A DNA stretch of 64,000 nt, from contig OZ251518.1 in NCBI GenBank assembly GCA_965242965.1, positions 2,880,001 to 2,944,000 on the forward strand, written 5' to 3'. The notes below the pieces were generated by a model. That model had not been told where the DNA came from, ran no database searches, and saw only the letters and a program-made list of their open reading frames with translations. Position numbers and translations under genes: made by a program. Each line of letters starts with the position of its first letter. The first letter of the stretch is position 1. Of this stretch, positions 1 to 64,000 are shown one piece after another. The DNA is from Candidatus Poribacteria bacterium (GTDB taxonomy: Bacteria; Poribacteria; WGA-4E; WGA-3G).

Positions 1-284
1 TCTCCTACAGGGAAGAAATCGAGACCGGGAAGTCTCTCCTACCGAACGCATTGATATATGAAACCCCTCAATAATTTCGGTAGGAGGGACATCCTTGTCC
101 CGACGCGCTCATCTCGGTAGGAAATTGCGAGGGACAGGCCCTCGCACCACGATTCGGTAGGAGGGACATCCTTGTCCCGACGCGATAATCTCGGTAGGCG
201 ATTGCGAGGGACAGGCCCTCGCACTACGATAAGGAGACTTGTCCCGATACGGGAATGGCGGTTGGAGGGACATCCTTGTCCCGA
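1..284. repeat. Cluster of GTAG-REP palindromes (GTAGGAGGGACATCCTTGTCCCGA type and GCGAGGGACAGGCCCTCGC type) plus a TIR-like end at 57-69
   Basis: Tandem copies of GGGACA-TCCT-TGTCCC hairpins preceded by GTAG; the same motifs recur across the window. Confidence 0.85.
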
Positions 285-304
285 TACTGCAAGAGGAAAT
301 TGAT

Positions 305-1195
305 ATGAAACTTCCGTTTCTACACCATGAAACAGATGTCATCACCGATTTACGCGAGAGCAACGACATCCTTGACAACCCCAACGCACTGCGCGAACGG
401 ATAACGGAAGAGGGATATCTGCTCATCCGCGGACTACATGAACGGGAAGCGGTTCTGGCCGCGCGGAGGCAGATTCTGGAGAACCTCGCCGAGAAAGGGA
501 TGCTCGCGCCCAATACACCACTAATGGACGGCGTTTTCAACCCCGATTACCCCGAACCTACCTCCACCGGCTCCATGGGCAATAAGGCGTTGACGCAACT
601 GCCTGCCTTCAAAGCCGTCGTAGAGGGCGCGCCGGTGATGAACTTCTTCCAGCGGTTCCTCGGCGGCGACGCGCTGACGTTCGATTTCAAATGGCTCCGC
701 ACGGCAGGCCCCGGCTCAGCATCGCCGATTCATTACGACATCGTCTTCATGGGCAGAGGCACACAAAAACTCTATTCCTGTTGGACTCCCTTCGGCGACG
801 TGTCGTTAGAGATGGGCCCTGTTGTCTTCTGCCTCGGCTCGAACCGATTTGACAACGTTCGGGAAACGTATGGCAAAGCGGACGTTGACAAAGATCTTAT
901 TGAAGGGCATTTCAGCGATAATCCGGTCGAAATCGCTGAGAAATTTGGAGGCAACTGGGCGACGACAACTTTCGAGGCAGGCGATGCCATTATTTTCAGC
1001 ATGTTCCTGATGCACGCGTCGCTGCGCAATACATCCAACAAAATCCGCATCACCGCGGACACCCGCTATCAACTCGCGGAAGAACCAGCCGATGAACGCT
1101 GGATAGGTGAAGACCCGAGGGGACACTACGCGTGGAAACAGCAAAACGCGCAAATCGAACCGTTGGCGATTTCCCGACAAAAGTGGGGTGTGTAA
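305..1195 (+). CDS. Phytanoyl-CoA dioxygenase (PhyH) family Fe(II)/2OG oxygenase
   Basis: EEGYLLIRGL N-terminal motif, HxD (IHYD), distal His (LMHAS) and R of RITADTRY; start moved to ATG 305 after GAGG because the upstream in-frame part is REP sequence. Confidence 0.85.
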   Translation: MKLPFLHHETDVITDLRESNDILDNPNALRERITEEGYLLIRGLHEREAVLAARRQILENLAEKGMLAPNTPLMDGVFNPDYPEPTSTGSMGNKALTQLPAFKAVVEGAPVMNFFQRFLGGDALTFDFKWLRTAGPGSASPIHYDIVFMGRGTQKLYSCWTPFGDVSLEMGPVVFCLGSNRFDNVRETYGKADVDKDLIEGHFSDNPVEIAEKFGGNWATTTFEAGDAIIFSMFLMHASLRNTSNKIRITADTRYQLAEEPADERWIGEDPRGHYAWKQQNAQIEPLAISRQKWGV

Positions 1196-1214
1196 AGCGG
1201 AAAAAGGAAACGTT

Positions 1215-2291
1215 ATGCAATCAACAACCCGAAACGAACGCCGCACGAATAAGAAAAAATTCATATCGTTCCTGCTGCTCATCGCCGTGGCGGCTGGACT
1301 CGGCTACCTCTTTCGGTATTACAACACAAGACAGCAGGTGGCAACCGGGGGAGCCTGGGCAGTCTACTTTAGCGAAATCCGTCCCGGTGCCCCCGATAAA
1401 AACAACCCTTACTCCCTTGACAAGCGGCTTGTTGCCAAGTTAGAGACTGCTGCTGAAGGGATTGACGCGGCACTTCATCAACTTAATTCTGAGCCGATAG
1501 CGGATGCCTTTATTGACGCGCACCGCCGCGGCGTGCAGGTGCGGGTTGTCACCGAAACTAAGTATCGCGTCGAAAACCAGATCAGACGCTTGCAAGAAGT
1601 CGGCATCCCCGTCGCTGATGATGATGAGCACGATGGGCTGATGCACCACAAATTCATCGTCGTCGATGGACGCTATGTCTGGACAGGTTCCTATAATACC
1701 ACTTTCAACGGCGCATATCGGAACAACAATAATGTCATTTGGCTGGACTCGTCGCAACTCGCCTATAACTTCACGGAGGAGTTTCGCGAAATGTTTCACT
1801 ACCGACAGTTCGGGCGAACTTCAGACCCGAGTGTGCAGTATCCACAGGTGACGTTGGGCGATGGCACGCAGATTTTCACCTATTTCGCACCCGAAAACGA
1901 GACGATTCCGCCGATTTTAAGTGAAATTCAGTCTGCCAAAACGTCTATCCATTTCATGGCGTTTGCGTTTACGCACGATACCCTCGGCGATGCAATGCGG
2001 CGACAGTTTAAAGCAGGTATCGCGGTGCGCGGTGTCTTTGAGGAAAGACAGATTAGTCAGTATTCCGAATACGAACCGATGCGGGAGGCAGGACTGCCGG
2101 TGATTCAAGATAGAACGCGCGGCATGATGCACCACAAGGTAATTGTTATTGACGAAGAGACGGTGATAACCGGTTCCTACAACTTCTCGAAGAATGCTGA
2201 AAAGAACAATAGCGAGAACCTGCTGATTATCAAGGGCAATCGCGACATCGCTCGCGCCTATCTGGACGAATTTGAACGGATAACCCGATGA
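1215..2291 (+). CDS. Membrane-anchored phospholipase D/nuclease family protein with two HKD motifs
   Basis: HHKFIVVD..TGSYN and HHKVIVID..TGSYN; N-terminal TM helix; AAGGA RBS before ATG 1215. Confidence 0.85.
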   Translation: MQSTTRNERRTNKKKFISFLLLIAVAAGLGYLFRYYNTRQQVATGGAWAVYFSEIRPGAPDKNNPYSLDKRLVAKLETAAEGIDAALHQLNSEPIADAFIDAHRRGVQVRVVTETKYRVENQIRRLQEVGIPVADDDEHDGLMHHKFIVVDGRYVWTGSYNTTFNGAYRNNNNVIWLDSSQLAYNFTEEFREMFHYRQFGRTSDPSVQYPQVTLGDGTQIFTYFAPENETIPPILSEIQSAKTSIHFMAFAFTHDTLGDAMRRQFKAGIAVRGVFEERQISQYSEYEPMREAGLPVIQDRTRGMMHHKVIVIDEETVITGSYNFSKNAEKNNSENLLIIKGNRDIARAYLDEFERITR

Positions 2292-2337
2292 AGACAACGT
2301 CTATCAGGGGCTGTCAGGGCAAATTTCTATAGCCACC

Positions 2338-3099
2338 CTATACTCGCTTTACCCGCGCACTGTAGTCGTCGTATGCACGCTCAATCTGCTTCGCCGATTC
2401 CTCAGGACCGAGGAAATAGGAACCTGTCAGCACTACGGGCGGTTGTCCACGTTCCGTTAACAATTCAGCGACGCGGCACTTTATCGCGTTCGCAATCGCC
2501 AACGTGCCGATGCTAGAGGTAGGGCCAACCGGATGCGCCAAATTCGGGATATCCACCACCGCATCGCCCGGCGGGTTGCAGTTGTCAATCGTCAAGTCGG
2601 CGACATCGCAAAGCCGTTTGCCGGCGGCGTGCTTTGAAGTAGAAGCGCGACTGTGCGCGAGGGAACTCACCGCGATGACAGGAAGCTCCCGCGCTTTCGC
2701 ACCCATCGCCATTTCAATCGGCAGAACATTCGTGCCGGAGTTGGAGAAGACAATCATGCAATCGGCGGGCACGAAGGTGAAGTTGCGCAAAATTACCTCG
2801 GCGTAGCCCGGTATGTTTTCCAAAAAGAGTGCCTGTCGCTGTCCGTTGCAACCGACGACTTGGTTATGGTAAGTAACGGCGAGTTCCACGATAGGATAGA
2901 AACCGGCATAACTGCCGTAGCGTGGGAAGATTTCTTCGACTGCCATGCGGGAGTGCCCGGAGCCGAAGAGGTAGACGAGGCCGCCGTTTCCAATGGTTTC
3001 GGCGCACATGTCTGAGGCTTGCGCGATGGCATCCAGCTGCGTCGCCTCAATCTGTCTTAAAACGTCTTGTGCAATTTGTAAATAGCGTAAATGGGACAT
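2338..3099 (-). CDS. SIS-domain sugar isomerase
   Basis: LFGSGHS, FSNSG, IDNCNPPGDA and VGPTSS motifs of SIS proteins. Confidence 0.85.
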   Translation of the reverse strand: MSHLRYLQIAQDVLRQIEATQLDAIAQASDMCAETIGNGGLVYLFGSGHSRMAVEEIFPRYGSYAGFYPIVELAVTYHNQVVGCNGQRQALFLENIPGYAEVILRNFTFVPADCMIVFSNSGTNVLPIEMAMGAKARELPVIAVSSLAHSRASTSKHAAGKRLCDVADLTIDNCNPPGDAVVDIPNLAHPVGPTSSIGTLAIANAIKCRVAELLTERGQPPVVLTGSYFLGPEESAKQIERAYDDYSARVKRV

Positions 3100-3248
3100 T
3101 TTTGTTGTTCCTAGCGGTTGTTCAGTGATGACGCTGACGCGTCAGCATACCTGGGGATTTGATATAGAATTCCTCCATTATTCTATCATATTTCGGTGAA
3201 AATTGCAATTTTTTGTGTTTTCATTCGCGTTTTGTGGTATAATATACG

Positions 3249-3463
3249 GTGAAGGGGATCGTTTTTAACCGTAGCGCGGGGGCCCTCGGATGCCATACGC
3301 GCATCCGAGAGGGTTTCCCCCGCGATCGCAGCATGGCGAGGGACAGGCCCTCGCCCTACGATGAAAGGGACATTTTTTTCATCGCAGCGCGGGGGCCCTC
3401 GGATGCCACACGCGCATCCGAGCGGGTTTCACCGAAACGTTGAGCGATTTAGGAAACACCCTC
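3249..3463. repeat. REP cluster ending in TIR-like TAGGAAACACCCTC
   Basis: GTAGCGCGGGGGCCCTCGGATGCC... and GGCGAGGGACAGGCCCTCGCCCTAC motifs. Confidence 0.85.
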
Positions 3464-3507
3464 AGTTATTGACAACGTCAACAACAAATATACGTAGGAG
3501 AAACGCA

Positions 3508-4452
3508 TTGCGAACGACAAAAATTCCCGGCGTTAGCAAAGACATATCCCAACTGATTTTAGGAACGATGATGCTATCACCGGTGGCATACGCTCATAGC
3601 ACCGAACTGCTGGACGCATTCTTTGAGGCGGGCGGCAACGCGCTTGACACCGCACACGGCTACGGCGGCGGCACCAGCGAAATGTTAATCGGGCTCTGGA
3701 TGCGGCAACGTGGGAACCGCGAGAACGTCTTTCTCATTGATAAAGGCGGACATCCAAATGGACGCGTGCCACGCCCGCGCCTTTCACCGGAGGAGCTCAA
3801 AAGCGATTTGGATGAAAGTCTCATCCGCCTCCGCACCGATTACATCGATGTCTACATGCTCCATCGCGATGACCCGAGCATCCCTGTTAGCACGGTTATC
3901 GATTACCTGAATCACGAAATCGGTGCCGGGCGCATTCGCGCAATTTCGGCATCGAACTGGGAACCGGAACGCATCCTCGCCGCGAACGATTACGCAGCGG
4001 AAAACGGGTTAAGCGGGTTTGTCTCGTGTAGCAACAACATCAGCCTCGCCGTGCCGATGGAGCCGATGTGGGGCGGCTGCGTCTGCGTTGACGAAAAGGC
4101 GCGCGCATGGCACGAAGAAAGCCAATTCCCGCTGATGCCCTGGTCTTCGCAGGCGAGAGGATTCTTCAGCGGCGCGTTTACGCCTGAAAAACGCGACAAT
4201 CGCGACATGGTGCGAGTCTATTACAACGATGACAACTTTGAGCGGCTCGCCCGCGCAACAAAATTGGGAGAGGAACGAGGCTACTCTGCCATCCAGGTCT
4301 CGTTGGCTTATGCCGTTCAACTGCCATTCCCTATTTTTCCAATCGTCGGCCCGGCGAACTTGGAGGAGATGGCATCCTCGTTAGGGGCATTGTCGCTTGA
4401 ACTCTCGGCAGCGGATATGGCCTGGCTGAACCTTGAAACGGAGAAAAAATGA
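3508..4452 (+). CDS. Aldo/keto reductase
   Basis: LILGT, LDTAHGYG, DYIDVYMLHRDD, GRIRAISASNW; TTG start after AGGAG (the ORF-track N-terminus is REP-derived). Confidence 0.88.
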   Translation: MRTTKIPGVSKDISQLILGTMMLSPVAYAHSTELLDAFFEAGGNALDTAHGYGGGTSEMLIGLWMRQRGNRENVFLIDKGGHPNGRVPRPRLSPEELKSDLDESLIRLRTDYIDVYMLHRDDPSIPVSTVIDYLNHEIGAGRIRAISASNWEPERILAANDYAAENGLSGFVSCSNNISLAVPMEPMWGGCVCVDEKARAWHEESQFPLMPWSSQARGFFSGAFTPEKRDNRDMVRVYYNDDNFERLARATKLGEERGYSAIQVSLAYAVQLPFPIFPIVGPANLEEMASSLGALSLELSAADMAWLNLETEKK

Positions 4453-5507
4453 TGAACACACGTATCCTATTATTAGCACTCCTTTTTATGGCTATACAAC
4501 TGATTGTGCTTCCTTTAGGCTTATCGCAAGATAGCTGAGGCGCGTGAAGCAATCCCGCCATCCCGCAAGGCGGGAGGGATGAAGTCAGGTTGACTTCAGA
4601 GGAGACACAGAAATTTCACGCCGCCTTCAGCATAATGCGATGGTTCGACGCGCAAGGCGGACACCTTGAAACAGAGGGGATTTCCCCAGAGGGTAAGGTT
4701 ATCATCGTGCCTTTGCATCGGCACCATGTCACCTTAAACATTTTCCGCGTTGATGTTGGATTGAAATGCTACTTTAACTCCAACTGGATGCTGGAAGCGA
4801 ACGTCCCTTACGAAGTGAAAGCGCAGGAGGCGACAATCGAGGAACTCGCCGATTCTACGCCTGCCGAAATGGCGGCAATCGTGCGGAATGGTAATAATCA
4901 TCATCGAACCGAAACCTATACCGGGCTCAGGGACACGGATGTGCTGCTCGGGTATAACGCGCAAGGATTGCTGAAAGAGAATGATTTTCTCACGGCGCGC
5001 ATCGGCACAACGGTGCCACTCGGCAAAACTGAGGAAGACCCGTGGCAACTCGGAAAACAGGGGCTTGAGCATCTGCACATTCAATTCGGCACCGGCACCT
5101 TTAATCCCATCGCTGCTCTCTATTATCGCGTGCCGCTCTACGGAAATCTCGCCGCGAATGTGAGCTTGCGCGGGAAGTTGCCGTTCTATGAAAACAGCAA
5201 AACCTATCGCGGTTCAAGGGAACTCACCTATACGGCGGGGTTACACTACCGATTCACCGATTGGCTGTCGGTTCATGGCAGTTATCTGGGGCTTTATCAA
5301 ACCTACGCGTATTGGGCAGGTGAACGGGATATTAACACGGGACTCCATTTCAGCATGGCATCGTTCGGCACCTCTGTTGCAATGCCTTATGATGCCACGC
5401 TGTCCCTGACGATGATGTTGCCGCTCCAACAGGAGACGCTCTACGACGACAGCGATGCATTTGAATTCGGTCCGCTGGTTTCGTTAACGGTGCTTCATGC
5501 GTTCTAA
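4449..5507 (+). CDS. Putative outer-membrane beta-barrel selenoprotein (352 codons) with N-terminal UxxU motif
   Basis: ATG 4449 overlaps the AKR stop (ATGA) and encodes signal peptide MMNTRILLLALLFMAIQLIVLPLGLS-QDS, then TGA(4536)-G-A-TGA(4545), in frame with ORF 4590-5507, which has amphipathic strands and a C-terminal Phe. Confidence 0.75.
4552..4580 (+). promoter_or_regulatory. Candidate bacterial SECIS hairpin
   Basis: ATCCC-GCCA-TCCCGC-AAG-GCGGGA-GGGAT stem-loop starting 5 nt after the second in-frame TGA. Confidence 0.55.
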
Positions 5508-5519
5508 ATTAGTGAGAGA

Positions 5520-5768
5520 GGAGCAGGATTTGGAGCAGGATAGGAGCAGGATTTTCAAGATTTTCAAGATTTCACAGGATTAGGGCTCTGGTGCGTCGGC
5601 GCGGTTGTGGCCTGCCACGGGGTATTCGATGCATCAGCATCTATAATCGTGGTAAATCGTGATAAGAGGGACGATCAGGAAAACCTGCAGAGGGACAATC
5701 AGGAAAACCTGATCGTCTTGACAGGCGTGACCGTCTTGACAGGCGTGACCGTGTAAATCCTGCTTCAG
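5520..5768. repeat. CAGGATT/CAAGATT short-repeat element with inverted GCAGGATT...AATCCTGC ends
   Basis: Shares CAGGATTAGGGCTCTG, CCACGG and GCATCAG segments with 19940-20252. Confidence 0.7.
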
Positions 5769-5776
5769 ACGATTGG

Positions 5777-6470
5777 CATGGCGAGGGAAACCCTCTCGCA
5801 TGCGCGTGTGGCATGCGAGGGCCCTCGCCCTACGGTAAACGGCATGCTTTTTTTAACCGTAGCGCGGGGGCCTGTCCCCCGCGATCACACCCGCGAAAAA
5901 AACCTCTTCAGGTCCTTTAGGTCCTGCATGTCTATAGTATCCCCGACCTCAAAAAACGCTAAGGTCCTTTAGGTCCTTAATCTGCAGCACACGCAATGCA
6001 GCAGAAAAACATTAAGGTCCTAAAGGACCTTGAGGACTTGGAGGTCTGCGTATTCTACAGACATTAAGGTCCTACGGACCTTGAGGAGACTGTAGTTCGG
6101 GAGCGCCTGCTCCCGAAACGGGTCAAGAGCAGGCGCTCTTGACCTACAGAAGGGATGCGCGCACGCGTACCCTATGGCATGGCGAGGGACAGGCCCTCGC
6201 CCTACGGGCAGCGGGGCGTTTTTTTTCACCGCAGCGCGGGGGCCTGTCCCCCGCGATCGTTCGACCTACGCGAAAAACGCACGCCGACAAAGGCCGTTTC
6301 TCGTGCAGATCGCGGCATGGCGAGGGACAGGCCCTCGCCCTACGGGAACGAGGGAACGACCGAGGCATGGCGAGGGACAGGCCCTCGCCCTACGGTGAAA
6401 CGGGAGACGGCCTTGACAACCGCAGCGCGGAGGGCCCTCGCCCTACGGTACCCGAGTATTCTCCCTACAG
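5777..6470. repeat. Large composite REP cluster including the AGGTCC-tac-GGACCT palindromic module and an inverted REP doublet (6091-6148)
   Basis: Many GTAG-hairpins; near-identical module at 52680-53250. Confidence 0.85.
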
Positions 6471-6977
6471 CGCAGAGACTAATCGGATATCAGCTAACCG
6501 CAAGACATAAGCATCTTGACGAAAACCGTAGTAATTCTTCCGGATACGACAGATGCGGAATCCGAATCGCCGATAGAGCGCATGCGCCGCCACATTCGCA
6601 ACATCTACTTCCAAGAAGACCTGGCGGCCACCGCTCGCCGCTATCATTTCCAACGTCGCAGTAAGGATATATTTGGCAATTCCGCGCCGCCGATAGGCAG
6701 CGGCGACAGCGAGATTGTCAAGATGGCCCTCATCGCAGATTATCCGAAACACAACGTATCCCACGATTTGCTCGCTGAGGCGCGCGACGTAAAGATGTTC
6801 GTTCGGCTTCGGTTTGCGGAGTGCTATTCGGAAAAAGGAGGCATTCCACGGAGTGGTGAATGCCTCCTTTTCAATCGCCATGACCTGGGGCAGATCTGCC
6901 AATTGCATTCTCTCAAAAACCAGGTCTGGGAGGGTAGATGCGCTACGCGGAGGGTTATTACCAAACGTTTTTTCCAT
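6465..6977 (-). CDS. rimI: Ribosomal-protein-alanine N-acetyltransferase (GNAT)
   Basis: IEKEAFTTPW, GHLDNLAV..YRRRGIA, FLEVDVANVAAHALY..FGF..RKNYY. Confidence 0.8.
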   Translation of the reverse strand: MEKTFGNNPPRSASTLPDLVFERMQLADLPQVMAIEKEAFTTPWNASFFRIALRKPKPNEHLYVARLSEQIVGYVVFRIICDEGHLDNLAVAAAYRRRGIAKYILTATLEMIAASGGRQVFLEVDVANVAAHALYRRFGFRICRIRKNYYGFRQDAYVLRLADIRLVSAL

Positions 6978-6985
6978 GAGGTGCC

Positions 6986-8335
6986 CTATTTCGCCAAGTC
7001 GCGCGCTTCTCTAAATTTCCGCTTTGCGAATTGCCCCCACTCTTTCAGTTTCTGGTTGCGGAAGCCCGGGTCTTTCCATTCGGTGCTAGCGAACTGCATC
7101 GCCTCTTCTTCGGATAGCGGTATCTGCGTGAGTGCCGCGATGGCTGCCTCGCGCTTCGCAACGTCTCGGCATTCCCCAATTGCCTTCCACGCGTCCACCA
7201 ACTCTTTGTGCGAGTCGATAATCAGCACGCCAAAGAGGTCATTGACGATATCCCACCGAGTCCCGCCTTTGTCCGCGTCGTATTGAAACGGCGTGAAGCC
7301 GAGGGTGAACGGATTTGTGACGATGCACCGGTCACCGAGTTTATCGTAGAGTGCAGGGAGGACGCTGGCACGGTTCAAACCGCCTTCCCACTCCGGTCCT
7401 TCCGGGTCACTGTCAGGCAGCATCCAGAGTTTTTGTCCGCGTTCGGAGAGGACGAATTCCATGAACCTTCGCGCGACTTCCAGATTCGGCGCGCCTTTGA
7501 GGATAGCGATGGAGTCGGGATTGACAACCGTTCCATCACTCGGCATGACGTATTTGATCTTATCCGCGCCGACAACGACAATCTGTCCGTAGGCGTAAAA
7601 ATCGATCGCCATGCCATAAATGACATCACCGGCGACTACGTCTTTCGGAATGGCGTTCGCCCCGGCAGAGAATCTTCGGACGTTTCCGCCGATTTTTGTG
7701 AGGAGCGCGAAGCCGTCTTCCCAACCGTGCGTCTGGAGGATAATTTCATACATCATGTGCGCGGAGCCGCTCTCTCTCGGGTCGGCGGCACCGATGTTCC
7801 TGAGGAGTGCGGTGTCGCCTAAATCCTGCCACGTTTTCGCCGCAGGGAGCCCGAGCAAGGCGCGGAGCTCTTCGTTGAACATGATGCCGAAACTTGATAA
7901 CGCCGCGCCATACCAACGGTATTCGGCATCGTAAACGGGAATACCGTGGAAGGATTGCGGAATCTGTTCTAGCTGCGCTTCCGGGAGTTTATAGGGGCTC
8001 AAGAGGTTTTGCGCGGCGAGGCGCAGGTAACTATCGGTGCCGCCGCCGAAGAACATGTCGATGTCAATGCCTTCGGGGACGCGTTTAAACTCCGAGTCAA
8101 TGAACCGGTAGTTAGAGGAGGTGCCGCCGAGATCTCGCCAATCTAGTTTGACCTCCCTGCCGGTCTGCTCTTGATACCAAGCCGTGAAATTTCTGTCAAA
8201 TTCTGTCTGAATGCCCTCCGAGTGCGGTGAGATGATGACGAGTGCATCTTGCGCAAATAGGGCAGTGGGCAGTGTCATCAGACAGAACACTATTCCGATT
8301 AAGCACTCTAGCGGAGTGCGATGTCTATAGAACAC
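6986..8335 (-). CDS. ABC transporter substrate-binding protein (Fe3+/thiamine-like family)
   Basis: LVIISPH, DMFFGGG, ADPRESGS, AIDFYA, NPDSIAILKGAPN; GTG start after AGGAG (the ORF-track extension is REP sequence). Confidence 0.8.
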   Translation of the reverse strand: MFYRHRTPLECLIGIVFCLMTLPTALFAQDALVIISPHSEGIQTEFDRNFTAWYQEQTGREVKLDWRDLGGTSSNYRFIDSEFKRVPEGIDIDMFFGGGTDSYLRLAAQNLLSPYKLPEAQLEQIPQSFHGIPVYDAEYRWYGAALSSFGIMFNEELRALLGLPAAKTWQDLGDTALLRNIGAADPRESGSAHMMYEIILQTHGWEDGFALLTKIGGNVRRFSAGANAIPKDVVAGDVIYGMAIDFYAYGQIVVVGADKIKYVMPSDGTVVNPDSIAILKGAPNLEVARRFMEFVLSERGQKLWMLPDSDPEGPEWEGGLNRASVLPALYDKLGDRCIVTNPFTLGFTPFQYDADKGGTRWDIVNDLFGVLIIDSHKELVDAWKAIGECRDVAKREAAIAALTQIPLSEEEAMQFASTEWKDPGFRNQKLKEWGQFAKRKFREARDLAK

Positions 8336-8383
8336 AGGTTTGATTCTCCTTTTTTTATTATGCGGGTTCCGCTCGCTATGTAG

Positions 8384-8790
8384 CGATCGCGGGGGACAGG
8401 CCCCCGCGCTACGATGGAAAAAAACGTGCTGCTTACCGTAGGGCGAGGGCCTGTCCCTCGCCATGCAACGATCGCGGGGGAAACCCGCTCGGATGCGCGT
8501 GTGGCATCCGAGGGCCCCCGCGCTACGGTATCTCTGACCTTCCCCTTCACCGTAGGGCGAGGGCCTGTCCCTCGCCATGCAACGATCGCGGAGGAAACGG
8601 CGTGGGCTGGCGTGCGATTTTCGCGCAGATCGGGCGATCGCGGGGGACAGGCCCCCGCGCTACGGTATGCAAGGCCGTCTCCGTTTTACCGTAGGGCGAG
8701 GGCCTGTCCCTCGCCATGCGTCATTCCCCCTGTAGGTCAGGATCGCCTGATCCTGACCCGTTCGAGATCAGGCGATCTCGAACTACAGAG
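8384..8790. repeat. Composite REP cluster with inverted REP doublet at 8730-8788
   Basis: Alternating GTAGGGCGAGGGCCTGTCCCTCGCCA and TCGCGGGGGACAGGCCCCCGCGCTAC. Confidence 0.88.
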
Positions 8791-8819
8791 AGTGGCCCAA
8801 TGCCTTTTTCTAGCGGTAT

Positions 8820-8954
8820 TTACAATCGTGACACAATCACCGGCATTTTCCACACGAGGATGATAATGCCGACGAGCAAGATGAGATACCACACGATGAG
8901 GTTGCGGATGCGCGTCCGCTTAAAGATAGGACGGCGCGGGCGTTGTAATTTCAT
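8820..8954 (-). CDS. Small (44 aa) single-pass membrane protein, below the ORF-track cutoff
   Basis: MKLQRPRRPIFKRTRIRNLIVWYLILLVGIIILVWKMPVIVSRL*: basic N-terminus then a TM helix; same strand as its neighbours; weak RBS. Confidence 0.45.
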   Translation of the reverse strand: MKLQRPRRPIFKRTRIRNLIVWYLILLVGIIILVWKMPVIVSRL

Positions 8955-9008
8955 TTTTCTGTTGTTCGCGAGGCGTTCGATGGACGTTATCCGTGCAACG
9001 TAGCCCAG

Positions 9009-9953
9009 TCATTGACGTTTCTTCCACGGGGTTGAGATGCCGTGTTTGACGGCTTTGATGCTGGAAATCCCGTAATCAAAGACATCTTCGATATTGAATT
9101 CAAAGCCTTCATAGCTGACTTTTTCGCCAGAGCGAGGCAATCTGCCGAGCAGCATGAGGATAAATCCGCCGATAGTATCGCACTGGTTTGTTGCGATGCG
9201 GATGCCTAATTCAAGGTTGACATCGGCGATGGCGGCACGTGCATCGAGCCGCCACGCGCCCTTGCCGAGATTCTCAACGCGCGGCGCATCGCGCTTCCGA
9301 TTCCCGGCTATATCACCAACGATTTTCTCTAAAATATCGATTAATTCGACGAACCCGACGCAACTGCCGTGCTCGTTTATTACGATTGCAACCGGCATCT
9401 CTGCCTGCCGGAGCTCCTCTAACAACTCCATCGCAGGCTTTACTTCAGGGACATAATACGCCTCCCTGACGAAAGATGAGAGTTCCTCAAAATGCTGTCC
9501 GGTTGCAAGCACCTCCACGGTGTTGACGATGCCGAGGAGCCAGTCAATCCGTTCGTTATAGATAGGGATGTAGCGGTAGTTGAATTCGTGATAGAGTTCT
9601 CGGACTTCGGCGGAGGTGGAAGCCACGGTCAGCGCGACTATCTCCGATAGCGGCACCATTACCTCGCGTGTTGTCCGCGTCGTCAAAGAGAAGACAGCGC
9701 GCAGGAGCTGCGCCTCCTTTTCGGGAAACGCCGCAATGTTCTCCAACAGGAGTCTTCCAAGTTGCTCGCGGGAGGGTGCCGCTTTCCGTTTTAAGCCGCC
9801 GAAGAACCCTTTCTTCTGTTGGTTTACCTCATGTTCGTCATAGACGACGAGTGCTTCAGTATCAACGAATTCAACGTTCGCGTTTTCGGGATTGCCCGTT
9901 TGTGCGAGGTTATTTTTTGGGTCTGGATTTCGGGTTTTTGTATCCTTTTTCAT
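9009..9953 (-). CDS. CBS + CorC/HlyC domain protein (CorC/hemolysin-like)
   Basis: TREVMVP, YRYIPIY, AYYVPEVK, IVINEHGSCVG, DILEKIVGDI, DTIGGFI..LGRLP. Confidence 0.85.
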   Translation of the reverse strand: MKKDTKTRNPDPKNNLAQTGNPENANVEFVDTEALVVYDEHEVNQQKKGFFGGLKRKAAPSREQLGRLLLENIAAFPEKEAQLLRAVFSLTTRTTREVMVPLSEIVALTVASTSAEVRELYHEFNYRYIPIYNERIDWLLGIVNTVEVLATGQHFEELSSFVREAYYVPEVKPAMELLEELRQAEMPVAIVINEHGSCVGFVELIDILEKIVGDIAGNRKRDAPRVENLGKGAWRLDARAAIADVNLELGIRIATNQCDTIGGFILMLLGRLPRSGEKVSYEGFEFNIEDVFDYGISSIKAVKHGISTPWKKRQ

Positions 9954-9985
9954 AACGCAACTCCTTGTGACGATATTTTGAAAAA

Positions 9986-10495
9986 TCGAGACCAGGAGGT
10001 CTCTCCTACGGCATAAAACTGAGGGCGTTTCATAAATCGCTCAACGTCGCGGGGCTGCCCCCGCGCTACGATGAAAAAACGCTTCCCCTTCACGTAGGGC
10101 GAGGGCCCTCGCATGCCACACGCGCATGCGAGAGGGTTCCCCTCGCCAGGCAGCGATCGCGGGGGACAGGCCCCCGCGCTACGGTAAAAAAAACCGTCCC
10201 CTTCACCGTAGGGCGAGGGCCCTCGCATGCCACACGCACATCCGAGAGGGTTCCCCTCGCCATCCGTTTTGCTGTCAAACCTCATCACCCCGGTAGCTCA
10301 GGATCGTCTGAAGTTCTGGCATCCCTGCCAAACGATCCTGAACCGTTCGGGAGCGGGTGCTCCCGAACTACAGAGGTGGGCCCGATGCCTTCCGGTAGGA
10401 GGGACATCCTTGTCCCGATACCACATTCTCCCGGTAGGAGGGACATCCCTGTCCCGATACGTTGAAAAATCGAGACCAGAGGTCTCTCCTACCGC
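9986..10495. repeat. Composite REP cluster with TIR-like end GAGGGCGTTTCATA at 10021
   Basis: Several REP families interleaved. Confidence 0.85.
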
Positions 10496-10530
10496 ATAAT
10501 AACGCAAAACGTCGCGTGGCGGTTTCAGAA

Positions 10531-11340
10531 TCACACGGAAGCGGTGAGCGTCAACGCCGTTTTTCCACCGAGCCCAGCGACGACAGGAAACGTGCGTGCG
10601 GCCGGTTTGCCACCTTTCGGCACATACCGGACCTGGGGCGAAAAATAGGCGTAAAGCGCGGTGTTCCGCGAGTTCGGTGAAGTATTCGGGCCGGAACCGT
10701 GCACCATGAGGCTATGGAAAAATAGCGCGCTCCCTGCGGAGAGCGGGACATCTATTTGCTGTTCGGCGACATCCCCCCGGTCCGTCAATGCCTCATCCTG
10801 TTCGCGCGCGATGTGTCCCCACGTCTGCATGCCCCACAGATGGCTTTTTGGAATCACCTTAAAACAGCCGTTTTCGGGGGTTGCATCGTTGAGGGCGATG
10901 CTTACCGTGACGAGGTTCGGCGGCTCCATCGGCCAATAGGCAGAATCCTGATGTAACCCGTGCGAAGAGCCGTGGAACGCCGGTTTAAACATCAAGGTGC
11001 TTCTAAACAGCAGCAAATCCTCGCCGATTAAGTCCTGGACGACACTGATGAGTTTCGGATGCTGTGCCAGATGCCGGAACACTTCGGAATACTCGCGCGT
11101 GTTTTCCGCCTTCCGCAGCACCGGCAACTTATCGCCTTGCGTTTCGTCTTTGGCAAAAGGTTCGTGTTGGACGTGCCGGCGTGCGACATCCGCTACCGCT
11201 TTCTCGGCGGCAGCTTCTTGTCCAGCGGCGAATTGGTGCAGACGAAGAATCTCGTTTTGACAGTCCGCAATCTCCGTTGGTGACAACAGGTTTTCGACGA
11301 TGAGATAGCCCTCTTTTTGAAAAGACGTTTTGAAATCCAT
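10531..11340 (-). CDS. Phytanoyl-CoA dioxygenase (PhyH) family protein
   Basis: FQKEGYLIV, LHQDSAYW, DATPENGC, VHGSGPNTS..R. Confidence 0.9.
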   Translation of the reverse strand: MDFKTSFQKEGYLIVENLLSPTEIADCQNEILRLHQFAAGQEAAAEKAVADVARRHVQHEPFAKDETQGDKLPVLRKAENTREYSEVFRHLAQHPKLISVVQDLIGEDLLLFRSTLMFKPAFHGSSHGLHQDSAYWPMEPPNLVTVSIALNDATPENGCFKVIPKSHLWGMQTWGHIAREQDEALTDRGDVAEQQIDVPLSAGSALFFHSLMVHGSGPNTSPNSRNTALYAYFSPQVRYVPKGGKPAARTFPVVAGLGGKTALTLTASV

Positions 11341-11341
11341 T

Positions 11342-12808
11342 TTATCCTCCGATGAGTTGTTTCACTTCCCAGACAATGCTTGAAATAGCGAAGCCGATGT
11401 AGACGCATGAAGCGATGAGCATCATGATAGTGGAAAACCGCTTTGGTTTCGCGAAGTCAGGCAGAAAACGGCGGTTCATGTAGAGCGTGAGCGGCACATA
11501 GAGTGCCATCGCAAAACCGCCCATGTAGGCTGCGTTAAAGAGAAATCCTAATTCGCTGACATGCAGCTGCTCCATCACGAACGTAATTGCGCACCCGCCG
11601 ACAATCCAGATGCCAGCGATGATGAGATACCACCAACTCAGGTTGCGTTTCTGCGCGCCACGAAAGTTGGTGTAGATTATATCCGAAATAGAACGTGCCA
11701 CGCCATCAACGAGCGCGAGTTGCGTGCCGAAAAGCGTCGCCACGCCGACGAGGAGGAAGATGCGCTTCCCGGGCTCCCCCCAGATTTTGCCTAAGATGTT
11801 CGCCTCGTCATAAATGAGCTGCCCTGCTTCCGGCACAATTCCTTCTGGCCGCAAAACGGCAAGCGCGCCGAAAATGAAAAGCAGAATTGTGAAGGTGTTC
11901 AGTGCCCAGAAGAAAAGCATCTGGTCGCGTTTGACATAAGTCCACCACGCTGTGAACCGCTGGCGGTTCTCTGCCGTATCCTCAAACAGAAACCCGCTAG
12001 TCGGAACCGTTTCGGTTCTGCCGCGCAGTGGGTTTTGAAGCACCGGCAACTGCGCGCCCATCCCGATGTTTTTATCTCGCAAATAGAACGTATAGAAGAG
12101 ATTGGCGGTGCCGCCCGCGCCCGCGAATACCAGCGCGATAAAGAGTTGCTTCACCGACATATCGGGATGCTTGTAACCGACATTGACTAAGCCCGCGCCC
12201 AACTCGCGCCACGTCTCCAGCGAACCGACAGCAATCGCAACGACAACGAGGCCAATCGTGACGATGGCAACAAGTGCTTCTACGGTGTGTTCGACAGACT
12301 GATACACCATCTTCGGCCCGAAGAGGATGAGCGCGACAGCCGTGAAGGTGACGATTGTCCAGAACGTATCGGAACCCCAACCCCCGGGTCCGAGAATCAG
12401 TGCCTTGAGCGCGAGTCCCGATGCACGTGCCCAGCCCGGTGCAATCCAGCCGACGATAGTCAACAGGATGAACAGCGGTGCGAAGCCGCGCCAGATGCGG
12501 CTGTATCCTGTATAGACAGTCTCCCCGGTGGCGATTGTCCAGCGTCCCACCTCAAAGTTAATCCAGAGTTGGAGGAATACACCGAGCACCGCCGCCCATA
12601 TCATGCTGCCGCCATACTGCGCGGCGATGCGGGGCCATATCACGATTTCACCCGCACCAATGGATAACCCGACTAAGATGGCACCGGGGCCTGCAATCTT
12701 CCAGAAGGGCAACTTCTTTTCGGGCAGTTCAACGATTTTGAACGCCTCCAGCGGTTGATAAAGTTTTTTGTTCGCAATGCGTGCGATGAGGGTTTTCAGT
12801 GCAATCAT
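11342..12808 (-). CDS. Nramp-like (APC superfamily) secondary transporter
   Basis: GPGAILVGLSIGAGE, EVGRWTIATGET, about 11 TM helices. Confidence 0.8.
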   Translation of the reverse strand: MIALKTLIARIANKKLYQPLEAFKIVELPEKKLPFWKIAGPGAILVGLSIGAGEIVIWPRIAAQYGGSMIWAAVLGVFLQLWINFEVGRWTIATGETVYTGYSRIWRGFAPLFILLTIVGWIAPGWARASGLALKALILGPGGWGSDTFWTIVTFTAVALILFGPKMVYQSVEHTVEALVAIVTIGLVVVAIAVGSLETWRELGAGLVNVGYKHPDMSVKQLFIALVFAGAGGTANLFYTFYLRDKNIGMGAQLPVLQNPLRGRTETVPTSGFLFEDTAENRQRFTAWWTYVKRDQMLFFWALNTFTILLFIFGALAVLRPEGIVPEAGQLIYDEANILGKIWGEPGKRIFLLVGVATLFGTQLALVDGVARSISDIIYTNFRGAQKRNLSWWYLIIAGIWIVGGCAITFVMEQLHVSELGFLFNAAYMGGFAMALYVPLTLYMNRRFLPDFAKPKRFSTIMMLIASCVYIGFAISSIVWEVKQLIGG

Positions 12809-12874
12809 ATCTCCAACGCTCCATCAACGCCGACGATGACTACGTTCTCGGTGCTCATGTGATTGTGACAGATG

Positions 12875-15826
12875 TCACTGTGACAAATGTATCGCCTCGC
12901 GTAACACTTCAATGGGGTGCTTCGGCAGCACACCGGTACCGTGTTCTAACTGATGCCGACAGGAGAAACCGGGTGCAGTGAGCGTGACACCGTCCGCCAA
13001 TTTTTCACGGACGGTTGGGAAAAGCCGCAGTTCCCCAATTTTCATAGAGAGTTCATAATGACTCTTTTCATAACCGAATCCGCCTGCCATGCCACAGCAG
13101 CTGGAATCAATCACCGTGACATCGTGTCCGGGCGGTAAACTGAGCATCTGCACCGTCGGTTGGATACCGACAAGGGCGCGTTGGTGGCAGTGTCCGTGTA
13201 GCAAAACGTCGCGCGCTTCCTCGGCAAACGTGAGGGACACTTGTCCGTCTTCATGCAGTTGCGCGATGAATTCTTCAAACGAACAGGTGGCCTGCGCAAC
13301 CTGTTTTGCAGCCGGTGTGTTGATGAGTTCCACGTAATCATCGGTGATTGCGGAGGTGCAACTCGGTTCACACGCGATAATCGGCACACCTTCGTTGGCA
13401 TATTGGCTGAGCGAGGCGATGTTGTAACGCGCGTTTTCAATGGCCCTATCCAGCATGCCTTCTGAAATGAGCGGGCGGCCGCAACACCGCTTCTCCGGTA
13501 AGATGACGGTGAACCCTAACGCTTCCAACACCTCAACGGCTGCCTTGCCGATGGCAGGTTCGCTGTAGTTCATGAACGTATCGGCAAATAACACCACAGT
13601 GCGGTGGTTAGTAGGCGCGCTTTGTAAGCGCGCTTTTGATGTTTTGCGGAACCACTGCGTGAAAGTGGGCCGGACAAACGTCGGCATATCGCGTCGTCTG
13701 TCTACACCGAGGAATTTCTCGGCGAGCCATTTTGCGAGCGTGTTGTTCACTGCCCAACTAGAAAAAGGCGCGAACGCCGAACCGAATGGGGCCAGCGAGG
13801 CAATCTCCCCGAACATCCGCCGATGCAACGGCAGCCCATTCGCCTTGTGGTAATGCGCCAGCACCTCATACTTAATCTTCGCCATATCCACGTTAGAGGG
13901 ACACTCCGCCTTGCACGCCTTGCATCCGAGGCATAAATCTAGCACTTCATTGAGCCGCTCGCTGGTAAATTCAGTGTGCGGCAAGGCACCCGAAATAACG
14001 GAACGGAGCGCGTTCGCGCGGCCACGCGTGGAATGCTCTTCTTCGCGAGTACCGATGAAGGAGGGACACATCGTGCCGGTAAGCGTCTTTCTGCACGCGC
14101 CGACTCCGTTGCACATCTCAATCGCTCTACCGAAGCCATCTTGGCTGGAGAAATCGTAGTAGGTATCAATTTCAATGGTGTTGTATTTCGCCCCGAATCG
14201 GAGGTTTTCTGTCATCGGCGGCGCATCGATGATTTTGCCGGGGTTCATGATACCCCTCGGGTCGAAGGCGTTTTTCACCTCGCGGAGTGCTTGGTAAATC
14301 TGCGCGCCGAACATACTCTCCAGCCACTCGCTTCGGACGAGCCCATCGCCGTGTTCGCCACTCATCGCGCCATCAAGTTCCATGAGCAGGTCGCGCACTT
14401 CGCGCGCGATGCTGTGCATCTTCAGAATGTCCGCCTCGGACTTCAGGTTCACAATCGGCCGGTTGTGCAGCAGCCCGACGCTGGCGTGCGCGTAATAGGC
14501 TGCCGTCGTCCCGTGCGCGGTGACAATCTCGTCAAAGCGGCGGACATATTCGGGGAGGTTTTCAATCGGCACGGCGGCATCCTCCACGAAGCCCACCGGC
14601 TTTGCATCCCCCTTCATGCCCATCAGCAAACCGAGTCCAGCCTTCCGAGTCTCCCAGACGCGCGCTTTCTCTTCTGCCGTGAAACACCGCACGAATGCGT
14701 AACCGAATCCCGCGCTTTTCAACGTCTTCTCAAGGCTATCTAACTGCGCGTGCAGTTCCGCCGCCGAGTCACCATAGAATTCCACGGCGAGGAGTGCCGC
14801 CGGTTCTCCCTGTATAAAGGTGGTAACGCGTGAAAATTCCAGCGAACTGCGCGTCATATCAAGTATCGTTTTGTCGATGAGCTCCACCGCTGTCGGTTTG
14901 CACGCCAAGATGGGTTGCATCGCCTCCATAGCGGCGACGAGCGTCTCAAAATGCACGACGCAGAGAACCGTCATTTTTGGCACGGGGACGAGATTCACCG
15001 TCGCCTCAACGGTAGTAGCAAGCGTGCCTTCCGAACCGACGAGAATCTTCGTCAGACTAAAGGGATGTTCGGCATCGCAACCATCACGGCGATAAGGGGT
15101 TACCTCTTTGGAGCCGGCATCGGGGACAAACTCGTCAAGGTTATAGCCGGCGACGCGGCGCAGGATGCGCGGGTATCTCTTCCGAATCTCATCGGCGTTT
15201 TCGTTACAAATGCGGCAGAGTTCGCGATAAATGTTCGCCTCTAACGCATTGCCCTGCTGTTTTGCCGCCAATTCCGCCAGCGAAATCGGGGATGCCGTTA
15301 TCTCATCAGCGTTGGAAAGCACTAGGTTAAGCGACATCACATGATCGAGCGTTTTACCGTAGATGAGTGAATGCGAGCCAGCAGAGTTATTCCCGATGGT
15401 GCCGCCGACGTTCGCGCGACTGCTAGTGGCGACATCGGGGGCATACATCAGCCCATGCGGTTTGAGACGGTGGTTCAACTCGTCCAGCACGATGCCGGGT
15501 TGCACACGCGCCCACTGCTCCTCAACGTTCACTTCCAGGAGCGCGTTCATGTATTTGGACATATCTAGCACAATCGCCTCGCCGACGCTCTGTCCAGCGA
15601 GACTGGTGCCGCCGCCGCGCGGCAAAATCGGCACATCGCGCTCAGCGGCGATTTGCACCGTTGTGATAACGTCCTGTTGATGCTTTGGAATGACGACACC
15701 TATCGGCTGCATCTGGTAGAGACTGGCATCCGTGCTGTAGAGTGCTTTGGAATACCGGTCAAATCGGACTTCCCCGTCCAGTGCATCAGTGAGGCATCGT
15801 TCAAGTTCCGGGGTGGAGGTGTTCAT
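12875..15826 (-). CDS. FAD-linked oxidase fused to 4Fe-4S/CCG domains (GlcD/GlcF, YdiJ-like)
   Basis: YSTDAS, RGGGTSLAGQ, GSEGTL, SGEHGDG, CNGVGAC, CLGCKACKAECP, CCG motifs. Confidence 0.9.
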   Translation of the reverse strand: MNTSTPELERCLTDALDGEVRFDRYSKALYSTDASLYQMQPIGVVIPKHQQDVITTVQIAAERDVPILPRGGGTSLAGQSVGEAIVLDMSKYMNALLEVNVEEQWARVQPGIVLDELNHRLKPHGLMYAPDVATSSRANVGGTIGNNSAGSHSLIYGKTLDHVMSLNLVLSNADEITASPISLAELAAKQQGNALEANIYRELCRICNENADEIRKRYPRILRRVAGYNLDEFVPDAGSKEVTPYRRDGCDAEHPFSLTKILVGSEGTLATTVEATVNLVPVPKMTVLCVVHFETLVAAMEAMQPILACKPTAVELIDKTILDMTRSSLEFSRVTTFIQGEPAALLAVEFYGDSAAELHAQLDSLEKTLKSAGFGYAFVRCFTAEEKARVWETRKAGLGLLMGMKGDAKPVGFVEDAAVPIENLPEYVRRFDEIVTAHGTTAAYYAHASVGLLHNRPIVNLKSEADILKMHSIAREVRDLLMELDGAMSGEHGDGLVRSEWLESMFGAQIYQALREVKNAFDPRGIMNPGKIIDAPPMTENLRFGAKYNTIEIDTYYDFSSQDGFGRAIEMCNGVGACRKTLTGTMCPSFIGTREEEHSTRGRANALRSVISGALPHTEFTSERLNEVLDLCLGCKACKAECPSNVDMAKIKYEVLAHYHKANGLPLHRRMFGEIASLAPFGSAFAPFSSWAVNNTLAKWLAEKFLGVDRRRDMPTFVRPTFTQWFRKTSKARLQSAPTNHRTVVLFADTFMNYSEPAIGKAAVEVLEALGFTVILPEKRCCGRPLISEGMLDRAIENARYNIASLSQYANEGVPIIACEPSCTSAITDDYVELINTPAAKQVAQATCSFEEFIAQLHEDGQVSLTFAEEARDVLLHGHCHQRALVGIQPTVQMLSLPPGHDVTVIDSSCCGMAGGFGYEKSHYELSMKIGELRLFPTVREKLADGVTLTAPGFSCRHQLEHGTGVLPKHPIEVLREAIHLSQ

Positions 15827-15910
15827 ATTTGTCTAAAAATGGATAATCGTTTATTTTCCCTTACAATTTCGCGAAATGTGGTAAAAAAAGTGAAAAAGTG
15901 ACAAAAAAAT

Positions 15911-15939
15911 TTGACATTGCCGCGAAAATGTGGTATAAT
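15911..15939 (+). promoter_or_regulatory. Consensus sigma70 promoter of tRNA-Leu
   Basis: TTGACA-17 bp-TATAAT with extended -10 TG. Confidence 0.85.
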
Positions 15940-15951
15940 TAATATCATAAC

Positions 15952-16035
15952 GCCCCTGTGGTGGAATTTGGTATACACAGCAGGTTGAGGGCCTGTGCCT
16001 TAATTGGCATGCTGGTTCGAGTCCAGTCGGGGGCA
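15952..16035 (+). tRNA. tRNA-Leu(GAG)
   Basis: Acceptor GCCCCTG/CGGGGGC-A, anticodon loop TTGAGGG, long variable arm, GGTTCGAGTCC T-loop; no encoded CCA. Confidence 0.95.
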
Positions 16036-16314
16036 TTTTTTGTTGTTCGCGATTTTTTGTTGTTCGCGAGGCGTTCGATGGAGATTTCGCGGACAATCAC
16101 GTTTGTCTGCGTAACCCGTCATTGACGTTGTCAATGACTTTTTTGTTGTTCGCGAGGCGTTCGATAGAAATTTCGCGGACAATTACGTTTGTCTGCGTAA
16201 CCCGTCATCGGCGTTGCCGATGACTTTTTTTATTGTTCGCGAGGCGTTCGATAGAGATTTCGGGGACAATCAAGTTTGTCTGCGTAACCCGTCATCGGCG
16301 TTGCCGATGACTAC
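16036..16314. repeat. Three tandem ~86-bp structured repeats downstream of tRNA-Leu
   Basis: Units start at about 16053, 16139 and 16225; each has GCGGACAA..TTGTCTGC and GTCATYRRC-GTT-GYYRATGAC hairpins. Confidence 0.9.
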
Positions 16315-16325
16315 AGTTATGATTT

Positions 16326-17459
16326 TTATCCATCAAGCAACCGTTGGTATTCCTGATACGTCCGTTCGGCAATTGTCTCCCACGTAAAATTTTGCACCCG
16401 TGTTAACCCGCGCTGGATAAGTTTCGTTCGGTGCGCAGTATCGTGCGCGAGCTGATGGATGCACTCGGCTAAAGCGATTGCGTCTGTCTCCGGAAAGACG
16501 AGTCCTGCATCGGCAATGACGTGCGGAATTTCTCCCGAATCAGAACCGATGACAGGCACTTCACACGCCATCGCTTCAATCAACACTCTGCCAAAAAATT
16601 CTACCCATGTCGGCGTGGTTCGAGATGGTAACACGAGCGCGTCCATACAGTTTATATAGGCCGGCACCTCTTCCGGTGGCACGGCATCAATCCAGATAAT
16701 TCTGTCGGCGATGCCGAGTGTATCGGCTGTTCGGCGGAGCATCTGTTCATCTTCACCTTGCCCGACAATTAAAAGTTTGTAGGGCTCGCGTTGCAAGCGC
16801 GCCACCGCGTCTATCAGTGTATCTACCCCCTTCATGTGCAGGAGCCTGCCGACGTACCCCACCACAAAACAGTCAGCAAGTCCGAGGGATTCTCGGAGTT
16901 CCCGCACATCAATTTGATGAAAGAGGCGCGTGTCAACGCCGTTCGGAAACGGCACCTGTCTGCCCGTGTAACCGCGCTGGATTAAAATCTCCCCGGCGTT
17001 TTCACTGAGCGGCAAGGCGAGTTCGGTTTCCCGAAACACGCGCCGTTCTATCCAGACAGGCAAAACCCCGAAGCGTTGCTTCGTCGGGATGCTCAGCGAC
17101 GTGCGGAAGATAAAGCGGCTGTTTGGACAGAGCTGCCGCTTCAACCGAACCGCCTGCAAGGCATTGAGACTCCACGCCTCTTCCTCCAGATGGACAATAT
17201 CCGGTTGGAAGTCGCGGAAGTGTCGCTTCAGTCCGCGCCGGTAGTAAAAGCGGCTGCCATAACCAGAGAATCGGATAGGGCACGGAAATTCCTCACAGCG
17301 CGTGTCAGCCGCCGGTTCAAAGACAATCTCCTGGAAACTTTCATACCAACGCTCCGGTGTAATTACGCGCAGCGTGACATCAGGTTTCTCCGCGATGAGC
17401 GCGAATTTCCGCCGATACGGCTTCATGATATAGGAATGGGAGAGGACTAAGACGCGCAC
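16326..17459 (-). CDS. Glycosyltransferase family 4
   Basis: PDIVHLEE, FPNGVD, VGYVGRL..KGV, EFFGRVLIEAMACEVPVIGSDSG; GTG start just after the upstream stop. Confidence 0.9.
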   Translation of the reverse strand: MRVLVLSHSYIMKPYRRKFALIAEKPDVTLRVITPERWYESFQEIVFEPAADTRCEEFPCPIRFSGYGSRFYYRRGLKRHFRDFQPDIVHLEEEAWSLNALQAVRLKRQLCPNSRFIFRTSLSIPTKQRFGVLPVWIERRVFRETELALPLSENAGEILIQRGYTGRQVPFPNGVDTRLFHQIDVRELRESLGLADCFVVGYVGRLLHMKGVDTLIDAVARLQREPYKLLIVGQGEDEQMLRRTADTLGIADRIIWIDAVPPEEVPAYINCMDALVLPSRTTPTWVEFFGRVLIEAMACEVPVIGSDSGEIPHVIADAGLVFPETDAIALAECIHQLAHDTAHRTKLIQRGLTRVQNFTWETIAERTYQEYQRLLDG

Positions 17460-17463
17460 GAGT

Positions 17464-17889
17464 TTATGCCTCGGTATCGTCCGTTTTAACCGATTCAGCG
17501 GTATCTTCCACCGATGCAACGGGTGCAGCGGGCCCCGGCGTGAAGACGATGCTCTCTTCCGTTTCCTCATCAGTGGAAGCCGCTGCATCATCCTCACCGG
17601 CTTCACTTGTGTCGGCGAGGACTGTCATCAACTCCTCAAGCCGCTGGCGAATGCCGGCGCGTTCCTCTTGTGCGGTTAACTTCTCCAATTCGTAAGCCTC
17701 GTTCAGGTTGCTGTTGCGGGTTTCCAATTCTTGAATCTGCGCGTCGCGCTGCAGCACATCGCTGGTGAGCCGCGCGATTTCAGCCTCAAGTTCCAATTTC
17801 TCCGCCCGCAATTTCTGAACCGTCGCAATGGCGAGTTCAACGTGTTCTTCCAAAAGGGCAACAACGTTTTTTTCGGGTGATTCAGTCAT
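17464..17889 (-). CDS. ZapB-like coiled-coil cell division protein with acidic tail
   Basis: LLEEHVELAIATVQKLRAEKLELE heptads resembling the ZapB N-terminus; GGAGG RBS. Confidence 0.55.
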   Translation of the reverse strand: MTESPEKNVVALLEEHVELAIATVQKLRAEKLELEAEIARLTSDVLQRDAQIQELETRNSNLNEAYELEKLTAQEERAGIRQRLEELMTVLADTSEAGEDDAAASTDEETEESIVFTPGPAAPVASVEDTAESVKTDDTEA

Positions 17890-17967
17890 AATACCTCCAT
17901 TCTCCCTTGCTAATTAGCAGGTTGTAATGCCCGCCGCTATCGTCGCAAGCGACGGGCATCATGGTTG

Positions 17968-18459
17968 TTAATCACAAGAACATGCGCTAGCGTATGAAGC
18001 ACCACAAGCATCGCATGCACCCATAATTTTGCGAAATCGCTTGTGGGTTTCTCTATTCGCTTCTATATGTGCAAATCCGTGCCACTCAGAAGCCGCTTTT
18101 CGCTCAAGATAGTCAGTAGAATTTGGAAATTCTCGTATAAACTCTCTTCGCCGATTAGACTTAATCTGCTCGTAATCTAAACGAAGCACGCGGTCCAAGT
18201 CTGTGCTGTATTCTTCGCAATCGTCTAGCCAAGCGTCATAATTACGCTCACGCACTTCGCGCGCCGCACGTCGCTCGGATTCGTGCTTTCGCCACTCCTC
18301 GTTGGAACGCCTTATTCGATCATCCTCAATCGCCTTCCATATCAAGTGTAGGACAAAGCATGCACCAGAAGAGATGACAATAAAGTTCACGTAGTCAACG
18401 AATGGCGCATCGTTATTGGCAAGTACAACAATGCCTATGATTAGGATTAACCAAAACAT
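17968..18459 (-). CDS. Hypothetical membrane protein with Cys-rich C-terminus (CDACGASYASACSC)
   Basis: Two N-terminal hydrophobic segments, AGGAGA RBS before ATG 18459, appears more AT-rich than its neighbours. Confidence 0.65.
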   Translation of the reverse strand: MFWLILIIGIVVLANNDAPFVDYVNFIVISSGACFVLHLIWKAIEDDRIRRSNEEWRKHESERRAAREVRERNYDAWLDDCEEYSTDLDRVLRLDYEQIKSNRRREFIREFPNSTDYLERKAASEWHGFAHIEANRETHKRFRKIMGACDACGASYASACSCD

Positions 18460-18703
18460 TAATGTCTCCTTCAATTCTCCGTTGCTTGCTAATTAGCAAG
18501 CATAGGGTGGGGAGCAGGCCCCCGCCCTACACTTACCCTAACGCAGCGCATTACCACGCCGTATAGTCCGCCAAGAATAGCGCACGGACTACAGACTGGG
18601 TCAAGGTGGGTGCCTCTTCGCTTATCTCTAGCTCGCCCAACTCGTAGAGCCCCTCGATGATGTTCGGAAGGGACACTAACGGCGAACAGCCAATTATTAA
18701 TCT

Positions 18704-18915
18704 GAGGGTGTTTCATAATTCGATGCAATACCGTGGGAGAAACCTCCCTGTCTCGATGTTCCCGTAGCGCGGGGGCCTGTCCCCCGCGAGCGTTGGATGA
18801 CGCGAGCGATGGCGAGGGAAACCCGCTCGCATGCGCGTGTGGCATGCGAGGGCCCTCGCCCTACGGTGAGGGAGTAGCGTTTTTTTCGTAGCGCGGGGGC
18901 CTGTCCCCCGCGAGC
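18704..18915. repeat. REP cluster beginning with TIR-like GAGGGTGTTTCATA
   Basis: Same REP families as elsewhere in the window. Confidence 0.85.
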
Positions 18916-18923
18916 CTCTCCTA

Positions 18924-19853
18924 TCAAAACGGCTGAGAAATGAGCGACAGATGTTCATCATCTGCCCAATTCGGACATTCATGCACGTAGTGGAAAAGAT
19001 ACTGCTGCGCGTATCCGACACCCTCGCCGAAATAGGTTTGCGCAAATTCACGGATTTCGCGCGGTTTCGCCTCCCCGCGGAGATACAGCGTCTCAAAAAT
19101 CCGCTTTATCCAGACATCAATCGGCAGTGCTTCCAAGTGCCCGAGCGAAAAGAGACAGATACAATCCGCGACTTTCTCGCCGATGCCTTTACGTTGCATT
19201 AAGACGCGCTTCGCTTCCGGATAGGGCAACCGTTTTACTTCGGGGAGCGAGAGTTCGCCGCTCACGACAGCTTGCGCGGCACCTTTTAAGTAACCTGCAC
19301 GGTAGCCGGTCCCGCAAGCGAGGAGCTCGTCAATCTCTGCCGCAGCGAGCGCGGACGCGGTAGGGAAACTGTAATCAACGTATCTCTCCAGCGTCAGTTT
19401 CTCTCCGAAGCGTTCGGAAAGCCTGTGGATAATGCCGCGTATCCGCGGCACGTTGTTGTTCTGCGATAAGATGAACGACGCGAGTGTCTCCCAGAGTTCT
19501 TGGTTCAGGATGCGCATCCCCCACAACCGCTGAATGGCGCGATGGATGTAGGCATCGGTATCAACGGCGGCAAGAATACTAGGCACATCGCGTTCAATGT
19601 CAAGATAGTGGCGCAGGAATGCCGTTAACTGCGCCGCATCTTCCGGGGCAGAACTTGCAACCGACAAGGTGATGCTGTCTTGTCTCTCGTCTGTTGCGCT
19701 CAACTTGAGTATCCGTCCCTCCACGACACCGTAGTAGGCATCTTCGACGCGGTTCCATCGAAACGACTGCCCTGATTCAAGGGTATATTTCAGATTGAAA
19801 TCGGTTACGCCCTGCATTTGCATTGCGAAAATTCCTTGCGTGCTTTTTTTCAA
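18924..19853 (-). CDS. 8-oxoguanine DNA glycosylase (OGG1-like, HhH-GPD)
   Basis: TLESGQSFRW, SFILSQNNNVPRI, GYRAGY, KGIGEKVADCICLF, PIDVWI, GYAQQYLF. Confidence 0.9.
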   Translation of the reverse strand: MKKSTQGIFAMQMQGVTDFNLKYTLESGQSFRWNRVEDAYYGVVEGRILKLSATDERQDSITLSVASSAPEDAAQLTAFLRHYLDIERDVPSILAAVDTDAYIHRAIQRLWGMRILNQELWETLASFILSQNNNVPRIRGIIHRLSERFGEKLTLERYVDYSFPTASALAAAEIDELLACGTGYRAGYLKGAAQAVVSGELSLPEVKRLPYPEAKRVLMQRKGIGEKVADCICLFSLGHLEALPIDVWIKRIFETLYLRGEAKPREIREFAQTYFGEGVGYAQQYLFHYVHECPNWADDEHLSLISQPF

Positions 19854-19939
19854 TTAGTATACACCGATTTTAGAAAATAGTCAAGTTTTTATGAAATAAT
19901 TTCGCAGCACAAGAAAATTCAATGCACCAATGATTCGCG

Positions 19940-20252
19940 TTGAAGCAGGATTTACAAGAGTATCACGATTTGAAGCAGGATTACCACGATTATCACGATT
20001 TGAAGCAGGATTTACACGATTATCACGATTTATCAGGATTAGGGCTCTGACGACACCAGCACCATTTTGGCAGACCACGGCGGTGGCGGTGCATCAGAAT
20101 CTATCTTGCTCATCTTGTCAAATCTTGAAAATCCTGCTCATCTCTTGCGAAATCTCGAAAATCCTGCTACCGTTTTGGCAGACCACGGCGGTATCGGTGC
20201 ATCACAAACTAGAATCTTGAAAAATCTTGCAAAATCTCGAAAATCCTGCTCC
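19940..20252. repeat. CAGGATT-type element: three 30-bp tandem repeats, an internal duplication and inverted ends
   Basis: TGAAGCAGGATT at 19941, 19971 and 20001; TTTTGGCAGACCACGGCGGT twice; AAAATCCTGCT three times. Confidence 0.85.
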
Positions 20253-20274
20253 ATTTTGCCCAAAATAAAAAAAT

Positions 20275-20303
20275 TTGACATTTGCCCAAGTTTCGTGTAT
20301 ACT
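20275..20303 (+). promoter_or_regulatory. sigma70 promoter
   Basis: TTGACA-17 bp-TATACT upstream of the PPIase gene. Confidence 0.75.
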
Positions 20304-20351
20304 ATTAATATGGAAGTTCTATAGCACTCGATCAGGAGATACCTTTCAGCA

Positions 20352-22307
20352 ATGATTATCTTTTTACGTGAAAAATTTATCGCGCAACTCTTTATGTGGG
20401 TAATCGCCATCGTCTTCTTGGTAGGCACCGTGCTGCTTTACAACAATTCACAAGGCGGCAGCGGCGGCCCCGAGACAGAAGTCGTCCTTCGCCTAGGCGA
20501 TGCCGAAGTCACGCGCGGGGATTTTGAGCGCGCCGTCGCAGACGCAATGCGCTCCGCACGAAACCAACGATTCGGCGGTGAACCAGACCGCGAGGAAACG
20601 CAAAAATCAGTCATCGAACAGTGGATTCAGCAGACTATCCTCAGCAGCGCAACGGTGAGTGATGCCGAGGTAGAACGCTACATCCGTAGTGACACAAACA
20701 GGGTGAGTCTTTACAACCGTTACCTGCAAAACGGATGGGAGGAACTTTACACGCAAAACGTTCGCTTACAACTCAGCGCGACGACACTGCGCGATACTAT
20801 CCAAAACCTAGAATTGGTAACGGATACCGAAGTCGAACAAGATTTTCGGCTTGAGGCGGACAAGGCAAAACTGAAGTTCATTGAATTCCGGCACGCCGAT
20901 TACACCGCTGTCATTGAGGTGGACGACGCTGAAGCGGAAAAGCACTTTGAGGCAAACCGTGACACCTATAAGGCAGAAGAACAGGTGAACGTCAAGTTTA
21001 TCAAAGTGACACCGGCGGATTACGTCACCGAATCGGACGTTCAAGCCTATTACGATGAAAACCCAGGGGAATTCACAACGGTGGAAGCTGTCAGAGCACG
21101 GCACATCTTGAAAAAATTCCCCGACAATGTCACCGACGAACAGAAAGCCGAGGTGAAGACAGCAGCAGAGGAACTGCTCAAGACTGTGAACGAGGAATTG
21201 GCGAAGGGTGCCACATTTGCCGAACTCGCCGAGAAGCATTCGGAAGGCCCCTCGGCTAGCCAAGGCGGCGCGTTAACAGGCTCCAATGCAAACCTGCCGC
21301 CGGGTGCCTATTTCGCGCGCGGCGACATGGTGAAACCCTTTGAAGAAGCCTGTTTTGACACGCTGAACCCCGGCGAAGTCAGCGAACTTGTCGAAACGCA
21401 ATTCGGGTATCATATTATCACCTTAGAGGAGAAGAAACCGCCGGAGACAAAACCGTTTGACCAGGTGCAGTATGACATCCAGCAAAAACTGGTGAAAATT
21501 CGGGGCACCGAAGAAGCACGGAGAGTCGCGACGGACCTGCTCTACGAGGTAGAGATTACCGATTATGATACCGCGCTCACACTAGACGCATATCAGGAGA
21601 AAGCACTCTCGGTGAACGAAACCGGACTCTTCCGCAGTGATGACGCGGCGATTCCTGAAATCGGTCCGACATGGAGTCACCGCGGGCTCATCGAAGCACT
21701 CTTTGACATGGAAGTCGGCGTGATTAAAGTGGTTGAAGGCAAAAAAACAAACGGTGAGGTTGAAGCGTTTTTTATCGCTACCGTGCTTGAGAAAAAACCG
21801 GCGGCGATCCCGCCATTCGCCGAGATAAAGGCGACGGTCATCGAAGACGTGCGGCTAGAAAAGGCGAAAGAACGTGCCTTCGCAGACGCGCAAAACCTTG
21901 TGAATCAACACACAGCCGACGCATCGATTGATGCCCTACTGAAGAAGTATCAGGCACCCGAAGGCCTCACGGCAGAACGGCTCTCCGTTCAAGAGAGCAG
22001 TCTGTTCGCGCGCGCTGCTAACAGCGACTACATTGGTGGTATGGGGAATTCGGAGGAGGCGATGTTCGCCGCGTTCCTGATGAAGGTAGATGAAATCCGC
22101 GGTCCGCTCAAAGGCGATAGTGCAGTCTACATCGTCCAACTCGTCGAACGGCAGGCACCCGATTTGGAAACCTTCAAAACGGATACCGATGAGCAGACGC
22201 GGCATCGTCAGGCACTCATTCAGGTGAAAAAGCGGGAGGCGTATCTGAACTGGTTCGCCGCGCGGAAGAAGCAGAGCGACCCGTGGATACATGCCGATTA
22301 TCGTTAA
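20352..22307 (+). CDS. PpiD/SurA-like membrane-anchored parvulin peptidyl-prolyl isomerase
   Basis: N-terminal TM, VRARHIL, FAELAEKHSEGPSASQGG, MVKPFEEACF, VETQFGYHII. Confidence 0.88.
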   Translation: MIIFLREKFIAQLFMWVIAIVFLVGTVLLYNNSQGGSGGPETEVVLRLGDAEVTRGDFERAVADAMRSARNQRFGGEPDREETQKSVIEQWIQQTILSSATVSDAEVERYIRSDTNRVSLYNRYLQNGWEELYTQNVRLQLSATTLRDTIQNLELVTDTEVEQDFRLEADKAKLKFIEFRHADYTAVIEVDDAEAEKHFEANRDTYKAEEQVNVKFIKVTPADYVTESDVQAYYDENPGEFTTVEAVRARHILKKFPDNVTDEQKAEVKTAAEELLKTVNEELAKGATFAELAEKHSEGPSASQGGALTGSNANLPPGAYFARGDMVKPFEEACFDTLNPGEVSELVETQFGYHIITLEEKKPPETKPFDQVQYDIQQKLVKIRGTEEARRVATDLLYEVEITDYDTALTLDAYQEKALSVNETGLFRSDDAAIPEIGPTWSHRGLIEALFDMEVGVIKVVEGKKTNGEVEAFFIATVLEKKPAAIPPFAEIKATVIEDVRLEKAKERAFADAQNLVNQHTADASIDALLKKYQAPEGLTAERLSVQESSLFARAANSDYIGGMGNSEEAMFAAFLMKVDEIRGPLKGDSAVYIVQLVERQAPDLETFKTDTDEQTRHRQALIQVKKREAYLNWFAARKKQSDPWIHADYR

Positions 22308-22324
22308 AACGCCGAGGCCTCGCA

Positions 22325-22654
22325 AGCGATGTCCCCGTAGGAGAGACCTCCTGGTCTCGATGCAATAGGGCGGCAGAAAGCCCCCTTTCATCGTAGGGCG
22401 AGGGCCCTCGCATGCCACACGCGCATGCGAGCGGGTTCCCCTCGCCATCGTTCGCGCAATCCAACGATCGCGGGGGACAGGCCCCCGCGCTACGGTGAAA
22501 ATCAGACGCTCCTCACCTCTGTAGGGCAAGATCGCCTGATCTTGACCTGTTCGGGATCAGGCGCTCCCGAACTACAGAGGTGGGCCCGATGCCTTCCGAA
22601 TCGCTCGGGGTGGCACGAAACCATTTTGACAACAACGACTTATGAAACACCCTC
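22325..22654. repeat. REP cluster ending in TIR-like TATGAAACACCCTC
   Basis: Lies between convergent genes; REP families A, B and C. Confidence 0.85.
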
Positions 22655-22658
22655 AGCT

Positions 22659-23726
22659 TTAATTAAGGTGTTCGTAAAAGAAATTGCGGCGTTTCGCAGT
22701 ATACCCTAACTCGGCGATAGTCCGTTCGATCTCCTCAATCGGCATGCAGTAAACAGTGCCGGCCTTGCTGACAACGTTCTCCTCTATCATCGTGCCGCCC
22801 ATGTCGTTGGCACCGAATTTGAGGGAGAGTTGCCCAATTTTAGGGCCCTGCGTTACCCAGGAAGATTGGAAATTGTCAAAGTTATCAAGGAACAGGCGTG
22901 AAATCGCCAAGGTTTTGAGGTATTCAAAACTGCCGGCAGGTGGGATGTGCGCCAGCTCGGTGTTGTTCGGCTGGAGGGACCAGCAGATAAACGCCGTGAA
23001 CCCGCCTGTCTCGTCTTGTAAATCGCGCAGGCGGACGAGGTGCTCCACGCGCTCGGCATAAGTCTCCACATGTCCATACATCATCGTGGCACTGGATTTG
23101 AGCCCGACGAGATGGCCCTGTCGCATGACTTCTAGCCATTCGTCGGCGGTGCATTTTTTCGGGCTGATTTCGTGGCGCGCGTGCTCGGTTAAAATTTCGG
23201 CACCGCCGCCCGGGATAGAATCAAGGCCTGCATCGCGCAGGCGGATGAGCACATCACGGAGCGGCATGCGGTTAATTTTGGCGAACCAGTCAAGTTCAGG
23301 CGGCGAGAAGCCGTGGATGTGGATGCGATAGTTCGCTTTAATCCAGCGGAGGAGCTCTTCATACCAGTCCAATTTGAGTTTTGGATGCAAGCCACCTTGC
23401 ATGAGAATGAGCTCACCGCCCAAGTCCAGCGTTTCTTGAATCTTCTGTCCCAGTTCCTCGCGTTCCATGACATAGGCATCCGGGTCGCGGCGGTGACGGT
23501 AAAAAGCGCAAAAATCGCAATCGACGTAACACCAATTCGTGTAGTTGATGTTCCTGTCAACGATGTAAGTGACGTAGCCTTCCGGATGTTTGCGTTGGCG
23601 CGCCATATCGGCGGCGTGCCCCAAAGCGAGGAGTTCGTGGCTTTTGAAAAGCGTCACGCCATCGTCAAAATCCAAACGCTCACCGGCTAGCGATTTTTCT
23701 AAAATAGGTTGAATGGTTTTGTCCAT
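22659..23726 (-). CDS. mqnC: Cyclic dehypoxanthinyl futalosine synthase (radical SAM, menaquinone futalosine pathway)
   Basis: VTYIVDRNINYTNWCYVDCDFCAF, LMQGGLHP, SIPGGGAEIL, QSSWVTQG, GANDMGGTMIEENVV. Confidence 0.88.
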   Translation of the reverse strand: MDKTIQPILEKSLAGERLDFDDGVTLFKSHELLALGHAADMARQRKHPEGYVTYIVDRNINYTNWCYVDCDFCAFYRHRRDPDAYVMEREELGQKIQETLDLGGELILMQGGLHPKLKLDWYEELLRWIKANYRIHIHGFSPPELDWFAKINRMPLRDVLIRLRDAGLDSIPGGGAEILTEHARHEISPKKCTADEWLEVMRQGHLVGLKSSATMMYGHVETYAERVEHLVRLRDLQDETGGFTAFICWSLQPNNTELAHIPPAGSFEYLKTLAISRLFLDNFDNFQSSWVTQGPKIGQLSLKFGANDMGGTMIEENVVSKAGTVYCMPIEEIERTIAELGYTAKRRNFFYEHLN

Positions 23727-23815
23727 ACGGTTGTCCTTAGGAAAAACGGGCGAAATTGCGCGACGCGCGCAGTTTTTCCCCGCACAAAAAGGTCAATTTA
23801 TCAATTTTATTGTAA

Positions 23816-23891
23816 ATTTTACCACTTTTTCGCGCATTTGTCAACTTTTTTGACATTTTAATTTGACATTCGGAGAAAAATTGGGTATAAT
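23816..23891. promoter_or_regulatory. Divergent sigma70 promoters for mqnC (-) and rpoZ (+)
   Basis: + strand TTGACA 23863-17 bp-TATAAT 23886; - strand TTGACA (23844)-17 bp-TAAAAT (23816). Confidence 0.75.
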
Positions 23892-23941
23892 TATAATTGC
23901 GTTTGGATATTCGTGCATTTATTTCTGCAGGAGGAATCACA

Positions 23942-24292
23942 ATGGCAGTTGTTTACCACGAAGACTTGGCGAAGGATAACGAAGACTATAATAAATATCA
24001 GGCGGTGAACGTCATCGCACAGCGCGCGCGCGAGTTAAATGCGCGCGGATTACCGGGCGGCTCTGTCGGTGTCCGGCAGAAACTCGTTATCGTCGCTACC
24101 CAGGAATTGGTTGATGGAACAATCAAATATGAGAAAGGCACCGCGAAAGCACCGGCTACGGGGCTCATGTCCATGTTTGAAGAACCGATAGAATCTCCAG
24201 ACGACGATGGCTGGAACGAAGGAATCTTTGAAGAGAATCTCCTCGCCCAGGAAGACGAACCGGAAGAAGTTGAACCCGAAGAGGGGCTTTAG
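23942..24292 (+). CDS. rpoZ: RNA polymerase omega subunit with acidic C-terminal extension
   Basis: NKYQAVNVIAQRAREL...KLVIVATQELVDG; GGAGG RBS. Confidence 0.75.
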   Translation: MAVVYHEDLAKDNEDYNKYQAVNVIAQRARELNARGLPGGSVGVRQKLVIVATQELVDGTIKYEKGTAKAPATGLMSMFEEPIESPDDDGWNEGIFEENLLAQEDEPEEVEPEEGL

Positions 24293-24345
24293 CGGCACGG
24301 ACGCATGCCGGAAATCGTGCCGCCGCGCTAGCATCCAATTTTTTC

Positions 24346-24374
24346 TTGACAAACGGGAAAAAAGTGGGTATAAT
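24346..24374 (+). promoter_or_regulatory. sigma70 promoter of the tRNA/rpmG operon
   Basis: TTGACA-17 bp-TATAAT. Confidence 0.85.
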
Positions 24375-24412
24375 TACGTAGCATCGGTTTTACGATGCGA
24401 ATTCTCGTCATC

Positions 24413-24484
24413 GCTGACGTGGCTCAATGGTAGAGCAAGTGATTTGTAATCACTAGGTTGGAGGTTCGATTCCTCTCGTCAGCT
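24413..24484 (+). tRNA. tRNA-Thr(TGT)
   Basis: GCTGACG/CGTCAGC acceptor, AGTGA-TTTGTAA-TCACT anticodon arm. Confidence 0.95.
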
Positions 24485-24521
24485 TCTTCTAACGTAAGCG
24501 TCAAGGTTGATAACTAAATAC

Positions 24522-24603
24522 GGGGGCGTGCTTGAGTGGTCAAAAAGGGCAGACTGTAAATCTGTTGGCAATGCCTACGGTGGTTCAAATCCATCCGCCC
24601 CCA
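24522..24603 (+). tRNA. tRNA-Tyr(GTA)
   Basis: GGGGGCG/CGCCCCC-A acceptor, GCAGA-CTGTAAA-TCTGT anticodon arm, long variable arm. Confidence 0.95.
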
Positions 24604-24627
24604 TCGTTTTCTAGCAAGTGCATTTGC

Positions 24628-24700
24628 GCGGGAGTAGCTCAGCTGGTAGAGCATTGGCCTTCCAAGCCATGTGTCGCGGGTTCAAATCCCGTCTCCCGCT
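24628..24700 (+). tRNA. tRNA-Gly(TCC)
   Basis: GCGGGAG/CTCCCGC acceptor, anticodon loop CTTCCAA. Confidence 0.95.
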
Positions 24701-24720
24701 CATAGCCATTTTTCTTGTTT

Positions 24721-24796
<76 letters not shown>

Positions 24797-24851
24797 TTTA
24801 TCGGCACGTCGCATGCGTCGGCGTGCAACTTGTCCGAATAGGGTATCAATA

Positions 24852-25004
<153 letters not shown>

Positions 25005-25033
25005 CGCGTCCAAACCGAGACGAAACAGCGTGT

Positions 25034-25107
25034 AGGCCAGTAGCTCCAACGGCTAGAGCGTCGGTCTCCAAAACCGAATGTTGGGGGTTCGAATCCCTCC
25101 TGGCCTG
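25034..25107 (+). tRNA. tRNA-Trp(CCA)
   Basis: AGGCCAG/CTGGCCT acceptor, TCGGT-CTCCAAA-ACCGA anticodon arm; canonical position before secE. Confidence 0.95.
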
Positions 25108-25119
25108 CCTTTTTGTATT

Positions 25120-25500
25120 ATGATTGCTCGCATCAAAAGTTATCTTCACGGAATTAATTTGGAATGGCAGAAGGTGTCTAAACCTGACTCAAGAGAGGTT
25201 CAGGGCAGCACCATCACCGTCATCGTGGGCTGTGCCCTGTTGGGCCTCTTCATCTTTTTAGTCGATGGCAACGCCGGGGCCCCCGCATGGAACAATCCAA
25301 TTTTTCTCCTCTTGCTCGTTGGGCTCCCGATAGGCATCTTTTCCCTTGCGCGAAACTGGGAGAGCCACGCGACGCTTGCAACCGCCGTCGCTTGTGTGCC
25401 GTTAGTTTTTGTGCTCGTGAGCCAATTCGCCCTCAGCCTAGAGGCACCGTTCGGAAACGGGTTCGGGTTGGCATTCCTCCGGGCACTCTTCATCCGTTGA
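25120..25500 (+). CDS. secE: Preprotein translocase subunit SecE (extended, 126 aa)
   Basis: Between tRNA-Trp and nusG; EWQKVSKPDSREV..STITVIV..FIFLVD core. Confidence 0.8.
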   Translation: MIARIKSYLHGINLEWQKVSKPDSREVQGSTITVIVGCALLGLFIFLVDGNAGAPAWNNPIFLLLLVGLPIGIFSLARNWESHATLATAVACVPLVFVLVSQFALSLEAPFGNGFGLAFLRALFIR

Positions 25501-25513
25501 GAGGGATATCGGA

Positions 25514-26098
25514 ATGAATGATAACGGAATGAATATGGACGGATACTGGTATGTTGTCCAAGTCTACACCGGACACGAAAACAAGGTGAAACTCAGCTTG
25601 GAGAACATGGTAGCGCGGGAAGGCATCCAGAACGAAATCCTCCAAGTCAAAGTGCCGCTCACTGAAGTCGTTGAGGTGAAAGACAGCAAGCGCAAGGTGA
25701 GCTCGCGGCCCTCTTATCCGGGATACGTTCTCATCAACACACTGCACGAACTGGGGCCCTATGTTGAACCCCAGATCGGACAGCAAAGCTGGTCCCTCAT
25801 TCAAGAGACTACCGGGGTGATGAATTTCCTGGGTCCCAACGCAAGTCCAACCGCGTTGGATGAGGACGACGTTCAAGCGATGCTGAGCATGGCAACGTTA
25901 GAAGAGGAGCAGCCCCCGACACCGGTTATCGAATTTGAGGTAGGCGACGAAGTGAAGGTGATTGACGGACCTTTCAGTGGATTCCCCGCCGAGGTTCAAG
26001 GCATTGACACGGAACGCCAGCGGTTAAGCCTCAGCATTACCATCTTCGGACGCTCAACGCCTGTTGAATTGGGTTTCCTAGAAGTGGAGAGGTTGTAA
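25514..26098 (+). CDS. nusG: Transcription termination/antitermination factor NusG
   Basis: WYVVQVYTGHENKV, YPGYVLI, KOW VKVIDGPFSGF, IFGRSTPVEL. Confidence 0.97.
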   Translation: MNDNGMNMDGYWYVVQVYTGHENKVKLSLENMVAREGIQNEILQVKVPLTEVVEVKDSKRKVSSRPSYPGYVLINTLHELGPYVEPQIGQQSWSLIQETTGVMNFLGPNASPTALDEDDVQAMLSMATLEEEQPPTPVIEFEVGDEVKVIDGPFSGFPAEVQGIDTERQRLSLSITIFGRSTPVELGFLEVERL

Positions 26099-26173
26099 GC
26101 CCAAATTCCCCTCTATAGTTTGCACTGCGGGAAACCCGGGTCAAAACCGTTTTCGTGAAGGAGTAAGGAACGC

Positions 26174-26596
26174 ATGGCAAAAAAAGTATCAGGAGAAGTG
26201 AAGCTCCAATTAGTCTCTGGGCAGGCAACACCGCAGCCCCCTGTCGGTCCCAGCCTTGCGCCCTATATGATTAATCTGCAGGAGTTCATCAAATCCTTTA
26301 ACGCGCAAACGCAGCACCAAACGGGGATGGTGGTAACCACCCTCATCACCTGTTACAACGACCGGTCATTTACGTTCGTCGTGAAATCGCCGCCAGCGGC
26401 GGTTTTGCTGAAATCAGCGGCGAAAATCGCGAAAGGTTCAAGTGAACCGAATCGGACGAAGGTTGCGTCTGTTACGCCGGACCAGATTCGCGAGATTGCG
26501 CAGACGAAATTGCCCGATTTAAACACAACGGATCTAGAAGCCGCGATGCGGATGGTAGAAGGCACCGCCCGCAGCATGGGGTTGAACATCGGCTAG
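26174..26596 (+). CDS. rplK: 50S ribosomal protein L11
   Basis: [37 protein letters not shown]. Confidence 0.97.
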
Positions 26597-26627
26597 AGAC
26601 GCGGCACACCGCAAGGGAAATAGAGAC

Positions 26628-27329
26628 ATGGCGAAAAAAGGGAAACGCTACCGTGGGCTGAAAGAGCAGGTAGATAGGCTTCAACTTTACACGGTTGATG
26701 AAGCTGTCTCGCTTGTGAAAAAAACGAGTGCAGCGAAGTTCGATGAAACCGTGGATTTGGCATCGCGCCTCGGCGTAGACGCGCGGAAGGCAGAAGAGAA
26801 TATCCGCGGCACCGTCGCGCTGCCGCACGGCACCGGAAAATCGGTGCGCGTCGTCGTCTTCGCGCAAGGCGATAAGGCACGCGAGGCAGAGGAAGCAGGC
26901 GCGGATTTCGTCGGCACAGACGAATTAGTGGATAAAATTGTGGATGGCTGGCTTGATTTCGATGCGACTATCGCCACGCCGGATTTGATGCGCGGCGTGA
27001 TGCCGAAACTCGGTAGAATTCTCGGGCCGCGCGGGCTAATGCCCAACGCAAAAGCTGGCACCGTCACTATGGATGTCGCCGAGACACTCCAGAGCATCAA
27101 AGCCGGGCAGATTGAATATCGGGTGGAACGTTCCTCCGGTATCGTTCATGTCCCCATCGGCAAAGTCTCGTTTGAAGAAGAGCGGTTGAAGGATAACCTC
27201 AACACCGTGATGGGTGCGCTCGTCAGCGCAAGGCCGTCCTCTGTCAAAGGCCGGTATATTCGGAGCGTTGCAATCTCCGCGACGATGGGTGTCGGTGTCC
27301 GCATCGATCCGCAGCAATTTGCATCATAA
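26628..27329 (+). CDS. rplA: 50S ribosomal protein L1
   Basis: [32 protein letters not shown]. Confidence 0.98.
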
Positions 27330-27407
27330 TCGTTCGCGTCGGGACGCGGGGTTTGAAACTGCGCATCCCGATGGCATAAATGTTTGATTTGACACGAAAA
27401 TAGAGAA

Positions 27408-27637
27408 TAAAGTCGTAGAAAGTAGGTGCCGCTGGCTTAATTTCCTACCGAGGCTTGACAGGAATGGAAACCGAAGCGTGCTGCGCAGGCTGCACGCCCG
27501 GTCCGATTTCATTCCACGTGCGCTGAGCCTCCACCCGTCTGGAGGCTTTTTGTTTGCAAGAATAGAGGGAGGGGTGCAAATCCCCCCTTGTCGCCGCGGT
27601 CTTCGGGCCGCGATACGGAATACGAAGGAGCTGACAC
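27408..27637 (+). promoter_or_regulatory. L10 leader (rplJ autoregulatory RNA)
   Basis: GTCGTAGAAAGTAGG...TTAA...CCTACCGAGGC resembles the L10-leader kink-turn core, in the long rplA-rplJ spacer; 3' extent uncertain. Confidence 0.7.
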
Positions 27638-28204
27638 ATGCCGAATCAGGCGAACGTTCAGCAAGCAGAACAAATCCGCGAACTCTTTGAAAGCGCGGAT
27701 GTGATTCTGCTCACCGACTTTCAAGGACTAAGCGTCGCAGAAACGAACGAACTTCGTAACAGTTTACGCGCCGCCGATGTCCAATATAAAGTCTGTAAAA
27801 ACACGTTAATCAACGTTGTCGCGCAAGAGAGAGGCATTGACGGGTTAGCACCTTATCTCAAAGGCAACACGGCACTTGCGGCAAGCAGTGACCCGGCCGC
27901 ATCGGCGAAGGCACTTCTCGCTTTCTGTGAAGAACACGAAAATCTCACGATTAAGGGTGGTATCCTTGGCACGCGAGTCATCGACGCAGTCGGCGTTGAG
28001 GCTCTCAAGGATATGCCGTCCCGCGACGTGATGATTGCACGAGCCATCGGATGCATAGGTGCCCCGCTCACCGGACTCGCCCAGGTCTTGAACCAAGGTT
28101 CGCCTGTGAAGGGGATGGTGAATGTTCTCAGTGGAACGATACGCCAAGTGACCTCGGTGTTAACCCAGGTTGCCGAGCAAAAGAGAGAGGCTGAAAACGC
28201 CTAA
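27638..28204 (+). CDS. rplJ: 50S ribosomal protein L10
   Basis: [30 protein letters not shown]. Confidence 0.95.
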
Positions 28205-28226
28205 TTTTTCAAGAAGGAGTTACACA

Positions 28227-28622
28227 ATGGCTGCAAATATAGAACAGCTAATTGAAGACATCAGCAATATGACAGTATTAGAACTGTCAGAGCTGGTCAA
28301 AGCGTTAGAAGAGAAGTTCGGTGTCAGCGCGTCCGCCGCGCCGATGATGGCGATGCCGGGGATGATGCCGGCCGCTGCCGCCGAGGAAGAAGCCGCCACC
28401 GAGGAAGAGCAAACGGAATTTGATGTCCAGCTTAAAGACTTCGGTGCGCAGAAGATTCCGGTTATCAAAGAGGTCCGCGCGATTACCGGCCTGGGGCTGA
28501 AGGAAGCGAAGGAGAAGGTCGAATCCGCGCCTGTCGTCATCCAAGAGGGTGTCGGCAAAGAAGAGGCAGAGAAGACGAAGGCACAGCTCGAAGACCTGGG
28601 TGCCGCCGTGGAGATTCTCTAA
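28227..28622 (+). CDS. rplL: 50S ribosomal protein L7/L12
   Basis: [49 protein letters not shown]; AAGGAG RBS. Confidence 0.97.
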
Positions 28623-28722
28623 CCGCGTCCGCGAGGCATGCGCGCGATGCCGCGCGCATGTCACCCTCCTCTCCCCCATGCGATACCATACCATCCGAAC
28701 CATCCGATGAGGCAGTCACTCC

Positions 28723-29592
28723 ATGTTCAGTATCGTTGAGGTTTTCTACCTCGTCTTCAGTCAACTTGCTGTCGGTGGTGTCGCGCTTCTCCTCCTTGTT
28801 CCGCAAGGGTTGGTAGGTGCGAACTTTTATCGTTTGATGGGCGGCATCTATCTGCTAGTTATCGGCTTCGCCCGATGCGCGATGCTGTCCATTCACCATC
28901 AAGCCGTGAACTTCCGCCATTTTTTCACGGCATCGCCGGACATCGAGTCGCTCTTCATCCTCCTCTTTTTCCTGAGCGTCCTCCTCTGGACGTTGAGTTG
29001 GTGGTTCAAAGCACCCATCTTCACTCGTATCCTCTTTTTCTTTTCGCTACTCTGCGGTGGCATCGTTCTCTTTCTGAGTCCGATGCGCTACCTCAAACTG
29101 ATTCCGAACGAAGCGTTTCTCATTGGGCAAAATGGCGTTGCCGGTTACCTGCTCTTCAGTGCGCAATTCCTGTGTGCCGCCGCGCTACTCGGTGCAGTCA
29201 ACAGCGGCATGTGGTTCGGACACTGGTATCTTGTCACTCCAGATTTGCCGATTCACTACCTCAAGCGGTTCAATAGCGTTTTGCTCGCCGCCCTTATTGG
29301 GACAGCCAGTCTCTTTGGCATCGCTCTCTTTTTGCGGTGGAAATCCCCCGACGTTGTCCCGTTCAATCTCTATTATCACCTCATTTTTAGCATGCGGCTT
29401 CTCATCGGGCTCGGCGGGACGCTGTTCCTCTATTTCATCACTTGGGATTGCCTGCGCGATAAGTCGGTAGCGATAGATGCCGTAGGCGCGACGCGCGCCG
29501 CCACAGGCTTCCTTTTCATCGCCATCCTTACCGTATTCATCGGCGAATTCTGTAGCCGACTGTTGCTGTTGGAAATGCGGTTTGTTTTATGA
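28723..29592 (+). CDS. Polytopic membrane protein (possibly DmsC/NrfD-like anchor fold)
   Basis: About 8 TM helices; FSQLAVGG near the N-terminus, GMWFGHWYL, ATGFLF..GEF..R near the C-terminus. Confidence 0.6.
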   Translation: MFSIVEVFYLVFSQLAVGGVALLLLVPQGLVGANFYRLMGGIYLLVIGFARCAMLSIHHQAVNFRHFFTASPDIESLFILLFFLSVLLWTLSWWFKAPIFTRILFFFSLLCGGIVLFLSPMRYLKLIPNEAFLIGQNGVAGYLLFSAQFLCAAALLGAVNSGMWFGHWYLVTPDLPIHYLKRFNSVLLAALIGTASLFGIALFLRWKSPDVVPFNLYYHLIFSMRLLIGLGGTLFLYFITWDCLRDKSVAIDAVGATRAATGFLFIAILTVFIGEFCSRLLLLEMRFVL

Positions 29593-29625
29593 ACAAGGCA
29601 GTAGCAGCCAAAAAGTGTTTAATGT

Positions 29626-30025
29626 GAGGGGGTTTCGTAATAAATCCGTGTCGGCGCGCCCTCCCGGTCTCGATACGAGCGATGTGCCCGTAGGAGAGAC
29701 CTCCCGGTCTCAATGCGAGCGATGTGCCCGTAGGAGAGACCTCCCGGTCTCGATGCAATTGGGCGGCAGAAAGCCCCCCCTTCATCGTAGGGCGAGGGCC
29801 CTCGCAGGTTTCCACACGCGCTGGAGAGAGGGTGTCCCTCGCCATCAGCGATCGCGGGGGACAGGCCCCCGCGCTACGGTGAAAAAAAACACCCTGTCTT
29901 ACCGTAGGGCGAGGGCCTGTCCCTCGCCAGCGTTCTCGCACGCGCAATCCAGCGATCGCGGGGGACAGGCCCCCGCGCTACGGTGAAAAAAATGCACCGA
30001 ACGCATCGAAATATGAAACACCCTC
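29626..30025. mobile_element. 400-bp REP-filled MITE-like element
   Basis: Left end GAGGGGGTTTCGTAA, right end TATGAAACACCCTC; GTTTAA in both flanks. Confidence 0.7.
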
Positions 30026-30099
30026 GTTTAAATTTCTTGCAAATTAAAATCAAATATGCTAAAATAGATTTCAGCACAACTTTAAACTTGGAGGCACGA

Positions 30100-31170
30100 A
30101 TGAAATCGCAAATTTTCTATGAACCTGAAAAAATGAGTCTGGAAGAGCGGCCTGTGCCGCAAGCGAACGACACCGAACTGCTAGTCGAAGTGCGTTCCGT
30201 CGGTATCTGTGGTTCGGATGTCGCCTACTACTTCGGTAACAGCTCCCTTGAAACCTCGGATGGGAAGGGACCGCTTATTCTCGGACACGAGTTCACCGGC
30301 GAAGTCGTTAAAGTCGGCAGCGAAGCCGCAAACGATGGCGGGTTTAAAGTCGGCGACAGAGTCGTCGTCAACCCTGTCCAATCTAACCCGAATTCGTTCT
30401 GGAGCAAAAAAGGGTTATCGAACCTATGTCCAGAAAAGCGCGTGCTTGGAGTCGGCGTTGATGGCGGGTTCGCGGAATACGCTGTCTCTGATTATCGCTG
30501 GACTGTGAGGCTCCCCGACAACGTTAGCTATGAGCAGGGTGCACTCACCGAGCCCCTCGCGTGCGGGTTATATGCCGTGAACAATCTCAACGCTGAAGAA
30601 GGACAGACGGCTGTTGTTTTCGGACCCGGGCCCATCGGGTTGATGATGGTGCAGGTGTTAAAGAGCCGTGGCTTGAAAAACGTCTTGCTCGTGGGGACGC
30701 GCGACTACCGGCTGGATGTCGGTAAGGAACTCGGTGCGGACGTGGTTGTCAACGTCAAAGATACCGCTTCGCCGCACTACGTCGCCGACTTAGGTGCCAC
30801 AATTCAGGAACTCAACGACGGTGAATTGGCGGACCGCGCTATTACCGCAACGAGTTCGCTAGATGCTATTCATACCGCCTTGGAAGTTACCGGACGGCAC
30901 GCGACTGTCGTCATTTTCGGGCTCCCCGGCGATACCGATGTGATGCAGGTGCCTATTCTGGATACCATCCTCATGGACAAGACTCTCCGCTTCTCGTGGC
31001 TCGCGCCCGATACGTGGGAAGAGGCTGTCCAACTGATTTCCAGTGGGGATGTCAACATGGACAAAATCATCAGCCATGAGTTTCCATTGGAATCGCTCGT
31101 GGAGGGAATAACGAAGGTGCGCAATCGCGAAGATGGCTGCACGAAAGGGTTGGTAAAAGTCTCTGCCTAA
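30100..31170 (+). CDS. Zn-dependent medium-chain (sorbitol/threonine-type) dehydrogenase
   Basis: GICGSD, ILGHEFTG, TEPLA, FGPGPIGL; GGAGG RBS before ATG 30100. Confidence 0.88.
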   Translation: MKSQIFYEPEKMSLEERPVPQANDTELLVEVRSVGICGSDVAYYFGNSSLETSDGKGPLILGHEFTGEVVKVGSEAANDGGFKVGDRVVVNPVQSNPNSFWSKKGLSNLCPEKRVLGVGVDGGFAEYAVSDYRWTVRLPDNVSYEQGALTEPLACGLYAVNNLNAEEGQTAVVFGPGPIGLMMVQVLKSRGLKNVLLVGTRDYRLDVGKELGADVVVNVKDTASPHYVADLGATIQELNDGELADRAITATSSLDAIHTALEVTGRHATVVIFGLPGDTDVMQVPILDTILMDKTLRFSWLAPDTWEEAVQLISSGDVNMDKIISHEFPLESLVEGITKVRNREDGCTKGLVKVSA

Positions 31171-31239
31171 TCCGCCTAGATTCGGGCTCGCACGCTGAGC
31201 CCGAACATCCCCGGCGAAACAAAGAAGGATATTGGATGC

Positions 31240-32277
31240 ATGTCTCACATTAAAGACAATTTACCGGCAGACCAGATTCTCTGCGGCGATAATCTGGAAC
31301 TCATCCAGCAATTGCCAGATAACTGCGTCCAATTAGTCATCACCTCACCGCCCTATTTCCAGCAGCGCGATTATGGCGGCGGCGGGATGGGGAATGAGCA
31401 GAGCGTTGATGCATATCTTGATACGCTGCTGCGCCTCTTCCGCGAATGCGTGCGCGTGCTGAAAAACGATGGCAGTCTTGTGTTTAACGTCGGCGATAAG
31501 TATCAGGACAGCAACCTGCTCCTTGTCCCTTATCGGTTCGCGCTCGCCGCGACAGAGACAGGATTGGTGAAACTGGTAAACGAAATCACATGGGTGAAAA
31601 GCAATCCGACCCCGAGGCAGTTTCGCCGTCGTCTCGTCAGTAGTACGGAGCCGTTCTTCCACTTCGTCACGTCGGATGACTATTTCTACAAACTCAACGG
31701 ATTTTTACCGGAAGAATTGTCTCCGAAACCATCGCGCAAAAAGGTAGGAACGAACGTCGGACAACGCTATTTTGAGCTCATCGCGCAATCCGATTTGTCG
31801 GACGCGGAGAAGACTGATGCCCGACGTGCCCTCACCGAAGTCATCCAAGAGGTGCAGTGCGGCAAAACGCATAGTTTCCGGATGAAGATTCGCGGGATTC
31901 ACGCGGAACCGTTCGGTGGACAAATCGGTGGACGCACGCTGCAGATGAAGAACAAAGGATTTACGATTATTCGGATGCACGGCAATAAAATCAAGCGCGA
32001 TGTGATTGAAACGCCGGTAGCCGCTGTCAAAGGGAACAAGCATCCCGCTATCTATCCGGTAGAAATTGTGGAGGCATTTTTACGGCTTCTCACGCCTGTC
32101 GGCGCGTTGGTGTTAGATCCGTTTATAGGTTCTGGTTCAACGGCAGTCGCTTGTAAAAGACTCGGCAGACACTATCTCGGCTATGACATTAATCCGGATT
32201 ACTGCGAATACGCGAGGCAGCGGGTTGCAATGATTTCATCGGCACCACCGCGGCTCTTTGACGAATCAGAGCCATAA
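31240..32277 (+). CDS. DNA N4-cytosine/N6-adenine methyltransferase, beta class, apparently orphan
   Basis: Motif IV ITSPPY near the N-terminus, HPAIYP, motif I VLDPFIGSGST near the C-terminus. Confidence 0.9.
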   Translation: MSHIKDNLPADQILCGDNLELIQQLPDNCVQLVITSPPYFQQRDYGGGGMGNEQSVDAYLDTLLRLFRECVRVLKNDGSLVFNVGDKYQDSNLLLVPYRFALAATETGLVKLVNEITWVKSNPTPRQFRRRLVSSTEPFFHFVTSDDYFYKLNGFLPEELSPKPSRKKVGTNVGQRYFELIAQSDLSDAEKTDARRALTEVIQEVQCGKTHSFRMKIRGIHAEPFGGQIGGRTLQMKNKGFTIIRMHGNKIKRDVIETPVAAVKGNKHPAIYPVEIVEAFLRLLTPVGALVLDPFIGSGSTAVACKRLGRHYLGYDINPDYCEYARQRVAMISSAPPRLFDESEP

Positions 32278-32289
32278 GAGGAACATGCC

Positions 32290-32622
32290 ATGGGCATTCC
32301 ATTCTTCGTCGTTTTTGTCCTATCAATCGTCTTCTTGTCGCTGGGGATAACCGCGATAGGCGACTTCGTCTCTGTTCAGTGGCAGCAAGAGGCAACGCGT
32401 GAGACAACCGCTGTCGTCCCTTACCTCAGCTTCCGGTCAGATTACTGGGCGATGGCGCGATGTTTCACCGGGTTCGCGCTATTTTTGGCGAGTCTCTATT
32501 TCATGGGCTTTTTTCTCTATCTGGAAGAACGCGAAAGTGGACGCATCATGAAAAATGTCAAGAGTTTCGTGAAACTCCGCCAATTTATCGAACGGCACCA
32601 AAAGGAGGACTCTCGCAAATGA
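32290..32622 (+). CDS. Small two-TM hypothetical protein
   Basis: Two hydrophobic helices; GAGG RBS; ATGA overlap with the next gene. Confidence 0.6.
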   Translation: MGIPFFVVFVLSIVFLSLGITAIGDFVSVQWQQEATRETTAVVPYLSFRSDYWAMARCFTGFALFLASLYFMGFFLYLEERESGRIMKNVKSFVKLRQFIERHQKEDSRK

Positions 32623-33437
32623 AACGTCTCATACGCATCGCACTCGCTGTGTGTCTCGTCACCTGCGCGGCAGTCAGTCATGCCAAAATCGACCCGGGTA
32701 CTGTCGTCGGTATCTGGCTATTTGATGAAGGAAAAGGGAAAACCGCCGCCGACTTATCCGGCAACGGAAACGATGGTGAACTGAAAGAAGGCGCGAAATG
32801 GGATGCCGGCAAATTCGGACAAGGCGTTGTCTTTGACGGCAAAGACGACTACGTTGAAATCGCTCCCTCACCGTTGTTTAATCCGGAGGTATTCACTGTC
32901 ACGTTCTGGATGCATCCCACCGCTGTGGGCGGCAATAACCCGGCTGGGAAAGGCACCGCCACTCTCATTATCGCCAACGGTGACCCGGGCGACGGTGGCG
33001 GCGCGAATTGGTGGTTTGAATTCTGGAACGCAGGCAACTTTGAATTCAAGAGTTGTCAAGCCGGGTGCGCCGCCGCGACAACACCGCTCAACAAACCTGA
33101 CGAGTGGTATTTTATTGCTGGCATTTACAACGGCACGGAATACGAACTCTACATTGACGGCGAATTTAAGTCAAAAGGCCCAAACGAAGTTGGCGCGCCA
33201 GAGAAAGGACTTCTCATCGGAAGCGGGCTCTGTCCGGCAGGGCACGGTTGTGATGGCGGCTACTTCAAAGGCATCGTTGATGACGTGGCAATGTTCAGCG
33301 ACACCCTGAGCGAGGCGGACCTGAAAACCCTCATGGACGACGGTGTCGGAAAAGTGCTCGGCGTTGCACCGGTAGAACCGATTGGGAAATTGGCAACGAC
33401 ATGGGGAAAACTCAAGGCAACTAACAACGCGCTATGA
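32619..33437 (+). CDS. Secreted LamG/concanavalin A-like domain protein with Poribacteria-type C-terminal motif
   Basis: Signal peptide, GIWLFDEGKG..DLSGNGNDG, FDGKDDYV, FKGIVDDV, C-terminal VEPIGKLATTWGKLK. Confidence 0.85.
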   Translation: MKRLIRIALAVCLVTCAAVSHAKIDPGTVVGIWLFDEGKGKTAADLSGNGNDGELKEGAKWDAGKFGQGVVFDGKDDYVEIAPSPLFNPEVFTVTFWMHPTAVGGNNPAGKGTATLIIANGDPGDGGGANWWFEFWNAGNFEFKSCQAGCAAATTPLNKPDEWYFIAGIYNGTEYELYIDGEFKSKGPNEVGAPEKGLLIGSGLCPAGHGCDGGYFKGIVDDVAMFSDTLSEADLKTLMDDGVGKVLGVAPVEPIGKLATTWGKLKATNNAL

Positions 33438-34648
33438 TTGAGAAAGAACGACAATTACTCATAACACCGACACCCGCGTTAAGAAAAGACCGGATTTTGC
33501 GCGCAGCGCGCCGTTTACCTGTCGATAGAACACCCGTCTGGATGATGCGACAGGCAGGCCGCTCAGACCCGAGGTATCGCCGCATCCGTGAGAAGATAAA
33601 TCTGCCGCTGGAGCATCTCTTCCGCACCTGTCCCGTGCCGATGTCAGAGACGGCCGTGGAGTGGGCAGTCAAGATTTCGATGCTGCCGAAGCGCATCGGC
33701 GTAGACGCGATTATCGTCTATAAAGATATCCTCACGCCGTTGTGCCCGATGGGCGCGCATTTTCGGTTCATGCCCGGGCCTGTGCTTAGCGAACCTATCC
33801 GTAGCCGTGAGCAAGTAGAGGCACTTCAACCTCTCAATGACGCGCCCACACAGCTCGCTTTCACGGGGAAGGTTATCAGGACACTGCGAGAGACGTTGGA
33901 TGGGGAACTACCCCTCATCGGATTTGCAGGCGCGCCGATGACACTCGCCGCGTTTCTCATCGCCGGCACAAGTCCGATGAAACAGGGTTCTGAAGTGCCG
34001 CCGGCAAAATCGGTGTTTCAGAAACAATCGCGGGAGACAGGCCCCCGCACTACGGTAGAAGCTTCCGTTCCGCCGCCGGCAAAAGCGGTGTTTCAGATGC
34101 TCACCGAGGCACCGGAACTGGCACATCAACTGCTCTCCCGTTTAACCGATGCGACTATCAATTATCTGAACTACCAAATCGCCGAAGGCGTTCAGATAGT
34201 CCAGTTATTTGAGTCCATCGCCGATGTGATGCCGCGGGCGATGTATCAAGAGTTCGCGTTGCCGTATCATCAGCAAATTTTCGCCGAACTCAACCGAAGT
34301 GTCCCCGCGATTCTCTTCGCAAAAGAGTGCGCAGAACTTGATTTGATGCACCAAAGCGGTGCCGACGTGCTGAGCGTCGGGAAATGCGTGAACCTCGCAC
34401 AAGCGAGGGTTGAAACGGCAGAAAATCCTGTCGCTTTTCAGGGGAACGTTGACAACGACATCCTCCGCGATGGCACCTTCGCTGACATCACCACGGCTGT
34501 CCACGATTGCTTAAGACAGGGTGGAAAAACGGGGCACATTCTGAACCTCAGCCACGGCTTGCATAGAGACACGCCGTTTGAAAACGTCAAACATTTTGTC
34601 CAAACCGCGAAAACGTTCGGCTGGAAGCAGGCGGAGGAATCCAAATGA
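33434..34648 (+). CDS. hemE: Uroporphyrinogen decarboxylase (with 25-aa REP insertion)
   Basis: PVWMMRQAGR, DAIIVYKDIL, LIGFAGAPMT, QGNVD, HILNLSHG. Confidence 0.93.
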   Translation: MIEKERQLLITPTPALRKDRILRAARRLPVDRTPVWMMRQAGRSDPRYRRIREKINLPLEHLFRTCPVPMSETAVEWAVKISMLPKRIGVDAIIVYKDILTPLCPMGAHFRFMPGPVLSEPIRSREQVEALQPLNDAPTQLAFTGKVIRTLRETLDGELPLIGFAGAPMTLAAFLIAGTSPMKQGSEVPPAKSVFQKQSRETGPRTTVEASVPPPAKAVFQMLTEAPELAHQLLSRLTDATINYLNYQIAEGVQIVQLFESIADVMPRAMYQEFALPYHQQIFAELNRSVPAILFAKECAELDLMHQSGADVLSVGKCVNLAQARVETAENPVAFQGNVDNDILRDGTFADITTAVHDCLRQGGKTGHILNLSHGLHRDTPFENVKHFVQTAKTFGWKQAEESK

Positions 34649-36114
34649 GAACAAAACGCGCCGGCCCGATGGAAAACCCTTACGCACCACGGCAATACGG
34701 CGAACTCGTCAAAGTAACAGAACGCGTCTATCTCTTCCGCAACGTCGTCAATTCCACGCTGATTATCGGCGATAAGGGTGTTGCGATAGTTGACACGCAG
34801 GTGAATCCCGTGATGGCGCGACGATTGCTCACAGCCGTTCGTCGGGTGACAGCGAAACCGGTCTTGTATGCGATAAATACGCACTATCACTGGGACCACA
34901 CCAACGGCAATGCGGTTTTCCACGAAGCCGGTGCGACGATTGTCGCTCGTGACATGACAAAAGATTTTATGGTATCTCGTTCGCCACGTCAAGAGGCGTT
35001 TCTTGCCTCGCGCGGTTTTAAACTAGGGGACGCACCTGTGCTTCCTATGCAAACGTTCGCGCAGGAGATGGAACTAGATTTAGGCAATCAACCGCTACAT
35101 CTCGTTCACTTGGGCAAAGCGGAAACGGACGATGCAACCGCCATCCGCATTCCGGCAGAAGAATGCATCGTATCTGGGGATACCGTCATGACAGGCAGTT
35201 TTCCGATTTTCGGACAACCTGTCATGAACGAAGGGCTCATGGCAAACCATGATTGGATCAATACCATCACGGAACTCCGCACTTACGCGCCACAACACGT
35301 CCTGCCAGGCCACGGTCCTCTAGCACACGACGCAGAGATGGAACTCCTGATTCAGATCGAGTCCTATTTCCTAACCGAAGTGCGAAAATACTTTGAAAAA
35401 GGGATGCCGTTAAACGCGTTATTAGCAGCGGTTGAGGCGAATCTTCCACCTTGGATTCGGGATATTGCCGAGGTTTGGGGCACACCGCGTTACGCGATTT
35501 TGCGCGTCTATCGCGGACTCATTGATGATGCGGAACCGGGTTGGCAGCACCTGAAACCCTCCGCTATTCCGATGGCGGATGCCGAAAGTCTTCAAGAGAA
35601 AACACGCGAATTAGCAGACTTTAACGCATATCGCGAGGCATCGGAAGAGGTGGAAGAAGGGAATGACCCCGGCTTAGCCATCGCTATTTTAAAAAACGCA
35701 ACAGAAAAATATCCGCAGCTGCCAGCGGCGTGGACAGCCTACGCCGGCGTGCTGATACGCGCATCCCGCACCGTGTCAAGTGTGCTTGAGAAAGGCGACT
35801 TCTTCGCCGAAGCAAAACAGGCACTTAATACCGCCTTGGAATTGAACGCGGATTACGCGCCAGCGTACTTGTTGCAAGGCCAGTCCGAAATCCTGTCCGC
35901 TTACCGCAACGGCGATGCACCCGATGATGGGCTTGCTTCCATTCACAAAGCGATGTCCCTCGGCATTCACGGGACACAACTTGCGCAGGCACATTTCTGC
36001 ATCGGGATGGCGTATCGCACGAACGGAGACGAAGCAGCAGCGAAAGCCGCCTTCGCAAAAGCAATCGCCGCCGATGCACGGTTCATGCCGGCACAATTAG
36101 CAAATATGGTTTAG
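34645..36114 (+). CDS. Metallo-beta-lactamase fold hydrolase with C-terminal TPR repeats
   Basis: INTHYHWDHTNGN, SGD, LPGHG; TPR-like helices in the C-terminal half. Confidence 0.85.
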   Translation: MRTKRAGPMENPYAPRQYGELVKVTERVYLFRNVVNSTLIIGDKGVAIVDTQVNPVMARRLLTAVRRVTAKPVLYAINTHYHWDHTNGNAVFHEAGATIVARDMTKDFMVSRSPRQEAFLASRGFKLGDAPVLPMQTFAQEMELDLGNQPLHLVHLGKAETDDATAIRIPAEECIVSGDTVMTGSFPIFGQPVMNEGLMANHDWINTITELRTYAPQHVLPGHGPLAHDAEMELLIQIESYFLTEVRKYFEKGMPLNALLAAVEANLPPWIRDIAEVWGTPRYAILRVYRGLIDDAEPGWQHLKPSAIPMADAESLQEKTRELADFNAYREASEEVEEGNDPGLAIAILKNATEKYPQLPAAWTAYAGVLIRASRTVSSVLEKGDFFAEAKQALNTALELNADYAPAYLLQGQSEILSAYRNGDAPDDGLASIHKAMSLGIHGTQLAQAHFCIGMAYRTNGDEAAAKAAFAKAIAADARFMPAQLANMV

Positions 36115-36119
36115 CACAC

Positions 36120-36147
36120 GTAGAGCGAGGGAAACCTGTCCCTCGCT
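36120..36147 (+). repeat. Single REP
   Basis: GTAG-AGCGAGGGA-AACCTG-TCCCTCGCT. Confidence 0.7.
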
Positions 36148-36171
36148 GTTATCAAACGCTAGGAAACGAAA

Positions 36172-37128
36172 ATGTCTAAAAAAAAATACGATAGCATACT
36201 ACTCGTCGCATTCGGCGGACCGACTCCGGGATGCTGCGAAAAATATGACACCTGCCCCGGTGAAGCATACTGCTTTGTCGAAGGAATCGCTGGCACAGCC
36301 GAATCTCAAGTGCCCAGGGTGAAGGAGGTATCCGGGCACTATGTCGAATTAGGCGGCTTTTCACCGTTCAACGAATTGACATTCCAGCAGGGGCGCGCCT
36401 TGGAGAACACCCTCACGGACAACAATGTCTCTCTCCCCATTTACGTTGGATTTCGGCACTGGAACCCCTATTTAAAGGACGTTGTCGCCGAGATGGCACA
36501 AAAGGGGCACCAAAAAATACTGGGCATCATCATGGCACCGCATCAATCTAAAGTGAGTTGGGAGTGGTATATCCAATCCGTGCGGCAGGGTATCGATGCC
36601 TTGCCGAACACGGCGCGCCCCGAGATTGACTATTTAGCTCCGTGGTGGACGAACGACGGTTACATCGGTGCCGTCGCCGATTTGATTCAAAGCGCGTGCA
36701 ACGGGCAATTAGAGAATGCCACCCCGGTTTTCACCGCGCACGCCATCCCACAACCGGCGGCAAAGAACTCGCCTTACACACAACAATTCGCGGAGACAGC
36801 GGCGAAAGTGGCGGCGAAACTCGGCAAAACCGAATTCGCTTTGGCATACCAGAGCCAAGCCGAAAATACCGCTGTCCCCTGGACGCAACCCGATATTAAC
36901 GATTGGATTCGCGAGCAGAAAGATGCTGGCATCCAAACCATCGTCGCTTCACCCATTGGTTTCCTCTGCGACCACGTTGAGGTGCTCTATGATCTGGATA
37001 TTGAAGCGAAAGCGACGGCGGCCGAATGCGGCATTGAGTTTATTCGTGCAGGCACCGTCGGCACCCATCCGAAGTTCATCAATATGCTCGCCTCGCTTGC
37101 TTGTGATAAGTTTAGACAGCAAGGCTGA
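36172..37128 (+). CDS. hemH: Ferrochelatase (HemH/CpfC)
   Basis: LLVAFGGP, GGFSP, GFRHWNPY, FTAHAIP, AYQSQ..PW..PD, PIGFLCDHVEVLYDLD. Confidence 0.93.
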   Translation: MSKKKYDSILLVAFGGPTPGCCEKYDTCPGEAYCFVEGIAGTAESQVPRVKEVSGHYVELGGFSPFNELTFQQGRALENTLTDNNVSLPIYVGFRHWNPYLKDVVAEMAQKGHQKILGIIMAPHQSKVSWEWYIQSVRQGIDALPNTARPEIDYLAPWWTNDGYIGAVADLIQSACNGQLENATPVFTAHAIPQPAAKNSPYTQQFAETAAKVAAKLGKTEFALAYQSQAENTAVPWTQPDINDWIREQKDAGIQTIVASPIGFLCDHVEVLYDLDIEAKATAAECGIEFIRAGTVGTHPKFINMLASLACDKFRQQG

Positions 37129-37182
37129 AGCACGGACTGTCCGGACGAATTGCTTCGTCCGTTGCTACTGTTACGTATTGTT

Positions 37183-38685
37183 ATGGCTCCTAACCCCAAA
37201 CGCGCCCTTGTTATTGGCGGCGGCATTACAGGCCTCGCCGCCAGCTATCGTCTCACGCGCGAGGCAGAGAAAAGGGGTATCCCGCTCCATGTCACCCTGC
37301 TCGAAGCGAGCGACAGGATTGGCGGTGTCATCCGCACTACCCATCGCGACGGTTTCGTGATTGAGCACGGACCGGATGCCTTTATCACCACTAAACCGTG
37401 GGCAAAAGCGTTGTGCGAAGAACTCGGCATCGCCGATGAATGTATCGGCACGAATTCGACAATGCGCCGCAGCTTCGTGGTGCAAAAGGGAAAATTGCAC
37501 CCTGTCCCGGAAGGTTTTTACATGATGGCACCCGGCGCATTGCTCCCTTTTCTCAAAAGCCCTATTTTCAGTTGGCGCGGCAAACTCCGGATGGGACTTG
37601 AGCCGCTGATGCCGCGCAGCGGCGGCGATGCAGATGAATCTGTCGCCGATTTCGTGCGGCGCAGACTCGGCACCGAGGCGTTTGAACGGATGGCGCAGCC
37701 TATGATAGGTGGTATCTACACCTCTGATGCAGAACATTTGAGTCTCAAGGCGACGTTTCCGCGCTTTCTGGAGATGGAACGGGCACACGGCAGTATCATC
37801 AAGGCACTCCTAGCACAAAAGCGGCAGGCAAAAACGGCGAGCGGCACCAGCGGACCGCGGTACAGCCTCTTCCTCTCATTCGCATCCGGCATGCAGACAC
37901 TCGTTGACAAGTTACAGCAAGCGCACCTCATCGCAGCGCGAGAACCTGTCCCTCGCGAGTCACAGCAAGCACACCCCACCGTAGCGCGAGGGCCTGTCCC
38001 TCGCGAGCATTCACCTAAAGCACACCTCCATCTAAACTCTCGCGCCGAAACGCTTCAGCAGCGAAAAAATGGAACGGGATGGCAGGTATCGCTTGCAAAC
38101 GGGGAAATCCTTGAGGCGGAACTCCTCTGCGTTGCGCTGCCTGCACCACAAGCCGGCACCTTATGTGAAAACGTTTCCCCGTCCCTTGCCAAAAAACTCC
38201 AAGCGATTCCTTATGCCTCCTCCGCTACCGTCAACTTCGCGTTCCGCCGTGAGGCGGTAGCACATCCGCTGAACGGGATGGGGTTCGTCGTGCCGGCGGC
38301 TGAGGGGCTTTCGCTCATCGGGTGTTCCTTTAGTAGCGTAAAATTTGAAAACCGCGCGCCAGCGGCACACGTATTGTTGCGCGCGTTTGTCCGAAAAGAA
38401 CAAGAATCGTCCGAGAGCAGCTTGACTGCGGCGGCACTGCGAGATATTACACACCTACTCGGCATCAAAAAAGAGCCTATTTTCTCTCTTGTTAGTCAAC
38501 ATACACAAGCGATGGCGCAGTATCTGGTAGGGCATCAGGAACGCATCAGCGAAATCGAAACGCTCGCGAAAGGTTTGCCGGGGTTTGCCCTCGCCGGGAA
38601 CGCTTACCACGGCATCGGCATTCCGGATTGCATCCACAGCGGTGAGCAAGCCGCGCTCGCGCTACTCGGTGAGGAAAACTTATGA
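37183..38685 (+). CDS. hemY: Proto/coproporphyrinogen oxidase HemY (with REP insertion)
   Basis: VIGGGITGLAA, LLEASDRIGG, EHGPDAF, GGIY, SFASGMQTL, AGNAYHGIGIPDCI. Confidence 0.92.
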   Translation: MAPNPKRALVIGGGITGLAASYRLTREAEKRGIPLHVTLLEASDRIGGVIRTTHRDGFVIEHGPDAFITTKPWAKALCEELGIADECIGTNSTMRRSFVVQKGKLHPVPEGFYMMAPGALLPFLKSPIFSWRGKLRMGLEPLMPRSGGDADESVADFVRRRLGTEAFERMAQPMIGGIYTSDAEHLSLKATFPRFLEMERAHGSIIKALLAQKRQAKTASGTSGPRYSLFLSFASGMQTLVDKLQQAHLIAAREPVPRESQQAHPTVARGPVPREHSPKAHLHLNSRAETLQQRKNGTGWQVSLANGEILEAELLCVALPAPQAGTLCENVSPSLAKKLQAIPYASSATVNFAFRREAVAHPLNGMGFVVPAAEGLSLIGCSFSSVKFENRAPAAHVLLRAFVRKEQESSESSLTAAALRDITHLLGIKKEPIFSLVSQHTQAMAQYLVGHQERISEIETLAKGLPGFALAGNAYHGIGIPDCIHSGEQAALALLGEENL

Positions 38686-39692
38686 AACGGCGATGGACAC
38701 TCACTATATCTGTATGCCTCGTGATTTTCCTCGCGGCACTCGTCGCGCTGTCAAAGCGTGCAGATAGAGGCAATGCGCGTGCAGAGACAACATCTCCGCA
38801 CGACGATGCCTATCAAGCGTTTCAGGCGGGAAAGTGCAAAAGTTGCCATCCTGCCATCTGGCGCGAGTGGGAGAAATCGATGCACGCGCAAGCGTGGACA
38901 GACGCAATTTATCAGGCGGCGGCAGCCCAAGTCACCGATAGGGAAGCCCGCTGTGATGTGTGTCACGCGCCCGAACCCATCCTCGTCACCGGTATCGGAA
39001 AAATGCCCATCTTGCGCGCTCGGCACCGTGATGCAGGTGTCTCCTGCCTTGTCTGTCACCTCGATGCCGATGGTGCGATGCACGGACCGGCGGCAAGTGC
39101 CGAAACGCATTTTCATGAGAATATCACGAATGCCATCTTTACCGAACCGATGCCGCTCTGCGCTACGTGCCACGGGCAACCGAGCGTCCCCGCGCACGAC
39201 TTGGTGACGAGTTTTCGCGAAAGTAGGTCTGCCGAGGAGAACAAAACGTGTGCCACCTGCCACATGCCCGCGGTGAAACGGTTGCAAAGCACAGCGAGTT
39301 ATGAGAGTATTCCTGGAAGGAAGCATACGTGGCAAGGCAGCCGCAGCGTCGCGCAACTCAAACGCGCCGCCACACTGCACTTTAATTTTAGCGAGGACAG
39401 CGCGACTGTCACCCTGCAGAATAAAACTGGGCATCTCCTTCCCGGCAACATCTATCGTGTCATCGTGCTTGATGTCACGCTTTTTACAGCGGATGGGAAC
39501 GTCCGGCAAACATCGCGGCACACCTTTTCCGAAGCGCAAGCCAATCGTCTGCCAGCCGACGCGCGGCGAACCTTTGTTTTTGCAGCGCACACGGGAGATA
39601 CCATTGAAGCGCGCCTACGGTATCAATTAACATCCGAAACCCCGGAGGCATCGTGGATACGCATGGCAGAAGTGCGTGGTATCGTGCCATGA
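38682..39692 (+). CDS. Exported pentaheme c-type cytochrome (c554/c552-like)
   Basis: Five CxxCH motifs (CKSCH, CDVCH, CLVCH, CATCH x2), WEKSMHA, N-terminal anchor. Confidence 0.88.
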   Translation: MKRRWTLTISVCLVIFLAALVALSKRADRGNARAETTSPHDDAYQAFQAGKCKSCHPAIWREWEKSMHAQAWTDAIYQAAAAQVTDREARCDVCHAPEPILVTGIGKMPILRARHRDAGVSCLVCHLDADGAMHGPAASAETHFHENITNAIFTEPMPLCATCHGQPSVPAHDLVTSFRESRSAEENKTCATCHMPAVKRLQSTASYESIPGRKHTWQGSRSVAQLKRAATLHFNFSEDSATVTLQNKTGHLLPGNIYRVIVLDVTLFTADGNVRQTSRHTFSEAQANRLPADARRTFVFAAHTGDTIEARLRYQLTSETPEASWIRMAEVRGIVP

Positions 39693-39778
39693 GTTTCGGG
39701 ATGCCGTTGCGGCGCGGCAGCATCTGTAGGCGCGATGAAGGTATAAGTGCTATCGCAAAAAAAAATGAGGCCATAAAT

Positions 39779-40447
39779 GAGGGGGTTCATAAATCGATGC
39801 GTTCCCGGTAGGAGAGACCTCCTGGTCTCGATTTCTTCCCGTAGCGCGGGGCCCCTCGGAGGTTTCCATACGCGCATCCGAGCGGGTTTCCCCCGCGAAC
39901 GCCATCGTCACGATGTGTGTTCCCCATCTGTAGTTTGTGCTCGCCTGATCACAAACAGGTCAGGATCAGGCGATCCTGAACTACAGAGCCTGGCGCGAGA
40001 ACGATGGCGAGGGACAGGCCCTCGCCCTACGGTGAAGTGCCGCTTTTTTTCGTAGCGCGGGGGCCTGTCCCCCGCGAGTGCCATCGTCACGATGTGTGTT
40101 TCCCCATCTGTAGTTTGTGATCGCCTGATCACAAACAGGTCAGGATCAGGCGATCCTGAACTACAGGGTCTAGCGCGCGGACGCTGGCGAGGGGTGAAGT
40201 GCCGTTTTTTCCCGTAGCGTGGGGGCCTGTCCCCCGCGAACGTTGGATTGCACGGACGATGGCGAGGGAAACCCTCTCGGATGCGCGTATGGCATCCGAG
40301 GGCCCTCGCCCTACGATGAAGGGGGCTTTCTGCCGCCGCGGCCCCGGGCGCGCCGCCCTATTGCATCGAGACCGGGAGGTCTCTCCTACCAAGAGGGCTC
40401 GATATTCGGGGGAGATAAATGCCGAAACGGATTTATGAAACACGCTC
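39779..40447. mobile_element. 669-bp REP-filled MITE-like element with 8-bp target duplication
   Basis: Ends GAGGGGGTTCATA and TATGAAACACGCTC; flanks CCATAAAT and ACATAAAT; internal ~86-bp duplication at about 39901 and 40080. Confidence 0.75.
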
Positions 40448-40483
40448 ACATAAATACCATCGCGAAAAAAAAGATTTTTTTAA

Positions 40484-40985
40484 TTGACAAAATTAATGCA
40501 TTTATGATAAACTATCAATAAGGCTTAATCAAAATTGGCTCAAAGCACAAAACCTTGAGACAAATTTGAAATTTTTCTTGACATTTCGTGAAAAATGTGG
40601 TATCATATATACGTGAAATGTCGTGCTGTTACGATTTTGATTGTTGATGTCCCGCTGAATCCGGGAGAAAGTTCGCGAAGCCCGTGCAATTGGCCGATTA
40701 AAACAGTTGCTTATTTTTGGCACATTTGTTAAAATCACACCTGTCACGATGGGTGAATTTTCAACCCGACAACAAAATACGCTTGCGGAACCGCCGAAAC
40801 GGGGTGTTTTCGGGGACGATTTGAAACACCAGCGATGTTTTGTATCGGCATAGGGAGCCTGAGCGGAAACCTTAAATTTTTAAGGCGCGGAAATAAGCCG
40901 CGGGGAGCAGTATGCCGAAAGCGATGGCGGCTGCATCCCGAACAGAACTTTTTGCTTGCTTTTCGCGCGCAAAATCGTGTATAAT
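40484..40985 (+). promoter_or_regulatory. Up to three tandem sigma70-like promoters upstream of the giant surface protein gene
   Basis: TTGACA 40484-18 bp-TAAACT; TTGACA 40578-17 bp-TATCAT (extended -10); TTGCTT 40956-18 bp-TATAAT. Confidence 0.6.
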
Positions 40986-41223
40986 AATCCTATCCTAGGA
41001 TGCCGTGCCTCTTGGGGTAGGAACGTGTAAATGGAGAGCAGCACCGAACGTTTCTGAAGCAGCTACTGCATCAGAAACCGACATTGTTGAACTCTACCGA
41101 AAATAGTTGGATAGACATGCCGCCGCGCCGCGCGTCTTTTGCTTCCCGCTCAAACGATGTCTATCCAAAGAAAACTCAGTCTGAGTCTTGCGTTTACGCA
41201 GACTTCATGAGGAGGATAAGTTA

Positions 41224-44200
41224 ATGAAAAAACGAACGTTCGTTTGTTTTTTGATTTTTACATTGTGTGTTTTTCACAGTTCGCTGCCAGGCACTGTTTT
41301 CGGACAGGATGCCTCGCTAGCCGAACAGGTACTGGAAAAATACAGCGAGACGTTGCAACGGGAGGACATTCAAGAAATCCTTCCGGATGTCCTGGAGGGG
41401 CTTAAAGCACCGAATATTCAAGCACTCTTGAATCCGGATACTATCACGCTCGTCGTGACCCAGCCGGATCTGCTTGCGCGATTCGTGCCTGACATAGACC
41501 CGAAATTCGTAACGCTGCTGAAAGAGGATGCGGAACTCAAGACGATGCTCCAAGATGCGCAAGTGCAGAAATTGCTTACGCAGCCTGCAGCCATCGACGA
41601 ACTTGCAGCCGCGCTGAACGTAGTGGAGCCTCCGCCGGAAGTGGCACCACCTGTAGAGATGCCGCCAGTAGAGGAGCCGCCGGTAGTCGTTGACCCGCCG
41701 GAAGTGACACCACCCGTAGAGATGCCGACTTCGCTCGCTCAGCAAGTGCTTGCCGCGCATAGCGCGACGCTCATGCGAGCCGATATTCAAGCGGTACTCC
41801 CGGCTGTCTTGGAGGGGCTTAAGGCACCGGATATTCAAGGAATCCTGAATCCGCAGACTATCGGGTTAGTCGTCGCGAATCCAGATATTCTAACGGACTT
41901 CGTGCCTGGAATAGACCCGGCCTTCGTAACGCTGCTGAAAGAGGATGCGCAACTCAAGACGATGCTCAGCGATATGCAAGTTCAAGAGTTGCTGCAGAAT
42001 CCTGCCGCAATTGACGAACTCGCAGCGTTGCTCAACGTCGGAGAACAACCGGCTGTTGACCCGCCGGAGGTGGCACCACCCGTAGAAATGCCGCAGGAGG
42101 AAGTGGCACCACCCGTAGAGATGCCGACTTCGCTCGCTCAGCAAGTGCTTGCCGCGCATAGCGCGACGCTTATGCGGGCCGATATTCAAGCGGTTCTCCC
42201 GGATGTCTTAACGGCTTTGCAAGCTCCGGATATTCAAGAGCAACTGAATCCGGCTATCATCGGTGCAGCTATCGCGAATCCAGACATATTAGCGGCCGTC
42301 GGGGTTGAGCAGCCTTTCATCGACTTGCTGAAAACGGATGCGGAACTCCAGACAATGCTCAGCGATATGCAAGTGCAAGCATTGCTGCAGAATCCCGCCG
42401 CAATTAACGAACTCGCAGGGTTACTTGTTGGCGAACAGCCGGTGGAACCACCAGTAGAGCCGCCCGTTGTAGTGGATCCGCCACCTATTGTGCCGCCCGT
42501 TGGACAGGCAGATCCGTTCGCGCCGATAACACCGGCAAACGAATCGATTGTTGGCAAATCCCGTCTCGGCGGACTTGATAACAATAGACTCTCTGGCAGA
42601 CAATTTGTGAGTGAAGTCTTTGAAGCAATGGGAATCTCGTTGGAGACCTTGGCGGCTTTCGGATACACGCAAGACAAGGTGATTGACGAAATCCTTAATC
42701 TGGTTCCCCAGGGCATGATTCCGAAAAAGCAGATCAAGCAGGTTCTCGCCTCCAAGCATATCAAATACTTTGACGATGTGATTGATGGGCAAGACCTTGG
42801 GCAACAACTCGATTACGAGAATTTTGGAAACGCCATCACACCGATGCTCTTGGAGTTGGCTTACCAAAATGAGCCTAACCGCAAATACGTCACGAGAGAT
42901 AACCTGAACGTTTACGCGCGTGTGCCGTCAGCGAACGTCGGTGGGGTTCAGTTTAGCCTTACTGATGGGCGGACGGTGGAAGGAACGCAAATCACTTCTG
43001 CAGCATTCGGAGCAGATACGTTCCCGTATACCTTCCGTTTGGAAGAAACGCTCGCCGCGACGAACCTGCCTGCATGGCCGGGTTTGGACTCGCAGTTGTT
43101 TTCCAACGTTGTTCTTCGCTACTCGCAAACCGGGTTGACAGGCGACTATATCGCCGTTGAGATGCAACCGGCAACCGGTGCAGATGGCGGTGTCGTTTGG
43201 GAAACGGAGATAGGTATCACGGCAGGTAGCACTTACTACTACTTTGAAGTAATGCTCGCCGAACCGGTGACACTTGAGGTGCTGGATCGGGAGAAGATTG
43301 CCGCTATTGTGCAGCATGTGCTAGGCGGGAATACCGTGAGTATGGCTGAAGTGCTGCATGCAACGAAGTCCTACACGATTGAAGGATGGGCAATGCCAGA
43401 CCCGCGCAACCTTCAACTCGCAGACCGCGGTATCATCAACGCGATTTTCACGTCAGACTTCAAAGCCGCTCTGATTGGTGCAATGGCTGGCCCAATTAGC
43501 AAAGCAACCAGTGGGCAGCAACTGACTGCCAACGACATCGTGAACGCGCTAGGAAAACACCAGAGGAAACTTCAGAACATCCTCTTCCGGAACGCTAACG
43601 CGTTGACAACACAGTTTGAGAACGCATTCGACCCGATGTTGTCCTCAGTCTTCACTCTCCCGCGTATTGATGCCGCAACGGAATCCATCTGGGCAGCCAG
43701 TATTGATTCCATTGCCGATGGCAACTATTACTTGGGTGCCGTTGTTCTCGATGCGAATGGAAATCCGCTGGATCAGATGCAAGGCGAATTTACCGTTGAT
43801 ACCAGCGCGCCAGATGCAGGCATTCATATTACCCCAGGCGCAAACGCCACCGGGTATATGAACGAAGAAGGCGTTTATGTCGCCACCGCGCCAGCAGCTG
43901 GCACTACCGCAACACTGAATATCACGGGGACCCCGAAGGTGGCTGACGTAGCACCGGGCGAAGGGTATCTCTTCTATCAAGAGATTAAACTGGATGCCGA
44001 CGGGATGCCGCAAAGCGCGTGGGCACCGCTCACGGTGGATGCCACGATGCTTGCATCGCGTATCTGGGATGAAACCCTTGCACAGTTGGACCGGCAGGGA
44101 GCTATTCCCAAGCAGTTCTCGTTTATCCAAGGCGTGCCTTTTGAGCAAGTCTTGGCACTGCTCAGCCCCGGGCTGATTCAACAGTATGCCAACCCGTTCC

Positions 44201-47200
44201 TTAAACAGTATGTCAATCCGACTCTCAAGCAGGTCGCGCCAAAGATAGGCGACGCGCAGCTCTCTGAAGAGGACAGTCAGACGTTACTTGACATCTTGGG
44301 GGCTACCCTCGATCTGATTAATTCGATTCCGATTACCTACGGTGAACCGAATAATACGGTAACGATGGCGATTCAGGGTGAGCAGATGCCTCTCCTGCTT
44401 GGCGATTACGGCGTTCGGGCCATGGGAATTGATACACTCTTTAATATCAGTGCCCACACCGCGCCGACGCACATCAGGATTGTCAGCCCCGAATATGACA
44501 CCGCAGCGGTGACGCTCGCTGTCATTGGCGATTGTAACGGGGACGGCGATACCGATGACCCGGGTGAAAGTGGTGCAATCGGTGACTTAACCATTTACGC
44601 CAATACGACAGAGAATATCATGCTTACGGTTGCTATCGGCAATCGCACGGCGCATCCAGCATCCGTGATGGTGCAATACATGGATGCAAGTGGCGCATGG
44701 CAAAATATTAACGAAGTCGATCTGGCGGGTGTCGCCGCGGGTGACACAATTGAAGTAAGTTGGAACGTCGCAGACTTTGACGCGCTCGTCGGCGCAGGCA
44801 GCAGTGTGATGGTGCGTGCAGTCGCAGCCAACGCGCTTGGCCTGGCAGACCCCGAGCCAGTCTCGGCACAGATGATGTTAGACGCAGGTATCTGCCCGGT
44901 TGTGCCGGAAGTCGTGGCAATTACTGTCACGCCTGCAGAAACAAATCCGGACAGTGGCGCGCCGCAAGGCATGCTTACTGTGAACGCAACTACGCCGGAA
45001 CGCACAACTTCTCCTGTCACCGCTGTCCGGTTTGAAGCAAAACGGGCTGGAGACGCGGCATGGGCAACTATCGCAACGGTTGATAGTGCCACCGGCCAGG
45101 AATGGAGTGCCGCCGTTGATACCACGACTTTGGAAGACTCTATCACAGCAGCGAGTCCCGCGGCACGTGATGCCTCCAAAGACGATAATCTCTATACAGT
45201 GCGCGCGATTGCTATCGCCGATGGCGCAGACCATCCCTCCGCTGCCACCGCGACATTCTCGCTAGACAATGTTGATGACGTGGCACCGTTAGGGCCAACG
45301 GCTATTCTCCTCGTTGAGGATAGTGCGGGTGTTATTGCACCCGATGGCAGTGGTGAATACAAACTGGGTGGCATCGTTGACGAATCAGTGGATGCACCTG
45401 TCGCCACGTTTACGCTTCAGCCTGCAGCCGCTCCCAATACGTATGCCTCGGTGAAGTTGGTGCAAACCGATGCCGATGGCACCGTCACTGAAATTGATGG
45501 TGAAGCCGGTATGCTGAAAATCACCGTGGATGTCGGTGCATTGGAGAATGCTGCATATACTTTCCACGCCTTAGCGGTAGACGCTGCTGGCAACGTGCAG
45601 ACAGATGAATCGCCCACAACGACTACCAACGTAGCGAACTTCCGGGTGGCAGATGTCAGTGATGTTGCCGTGACGGCTGTTGATGGCATGAGCGTCGAAA
45701 ATCCAGAATCGCCGGTTGCGCGCGACTCCTTCACGATAAGTCTCACGGTTGCCAACGGCACCGTGGCATCGGGAGAACTGAGCGTAACTATCGACGGCAA
45801 TGCCGCAACAAGCGAAACGGTGGAAGGACCGGCAAATACATTCTCACTGACGGTAGATGTTTCAACACTGCCTGATGGGAAGTATACTCCGAATGCTGTT
45901 GTCACTCAGCGCAATGGCGCGGTATCCATTGAATTGGCATCGATTACGGTAGCCCCGCAAATCAAGGCAATTACGGTTGACGCTGCGGAAAAGACGAATC
46001 CGGATAGTGGCGCGCCGCAAGGCATGCTTACCATCAACGGATATACGTCACAACGCGCAACTTCGGATACCACCGCGATGCGGTTTCAAGCCAAGCAAAG
46101 CGGCGACACGGAGTGGAAAGACATCGGCACGACTGATGTAAGCGACTCCGTTGCTGTGGAAGGACAGGAACTCGTCGACATTATCGAAGACCTGGTTGGC
46201 ACTGTCGCTAGCGGGAAAGAGGAGGTGCCGATTTCGACTACTGCCCGGAAATGGACAGCGTCGATTGACACAACCGAGTTGGAAGATACCATCACCGCGG
46301 ACAGTGCCGCGGCACGCGATGTCTCCAAAGATGATAACACCTATATGGTGCGCGCCATCCTCAGTGTCAACGGCACGGAAATCATGTCACCTGCAGGTGT
46401 CACCGCGACATTCTCCGTGGACAACGTCGATGATGTCGCACCGCTGGGGCCGACGGCTATTCTCCTCGTTGAAGATACCGCCGGTGAGATTATCCCAGAC
46501 GAAGCGGGTGCCTACACAGTAGGTGGTATTGTTGACGACTCGCTGGATGCACCTGTCGCCACGTTTACCATTCAACCGACAGCCGCCGCCGATACCTATG
46601 ACTCGGTGAAGTTGGTGCAAACCACAGCCGATGGCACCGTCACTGACATTGATGGCGAGGCTGGCGAGATGGCAATCACGGTAGCAGTCAGTGCGTTGGA
46701 AAACGCGCAGTATGGCTTCCACGCCTTGGCGGTTGATGCTGCCGGCAACGTGCAGACAGATGAATCGCCGACAACCACTGTTAACGTTCTGAACTTCCGA
46801 CTCGCGGACATCAGTGACTTAGCAGTGACAGCAGTTGACGGTGAAGCTGTAGCAGAACCGCCCGCAGAACCAATTCCGCTCACAACTTCGGTAACGGTAG
46901 GTTTCACGGTTGCCAACGGTTCCTTAAGTCTGGAAGATGTGACAGGAGGAACTGTCAACGGCAGCGAGATGCCAATCGAAACGGCGGAAGAACCGGAGAA
47001 TACCTTCGCATTGACGGTAGATGTATCCGGACTGCCCGATGGGCTCTATACACCTTCGGGTGTCATCACCCAACGGAACGGTTCAGTCTCCTTCCCGCTT
47101 TCGGCGAGTGATGCGATGATTAACGTGGATAACACCGCGCCAATGGTGACGCTTGAGGCACCGTTAGCCGGACATACCATTGACAGTCTGCCGACCGTCC

Positions 47201-48984
47201 TCGCTACCTACGATGATGGCGCGGGGACAGGTGTTGACGGAGCTACCGGTAACTTGGCACTGATGCGCATCCGTCCCGGCAACGCCGAAGATGAGGTGGT
47301 AGACGTAGATCAGGCGATGCTTGAAAAAGATGCCGCCCAGTTAGTCTACACCCGCAACGAGCAGCTGCCCGGTGGTGCCTATCGCATTGTCGTGGAAGTC
47401 GCCGATATCCTCGGAAACGTCGGTGAGGCATCTGTGGAATTCGCTATCAGTGGCACAATCCCCACGGTCGCGATTCAGTCACCTGCCTCCGGACAAACGT
47501 TTGAGCATGGAAACCCGCTCATCAGTGGTGAATTTTCCGGCGCAGGCGAGTTGACAGTGACGACATTTACCGTTGACGGTGTAGACGCAACCCCAGTGGT
47601 AGACGGGAACAGATTCTCGTATACCCCGGCGGACGCGTTAGCCGATGGCGAGCACACCGTTGCAGTCGAAGTTACAGACAGCAATGGTAAGACAGCGCAG
47701 ACATCCGTCGTTTTCATGGTGAAAGTGCCGAAAGACACGACACCCCCTGTTATTTCCGAAGCGGCTCCCTCGGGGCTCGTCAAGGGTGATAGCTGGGTAA
47801 CCATCTCCGCCGTTGTAACAGACGAGCAATCGGACGTGGTCACGGTGAGATTCGGTATTAACGACAAACCGCTCCGCTCCGTGCCTTCCGCGCAGATCGC
47901 TGATGGACGTATTAACGTCGCTGACAGCTTCACGCCAGGAACGCACAAACTCAAAGTGGTTGCAATCAGCGAAGGTGGAACGACTGAACATTCATGGACG
48001 TTCACCCTCGTCGTTGATAACGTCGCACCGACAATCACATCTATTACACCGTCTGGAACTATCCGCGCGGGACTCCCGACAATCTCGGCGAGTGCCAACG
48101 ATGAATCCGGCGTTGACGAAATGTCTATCGTCGTGATGGATAGCGACGGCGACGAGGTGGAAGGCAGCGACGCAGACGATGGCGAAGACGATGTTGAAGG
48201 TATCACCCGCATCGACTTCATTCCGGAGAACCCTCTTGACGAGGGGACTTATACGATTGAAGTTCGCGCAACGGATACCATCGGAAATTCCGCGACGGCA
48301 AAGGGAACTTTCACCGTTGATTTCGACACGGCAGCCCCTGTCATCACCATGTCATCCCCACAACAGGATGCACGGCTGACAGAACGCCGCCCGACGATTT
48401 CAATCACCTTCACCGATGCCGAATCCGGTGTGGATGTCGATTCCCTCAGATTCGTTCTCGATGATCAGCTGATTAACCTCACATCGCAGCAGAAGTCAGC
48501 ATCGCAGGTGGTTTACGTGCCACAGGCTGAACTCTCCTTCGGACTGCATACGGTTAAACTGGAAGTGTCTGACATGGCGCACAAAGAGGGCAACGTCTCC
48601 GATAAGAACGGCGATGCCCGGCAGGCGAACATGGCAGTCCACGAGTTCAGTTTCTTCGTTGAGAGCGAGGAAGGGCCCGTCTTGGCCGCTCGGCCGATAA
48701 ACGCGCCGAATCCGTTCAAGGAGAATACGCGGATTTCCTTCACGCTGACCCGGCAATCCACGGTGAGCATTGTCATTTACGACATGACGCTCCGTCCGGT
48801 GCGGGTGCTGGTGGATAACGAAGTCTGGGATGCAGGCGAGTATATCGGCAAAAATGCAATCGGTTGGGATGGAACAACAACCGGTGGCGAAGACTTAGCT
48901 CGGGGCATCTACTTCTGCCAGATTATAGTGGCAGATGGGTTTGAGCCAGAATACGTTATTCTGAAACTCGCCCTGACGCGCTAA
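41224..48984 (+). CDS. Giant secreted surface protein (2586 aa): three helical N-terminal repeats, many Ig-like (Big) domains, C-terminal FlgD-Ig/T9SS-CTD-like domain
   Basis: GGAGG RBS, signal peptide, repeated DxxAP/DTTPP Ig boundaries, C-terminal NAPNPF..TRISFTL..VSIVIYD...WDG...LARGIYFCQI. Confidence 0.85.
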   Translation: MKKRTFVCFLIFTLCVFHSSLPGTVFGQDASLAEQVLEKYSETLQREDIQEILPDVLEGLKAPNIQALLNPDTITLVVTQPDLLARFVPDIDPKFVTLLKEDAELKTMLQDAQVQKLLTQPAAIDELAAALNVVEPPPEVAPPVEMPPVEEPPVVVDPPEVTPPVEMPTSLAQQVLAAHSATLMRADIQAVLPAVLEGLKAPDIQGILNPQTIGLVVANPDILTDFVPGIDPAFVTLLKEDAQLKTMLSDMQVQELLQNPAAIDELAALLNVGEQPAVDPPEVAPPVEMPQEEVAPPVEMPTSLAQQVLAAHSATLMRADIQAVLPDVLTALQAPDIQEQLNPAIIGAAIANPDILAAVGVEQPFIDLLKTDAELQTMLSDMQVQALLQNPAAINELAGLLVGEQPVEPPVEPPVVVDPPPIVPPVGQADPFAPITPANESIVGKSRLGGLDNNRLSGRQFVSEVFEAMGISLETLAAFGYTQDKVIDEILNLVPQGMIPKKQIKQVLASKHIKYFDDVIDGQDLGQQLDYENFGNAITPMLLELAYQNEPNRKYVTRDNLNVYARVPSANVGGVQFSLTDGRTVEGTQITSAAFGADTFPYTFRLEETLAATNLPAWPGLDSQLFSNVVLRYSQTGLTGDYIAVEMQPATGADGGVVWETEIGITAGSTYYYFEVMLAEPVTLEVLDREKIAAIVQHVLGGNTVSMAEVLHATKSYTIEGWAMPDPRNLQLADRGIINAIFTSDFKAALIGAMAGPISKATSGQQLTANDIVNALGKHQRKLQNILFRNANALTTQFENAFDPMLSSVFTLPRIDAATESIWAASIDSIADGNYYLGAVVLDANGNPLDQMQGEFTVDTSAPDAGIHITPGANATGYMNEEGVYVATAPAAGTTATLNITGTPKVADVAPGEGYLFYQEIKLDADGMPQSAWAPLTVDATMLASRIWDETLAQLDRQGAIPKQFSFIQGVPFEQVLALLSPGLIQQYANPFLKQYVNPTLKQVAPKIGDAQLSEEDSQTLLDILGATLDLINSIPITYGEPNNTVTMAIQGEQMPLLLGDYGVRAMGIDTLFNISAHTAPTHIRIVSPEYDTAAVTLAVIGDCNGDGDTDDPGESGAIGDLTIYANTTENIMLTVAIGNRTAHPASVMVQYMDASGAWQNINEVDLAGVAAGDTIEVSWNVADFDALVGAGSSVMVRAVAANALGLADPEPVSAQMMLDAGICPVVPEVVAITVTPAETNPDSGAPQGMLTVNATTPERTTSPVTAVRFEAKRAGDAAWATIATVDSATGQEWSAAVDTTTLEDSITAASPAARDASKDDNLYTVRAIAIADGADHPSAATATFSLDNVDDVAPLGPTAILLVEDSAGVIAPDGSGEYKLGGIVDESVDAPVATFTLQPAAAPNTYASVKLVQTDADGTVTEIDGEAGMLKITVDVGALENAAYTFHALAVDAAGNVQTDESPTTTTNVANFRVADVSDVAVTAVDGMSVENPESPVARDSFTISLTVANGTVASGELSVTIDGNAATSETVEGPANTFSLTVDVSTLPDGKYTPNAVVTQRNGAVSIELASITVAPQIKAITVDAAEKTNPDSGAPQGMLTINGYTSQRATSDTTAMRFQAKQSGDTEWKDIGTTDVSDSVAVEGQELVDIIEDLVGTVASGKEEVPISTTARKWTASIDTTELEDTITADSAAARDVSKDDNTYMVRAILSVNGTEIMSPAGVTATFSVDNVDDVAPLGPTAILLVEDTAGEIIPDEAGAYTVGGIVDDSLDAPVATFTIQPTAAADTYDSVKLVQTTADGTVTDIDGEAGEMAITVAVSALENAQYGFHALAVDAAGNVQTDESPTTTVNVLNFRLADISDLAVTAVDGEAVAEPPAEPIPLTTSVTVGFTVANGSLSLEDVTGGTVNGSEMPIETAEEPENTFALTVDVSGLPDGLYTPSGVITQRNGSVSFPLSASDAMINVDNTAPMVTLEAPLAGHTIDSLPTVLATYDDGAGTGVDGATGNLALMRIRPGNAEDEVVDVDQAMLEKDAAQLVYTRNEQLPGGAYRIVVEVADILGNVGEASVEFAISGTIPTVAIQSPASGQTFEHGNPLISGEFSGAGELTVTTFTVDGVDATPVVDGNRFSYTPADALADGEHTVAVEVTDSNGKTAQTSVVFMVKVPKDTTPPVISEAAPSGLVKGDSWVTISAVVTDEQSDVVTVRFGINDKPLRSVPSAQIADGRINVADSFTPGTHKLKVVAISEGGTTEHSWTFTLVVDNVAPTITSITPSGTIRAGLPTISASANDESGVDEMSIVVMDSDGDEVEGSDADDGEDDVEGITRIDFIPENPLDEGTYTIEVRATDTIGNSATAKGTFTVDFDTAAPVITMSSPQQDARLTERRPTISITFTDAESGVDVDSLRFVLDDQLINLTSQQKSASQVVYVPQAELSFGLHTVKLEVSDMAHKEGNVSDKNGDARQANMAVHEFSFFVESEEGPVLAARPINAPNPFKENTRISFTLTRQSTVSIVIYDMTLRPVRVLVDNEVWDAGEYIGKNAIGWDGTTTGGEDLARGIYFCQIIVADGFEPEYVILKLALTR

Positions 48985-49056
48985 GTCAATAGGTGTCTAC
49001 TGCATCGGGGAATGGGCGGCCCTCCCGTTCATTCCCCGTGGTAGATGCTGAAGGAC

Positions 49057-49111
49057 TCGCGACCGGAAGGTCGCGCCTATACAAAGGCTCGCGACCGGGA
49101 GGTCGCGCCTA
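49057..49111 (-). repeat. Tandem REP pair directly before the RBS of the PorV-like gene
   Basis: TCGCGACC-GGRA-GGTCGCGCCTAY twice (reverse of GTAG-GCGCGACC-TCCC-GGTCGCGA). Confidence 0.75.
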
Positions 49112-49123
49112 CAGGAGGATATA

Positions 49124-50101
49124 ATGTCTACAACAAAGCAACTTGCGAGATGGGGCACATTGCTCTGCGGTTTAATCCCCGTTTTGTTTCTTATCCTAGC
49201 CGTGTCACCGGTCAGTTTCGCGGGTGTGAATGCGATGCCGCACTTGAAACTCGGTGCCGGTGCACGTTCGATCGGGCTGGGCGGTGCTTTCACGGCAATA
49301 GCCGATGATGCGACAGCCACCGTCTGGAATCCGGCAGGCCTCGGTGCTGGGCAAGATAGCCTCAATTTTTCTACCCAGCGGCTTTCCTTGGATAGAACGC
49401 ATAACTTTTTCGCCGTGACGAAGTCCCTCGGCAGCGGCTCGCTTGGGCTCGCCGTGACAAACGCCGGCGTGAGCGGTATCGCGCAATACGATGCGAATGA
49501 GCGTTACGGCGGTGAATTCAACTACAGCGCGAACGCGTATTCCCTCTCTTACGGCCACGGACTCGGCAGCCTCAATATCGGGCTCAGTGCCCGGATGCTG
49601 ATGGATAACTTCGGCGCAGAAAGCGTTGAAAACCAGAGCGGCTTCGGCGGTGTTGATGTCGGTTTGATGGGACACGCACTCGCTATTGACGTGGGTGAGG
49701 AAGAAATGCCGACGTTCCACTACGGTATCGTCGCGAAATACCTCGGTGCCTCCCTCGGCGATGATGCCGTGCCGATGGTTATCAACGTGGGCGTAGCCTA
49801 TGATATTTACATGGGCAACGTTGTCACCTTCGCAGCCGATCTGGAACACGAGATGGTGACGGTGGACGAGAGCACTACCGGCGTTCGCCTCGGTGCTGAA
49901 TACACGATTGTCACCTACAAATCCACGCAGTTTGCCCTCCGCGGCGGTGTGAGAGCCACGCGCGATGTGCAGAACCTCTTCGGTGGATTCGGCGTGAACA
50001 TCGGCGGTTTACAGATTGACTACGCCATCCAAGACGGTATGGCGAGCGAAATCAACGGAGTCGGAACAACGCACTTTGCGTCCCTCTCTTATAGTTTCTA
50101 A
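49124..50101 (+). CDS. PorV/PorQ (UPF0164, FadL-like) outer-membrane beta-barrel
   Basis: LKLGAGARSIGLGGAFTAIADDATATVWNPAGL signature, C-terminal THFASLSYSF. Confidence 0.85.
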   Translation: MSTTKQLARWGTLLCGLIPVLFLILAVSPVSFAGVNAMPHLKLGAGARSIGLGGAFTAIADDATATVWNPAGLGAGQDSLNFSTQRLSLDRTHNFFAVTKSLGSGSLGLAVTNAGVSGIAQYDANERYGGEFNYSANAYSLSYGHGLGSLNIGLSARMLMDNFGAESVENQSGFGGVDVGLMGHALAIDVGEEEMPTFHYGIVAKYLGASLGDDAVPMVINVGVAYDIYMGNVVTFAADLEHEMVTVDESTTGVRLGAEYTIVTYKSTQFALRGGVRATRDVQNLFGGFGVNIGGLQIDYAIQDGMASEINGVGTTHFASLSYSF

Positions 50102-50174
50102 ACAGACTGACCGGCAGGTGCGATGGGAGCCTGCTCCTGTCGACTCCCCGGTCTCAGCGTAAAGGAGAAACCTG

Positions 50175-51038
50175 ATGAAAATGATAAGAGCCACGCTGAA
50201 GTTGGCACTGGTGCTCTACATTTGCACGGCACTCAGTGGCGTTTACGTGTTATCCGCCTCCGCCAAAATCACACCACACGCTGGCGACGAAGATACGATG
50301 TTAGTCACCATTGTGAAGGGTGACACGCTCTGGCATCTGTGCCAGGAGCATCTGAAGGACCCGCTCCGCTGGCGCGAGCTGAGCAAATACAACGATTTCA
50401 CGAATCCACACCTCATCTATCCCGGTGAAAAGCTCCGGATTCCGGTAGCCATGGTCAAGGAGATAGTTCAGGCGGAAGAGGAAGATATCGTGATGCAGCA
50501 AGAGGAACTCGAAAAACTTCAGGCGGAGTTGGAAGAGTCCGAAGCGACGCGCGAGAAACTGATGGCGGAAATCGAGGAGTTTAACGAGAAGGTTGCGGAA
50601 CTCAAGGGCGAACTCAAGGCACTTGAAGAAACCCTGAAATCGCAAGAGCATTTGATGGAAGCGGTGCACGAATCCGCACACGAACTCGGTTCTCACATGG
50701 AAGAGGCACTTGAAGCCAATACGGCCGCTATCAAAAAGCAGTTCGCGCACCTTGATGAGCACATCGAGGCGTTAGGGGAAATGCTTGAAGAGCGCATAAC
50801 GCACGCGAACACAATCCACAAACTCGTTGAAGAGCTTCAAGGGAACGTAGCGATGTCTTTGGAACAGATCGAAATGAGCCAAAAGGGTGTCGCTGAGATG
50901 AAAATGATGCTCAAGGATGCGAAAGGCGTGCATGAGGAAATGTCCTCAAACAAACGGACTTTGGTATTCCTGACGACGGCCGTCGCAGGCATCGGATGGC
51001 TCGCCATCAATCTGATTGGCGGCCGCAGCGGCGACTAA
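50175..51038 (+). CDS. LysM peptidoglycan-binding protein with long coiled coil and C-terminal TM
   Basis: Signal/TM, IVKGDTLWHL...NPHLIYPGEKLRIP, Glu-rich heptads, C-terminal hydrophobic helix. Confidence 0.85.
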   Translation: MKMIRATLKLALVLYICTALSGVYVLSASAKITPHAGDEDTMLVTIVKGDTLWHLCQEHLKDPLRWRELSKYNDFTNPHLIYPGEKLRIPVAMVKEIVQAEEEDIVMQQEELEKLQAELEESEATREKLMAEIEEFNEKVAELKGELKALEETLKSQEHLMEAVHESAHELGSHMEEALEANTAAIKKQFAHLDEHIEALGEMLEERITHANTIHKLVEELQGNVAMSLEQIEMSQKGVAEMKMMLKDAKGVHEEMSSNKRTLVFLTTAVAGIGWLAINLIGGRSGD

Positions 51039-51153
51039 GTCACGCCCGGGAACTCGTTCCTACCCGATGAGGCGTGGAAAGTGTTCCAGGCACCTAACAG
51101 GCCGTGCCTAACGGAAACCCTGTTATCGGATGTCCCTCTCGAACGCTACTTAG

Positions 51154-51190
51154 GCAGGGAAGGTGTTTTAGGCACCCTCCCTGCTTTTTT
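51154..51190 (+). terminator. Rho-independent terminator
   Basis: GCAGGGAAGGTG/CACCCTCCCTGC hairpin followed by T6. Confidence 0.7.
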
Positions 51191-51255
51191 GTAGGTTTCG
51201 TTCGATGTGTAAGGGTGGATGTCTCTCTCCGGCCGAAGGATACCCGACGAAATTC

Positions 51256-51864
51256 ATGAAAACCCCAAGCGTCTGTCAATTCGCAACGAAAGCCATTGAA
51301 CTCTATGGCGATAGAGCGGGGAGCAAAGGCACTTTCAAGTTCGCCGGGCTCGCTTGGCTGCAGACAGAAAAAGTCATTCTGATGCACGGTGATACGCAAA
51401 GCCTCGCAGAACCCGCGGCGTGGCGGCGTTTCCATCGCCTCGCCACCCTCGCGCACCGGCTGAAAAAACCGATGGTGCTGTGGAATCTGTCAGTCGCGCG
51501 CGAACCGCCTGCCGCCTTGGGACTCGCACGCGCAATTCAGCAGACTGAACTGCAACTCCTCAAATTGCCGCACCCTATCGTCACGGTTTTTGATGGCACG
51601 TTTGCGCGGGATGTGGATGTGACAGAACTCGCGTGGGGTGATGGAGCCGTGCTGATGCAACCTACGCATAACCTAGAAGCTGAAGACGCAACTTTACCGG
51701 TGCGGCGGCACGTAAAAATCGCCGAGGATGCAGACGACATTCCTGCACACATTTCGGCGTTATTGTGTCGCTTATCGGCAATTCCAGCTAAAGAATTGGT
51801 GGAAAATCGGAGCGAGACTTTGCGTTTGCTTGCGAAAAGATGCCTCATAAACGGCAAGATTTGA
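51256..51864 (+). CDS. Degenerate acetyl-CoA carboxylase carboxyltransferase alpha (AccA)-like protein
   Basis: IELYGDRAG, AGLAWL, EPAAWRRFHRLATLAHRLKKPMV, ARAIQQ..LKLPHPIVTV and LSAIPAKELVENRSETLR follow the AccA motif order, but conserved Gly-rich motifs are missing. Confidence 0.55.
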   Translation: MKTPSVCQFATKAIELYGDRAGSKGTFKFAGLAWLQTEKVILMHGDTQSLAEPAAWRRFHRLATLAHRLKKPMVLWNLSVAREPPAALGLARAIQQTELQLLKLPHPIVTVFDGTFARDVDVTELAWGDGAVLMQPTHNLEAEDATLPVRRHVKIAEDADDIPAHISALLCRLSAIPAKELVENRSETLRLLAKRCLINGKI

Positions 51865-51980
51865 CAACGGGCACGTCCATTCAGATAGGCAAGACAGATT
51901 GCTAGCCCACCGTGAAGACGGCCTGGTGCGTCAACGTTTTCTAACCAATTGCAGCCGAAAACGCATTGCGAACTACAAAT

Positions 51981-52604
51981 ATGTTTGAAGCAAAATTGAG
52001 AACGCGGCTTGAGACAGTCCTCTCTATTCTCGCAACCAAAATGGTTGCCATCGGCATCACGGCGAATATGGTGACGCTCTTCGGGTTCGTGGTGAACCTC
52101 ATCGCAACCTTCTTCTTCGCGAAGGGATACCTTGTGACAGGGGGCATTCTCATTCTGTTAGGGGGGAGTTTTGATACACTTGATGGAGCAGTTGCACGGG
52201 CTCAGAGCCGTCTCCGGCCATCAGGCGCGCTCCTTGATTCTGTCATCGACCGGTATTCGGAAGGCTTCCTCTTCCTCGGCGCGCTGATTTACTTCTACGG
52301 ATTAGAGAGTCTGCTCGGGATAACCCTCGCGTTCGGCGCATGGTTCGGTTCAATTCTGGTGAGTTATGTGAGAGCCAGAGCCGAAGGGCTCCAGATAACT
52401 TGCAAGGTGGGGTTCATGCAACGTCCGGAACGCATTATCCTCTTCGGTGCCGGCACGCTTTTGCAAGGCGTGCTGTGGCACAAATTTCCCTCCCTCCAAG
52501 CCAGCGGCATGATTCTCCTCTGCACGCTTGGCATCTTGACGCTTACGTCGCATATTACTGCCATCCACCGATTGATTTTTTCGTATCAGGAATTGGGCCG
52601 TTAG
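51981..52604 (+). CDS. CDP-alcohol phosphatidyltransferase (PgsA/PIP-synthase-like)
   Basis: TANMVT, DTLDGAVAR..SGALLDSVIDRYSE, VSYVRARAEGL, GFMQRPER. Confidence 0.9.
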   Translation: MFEAKLRTRLETVLSILATKMVAIGITANMVTLFGFVVNLIATFFFAKGYLVTGGILILLGGSFDTLDGAVARAQSRLRPSGALLDSVIDRYSEGFLFLGALIYFYGLESLLGITLAFGAWFGSILVSYVRARAEGLQITCKVGFMQRPERIILFGAGTLLQGVLWHKFPSLQASGMILLCTLGILTLTSHITAIHRLIFSYQELGR

Positions 52605-52606
52605 TT

Positions 52607-53410
52607 GAGGGTGTTTCATATCTCAATGCCTTCCCGGTAGGCGAGACCTCCTGGTCTTGACATCCGTAAAACATCGGGAGAGCATGGCGAGGGACAGGCC
52701 CTAGCCTTACGGGCCGCGGCACGTTGTTTTCACCGTAGCGCGGGGGCCTGTCCCCCGAGATCACACCCGTGAAAAAACGCCTCTTCAGGTCCTTTAGGTC
52801 CTGCATGTCTATAGTATCCCCGACCTCAAAAAAAACCCTAAGGTCCTTTAGGTCCTTAATAGTAGAATACACACCGCTGGAAAATATTAAGGTCCTAACG
52901 GACCTTGAGGACTTGGCTGTCTGCATGTGCTATAGACATTAAGGTCCTACGGACCTTGAGGAGACTGTCGTTCAGGAGCACCTGCTCCCGAACGGGCGCA
53001 TGGCGAGGCGAGCCCCTTCCGGGCCCGTAGCGCGGGGGCCTGTCCCCCGCGATCGTTCGATCTGCGCGAAAAACGCACGCAGACCAAGGCCGTCTCTCGT
53101 TCCGATCGAGGCACGGCGAGGGACAGGCCCTCGCCCTACGGTGAAACGGAGACGGCTTTGCACACCGTAGCGCGGGGGCCTCGCCTGCCATACGCGCAGG
53201 CGGGCGGGTTTCCCCCGCGATCGCCCGATCTGCGCGAAAAACGCACGCCAACCAACGCCGTTTTCCGTTCCGCGCCGGCGGGATGGATTCTGGGTGGTAA
53301 AAAAATTTAACTAGGAAAGAAAAAAGCAGTACGGTAGTAAAGCTGATTTTTCTCGCCACGAGGTTCCTAATCTTGGAAATCTTGAAAATCGTGTGAATCC
53401 TGCTTCTGCT
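52607..53410. repeat. Large composite REP cluster starting with TIR-like GAGGGTGTTTCATA
   Basis: Module nearly identical to 5850-6430; CAGGATT-type remnant at about 53370-53410. Confidence 0.85.
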
Positions 53411-53422
53411 CCTGTTGTTTTG

Positions 53423-54736
53423 CTAAGGACACACAAACTTCCCCAAAACCTTTCGCATGGACGCGCCAGTGGCGGCTGGAACGTTGCCTGCCTGTCCGTG
53501 TAACGCTTCGTTCGCGAGGATTGCAAAGGCTATCGCTTCTTTCGCATCGCTGTTTTCTACGGAGAGAACGATGCTATCGGGGAAGATTTGGGCTAATCGG
53601 CGCATGAGGGTTTGGTTTTGGGTGCCGCCGCCGCTGATGTAGAGTCTGTCTATTTTGCATCGAGACCGGGAGGTCTCGCCTACGGTGTTGCATCGAGACC
53701 GGGAGGTCTCTCCTACTGAAGAACATTGAGACTGGGAGGTTTCTCCTACGGTATTGCATCGAGACCGGGAGGTCTCTCCTACCGGTGTTTGTTGCGTCTG
53801 GGAGGGCTCTCCTACGGAGACGAATTGTTTGACATACTGCGCGATGGACTGCACCGTCAATTCTGTTACTGTGGCGATGCAAGCATCGTCATCTAATCCG
53901 CGCGCGAGGCATTGCGCGAGACAGGTTTGCGCGAAGGTAACGCCGAACATTTCACGTCCGGTCGTTTTCGGTGGAGGTTGCGAGAAGAAGGGGTGCGTTA
54001 ACCACTCCTCAACGAGTGGGAGATAGGGGGTGCCTTGCGCGGCACGCTGGCCGCTTGTGTCAAATCGTTCGGTGCCGCCGGTTATCTCGGAGACGACAGT
54101 GTCGATTATCATGTTGCCGGGGCCGGTATCGGAGGCGGCGATGAATTCAAGCGTGCAATTGGCGGGAAGGACGGTGATATTGGCGATGCCGCCGATGTTG
54201 AGGAGCCCGCGAGTTTCGTGTGTGTCGCGGTAGAGGAGGTAATCGGTATAGGCGACGAGGGGCGCGCCTTGTCCGCCGGCTGCCATATCTGCGACGCGAA
54301 AATCGGCGATTGTCGGAACCCCGGTCTGGTGCGCAATCACGGCGGGTTCGCCGATTTGTAAGGTTGATGGATAGGCGGCGTTGGGCAGATGGTGAATCGT
54401 CTGTCCGTGTGAACCGATGAGCGCGATGTCCCTCGCCGGGATACCGTGCTTTTTCAAGAGTGCCTTGACAGCGTCAGCAAACAAATGGCCGAGTCTGAAA
54501 TGCATCTCACATATCTTATCGACGCGCCCTGTCTCCGGATGACAGAGCGCGAGGATACTGTCCTGCACACTCGGCGGAAAAGGGACGGTGTCAAAGGCGA
54601 TGAGCGTAGCGCGCGTCGCAACGCCGTGGCCTTCAATCTCAACGACAGCCGCATCAATACCGTCTGCAGAGGTACCGGACATGAGGCCGATGACACGTTT
54701 TTTCTCTCGTTTCAGAAGTTCATAAAAAGGTTGCAT
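53423..54736 (-). CDS. anmK: Anhydro-N-acetylmuramic acid kinase (with ~53-aa REP-derived insertion)
   Basis: IGLMSGTSADGID, IGSHGQT, DFRVADMAAGGQGAPLV, LNIGGIAN, DTGPGN, PKTTGRE, KEAIAFA. Confidence 0.95.
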   Translation of the reverse strand: MQPFYELLKREKKRVIGLMSGTSADGIDAAVVEIEGHGVATRATLIAFDTVPFPPSVQDSILALCHPETGRVDKICEMHFRLGHLFADAVKALLKKHGIPARDIALIGSHGQTIHHLPNAAYPSTLQIGEPAVIAHQTGVPTIADFRVADMAAGGQGAPLVAYTDYLLYRDTHETRGLLNIGGIANITVLPANCTLEFIAASDTGPGNMIIDTVVSEITGGTERFDTSGQRAAQGTPYLPLVEEWLTHPFFSQPPPKTTGREMFGVTFAQTCLAQCLARGLDDDACIATVTELTVQSIAQYVKQFVSVGEPSQTQQTPVGETSRSRCNTVGETSQSQCSSVGETSRSRCNTVGETSRSRCKIDRLYISGGGTQNQTLMRRLAQIFPDSIVLSVENSDAKEAIAFAILANEALHGQAGNVPAATGASMRKVLGKFVCP

Positions 54737-54771
54737 GGTTTTTGAGAATCGGCGGCTATGGCCATCTCCCT

Positions 54772-55980
54772 TTACGAATAGCGTTGATAGATTTTTCTGT
54801 CATCATGCCACGCCTGAACACCGACACGCCACTCCCGCTGGATTTTTTCGATGGGTTCCTGGGCAGACAAGGCGAGGCGAAGACTGCTGTTACCGGCGAG
54901 TCTATCGAAATGTTCCTGATGGAAGACGAAGGTGTCCGGATAGGCACGCACTAAGTTGGCTAACATAAAAATGGCTGTCTCTATCGGCCGGAAGAGGAGC
55001 TTGTTGGTGACATGGAGGGCAACGCCTTTACACAACTCGTTCGCATACTTTGTGCTTTTCGTTACGGGGGCGGGTGTGAAAACGATGGGCCGAAACCGCA
55101 CGCCGGGGATAGCGAGGGCGTTGAGTTCGCGGGCCCATTGTTCGCCATCGCACCAGGGCGCGCCGATGTATTCAAAGGGTTTCGTCGTGCCGCGGCCCTC
55201 GCTGACGTTCGTGCCTTCAAAAAGGCAGAGGCCGGGATAGACAGCGACGGTATCCAGCGTCGGGATATTGGGAGAAGGCGGCACCCAGGGCAAACCGGTG
55301 TCTTCATACGTCATCTCGCGCGTATAACCGCGCATGGGGATAATTCTCACCATGAAGGTGGCAGGGTAACCGCGCGAGTTCCACAAGACAGCCGCGAGTT
55401 CGCCGATGGTGAGCCCGTAGCGCATGGGGATAGGATGCACGCCGACAAAGGAGCGGAATTCTTCGTTTAATACCTGTCCTTCCACGGTGAGACAACCGAG
55501 GGGGTTAGGCCGGTCGCAGACGAGGAACGTAATTTCTGCTTCGGACGCTGCGTCCATGGCATATAGCAACGTAGAGATATAGGTATAGCAGCGCGCGCCG
55601 ACATCCTGTATGTCGTAGATGAGGACATCGATGCCTTCAAGTTGTTCGGGGGTGGGCCGCAAATTTTCGCCGTAGAGGCTGTATACGGGGACAGAGATGG
55701 TATCAACTCCGTGCGGTGGTTTCTCGGATACGCATCTCCGAATGTCAAGGGTGTATGTCTCGTTTTGTGCGACACCGTCTTGCGCCGCGCCCCCGAATCC
55801 GTGCTCCGGGGTGAAGATAGCGGATAGGCGACACGGCAGAATATCGGCGATGACTTGGTAGGTGGGCAAGAGGTTTTCGTTCACACCGGTGTGGTTGGTA
55901 ATCAACCCGATGGATTTGTGTTCAATATATCGCAGCAGTTGCCAGTCTGTCGTTAAGTGGGTTATACCGAGTTCAACCAT
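54772..55980 (-). CDS. Exo-beta-N-acetylmuramidase NamZ family (DUF1343)
   Basis: GLITNHTG, FTPEHGF, VYSLYG, DIQDVGARCYTY, DRPNP, WVPPSPN, SEGRGTTKPFE; GGAGG RBS. Confidence 0.9.
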   Translation of the reverse strand: MVELGITHLTTDWQLLRYIEHKSIGLITNHTGVNENLLPTYQVIADILPCRLSAIFTPEHGFGGAAQDGVAQNETYTLDIRRCVSEKPPHGVDTISVPVYSLYGENLRPTPEQLEGIDVLIYDIQDVGARCYTYISTLLYAMDAASEAEITFLVCDRPNPLGCLTVEGQVLNEEFRSFVGVHPIPMRYGLTIGELAAVLWNSRGYPATFMVRIIPMRGYTREMTYEDTGLPWVPPSPNIPTLDTVAVYPGLCLFEGTNVSEGRGTTKPFEYIGAPWCDGEQWARELNALAIPGVRFRPIVFTPAPVTKSTKYANELCKGVALHVTNKLLFRPIETAIFMLANLVRAYPDTFVFHQEHFDRLAGNSSLRLALSAQEPIEKIQREWRVGVQAWHDDRKIYQRYS

Positions 55981-57013
55981 GTGTGCCTCCAAAGATAAGT
56001 TCATAAAATGCCTTCCGCAGGGGGAGGATGCCCTGTCTGTCGGCATCGGGATGGACGCGATTTGTTAATAAAATGGCGGCGCGGTTGCTTTTGAGACAGA
56101 CGCGGAGGGAGGTGCCGGTGAAGCCGGTATGATAGATGGAGCCGTCTGCCATGATGCGCCAGCCGATGCTGCGGGGTTCGCCTTCTGCAGGGTAAAGGGC
56201 GCGCATCGCAGCCAGACTTTCGGGGGACAGAACCTCGGTGCCGCCAGCCATGAGCATCCTGCAAAATGCCGCGAGTTCTGCCGCGGTAGAGAAGAGCCCC
56301 GCGTTCCCAGAAACGCCGCCGAGAAAATGCGCGTTTTCATCATGCACCTGCCCGACAATGACTCCTTCGCGCCAGTCGTGGCGCGCGTAGTTGACTTTTC
56401 GGCGTTCAAAACTGTTGCCGCTTTCGGTGGCGGCGCAGTTATCATGCCATGCAGGCGGAGGATTAAAGCCTGTCCGTTTCATGTGCAACGGCGAGAAGAT
56501 ACGCGCGTGCGCAAGGGCATCCAGCGGTTCGCCTGTTACCTTGGAGATGAGCGCGCCGAGAACAATGTAACCCAGGCAGCTGTAAAGTGCCTTCTCACCC
56601 GGCGGCGAGACGAGAGAGAGTGTGCTGAGATAATCGACGGCTCTTTCTGGCGAATCTGTGCCGAGATAGACAGGGCTCCAGTCGGGTAATCCAGATGTAT
56701 GCGTCAGCAGGTGCCGAAGAGTAATGCGTGGATGTCGGAATTCGGGCAGATAGGTAACTGCCGGTGTATCCAGTGCAACCTGTCCTTTTTCCACGAGTTG
56801 CATGCAGAGTGTCGCGGTGACGATGGGCTTCGTCAAAGAGGCAAGATCGAAGAGTGTGTTGCGGTGCATCGAGAGACGTTTCGGCACAACGGCGCGGTAT
56901 CCGAACGCCTCGTGAATATGCACTGCATCGGCGGTGAGGACGTAGACGACTGCACCGGGACACACATTTTCGGCGATGCTATTTTTGATGAGGGTTGCAA
57001 TGAATTTTTCCAT
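55973..57013 (-). CDS. Beta-lactamase-family serine hydrolase (AmiE/YbbE-like)
   Basis: FDLASLTK (SxxK), LLTHTSGL, YSC, GQVHDENA, GNAGLFS, HTGFTG, LTNRVHP. Confidence 0.9.
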   Translation of the reverse strand: MEKFIATLIKNSIAENVCPGAVVYVLTADAVHIHEAFGYRAVVPKRLSMHRNTLFDLASLTKPIVTATLCMQLVEKGQVALDTPAVTYLPEFRHPRITLRHLLTHTSGLPDWSPVYLGTDSPERAVDYLSTLSLVSPPGEKALYSCLGYIVLGALISKVTGEPLDALAHARIFSPLHMKRTGFNPPPAWHDNCAATESGNSFERRKVNYARHDWREGVIVGQVHDENAHFLGGVSGNAGLFSTAAELAAFCRMLMAGGTEVLSPESLAAMRALYPAEGEPRSIGWRIMADGSIYHTGFTGTSLRVCLKSNRAAILLTNRVHPDADRQGILPLRKAFYELIFGGTHG

Positions 57014-57127
57014 AATCGTATAATAGCACATTTTCTGTTTTGATGTCAATAAGTTTTTTCAGCGGCATCTTTTTTCTTGATTTGCAATGTGGTTATATGG
57101 TAAATTATTTATAGTCATTATTTAAAG

Positions 57128-57780
57128 GAGGGTGTTCCATATCTCGACGGATTCCCGGTAGGAGAGACCTCCCGGTCTCGATGCTGTGGTGGGCTTATTC
57201 TCTCGGGCAGGCGTGCCTGATTTTGACCTGTTCGGGCTCAGGTGTCCCGAACTACAGGGCTACATGTCTATAGCAGCACGTGTCGTGCCGTTTTCAAGGT
57301 CCGTTAGGGCCTTCATAAAAAAACGCGCGGCATGTCAAAATCTATTAAGGACCTAAAGGACCTTAGCATTCTTCGCGAGCGCGCGGGCTATAGACATTAA
57401 GGTCCTACGGACCTGAAGAGACTTTTTTCGTAGCGCGGGGGCCTGTCCCCCGCGAGCGTTGGATTGCACGGACGCTGGCGAGGGAAACCCGCTCGGATGC
57501 GCGTGTGGCATCCGAGGGCCCTCGCCCTACGATGAAAGGAAGGCGTTATTTTTATCGTAGGGCGGGGGCCTGTCCCCCGCGTTGTCCATCGTCACGATGT
57601 ATGTTACCCCATCTGTAGTTTGTGATCGCCTGATCACAAACGGGTCAGGATCGGGCGATCCTGCCCTACAGGAGGGATGCAGTCTGACACCAAAACGCAC
57701 GGCGAGGGACAGGCCCTCGCCCTACAGTGAGGGGGGGGCGTTTTTTCACCGTGACGTTGAGCGAGTTATGAAACACCCTC
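57128..57780. mobile_element. 653-bp REP-filled MITE with 14-bp TIRs and a perfect 21-bp target-site duplication
   Basis: TIRs GAGGGTGTTCCATA / TATGAAACACCCTC; ATTTATAGTCATTATTTAAAG at 57107-57127 and 57781-57801. Confidence 0.85.
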
Positions 57781-57830
57781 ATTTATAGTCATTATTTAAA
57801 GGAGCATAGTCACCGACACCGCAAACATCC

Positions 57831-58205
57831 ATGCAACAACCAGAAACCTTAGCGCACGCCTTGCGTGACTACCAAAAAACCGAAAAACCGTGGGGCGGCT
57901 TTATCCAATATGTCCTCAACCAGCCTGTCACCGTCAAGATTTTGGAAATCCGTGCTGGCGAGCAGGTGAGTTATCAGTATCATCACCATCGGAGTGAACT
58001 GTGGATACCCCTTGATGCGGGCGCGTGCGTCAACATTGAAGGCGAAGTGCAACGTCCCGCACCCATGGAACCCGTTTTCATTCCGCAAGGCGCGAAACAC
58101 CAACTCATCGGCGAAGCACACGATTACCGCATCCTCGAAATTGCGTTCGGGCATTTTGATGAGGAAGACATCGTCCGGCTCTCAGACAAATACGGGAGAA
58201 GTTAA
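57831..58205 (+). CDS. Cupin, type II mannose-6-phosphate isomerase C-terminal-like
   Basis: KPWGGF, SYQYHHHRSELW, IPQGAKHQL, EIAFGHFDEEDIVRLSDKYGR. Confidence 0.88.
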   Translation: MQQPETLAHALRDYQKTEKPWGGFIQYVLNQPVTVKILEIRAGEQVSYQYHHHRSELWIPLDAGACVNIEGEVQRPAPMEPVFIPQGAKHQLIGEAHDYRILEIAFGHFDEEDIVRLSDKYGRS

Positions 58206-58210
58206 GAATT

Positions 58211-59599
58211 ATGGGCCACTCATCTCTCACCTTGGAGATTAGCACCTCCTGGGATGCAGAACAGGGTAATGGCGATGCGCGGTTAGCAGCAATTCGTCCT
58301 CTCTTTGCAGCGGAAACCGATGCGCCGCTTGACGTGCTGGAGAGCAATCTCCGCGCATGGACGCGCAGTCACCTGCAAACCGAACATATCGCGCAGTGCC
58401 GCGCCGTGGCCGAACGCGCCCAGCAAGACTTTGACGCGCTTGTGACGATAGGCATCGGTGGTTCCGACCTCGGGGCCCGTGTCTTTCACGATACGTGCAA
58501 CCATCCGTATCACAATCGGATGTCGGTTGCGGAACGTGGCGGCGCGCCGGAAGTCTATTTCACGGGCGATACCTTCGACCCGAGGCGACTCATCGAGCTC
58601 CTAGAGATGCTGAATAGCCGAAACCTGCTCCACAAAACGCTCTTCAATGTCATCAGCAAATCCGGCAGGACGAGCGAGACAATCGCAACGTTGATGATTA
58701 TTCGGGAGACACTGCAACGGCACGGGCTCACATGGCAAAATCACGTCGTGGCAACGACAGGGTTAACCCCAGAAAGCGCGCTGTTTCAAATACATAAGAA
58801 GACACCCTTTTACAACGGTGAGTTGCTCCCGGTGCCCGAGGGTGTCGGTGGACGATTCTCCGCTTTTTCGCCGGTGGGGCTCTTCTTTCTGGCGATGACA
58901 GCCGGTAAAAATGAGACACCGGAGACGCGCATCTGTGCAGCGATGCAAGGCGTGCAACGCGCCGATGAAGACTTTCGCGCCGAATCATCCGTGGCCTATC
59001 AACTCGCACGATGGCTGCAGCTTGCTGAGGAACGCGAATGCATCGGCACTATTGTCTTCTACAATTATGCCGACAACAGCTGCCTCGGCGAGTGGTTCGT
59101 CCAACTCTATACCGAATCGATTCAGGAGCGCGGCGGTGGCGCGAACGTTATTCCTGCAAAAGGCCCGACGAGTAATCACTCCATTCTCAACGGCATTCTC
59201 AACGGCCCGCGGGATAAGGTTGTCCTCTTTATCCATTGGGAAAAACTGGGTGACGATGTGAATGTGCCAAAGGATACCGGCATCGGTGGGGAGTTCGCGG
59301 ATTTTGAGGGCATGTCACTGTCGCAAATTCAGACTGCGTCTTATCGCGGCACGGCGATGAGTTTCACCGAAAACGGCGTGCCGAACGCAACGTTAACCCT
59401 CCCGAAACGGGATATCGGTAACGTTTGTCACTTAATGCGCACGCTCATGGACACTGTCGCGGTGAAGGGCCGGTTGCAGGGTTTGCATCTCGATGACACA
59501 GAATTTGCGTTGGAAAGAGAGCGCACCTATCGCCAAGATGCCGTTGAAGACTACAAACGGCGGACAAGAGAAATTGCGATGGAAATGTTTAACACGTAA
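58211..59599 (+). CDS. pgi: Glucose-6-phosphate isomerase (divergent)
   Basis: IGIGGSDLG, VISKSGRTSET, VPEGVGGRFSAFSPVGL, WFVQLYTES, Q..VEDYK. Confidence 0.82.
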   Translation: MGHSSLTLEISTSWDAEQGNGDARLAAIRPLFAAETDAPLDVLESNLRAWTRSHLQTEHIAQCRAVAERAQQDFDALVTIGIGGSDLGARVFHDTCNHPYHNRMSVAERGGAPEVYFTGDTFDPRRLIELLEMLNSRNLLHKTLFNVISKSGRTSETIATLMIIRETLQRHGLTWQNHVVATTGLTPESALFQIHKKTPFYNGELLPVPEGVGGRFSAFSPVGLFFLAMTAGKNETPETRICAAMQGVQRADEDFRAESSVAYQLARWLQLAEERECIGTIVFYNYADNSCLGEWFVQLYTESIQERGGGANVIPAKGPTSNHSILNGILNGPRDKVVLFIHWEKLGDDVNVPKDTGIGGEFADFEGMSLSQIQTASYRGTAMSFTENGVPNATLTLPKRDIGNVCHLMRTLMDTVAVKGRLQGLHLDDTEFALERERTYRQDAVEDYKRRTREIAMEMFNT

Positions 59600-59659
59600 G
59601 TCTTACGCGGGACGCTTGCACCAGAGGCGCGATTTTCATCGGCACGTCTTACATTATTT

Positions 59660-59851
59660 GAGGGTGTTTCATAACGCCGTTTCGGTATTTATCCCGCCTT
59701 GGCGGGCGGGCGAATACCAGAAGGCATTGGGCCCACCTCTGTAGTTCGGGATCGCCCGATCCCGAACGGGTCAGGATCAGGCGATCCTGAACTACAGGAG
59801 GGATGCGGTCTGACAGCAAGACACATGGCGAGGGCCTGTCCCTCGCCCTAC
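59660..59851. repeat. TIR-like end plus inverted REP doublet
   Basis: GAGGGTGTTTCATA at 59660; GTAGTTCGGGATCGCCCGATCCCGAAC...GTCAGGATCAGGCGATCCTGAACTAC. Confidence 0.8.
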
Positions 59852-59911
59852 GTGAAAAGCGCGCCTACCGGGGACAACTCAGGGCATTTGCGTCTGTCTG
59901 GAGACGAAAAC

Positions 59912-61939
59912 ATGAAAAAGAAGAAATATCTCAGGAATGCATTGCGAAATACATCGCTCCAAGACAAAATCTTTTTCGCCTACGGTGTCGTCTTCTTCTT
60001 CATGTTCGGAGTCGTTTTCGGTATCACCAATTTCCTCATCGGCCTCGCGTTTGATAGACAGATTGAGGCTTATGTTGAGGAGCTGGAGAGCGAGGTATCC
60101 AATAACTACACGGTGTTGGTTGCCAAAATGCGGAACGAAGTCACCGCGAAGGCAGAGGCACCCGCGCTCCATCGCGCCATCTTGAAAGGGCAATCCGACG
60201 GTATCCGCGCCCTCCGCGATACGGAACTTGACGTTTTGGAATACGGCACAGCGTATGGCACACTGCTCGCCAGCACTTGGATGGAAGACCCGAGGATAGG
60301 AACGAATGTGATGCGGAACAGCGGTGCCGACGGCACGCGTGGGACAAGTATCGCGCTATGGGAAGGCGGAAATGGAGATATTCGGCTGCGGAAAGTTGAA
60401 CAGGACGGCGGCATTGAACCGCGACTCGTCGTGGAAGTCACACAGGTAGGCGACTGGGGATTTTTGACAGGCAGGCGGATTTTGTCAAAATGGCTGGAAA
60501 CCGAAACGGAGATTCGTTCCGATGAGCACGCCATCTTTCTGGTGCAGGAAAACCATGCACCTATCAGCGAGGTAGAACCGCTACGGCGGGATGCACCGTT
60601 GCGAACGACAGCGCACTGGATTCCGCTCAACAACGCCTCACGCCACGCGCTTGCCCTGCGCGAAGAATGGGCACGTCGCACCGCTGCTCTGCCGCCAGAA
60701 CGCGAACGCACGGGCGCACATCGCAAAGTGGATTTGCAATTGGCGGCGGCAAACACCGAACGCAACTGGACAGGGTTTCGGATAGAGCCGCTCGGTTCCC
60801 TTTTTAGCGATGCCTTGCCTGTCGGTATCGTCGTCGCCTACTCGCATCAACGCCATCGTGAGTGGCAGCAGCAACTCACTATCATCTTGTTGCTGAGCGG
60901 CGCGGGCGGGCTCGGGCTCGTTTATCTTATCAGTTATGTGATGAGCCGTCGGATTACCAGCCCGATTGCAACACTCCGGGCCGGTGTCAGTGAAATCGCC
61001 GCTGGCAATTTAGACCATCGTGTAGGGGTGTCTTCGACTGGCGAGCTTGGACAACTCGCCGAGGGTGTGAACCAGATGGCGCATGACTTGAAACAGAGTT
61101 TGGAAGAACGCATGGCGGCGGAACGCGCCGCAACTTGGCGCGATGTCGCACAGCAAGTCGCGCACGAAGTCAAAAACCCGCTGTTCCCCATTCGGCTCTC
61201 TGTTGAAAACCTGCAGCAGGCGAAAGCCTCGCCGGAGATTTTCGAGAACATCTTTCAGGAATGCACCGATACCATTATTGAGGAAGTAGACAGGATTGGG
61301 CGGCTCATTGATGAATTCCAGCAGTTCGCACGCATGCCTAAACCTAAAAGAGACTGGGTCGATCTCAATGAAATTGTTACCTCCGTGTTGATACTTTACC
61401 AAGGTGGGAGCAGTGGGTTGCTGAAGCAAGGTGGGGGACCGGTTCAAGGGCAACCGCTCCCCGATATGGAAATCTTTGTGGGGGGCACCGTTGCCCCAGG
61501 AAACCCTATTGAACGCCTGAAGGAATACGAAAAATTGGCGAATCCGAAGGTGAAAATTGAGACGGAGCTCCAGCCGCTACCCAAACTCTCGCTGGATGCG
61601 GAGCAAATCGCGCAGGTGTTAGGCAATCTTGTCAAAAATGCGATAGAGGCGATGCCAGAGGGTGGTACGCTGCGGGTGCAAACGTCTGTCACTGCCGATG
61701 GAACGGATGCAACACCGCGGAAAGTTGCCCTCGTCGTCAAAGATACCGGCTACGGCATGTCACCCGAAACGCTTGAAAACCTTTTCACGCCCTACTACAC
61801 GACAAAGACAGAGGGCACCGGGCTCGGCATGGCGATTAGCCAACGGATTGTGGCAGACCACGGGGGCGAAATTGACGTAAAAAGCGATGAACGCGTCGGA
61901 ACGACTGTCCGAATTCGGTTTGCGGTTGATTTTTTGTAG
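59912..61939 (+). CDS. HAMP-domain sensor histidine kinase (NtrY-like)
   Basis: Two TMs, HAMP, ATWRDVAQQVAHEVKNPL, NLVKNAIEAM, DTGYG, GTGLGM; start at ATG 59912 (upstream in-frame part is REP). Confidence 0.9.
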   Translation: MKKKKYLRNALRNTSLQDKIFFAYGVVFFFMFGVVFGITNFLIGLAFDRQIEAYVEELESEVSNNYTVLVAKMRNEVTAKAEAPALHRAILKGQSDGIRALRDTELDVLEYGTAYGTLLASTWMEDPRIGTNVMRNSGADGTRGTSIALWEGGNGDIRLRKVEQDGGIEPRLVVEVTQVGDWGFLTGRRILSKWLETETEIRSDEHAIFLVQENHAPISEVEPLRRDAPLRTTAHWIPLNNASRHALALREEWARRTAALPPERERTGAHRKVDLQLAAANTERNWTGFRIEPLGSLFSDALPVGIVVAYSHQRHREWQQQLTIILLLSGAGGLGLVYLISYVMSRRITSPIATLRAGVSEIAAGNLDHRVGVSSTGELGQLAEGVNQMAHDLKQSLEERMAAERAATWRDVAQQVAHEVKNPLFPIRLSVENLQQAKASPEIFENIFQECTDTIIEEVDRIGRLIDEFQQFARMPKPKRDWVDLNEIVTSVLILYQGGSSGLLKQGGGPVQGQPLPDMEIFVGGTVAPGNPIERLKEYEKLANPKVKIETELQPLPKLSLDAEQIAQVLGNLVKNAIEAMPEGGTLRVQTSVTADGTDATPRKVALVVKDTGYGMSPETLENLFTPYYTTKTEGTGLGMAISQRIVADHGGEIDVKSDERVGTTVRIRFAVDFL

Positions 61940-62047
61940 TTCGATGTGTAAGCATTGACGTGGCACCCTGCAAGCCTATCTCAGAAACGCAGCATGCAAC
62001 AACGGCGCATGCTGCGCGATGGCGAGAGATATTCATATACCGAAAAA

Positions 62048-63454
62048 ATGGAAACTATCCTTATTGTTGATGACGAACGAAATACGCTGAGAATGCTGTC
62101 GCAAGGATTGCAGTTGCGCGGTTACAACGCGTTAACCGCCGCGAGTGGTGAGACGGCGTTGGCTCAATGCGCCAAAACGAATGTCGATTTGGTGTTGCTG
62201 GATATCCGCATGGAAAACGGCATGGACGGTGTCCAGACGCTCGTCAAGTTGCGTCAGCAACATCCCGAGCTCAACGTGGTGATGATGTCAGCGCAGCGCG
62301 ATATTGAAACGGCTGTGAAGACGATGGAGCTCGGCGCGAAGCGGTATATCACGAAGCCGATTAGCATTGATAAAATCCTTGCGAGTGTTGAACCGTTTCT
62401 GGAGATATCGCGCCTCTCACAAGAAAACGAGGTGCTCAAATCGAAGATTGGCCCCGATGACGAGATGGTGGGGGAGAGTCAGGCGATGGTGAATCTCCGT
62501 TCCCAGATTCGCCGTGTTGCCGCAAGCGAGCCTACCGTGCTGATTACCGGCGAAAACGGGAGCGGTAAACAGCTCGTCGCCGAGGCTATCCACGGGCAGA
62601 GCGCGCGCGCGAAGAAACCGTTCATTCCGCTGAATTGCGCCGCGATGCCCGATGAACTTGTGGAGAATGAACTCTTCGGGCACGAACGCGGCGCGTATAC
62701 CGGCGCGGACGATAGGCGGCCGGGGCGGTTTGAGTTGGCGAACGGAGGCACGCTCTTTCTCGACGAAATCGCCGATATGAGTCTCCGCGCCCAGGCGAAA
62801 GTCCTCCGCGTCCTTGAGTCCGGTGAGGTGGAACGCCTCGGCGGCCATCAGATTCGGAAGGTGGATGTGCGCATCCTCGCCGCCACAAACAAGGACTTGC
62901 CGACAGAAATTGAGAACGCGCTGTTTCGGTTGGATCTCTTCTATCGGCTCAACGTTATCCCGATTGTGGTGCCGCCGCTGCGAGAACGGCGTGAGGACAT
63001 CCCGTTACTGGTGAAATACTTCGCGGCGCGCCTCCAGTTGAACATGGGCACCTCCGCTGCAAAGGTGCTGGATCCAGCGGTTTACGCCGTGCTACAAGAG
63101 TATGACTGGCCCGGCAACATCCGCGAGCTCAAAAACATCGTCGAACGTCTCATGATTATGGTGAACCGCGCCATCGTGCTGCCGGCAGATGTGGAAGAGG
63201 TCCTCGCGCTCACGCCGCAACGCCAGAGCATTCAAGAGACAGCGACAGTTTATGCCGAGCCTTATCAACCGAATACGCCGCTGAGCACGATGGTGGATGC
63301 CGCCGAAGCGGCGTGCATTCAGCAGGCACTGGATGAACACGACTGGAACATCCGAAAGACGGCGGAAGTTCTGGGGGTGGAGCGCAGCAATTTGTATAAG
63401 AAGATGAAGAAATACAACATTGAACGTCCTGACGTTGGCGAGGTGAGTGAATAG
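62048..63454 (+). CDS. Sigma54-dependent response regulator (NtrC/NtrX-like)
   Basis: ILIVDDE, LLDIRM, GENGSGKQ, ELFGHERGAYTGA, LFLDEI, WPGNIREL, C-terminal Fis HTH. Confidence 0.92.
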   Translation: METILIVDDERNTLRMLSQGLQLRGYNALTAASGETALAQCAKTNVDLVLLDIRMENGMDGVQTLVKLRQQHPELNVVMMSAQRDIETAVKTMELGAKRYITKPISIDKILASVEPFLEISRLSQENEVLKSKIGPDDEMVGESQAMVNLRSQIRRVAASEPTVLITGENGSGKQLVAEAIHGQSARAKKPFIPLNCAAMPDELVENELFGHERGAYTGADDRRPGRFELANGGTLFLDEIADMSLRAQAKVLRVLESGEVERLGGHQIRKVDVRILAATNKDLPTEIENALFRLDLFYRLNVIPIVVPPLRERREDIPLLVKYFAARLQLNMGTSAAKVLDPAVYAVLQEYDWPGNIRELKNIVERLMIMVNRAIVLPADVEEVLALTPQRQSIQETATVYAEPYQPNTPLSTMVDAAEAACIQQALDEHDWNIRKTAEVLGVERSNLYKKMKKYNIERPDVGEVSE

Positions 63455-63601
63455 TGAGGTTGTTGATGCTCTGTAGTTCAGGAGCACCCGCTCCCGAACG
63501 ATCAAGGCGGAGTGAACAGTGAGGTTGTTGATGCTCTGTAGTTCGGGAGCACCCGCTCCCGAACGATCAAGGCGGTGAGTGAACAGTGAGGTTGTTGATG
63601 C
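63446..63601. repeat. Two REP units between three copies of a 24-bp direct repeat
   Basis: AGTGAAYAGTGAGGTTGTTGATGC at 63446, 63511 and 63578, separated by TCTGTAGTTCRGGAGCACCCGCTCCCGAACGATCAAGGCGG. Confidence 0.9.
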
Positions 63602-64000
63602 GGCAGATTATCGGACGCTTTGCTCCCAGACGAGAAAGTGGGATGACGTGGGTGCAGCTGCTTATCCTGCTTGCGCTGGCTATCGTGATATTCGCGCTCG
63701 CCTTTCCGCCGTGGCGTGAATATCGCAACGTGAGCCAAGCCGATGTAGATGTGGAAACCATCGCTATCGCTATCAAAAAATACTTTCGGCACACACAGCA
63801 GTATCCGAAGAACTTGGAGCAGCTCGTCACAGACCCGGGTGTGGAAGGCTGGCGCGGCACGTATCTGGCATCGGTGCCGAAAACGCCGTGGGGTGGCACC
63901 TACGTGCTGCAGCCAAGTGCCTATAAAGTCGGCATTGCGAGGGGGCATCCGCGTGTGCCATCTAAGTATCAGTTGGGCGGCATCGCGGAAATCAGCCGCG
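63598..64000 (+). CDS. Type II secretion pseudopilin GspG-like protein (truncated by window end; not in the ORF track)
   Basis: MRQIIGRFAPRRESG|MTWVQLLILLALAIVIFALAFP prepilin-like start; YPKNLEQLV..PGVEGWRGTYL..VPKTPWGGTY. Confidence 0.75.
   Translation, partial: MRQIIGRFAPRRESGMTWVQLLILLALAIVIFALAFPPWREYRNVSQADVDVETIAIAIKKYFRHTQQYPKNLEQLVTDPGVEGWRGTYLASVPKTPWGGTYVLQPSAYKVGIARGHPRVPSKYQLGGIAEISR

Follow-up and report, generated by a model that had tools for sequence, protein, structure and literature searches.

The locus lies in a 64,000-nucleotide stretch of DNA from a Candidatus Poribacteria bacterium, referred to here as the window, and its features are collected in Table 1. The ATG start codon of the gene (4449–4451) overlaps the TGA stop codon of an upstream aldo/keto reductase gene (4450–4452) within the tetranucleotide ATGA and is preceded by a Shine-Dalgarno-like sequence. 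From this ATG the frame reads MMNTRILLLALLFMAIQLIVLPLGLSQDS, TGA (4536–4538), Gly, Ala, TGA (4545–4547) and SNPAIPQGG..., and it joins without a shift the 305-residue ORF that a translation table 11 listing begins at TTG 4590; the protein ends in ...TVLHAF, followed by TAA at 5505–5507. The first-pass annotation had proposed this layout, including the ATG at 4449, the ATGA overlap, the order QDS-TGA-GA-TGA-SNP, the unshifted frame and the TVLHAF terminus, and each element could be read directly in the DNA. The aldo/keto reductase neighbor is conserved for the ortholog carrying UGAU, being present also at loci L129, L147 and L038.

Table 1. Coordinates of the gene, its putative selenocysteine codons and the neighboring features in the window.
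Feature	Position	Strand	Description
Upstream aldo/keto reductase gene	3361..4452	+	Pfam PF00248, E 6e-51
Shine-Dalgarno-like GGAG	4440..4443	+	5 nt upstream of the ATG; direct reading of the sequence
Full coding sequence	4449..5507	+	352 residues when translated with TGA as U, with putative Sec30 and Sec33; TAA stop at 5505-5507
Signal peptide (predicted)	4449..4526	+	Residues 1-26; putative cleavage after GLS, giving Q27 as the mature N-terminus
UGA number 1 (putative Sec30)	4536..4538	+	Swaps with Cys codons among homologs
UGA number 2 (putative Sec33)	4545..4547	+	Kept in all Poribacteria and Acidobacteriota copies; a Cys codon in Bacteroidota and other phyla
Hairpin 1 (candidate SECIS)	4552..4580	+	Inner stem 4561-4566/4570-4575, loop 4567-4569; minimum-energy fold
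Hairpin 2	4581..4597	+	GAAGUCA-GGU-UGACUUC; RNAalifold consensus helix
12-stranded beta-barrel domain (model)	4614..5504	+	Residues 56-352; AF2 and Foldseek

The segment upstream of the first TGA has the properties of an export signal. At 56 of the 60 loci read from the genomes of relatives, the 24 codons 5' of the motif form an open, hydrophobic stretch in the frame of the gene, as compared with 1/60 for each other frame, and a Lys or Arg is found within the first eight residues at 57/60. Residues 2–24 were modeled by AF2 as a helix. The cleavage site was placed by the small-residue rule at positions -3 and -1 rather than by a prediction program. The open hydrophobic frame and the modeled helix lend support to the signal peptide that had been proposed from the window alone.

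Matches to the protein were found in 55 of 61 related genomes. Nearly all of the full-length matches contain two in-frame TGA codons, and one paralog group contains one. Among the 60 homologous loci, the motif [QE][ED][SA]-(U/C)-x-x-U-[ST]-N-P follows the signal peptide in every case; the second TGA is always kept, and the first position is TGA at 47 loci and TGT or TGC at the other 13. When 123 distinct homologous sequences were compared, 65 were UxxU, 43 CxxU and 15 CxxC, with none of the form UxxC, and at least one UGA was present at the site in 108 of them. UPAU or UAAU occurs at four Acidobacteriota loci and at two loci titled 'uncultured bacterium', CPAC occurs at 16 of 17 Bacteroidota loci, and 14/16 of the full-length database homologs that were fetched have C-x-x-C-x-N-P at the motif site. 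The Cys homologs are continuous ORFs across the motif region, and no sense codon other than Cys was present at either TGA position in the homologs examined. Conservation of the TGA codons in relatives, and Cys or Sec at both positions in homologs, were expectations of the first-pass annotation, and both were borne out. Because the second TGA is retained, the first gives way to a Cys codon in some homologs, and CxxC occupies the same place in other phyla, the TGAs are probably selenocysteine codons; Sec/Cys pairing at both positions is, by comparison of sequences, the standard selenoprotein signature.

A search for the Sec machinery in the genome identified a tRNA-Sec (78 bits; ARAGORN call SeC(tca)) adjoining selB, together with selA and a selD gene that itself contains a UGA; tRNA-Sec, SelA, SelB and SelD all score above curated cut-offs. 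Exported HMA proteins with GMTUGAC motifs are encoded in the same genome. The claim that TGA is a normal stop codon here also held, since TGA terminates 11 of the 28 ORFs of at least 300 residues in the window and 356 of the 1391 ORFs of at least 400 residues in contig C1.

Two hairpins are positioned downstream of the UGAs. The loop of hairpin 1 begins 19 nt past UGA number 2 and 28 nt past UGA number 1, and the loop of hairpin 2 begins 40 nt past UGA number 2 (33–34 nt in some lineages). The minimum-energy fold of 4530–4610 (-29.7 kcal/mol, z -2.86, with 1 of 200 shuffles as stable) includes the GC-rich hairpin at 4552–4580 to which the first reading had drawn attention. Hairpin 2 is 95% paired in the alignment, with compensatory changes in five of its seven pairs (RNAalifold); in Acidobacteriota a hairpin with different stem sequences occupies the same place. 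Hairpin 1 is absent from the RNAalifold consensus. On the alignment it can adopt two registers, which are 72–85% paired and fit about equally well, and a single simple register was dropped from consideration. Mean best-hairpin energies for hairpins 1 and 2, respectively, are -7.9 and -7.3 kcal/mol in the 65 UxxU sequences, -7.5 and -7.2 kcal/mol in the 43 CxxU sequences, and -2.6 and -2.2 kcal/mol in the 15 CxxC sequences; across the 123 distinct sequences, each hairpin occurs in Sec forms only and is missing from all-Cys forms. If hairpin 1 served UGA number 1, it might be expected to decay where that codon has changed to Cys; this idea was discarded, given the value of -7.5 kcal/mol for CxxU versus -7.9 kcal/mol for UxxU.

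The published bSECIS rule places a G among the first two positions of the loop, with a usual spacing of 16–37 nt. The loop of hairpin 1 in the window copy is AAG, with no G in its first two positions, and therefore departs from this rule; most relatives have a loop beginning with G. For hairpin 2 (loop GGU or GUU), GGU fits the rule, but its distance of 40 nt exceeds the usual spacing. The loops associated with selD, an fdhA-like gene and the HMA genes of the same genome lie 17–23 nt after their UGAs. An Rfam scan of 4400–4700 at E up to 10 returned no SECIS family and three chance-level matches only.

With the gene structure, the Sec/Cys pairing, the Sec machinery and the Sec-linked RNA structure as observed, we consider it about 85% probable that 4449–5507 is a single gene for an exported selenoprotein in which both UGAs specify Sec. 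Translation would begin at ATG 4449 in coupling with the reductase gene that precedes it, and the ribosome would first produce a signal peptide for the Sec translocon; UGA 4536 and UGA 4545 would then be decoded as Sec through SelB, Sec-tRNA and the hairpins at 4552–4580 and 4581–4597. The mature protein would start with Q-D-S-U-G-A-U-S-N-P and continue through a flexible tail of ∼25 residues into a 12-stranded barrel of the FapF/COG4313 kind with a terminal Phe.

It is very unlikely that suppression or an altered code leads to the insertion of Trp, Cys or Gly at the UGAs. Two database proteins, P0165 and P0166, do show W at the TGA positions, which we read as the product of a source gene caller using a table in which TGA is Trp. 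Against such decoding, TGA often serves as a true stop in the genome and terminates seven of the 60 homologs of this gene itself, after the terminal Phe; a complete Sec system is present; the aligned residue in the all-sense homologs seen is always Cys; and the downstream hairpins are carried by Sec-form genes alone. It is slightly less credible still that the standard annotation is right, with the TGAs acting as stops, the 29-codon upstream ORF being separate or meaningless, and the barrel being made from an internal start such as TTG 4590. Gene callers give such products, as in the table 11 listing: the best 120 database proteins span 288–321 residues, or 82–88% of the query, in keeping with the truncation that had been foreseen for standard pipelines. 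However, a barrel lacking a signal peptide would have no route to the outer membrane. Internal start codons vary in position without conservation, and at eight of 60 loci the 25 codons that follow UGA number 2 contain no such codon. All 60 loci preserve the frame upstream together with its signal peptide and motif, and the Cys homologs run uninterrupted across the region. A pseudogenised N-terminus or a sequencing or assembly error at the two TGAs found no support and is refuted by conservation as far as computation can do so: more than 100 distinct sequences, drawn from two phyla and with protein identities of 35–100%, have the same two codons. Contigs of three separate studies span the site, with strain variants at 4524, 4532 and 4541 and none at the TGA codons among the differences listed, beyond which there are 12 more. 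The one possible lesion is a third TGA that replaces a conserved Trp codon in a single relative (L035).

The suggestion of an outer-membrane barrel ending in Phe agrees with the AF2 model, which has 12 strands, a mean pLDDT of 82.1 and a pTM of 0.79. Its Foldseek matches (E 4e-11 to 4e-10, TM 0.52–0.67) include FapF (5o67, E 4e-11) and a COG4313 channel (4rl8, E 3e-10), and at the level of a model we take the barrel fold as shown. The Sec-bearing tail (residues 24–50) has a pLDDT below 50, and its placement relative to the barrel is not fixed by the model. The window protein matched no Pfam family at the gathering score (best PF13505, 17.5 bits versus a cut-off of 28.7) and no model of NCBIfam release 20.0 at E up to 0.01; neither collection gave an HMA match, which separates the protein from the HMA UxxU family NF041115, and a profile of the family had no sequence match among PDB chains at E up to 1. 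Seven His residues are invariant, in the motifs H72, H90, H92, H151-H152-R153, H208 and H210, and are located toward the top of strands 1 and 2 and within two long loops. His-rich segments had earlier been taken to hint at metal uptake or a redox-gated channel; the motifs did prove invariant, and gene context in other phyla and one HMA fusion support a metal role.

Outside Poribacteria the gene has a characteristic partner, which encodes a predicted periplasmic protein with an HMA domain and a thioredoxin domain containing WCGPC. This HMA-thioredoxin gene is directly upstream at 16 of 17 Bacteroidota loci and at 5/6 non-Poribacteria UxxU loci; overall, the two genes are adjacent at 21 of 23 non-Poribacteria loci, where the stop codon of one often overlaps the start codon of the next; this adjacency is too regular for chance. 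In Bacteroidota and Acidobacteriota the barrel gene follows its partner, often within mer operons. MerA is encoded at five and MerT-HMA at 12–13 of the 17 Bacteroidota loci, and the neighbors in other phyla comprise MerA, MerT-HMA, ArsR, CsoR-like regulators and P-type ATPases. One homolog, P0133, is itself fused to an HMA domain.

The Poribacteria differ in that the usual HMA-thioredoxin partner gene is not adjacent, and the window copy follows the aldo/keto reductase gene. HMA-thioredoxin, MerA or MerT genes were found within 8 kb at 0 of the 57 remaining loci of the scan, whose motifs are of the Poribacteria type and most of which bear the title Candidatus Poribacteria, and the window locus likewise does not co-encode merA and merT with the gene. 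Searches of the organism's own genome with HMA-thioredoxin, MerA, MerT-HMA and HMA queries gave weak matches to generic thioredoxin, HMA and flavoprotein genes. Poribacteria paralogs of the gene adjoin CDF, YHS, YtkA-like and OEP genes.

Judging from homologs and their neighborhoods, the protein is most likely a soft-metal (Hg/Cu-type) outer-membrane channel with a periplasmic diselenol tail. To the specific form of this proposal we assign even odds or slightly better: a conduit of the Hg(II)/Cu(I) type, with the invariant His cluster in the extracellular half of the barrel and an N-terminal diselenol, or dithiol in Cys forms, that takes up or hands on metal as part of a Cys-pair relay. The N-terminal pair would accept or pass metal in the periplasm and provide the link to a relay of the MerP/MerT/HMA kind, and selenolates may bind metal more tightly and keep their reactivity in the oxidising periplasm. 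We advance a stronger version only tentatively, as it is rather doubtful: that the protein is a gate in the outer membrane devoted to Hg(II) or other soft metals, supplying the link at that membrane which the MerP/MerT/MerA relay lacks. An extracellular or lumenal His cluster would then capture the metal, and the dithiol or diselenol tail, perhaps entering the barrel from the periplasm, would pass it to periplasmic HMA proteins; the two UGAs, 9 nt apart, would be decoded with the tandem hairpin pair, a SECIS arrangement not described so far.

Somewhat less probable again, though still to be reckoned with, is a real selenoprotein in which the UxxU/CxxC acts in redox chemistry, as a diselenide/disulfide switch or an oxidoreductase-like site, to gate or mature the channel and does not serve as a metal ligand. 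Catalogued UxxC/CxxU selenoproteins are mostly thought to be redox proteins in the accessible part of the review (PMC13188914), and the conserved partner in other phyla carries the thioredoxin domain with WCGPC. The same partner also has an HMA domain, however, the neighborhoods are metal-resistance operons, one homolog is fused to HMA, and the barrel has its seven invariant His. Redox and metal roles are compatible, as a metal-binding pair could be held in its reduced state by a thioredoxin.

It is unlikely that the protein takes up a hydrophobic organic compound, as characterised COG4313 members do, and lies near metal genes by coincidence. The nearest folds do point in that direction: COG4313/Phenol_MetA_deg (PF13557; Pput2725, 4rl8) and FapF (5o65/5o67) are both 12-stranded barrels of similar size. 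PF13557 was matched below threshold (E up to 0.05) by 16 of 59 family members, the window protein not being among them, ESM Atlas neighbors are named Phenol_MetA_deg, and the neighbor in the window is an aldo/keto reductase. The lumen of Pput2725 is blocked by an N-terminal segment that precedes strand 1, according to the portion of PMC4493636 available to us, and the window protein too has a conserved N-terminal segment before strand 1. The family differs, however, in its metal-gene context, with the regular HMA-thioredoxin adjacency of non-Poribacteria loci, in place of aromatic or lipid catabolism, and in its CxxC/UxxU-x-NP motif and seven His, which that portion of the paper does not describe for COG4313.

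Several known systems share features with the window protein. HMA UxxU proteins (NF041115) and MerT/CopZ-type selenoproteins (NF045683/PF02411) likewise have Sec in place of Cys in a soft-metal pair, and NF041115 offers a precedent for a UxxU pair of Sec spaced three residues apart; those proteins are ferredoxin-like HMA domains or inner-membrane MerT, whereas the present one is predicted to be an outer-membrane barrel. A TonB-dependent receptor with FCYXU (NF049945) and the MtrB/PioB-type GSU2204 (NF041027) are listed in PMC13188914 as exported outer-membrane barrel selenoproteins, which the window protein is also predicted to be, but they are other, far larger barrels with one Sec each, not at the mature N-terminus. 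The mer relay (MerP, MerT, NmerA, MerA) is approached through the Cys homologs of the barrel, which lie in MerA/MerT-HMA/HMA operons. That relay works by Cys-pair ligand exchange, and a flexible tail that bears a Cys/Sec pair would fit such exchange. In contrast, the generic mer model has no outer-membrane component, and a figure legend in the part of PMC8261052 available has diffusion across the outer wall. Nor could MerA, MerT or HMA-thioredoxin be recognised in the genome that contains the window. Selenoprotein L of aquatic animals has a UxxU diselenide redox motif and CxxC homologs; it is a eukaryotic thioredoxin-fold protein with a 3'-UTR SECIS, unrelated to the window protein in sequence, fold and location.

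In the literature searched, no paper on poribacterial selenoproteins concerned this family, the nearest dealing with NiFe hydrogenases, and nothing related was found on mercury or merA in Tenacibaculum discolor. The accessible text of reviews of outer-membrane or SECIS selenoproteins does not list the family, although their supplementary files might list candidates, and it is absent from the 119 families of a May 2026 review in the part available (PMC13188914). The protein is best classed, from these comparisons, as the representative of a new selenoprotein family, absent from Pfam, NCBIfam and the review catalogue.

The Sec forms of the family belong to sponge-symbiont Poribacteria and to Acidobacteriota. 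All of the public gene calls seen are truncated, and proteomes therefore contain these proteins without their export signal and active motif. The window protein would be one of few selenoproteins destined for the outer membrane, with two Sec three residues apart, and its pair of Sec-linked hairpins makes the gene a natural system in which to examine the decoding of UGAs that lie close together. The pairing of its Cys relatives with HMA-thioredoxin genes in mer-type operons leads to a testable proposal for how Hg(II) or similar metals may cross the outer membrane.

The barrel gene begins, as the first-pass annotation had proposed, at an ATG (4449-4451) whose bases overlap the stop codon (TGA, 4450-4452) of an aldo/keto reductase gene lying upstream (Pfam PF00248, E = 6e-51). 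The frame then reads MMNTRILLLALLFMAIQLIVLPLGLSQDS, TGA, G, A, TGA, SNPAIPQGG... and continues unshifted into the barrel open reading frame, whose table 11 start is TTG 4590 and which ends in ...TVLHAF. Truncation by routine annotation, also foreseen, is evident in the best 120 database proteins, which are all short (288–321 aa; query coverage 82–88%); two of these 120 carry the source name 'hypothetical protein', Candidatus Poribacteria. Start codons internal to the gene and 3' of UGA number 2 show no conservation, and at 8 of the 60 loci the next 25 codons contain none.

Coordinates of the barrel gene, its RNA elements and other features of its genome (window positions, or positions on contig G000:C1; U, Sec read from in-frame TGA)
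Feature	Location	Strand	Detail
Barrel gene	4449-5507	+	UxxU
GGAG	5 nt upstream of ATG 4449	+	read from sequence
UGA number 1	4536-4538	+	Sec30
UGA number 2	4545-4547	+	Sec33
Hairpin 1	4552-4580	+	
Hairpin 2	4581-4597	+	GAAGUCA-GGU-UGACUUC; RNAalifold consensus
Stop codon	5505-5507	+	TAA
High-copy repeats	5508-5600, 5800-6700		just downstream of barrel gene
selD (L018)	G000:C1:58854-59813	+	itself a selenoprotein; VKCAGUASKLAP; hairpin loop 17 nt after UGA
selB, tRNA-Sec directly downstream	G000:C1:179173-181207	-	
Five-HMA protein (L162-L166)	G000:C1:1192431-1193546	-	GMTUGGC, GMTUGAC, later GMTCEAC
HMA domain (L167)	G000:C1:4287759-4287959	+	GMTUGAC
Formate-dehydrogenase-like molybdopterin enzyme (L168)	G000:C1:5501967-5502731	+	in-frame TGA in SRAUHAP; hairpin loop (GGGCU) begins 18 nt after UGA

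Sixty relatives and the window's own genome were searched in six frames; 55 of these 61 genomes have the barrel gene, with counts by family of 36/36, 9/9, 2/8 and 7/7. Nearly all full-length matches contained two TGA codons, and a second paralog group contained one. At each of the 60 loci read, the frame has its own ATG and a signal peptide, after which comes the motif [QE][ED][SA]-(U or C)-x-x-U-[ST]-N-P; at the position of UGA number 2 all 60 have TGA, and at that of UGA number 1 47 do, the other 13 having TGT/TGC. At 56/60 loci the 24 codons 5' of the motif form an open, hydrophobic stretch in the proposed frame, against 1/60 in each other frame, and K/R occurs near the start of the protein at 57/60. 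Both CGAU and UGAU forms (1 and 2 TGA) are present within genus g10, indicating that the first motif position switches easily. One locus of relative G024 (L035) has a third in-frame TGA, at codon 35 after the motif, replacing a conserved Trp (MMRUFDAQ vs MMRWFDAQ); this may be a lesion or error in that copy. One Poribacteria genome (L102) has two copies of the barrel gene, at 8018 and 10589, 2.5 kb apart, one CAAU and one UGAU.

True selenoproteins are recognised by an accepted signature, the pairing of Sec with Cys among homologs. When 1.84 billion representatives were searched with a profile, 496 relatives had E values of 0.001 or less. C-x-x-C-x-N-P directly follows the signal peptide in 14 of the 16 database relatives that reach the N-terminus; the other two (P0165 and P0166) have W at the TGA positions (DSWGAWSNP, DACSLWSNP), the gene caller of the source having probably used a TGA=Trp table. 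In a scan of species-representative genomes (215 relatives, 80 of them kept), CPAC was present in 16/17 Bacteroidota loci, UPAU or UAAU in four Acidobacteriota loci and two titled 'uncultured bacterium', and UGAU, CGAU, CAAU and CPAU in Poribacteria. Among 123 distinct sequences, 65 are UxxU, 43 CxxU, 15 CxxC and none UxxC. Judged from sequence, this pairing at both motif positions, across three phyla, marks the barrel gene as encoding a selenoprotein.

Contigs from four runs of four studies were also compared with the window, and those of three runs (X1, X2, X5) cover the motif. Strain variants occur at 4524, 4532 and 4541, the last synonymous and between the two UGAs, and the UGA codons are without variant among the contig differences listed; because 12 further differences lie outside that list, the comparison lends the UGA codons weak support. 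At the downstream repeats, the summed contig depth of run X1 rises from ~300 to ~24,000 at 5532-5575, and a 15-nt word of a nearby repeat (many 'MARDRPSPYG'-type ORFs) occurs 1042 times in the genome.

Two contigs totalling 5.7 Mb make up the window's genome, which encodes the Sec machinery: tRNA-Sec (78 bits; ARAGORN call SeC, anticodon tca), the adjoining selB (331 bits), selA (577 bits) and selD (358 bits, one in-frame TGA). A change of genetic code, which the first-pass annotation had already dismissed, is contradicted by the use of TGA as an ordinary stop, in 11 of 28 window ORFs of at least 300 aa, in 356 of 1391 contig C1 ORFs of at least 400 aa and in 7 of the 60 barrel gene homologs themselves, where it follows the terminal Phe.

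The RNA is arranged as UGA, 6 nt, UGA and then two hairpins. Hairpin 1, proposed earlier as a possible SECIS, forms in the fold of lowest energy for 4530-4610 (-29.7 kcal/mol, z = -2.86); it is linked to Sec, and a second conserved hairpin follows it. Hairpin 2 is 95% paired, with compensatory changes at 5/7 pairs, some with altered amino acids, and in Acidobacteriota a hairpin made of different letters takes its place. Hairpin 1 has two possible registers, each 72–85% paired, because Asn-Pro and Ile-Pro codons both pair with Gly-Gly codons. Mean best-hairpin energies (hairpin 1/hairpin 2) are -7.9/-7.3 kcal/mol in UxxU, -7.5/-7.2 in CxxU and -2.6/-2.2 in all-Cys forms, and the structures thus go with Sec and not with the protein family as such. 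SECIS loops of the selD, fdhA-like and HMA genes in the same genome are G-first and start 17–23 nt after their UGAs. The distance to the start of the hairpin 1 loop (AAG in the window, GNN in most relatives) is 19 nt from UGA number 2 and 28 nt from UGA number 1, both inside the 16–37 nt spacing of the published bSECIS model; the loop of hairpin 2 (GGU/GUU) meets the loop rule at a distance of 40 nt, or 33–34 nt in some lineages. Rfam has no match in the region of the UGAs and hairpins (4400-4700). Decay of hairpin 1 once UGA number 1 becomes Cys was considered and is not supported by the UxxU and CxxU values.

The expected signal peptide and outer-membrane barrel were recovered in an AlphaFold2 model from 59 aligned sequences (L035 was excluded for its third TGA), with mean pLDDT 82.1, pTM 0.79, a signal helix, a low-confidence tail (residues 24–50) and 12 strands. 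Foldseek matched the model to FapF (E = 4e-11), the COG4313 channel 4rl8 (E = 3e-10) and then FadL/TodX; the lumen of the COG4313 structure is occluded by an N-terminal segment (PMC4493636). Pfam matches are below threshold (PF13505 in 28/59 members, PF13557 in 16/59), NCBIfam has no match to the protein, and the neighbours in the ESM Atlas comprise clusters of the PF13557 type and one 'hypothetical' cluster from Poribacteria. Invariant residues, the same in distant Cys forms, include Q27, U30, U33, N35, P36, P39, H72, H90, H92, H151, H152, R153, H208, H210 and QFGxGT. With strands counted from a periplasmic N-terminus, the extracellular half of the barrel would hold the His residues, and a periplasmic tail the Sec pair.

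Outside Poribacteria, the barrel gene directly follows a same-strand gene for a secreted HMA-plus-thioredoxin protein in 16/17 Bacteroidota and 5/6 non-Poribacteria UxxU loci; the stop of that gene often overlaps the barrel start. This conserved fusion (L080-L098, L103, L104, L109; ~700 nt upstream of each barrel gene) joins an HMA domain (GMSCxxC) to a thioredoxin domain (WCGPC), a Pfam pair for which no family name was found. MerA is encoded in 5/17 and MerT-HMA in 12–13/17 Bacteroidota loci, and the non-Poribacteria loci further encode regulators of the ArsR and CsoR types, P-type ATPases and DUF3347 proteins. The 442-aa protein P0133, in which a barrel homolog continues into a C-terminal HMA domain (CGMC), is a natural fusion of channel and metal-binding domain.

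HMA-thioredoxin, MerA and MerT are absent within 8 kb of all 57 loci with Poribacteria-type motifs (mostly titled Candidatus Poribacteria), and a search of the window's own genome gave no clear homologs of HMA-thioredoxin, MerA or MerT-HMA. The aldo/keto reductase precedes the UGAU ortholog in the window, L129 and L147; a CDF transporter precedes the barrel gene in two other loci, one CGAU and one UGAU. The CPAU paralog is flanked by a small Cys-pair protein and by YHS or YtkA-like proteins plus an outer-membrane efflux protein. Upstream of that paralog (L113, L134 and L148, ~7380-7820) and of another Poribacteria copy (L099, 7326-7841) lies a small predicted membrane protein with CC motifs and no Pfam match. 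Exported multi-HMA proteins with GMTUGAC motifs are encoded in the window's genome: L162-L166, which has five HMA domains in tandem behind a signal peptide, the first two UxxC with in-frame TGA, is a candidate periplasmic metal-binding selenoprotein. The separate HMA domain L167 ends a longer open frame, the TGAs beyond it resembling real stops.

A metal role, which the first-pass annotation had suggested from His-rich segments as one of two options (uptake, or else a redox-gated channel), is consistent with the invariant His residues and the metal-gene context elsewhere, but the partners are absent within 8 kb of the 57 Poribacteria-type loci. From gene context in other phyla, we place at about 50–55% the probability that the barrel serves as a channel for a soft metal, with its dithiol or diselenol tail as one link of a ligand-exchange relay; that the metal is specifically Hg is less likely than not. 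The available part of a May 2026 review of 119 prokaryotic selenoprotein families (PMC13188914) does not list the barrel family. Its nearest entries there are HMA- or MerT-type metal-binding selenoproteins and two outer-membrane barrels, which are unrelated to the window barrel and have one Sec each; UxxU is already known in three families. Measured against that part of the review, the kind of system is not new, and the barrel, a family itself undescribed, is a new selenoprotein family.
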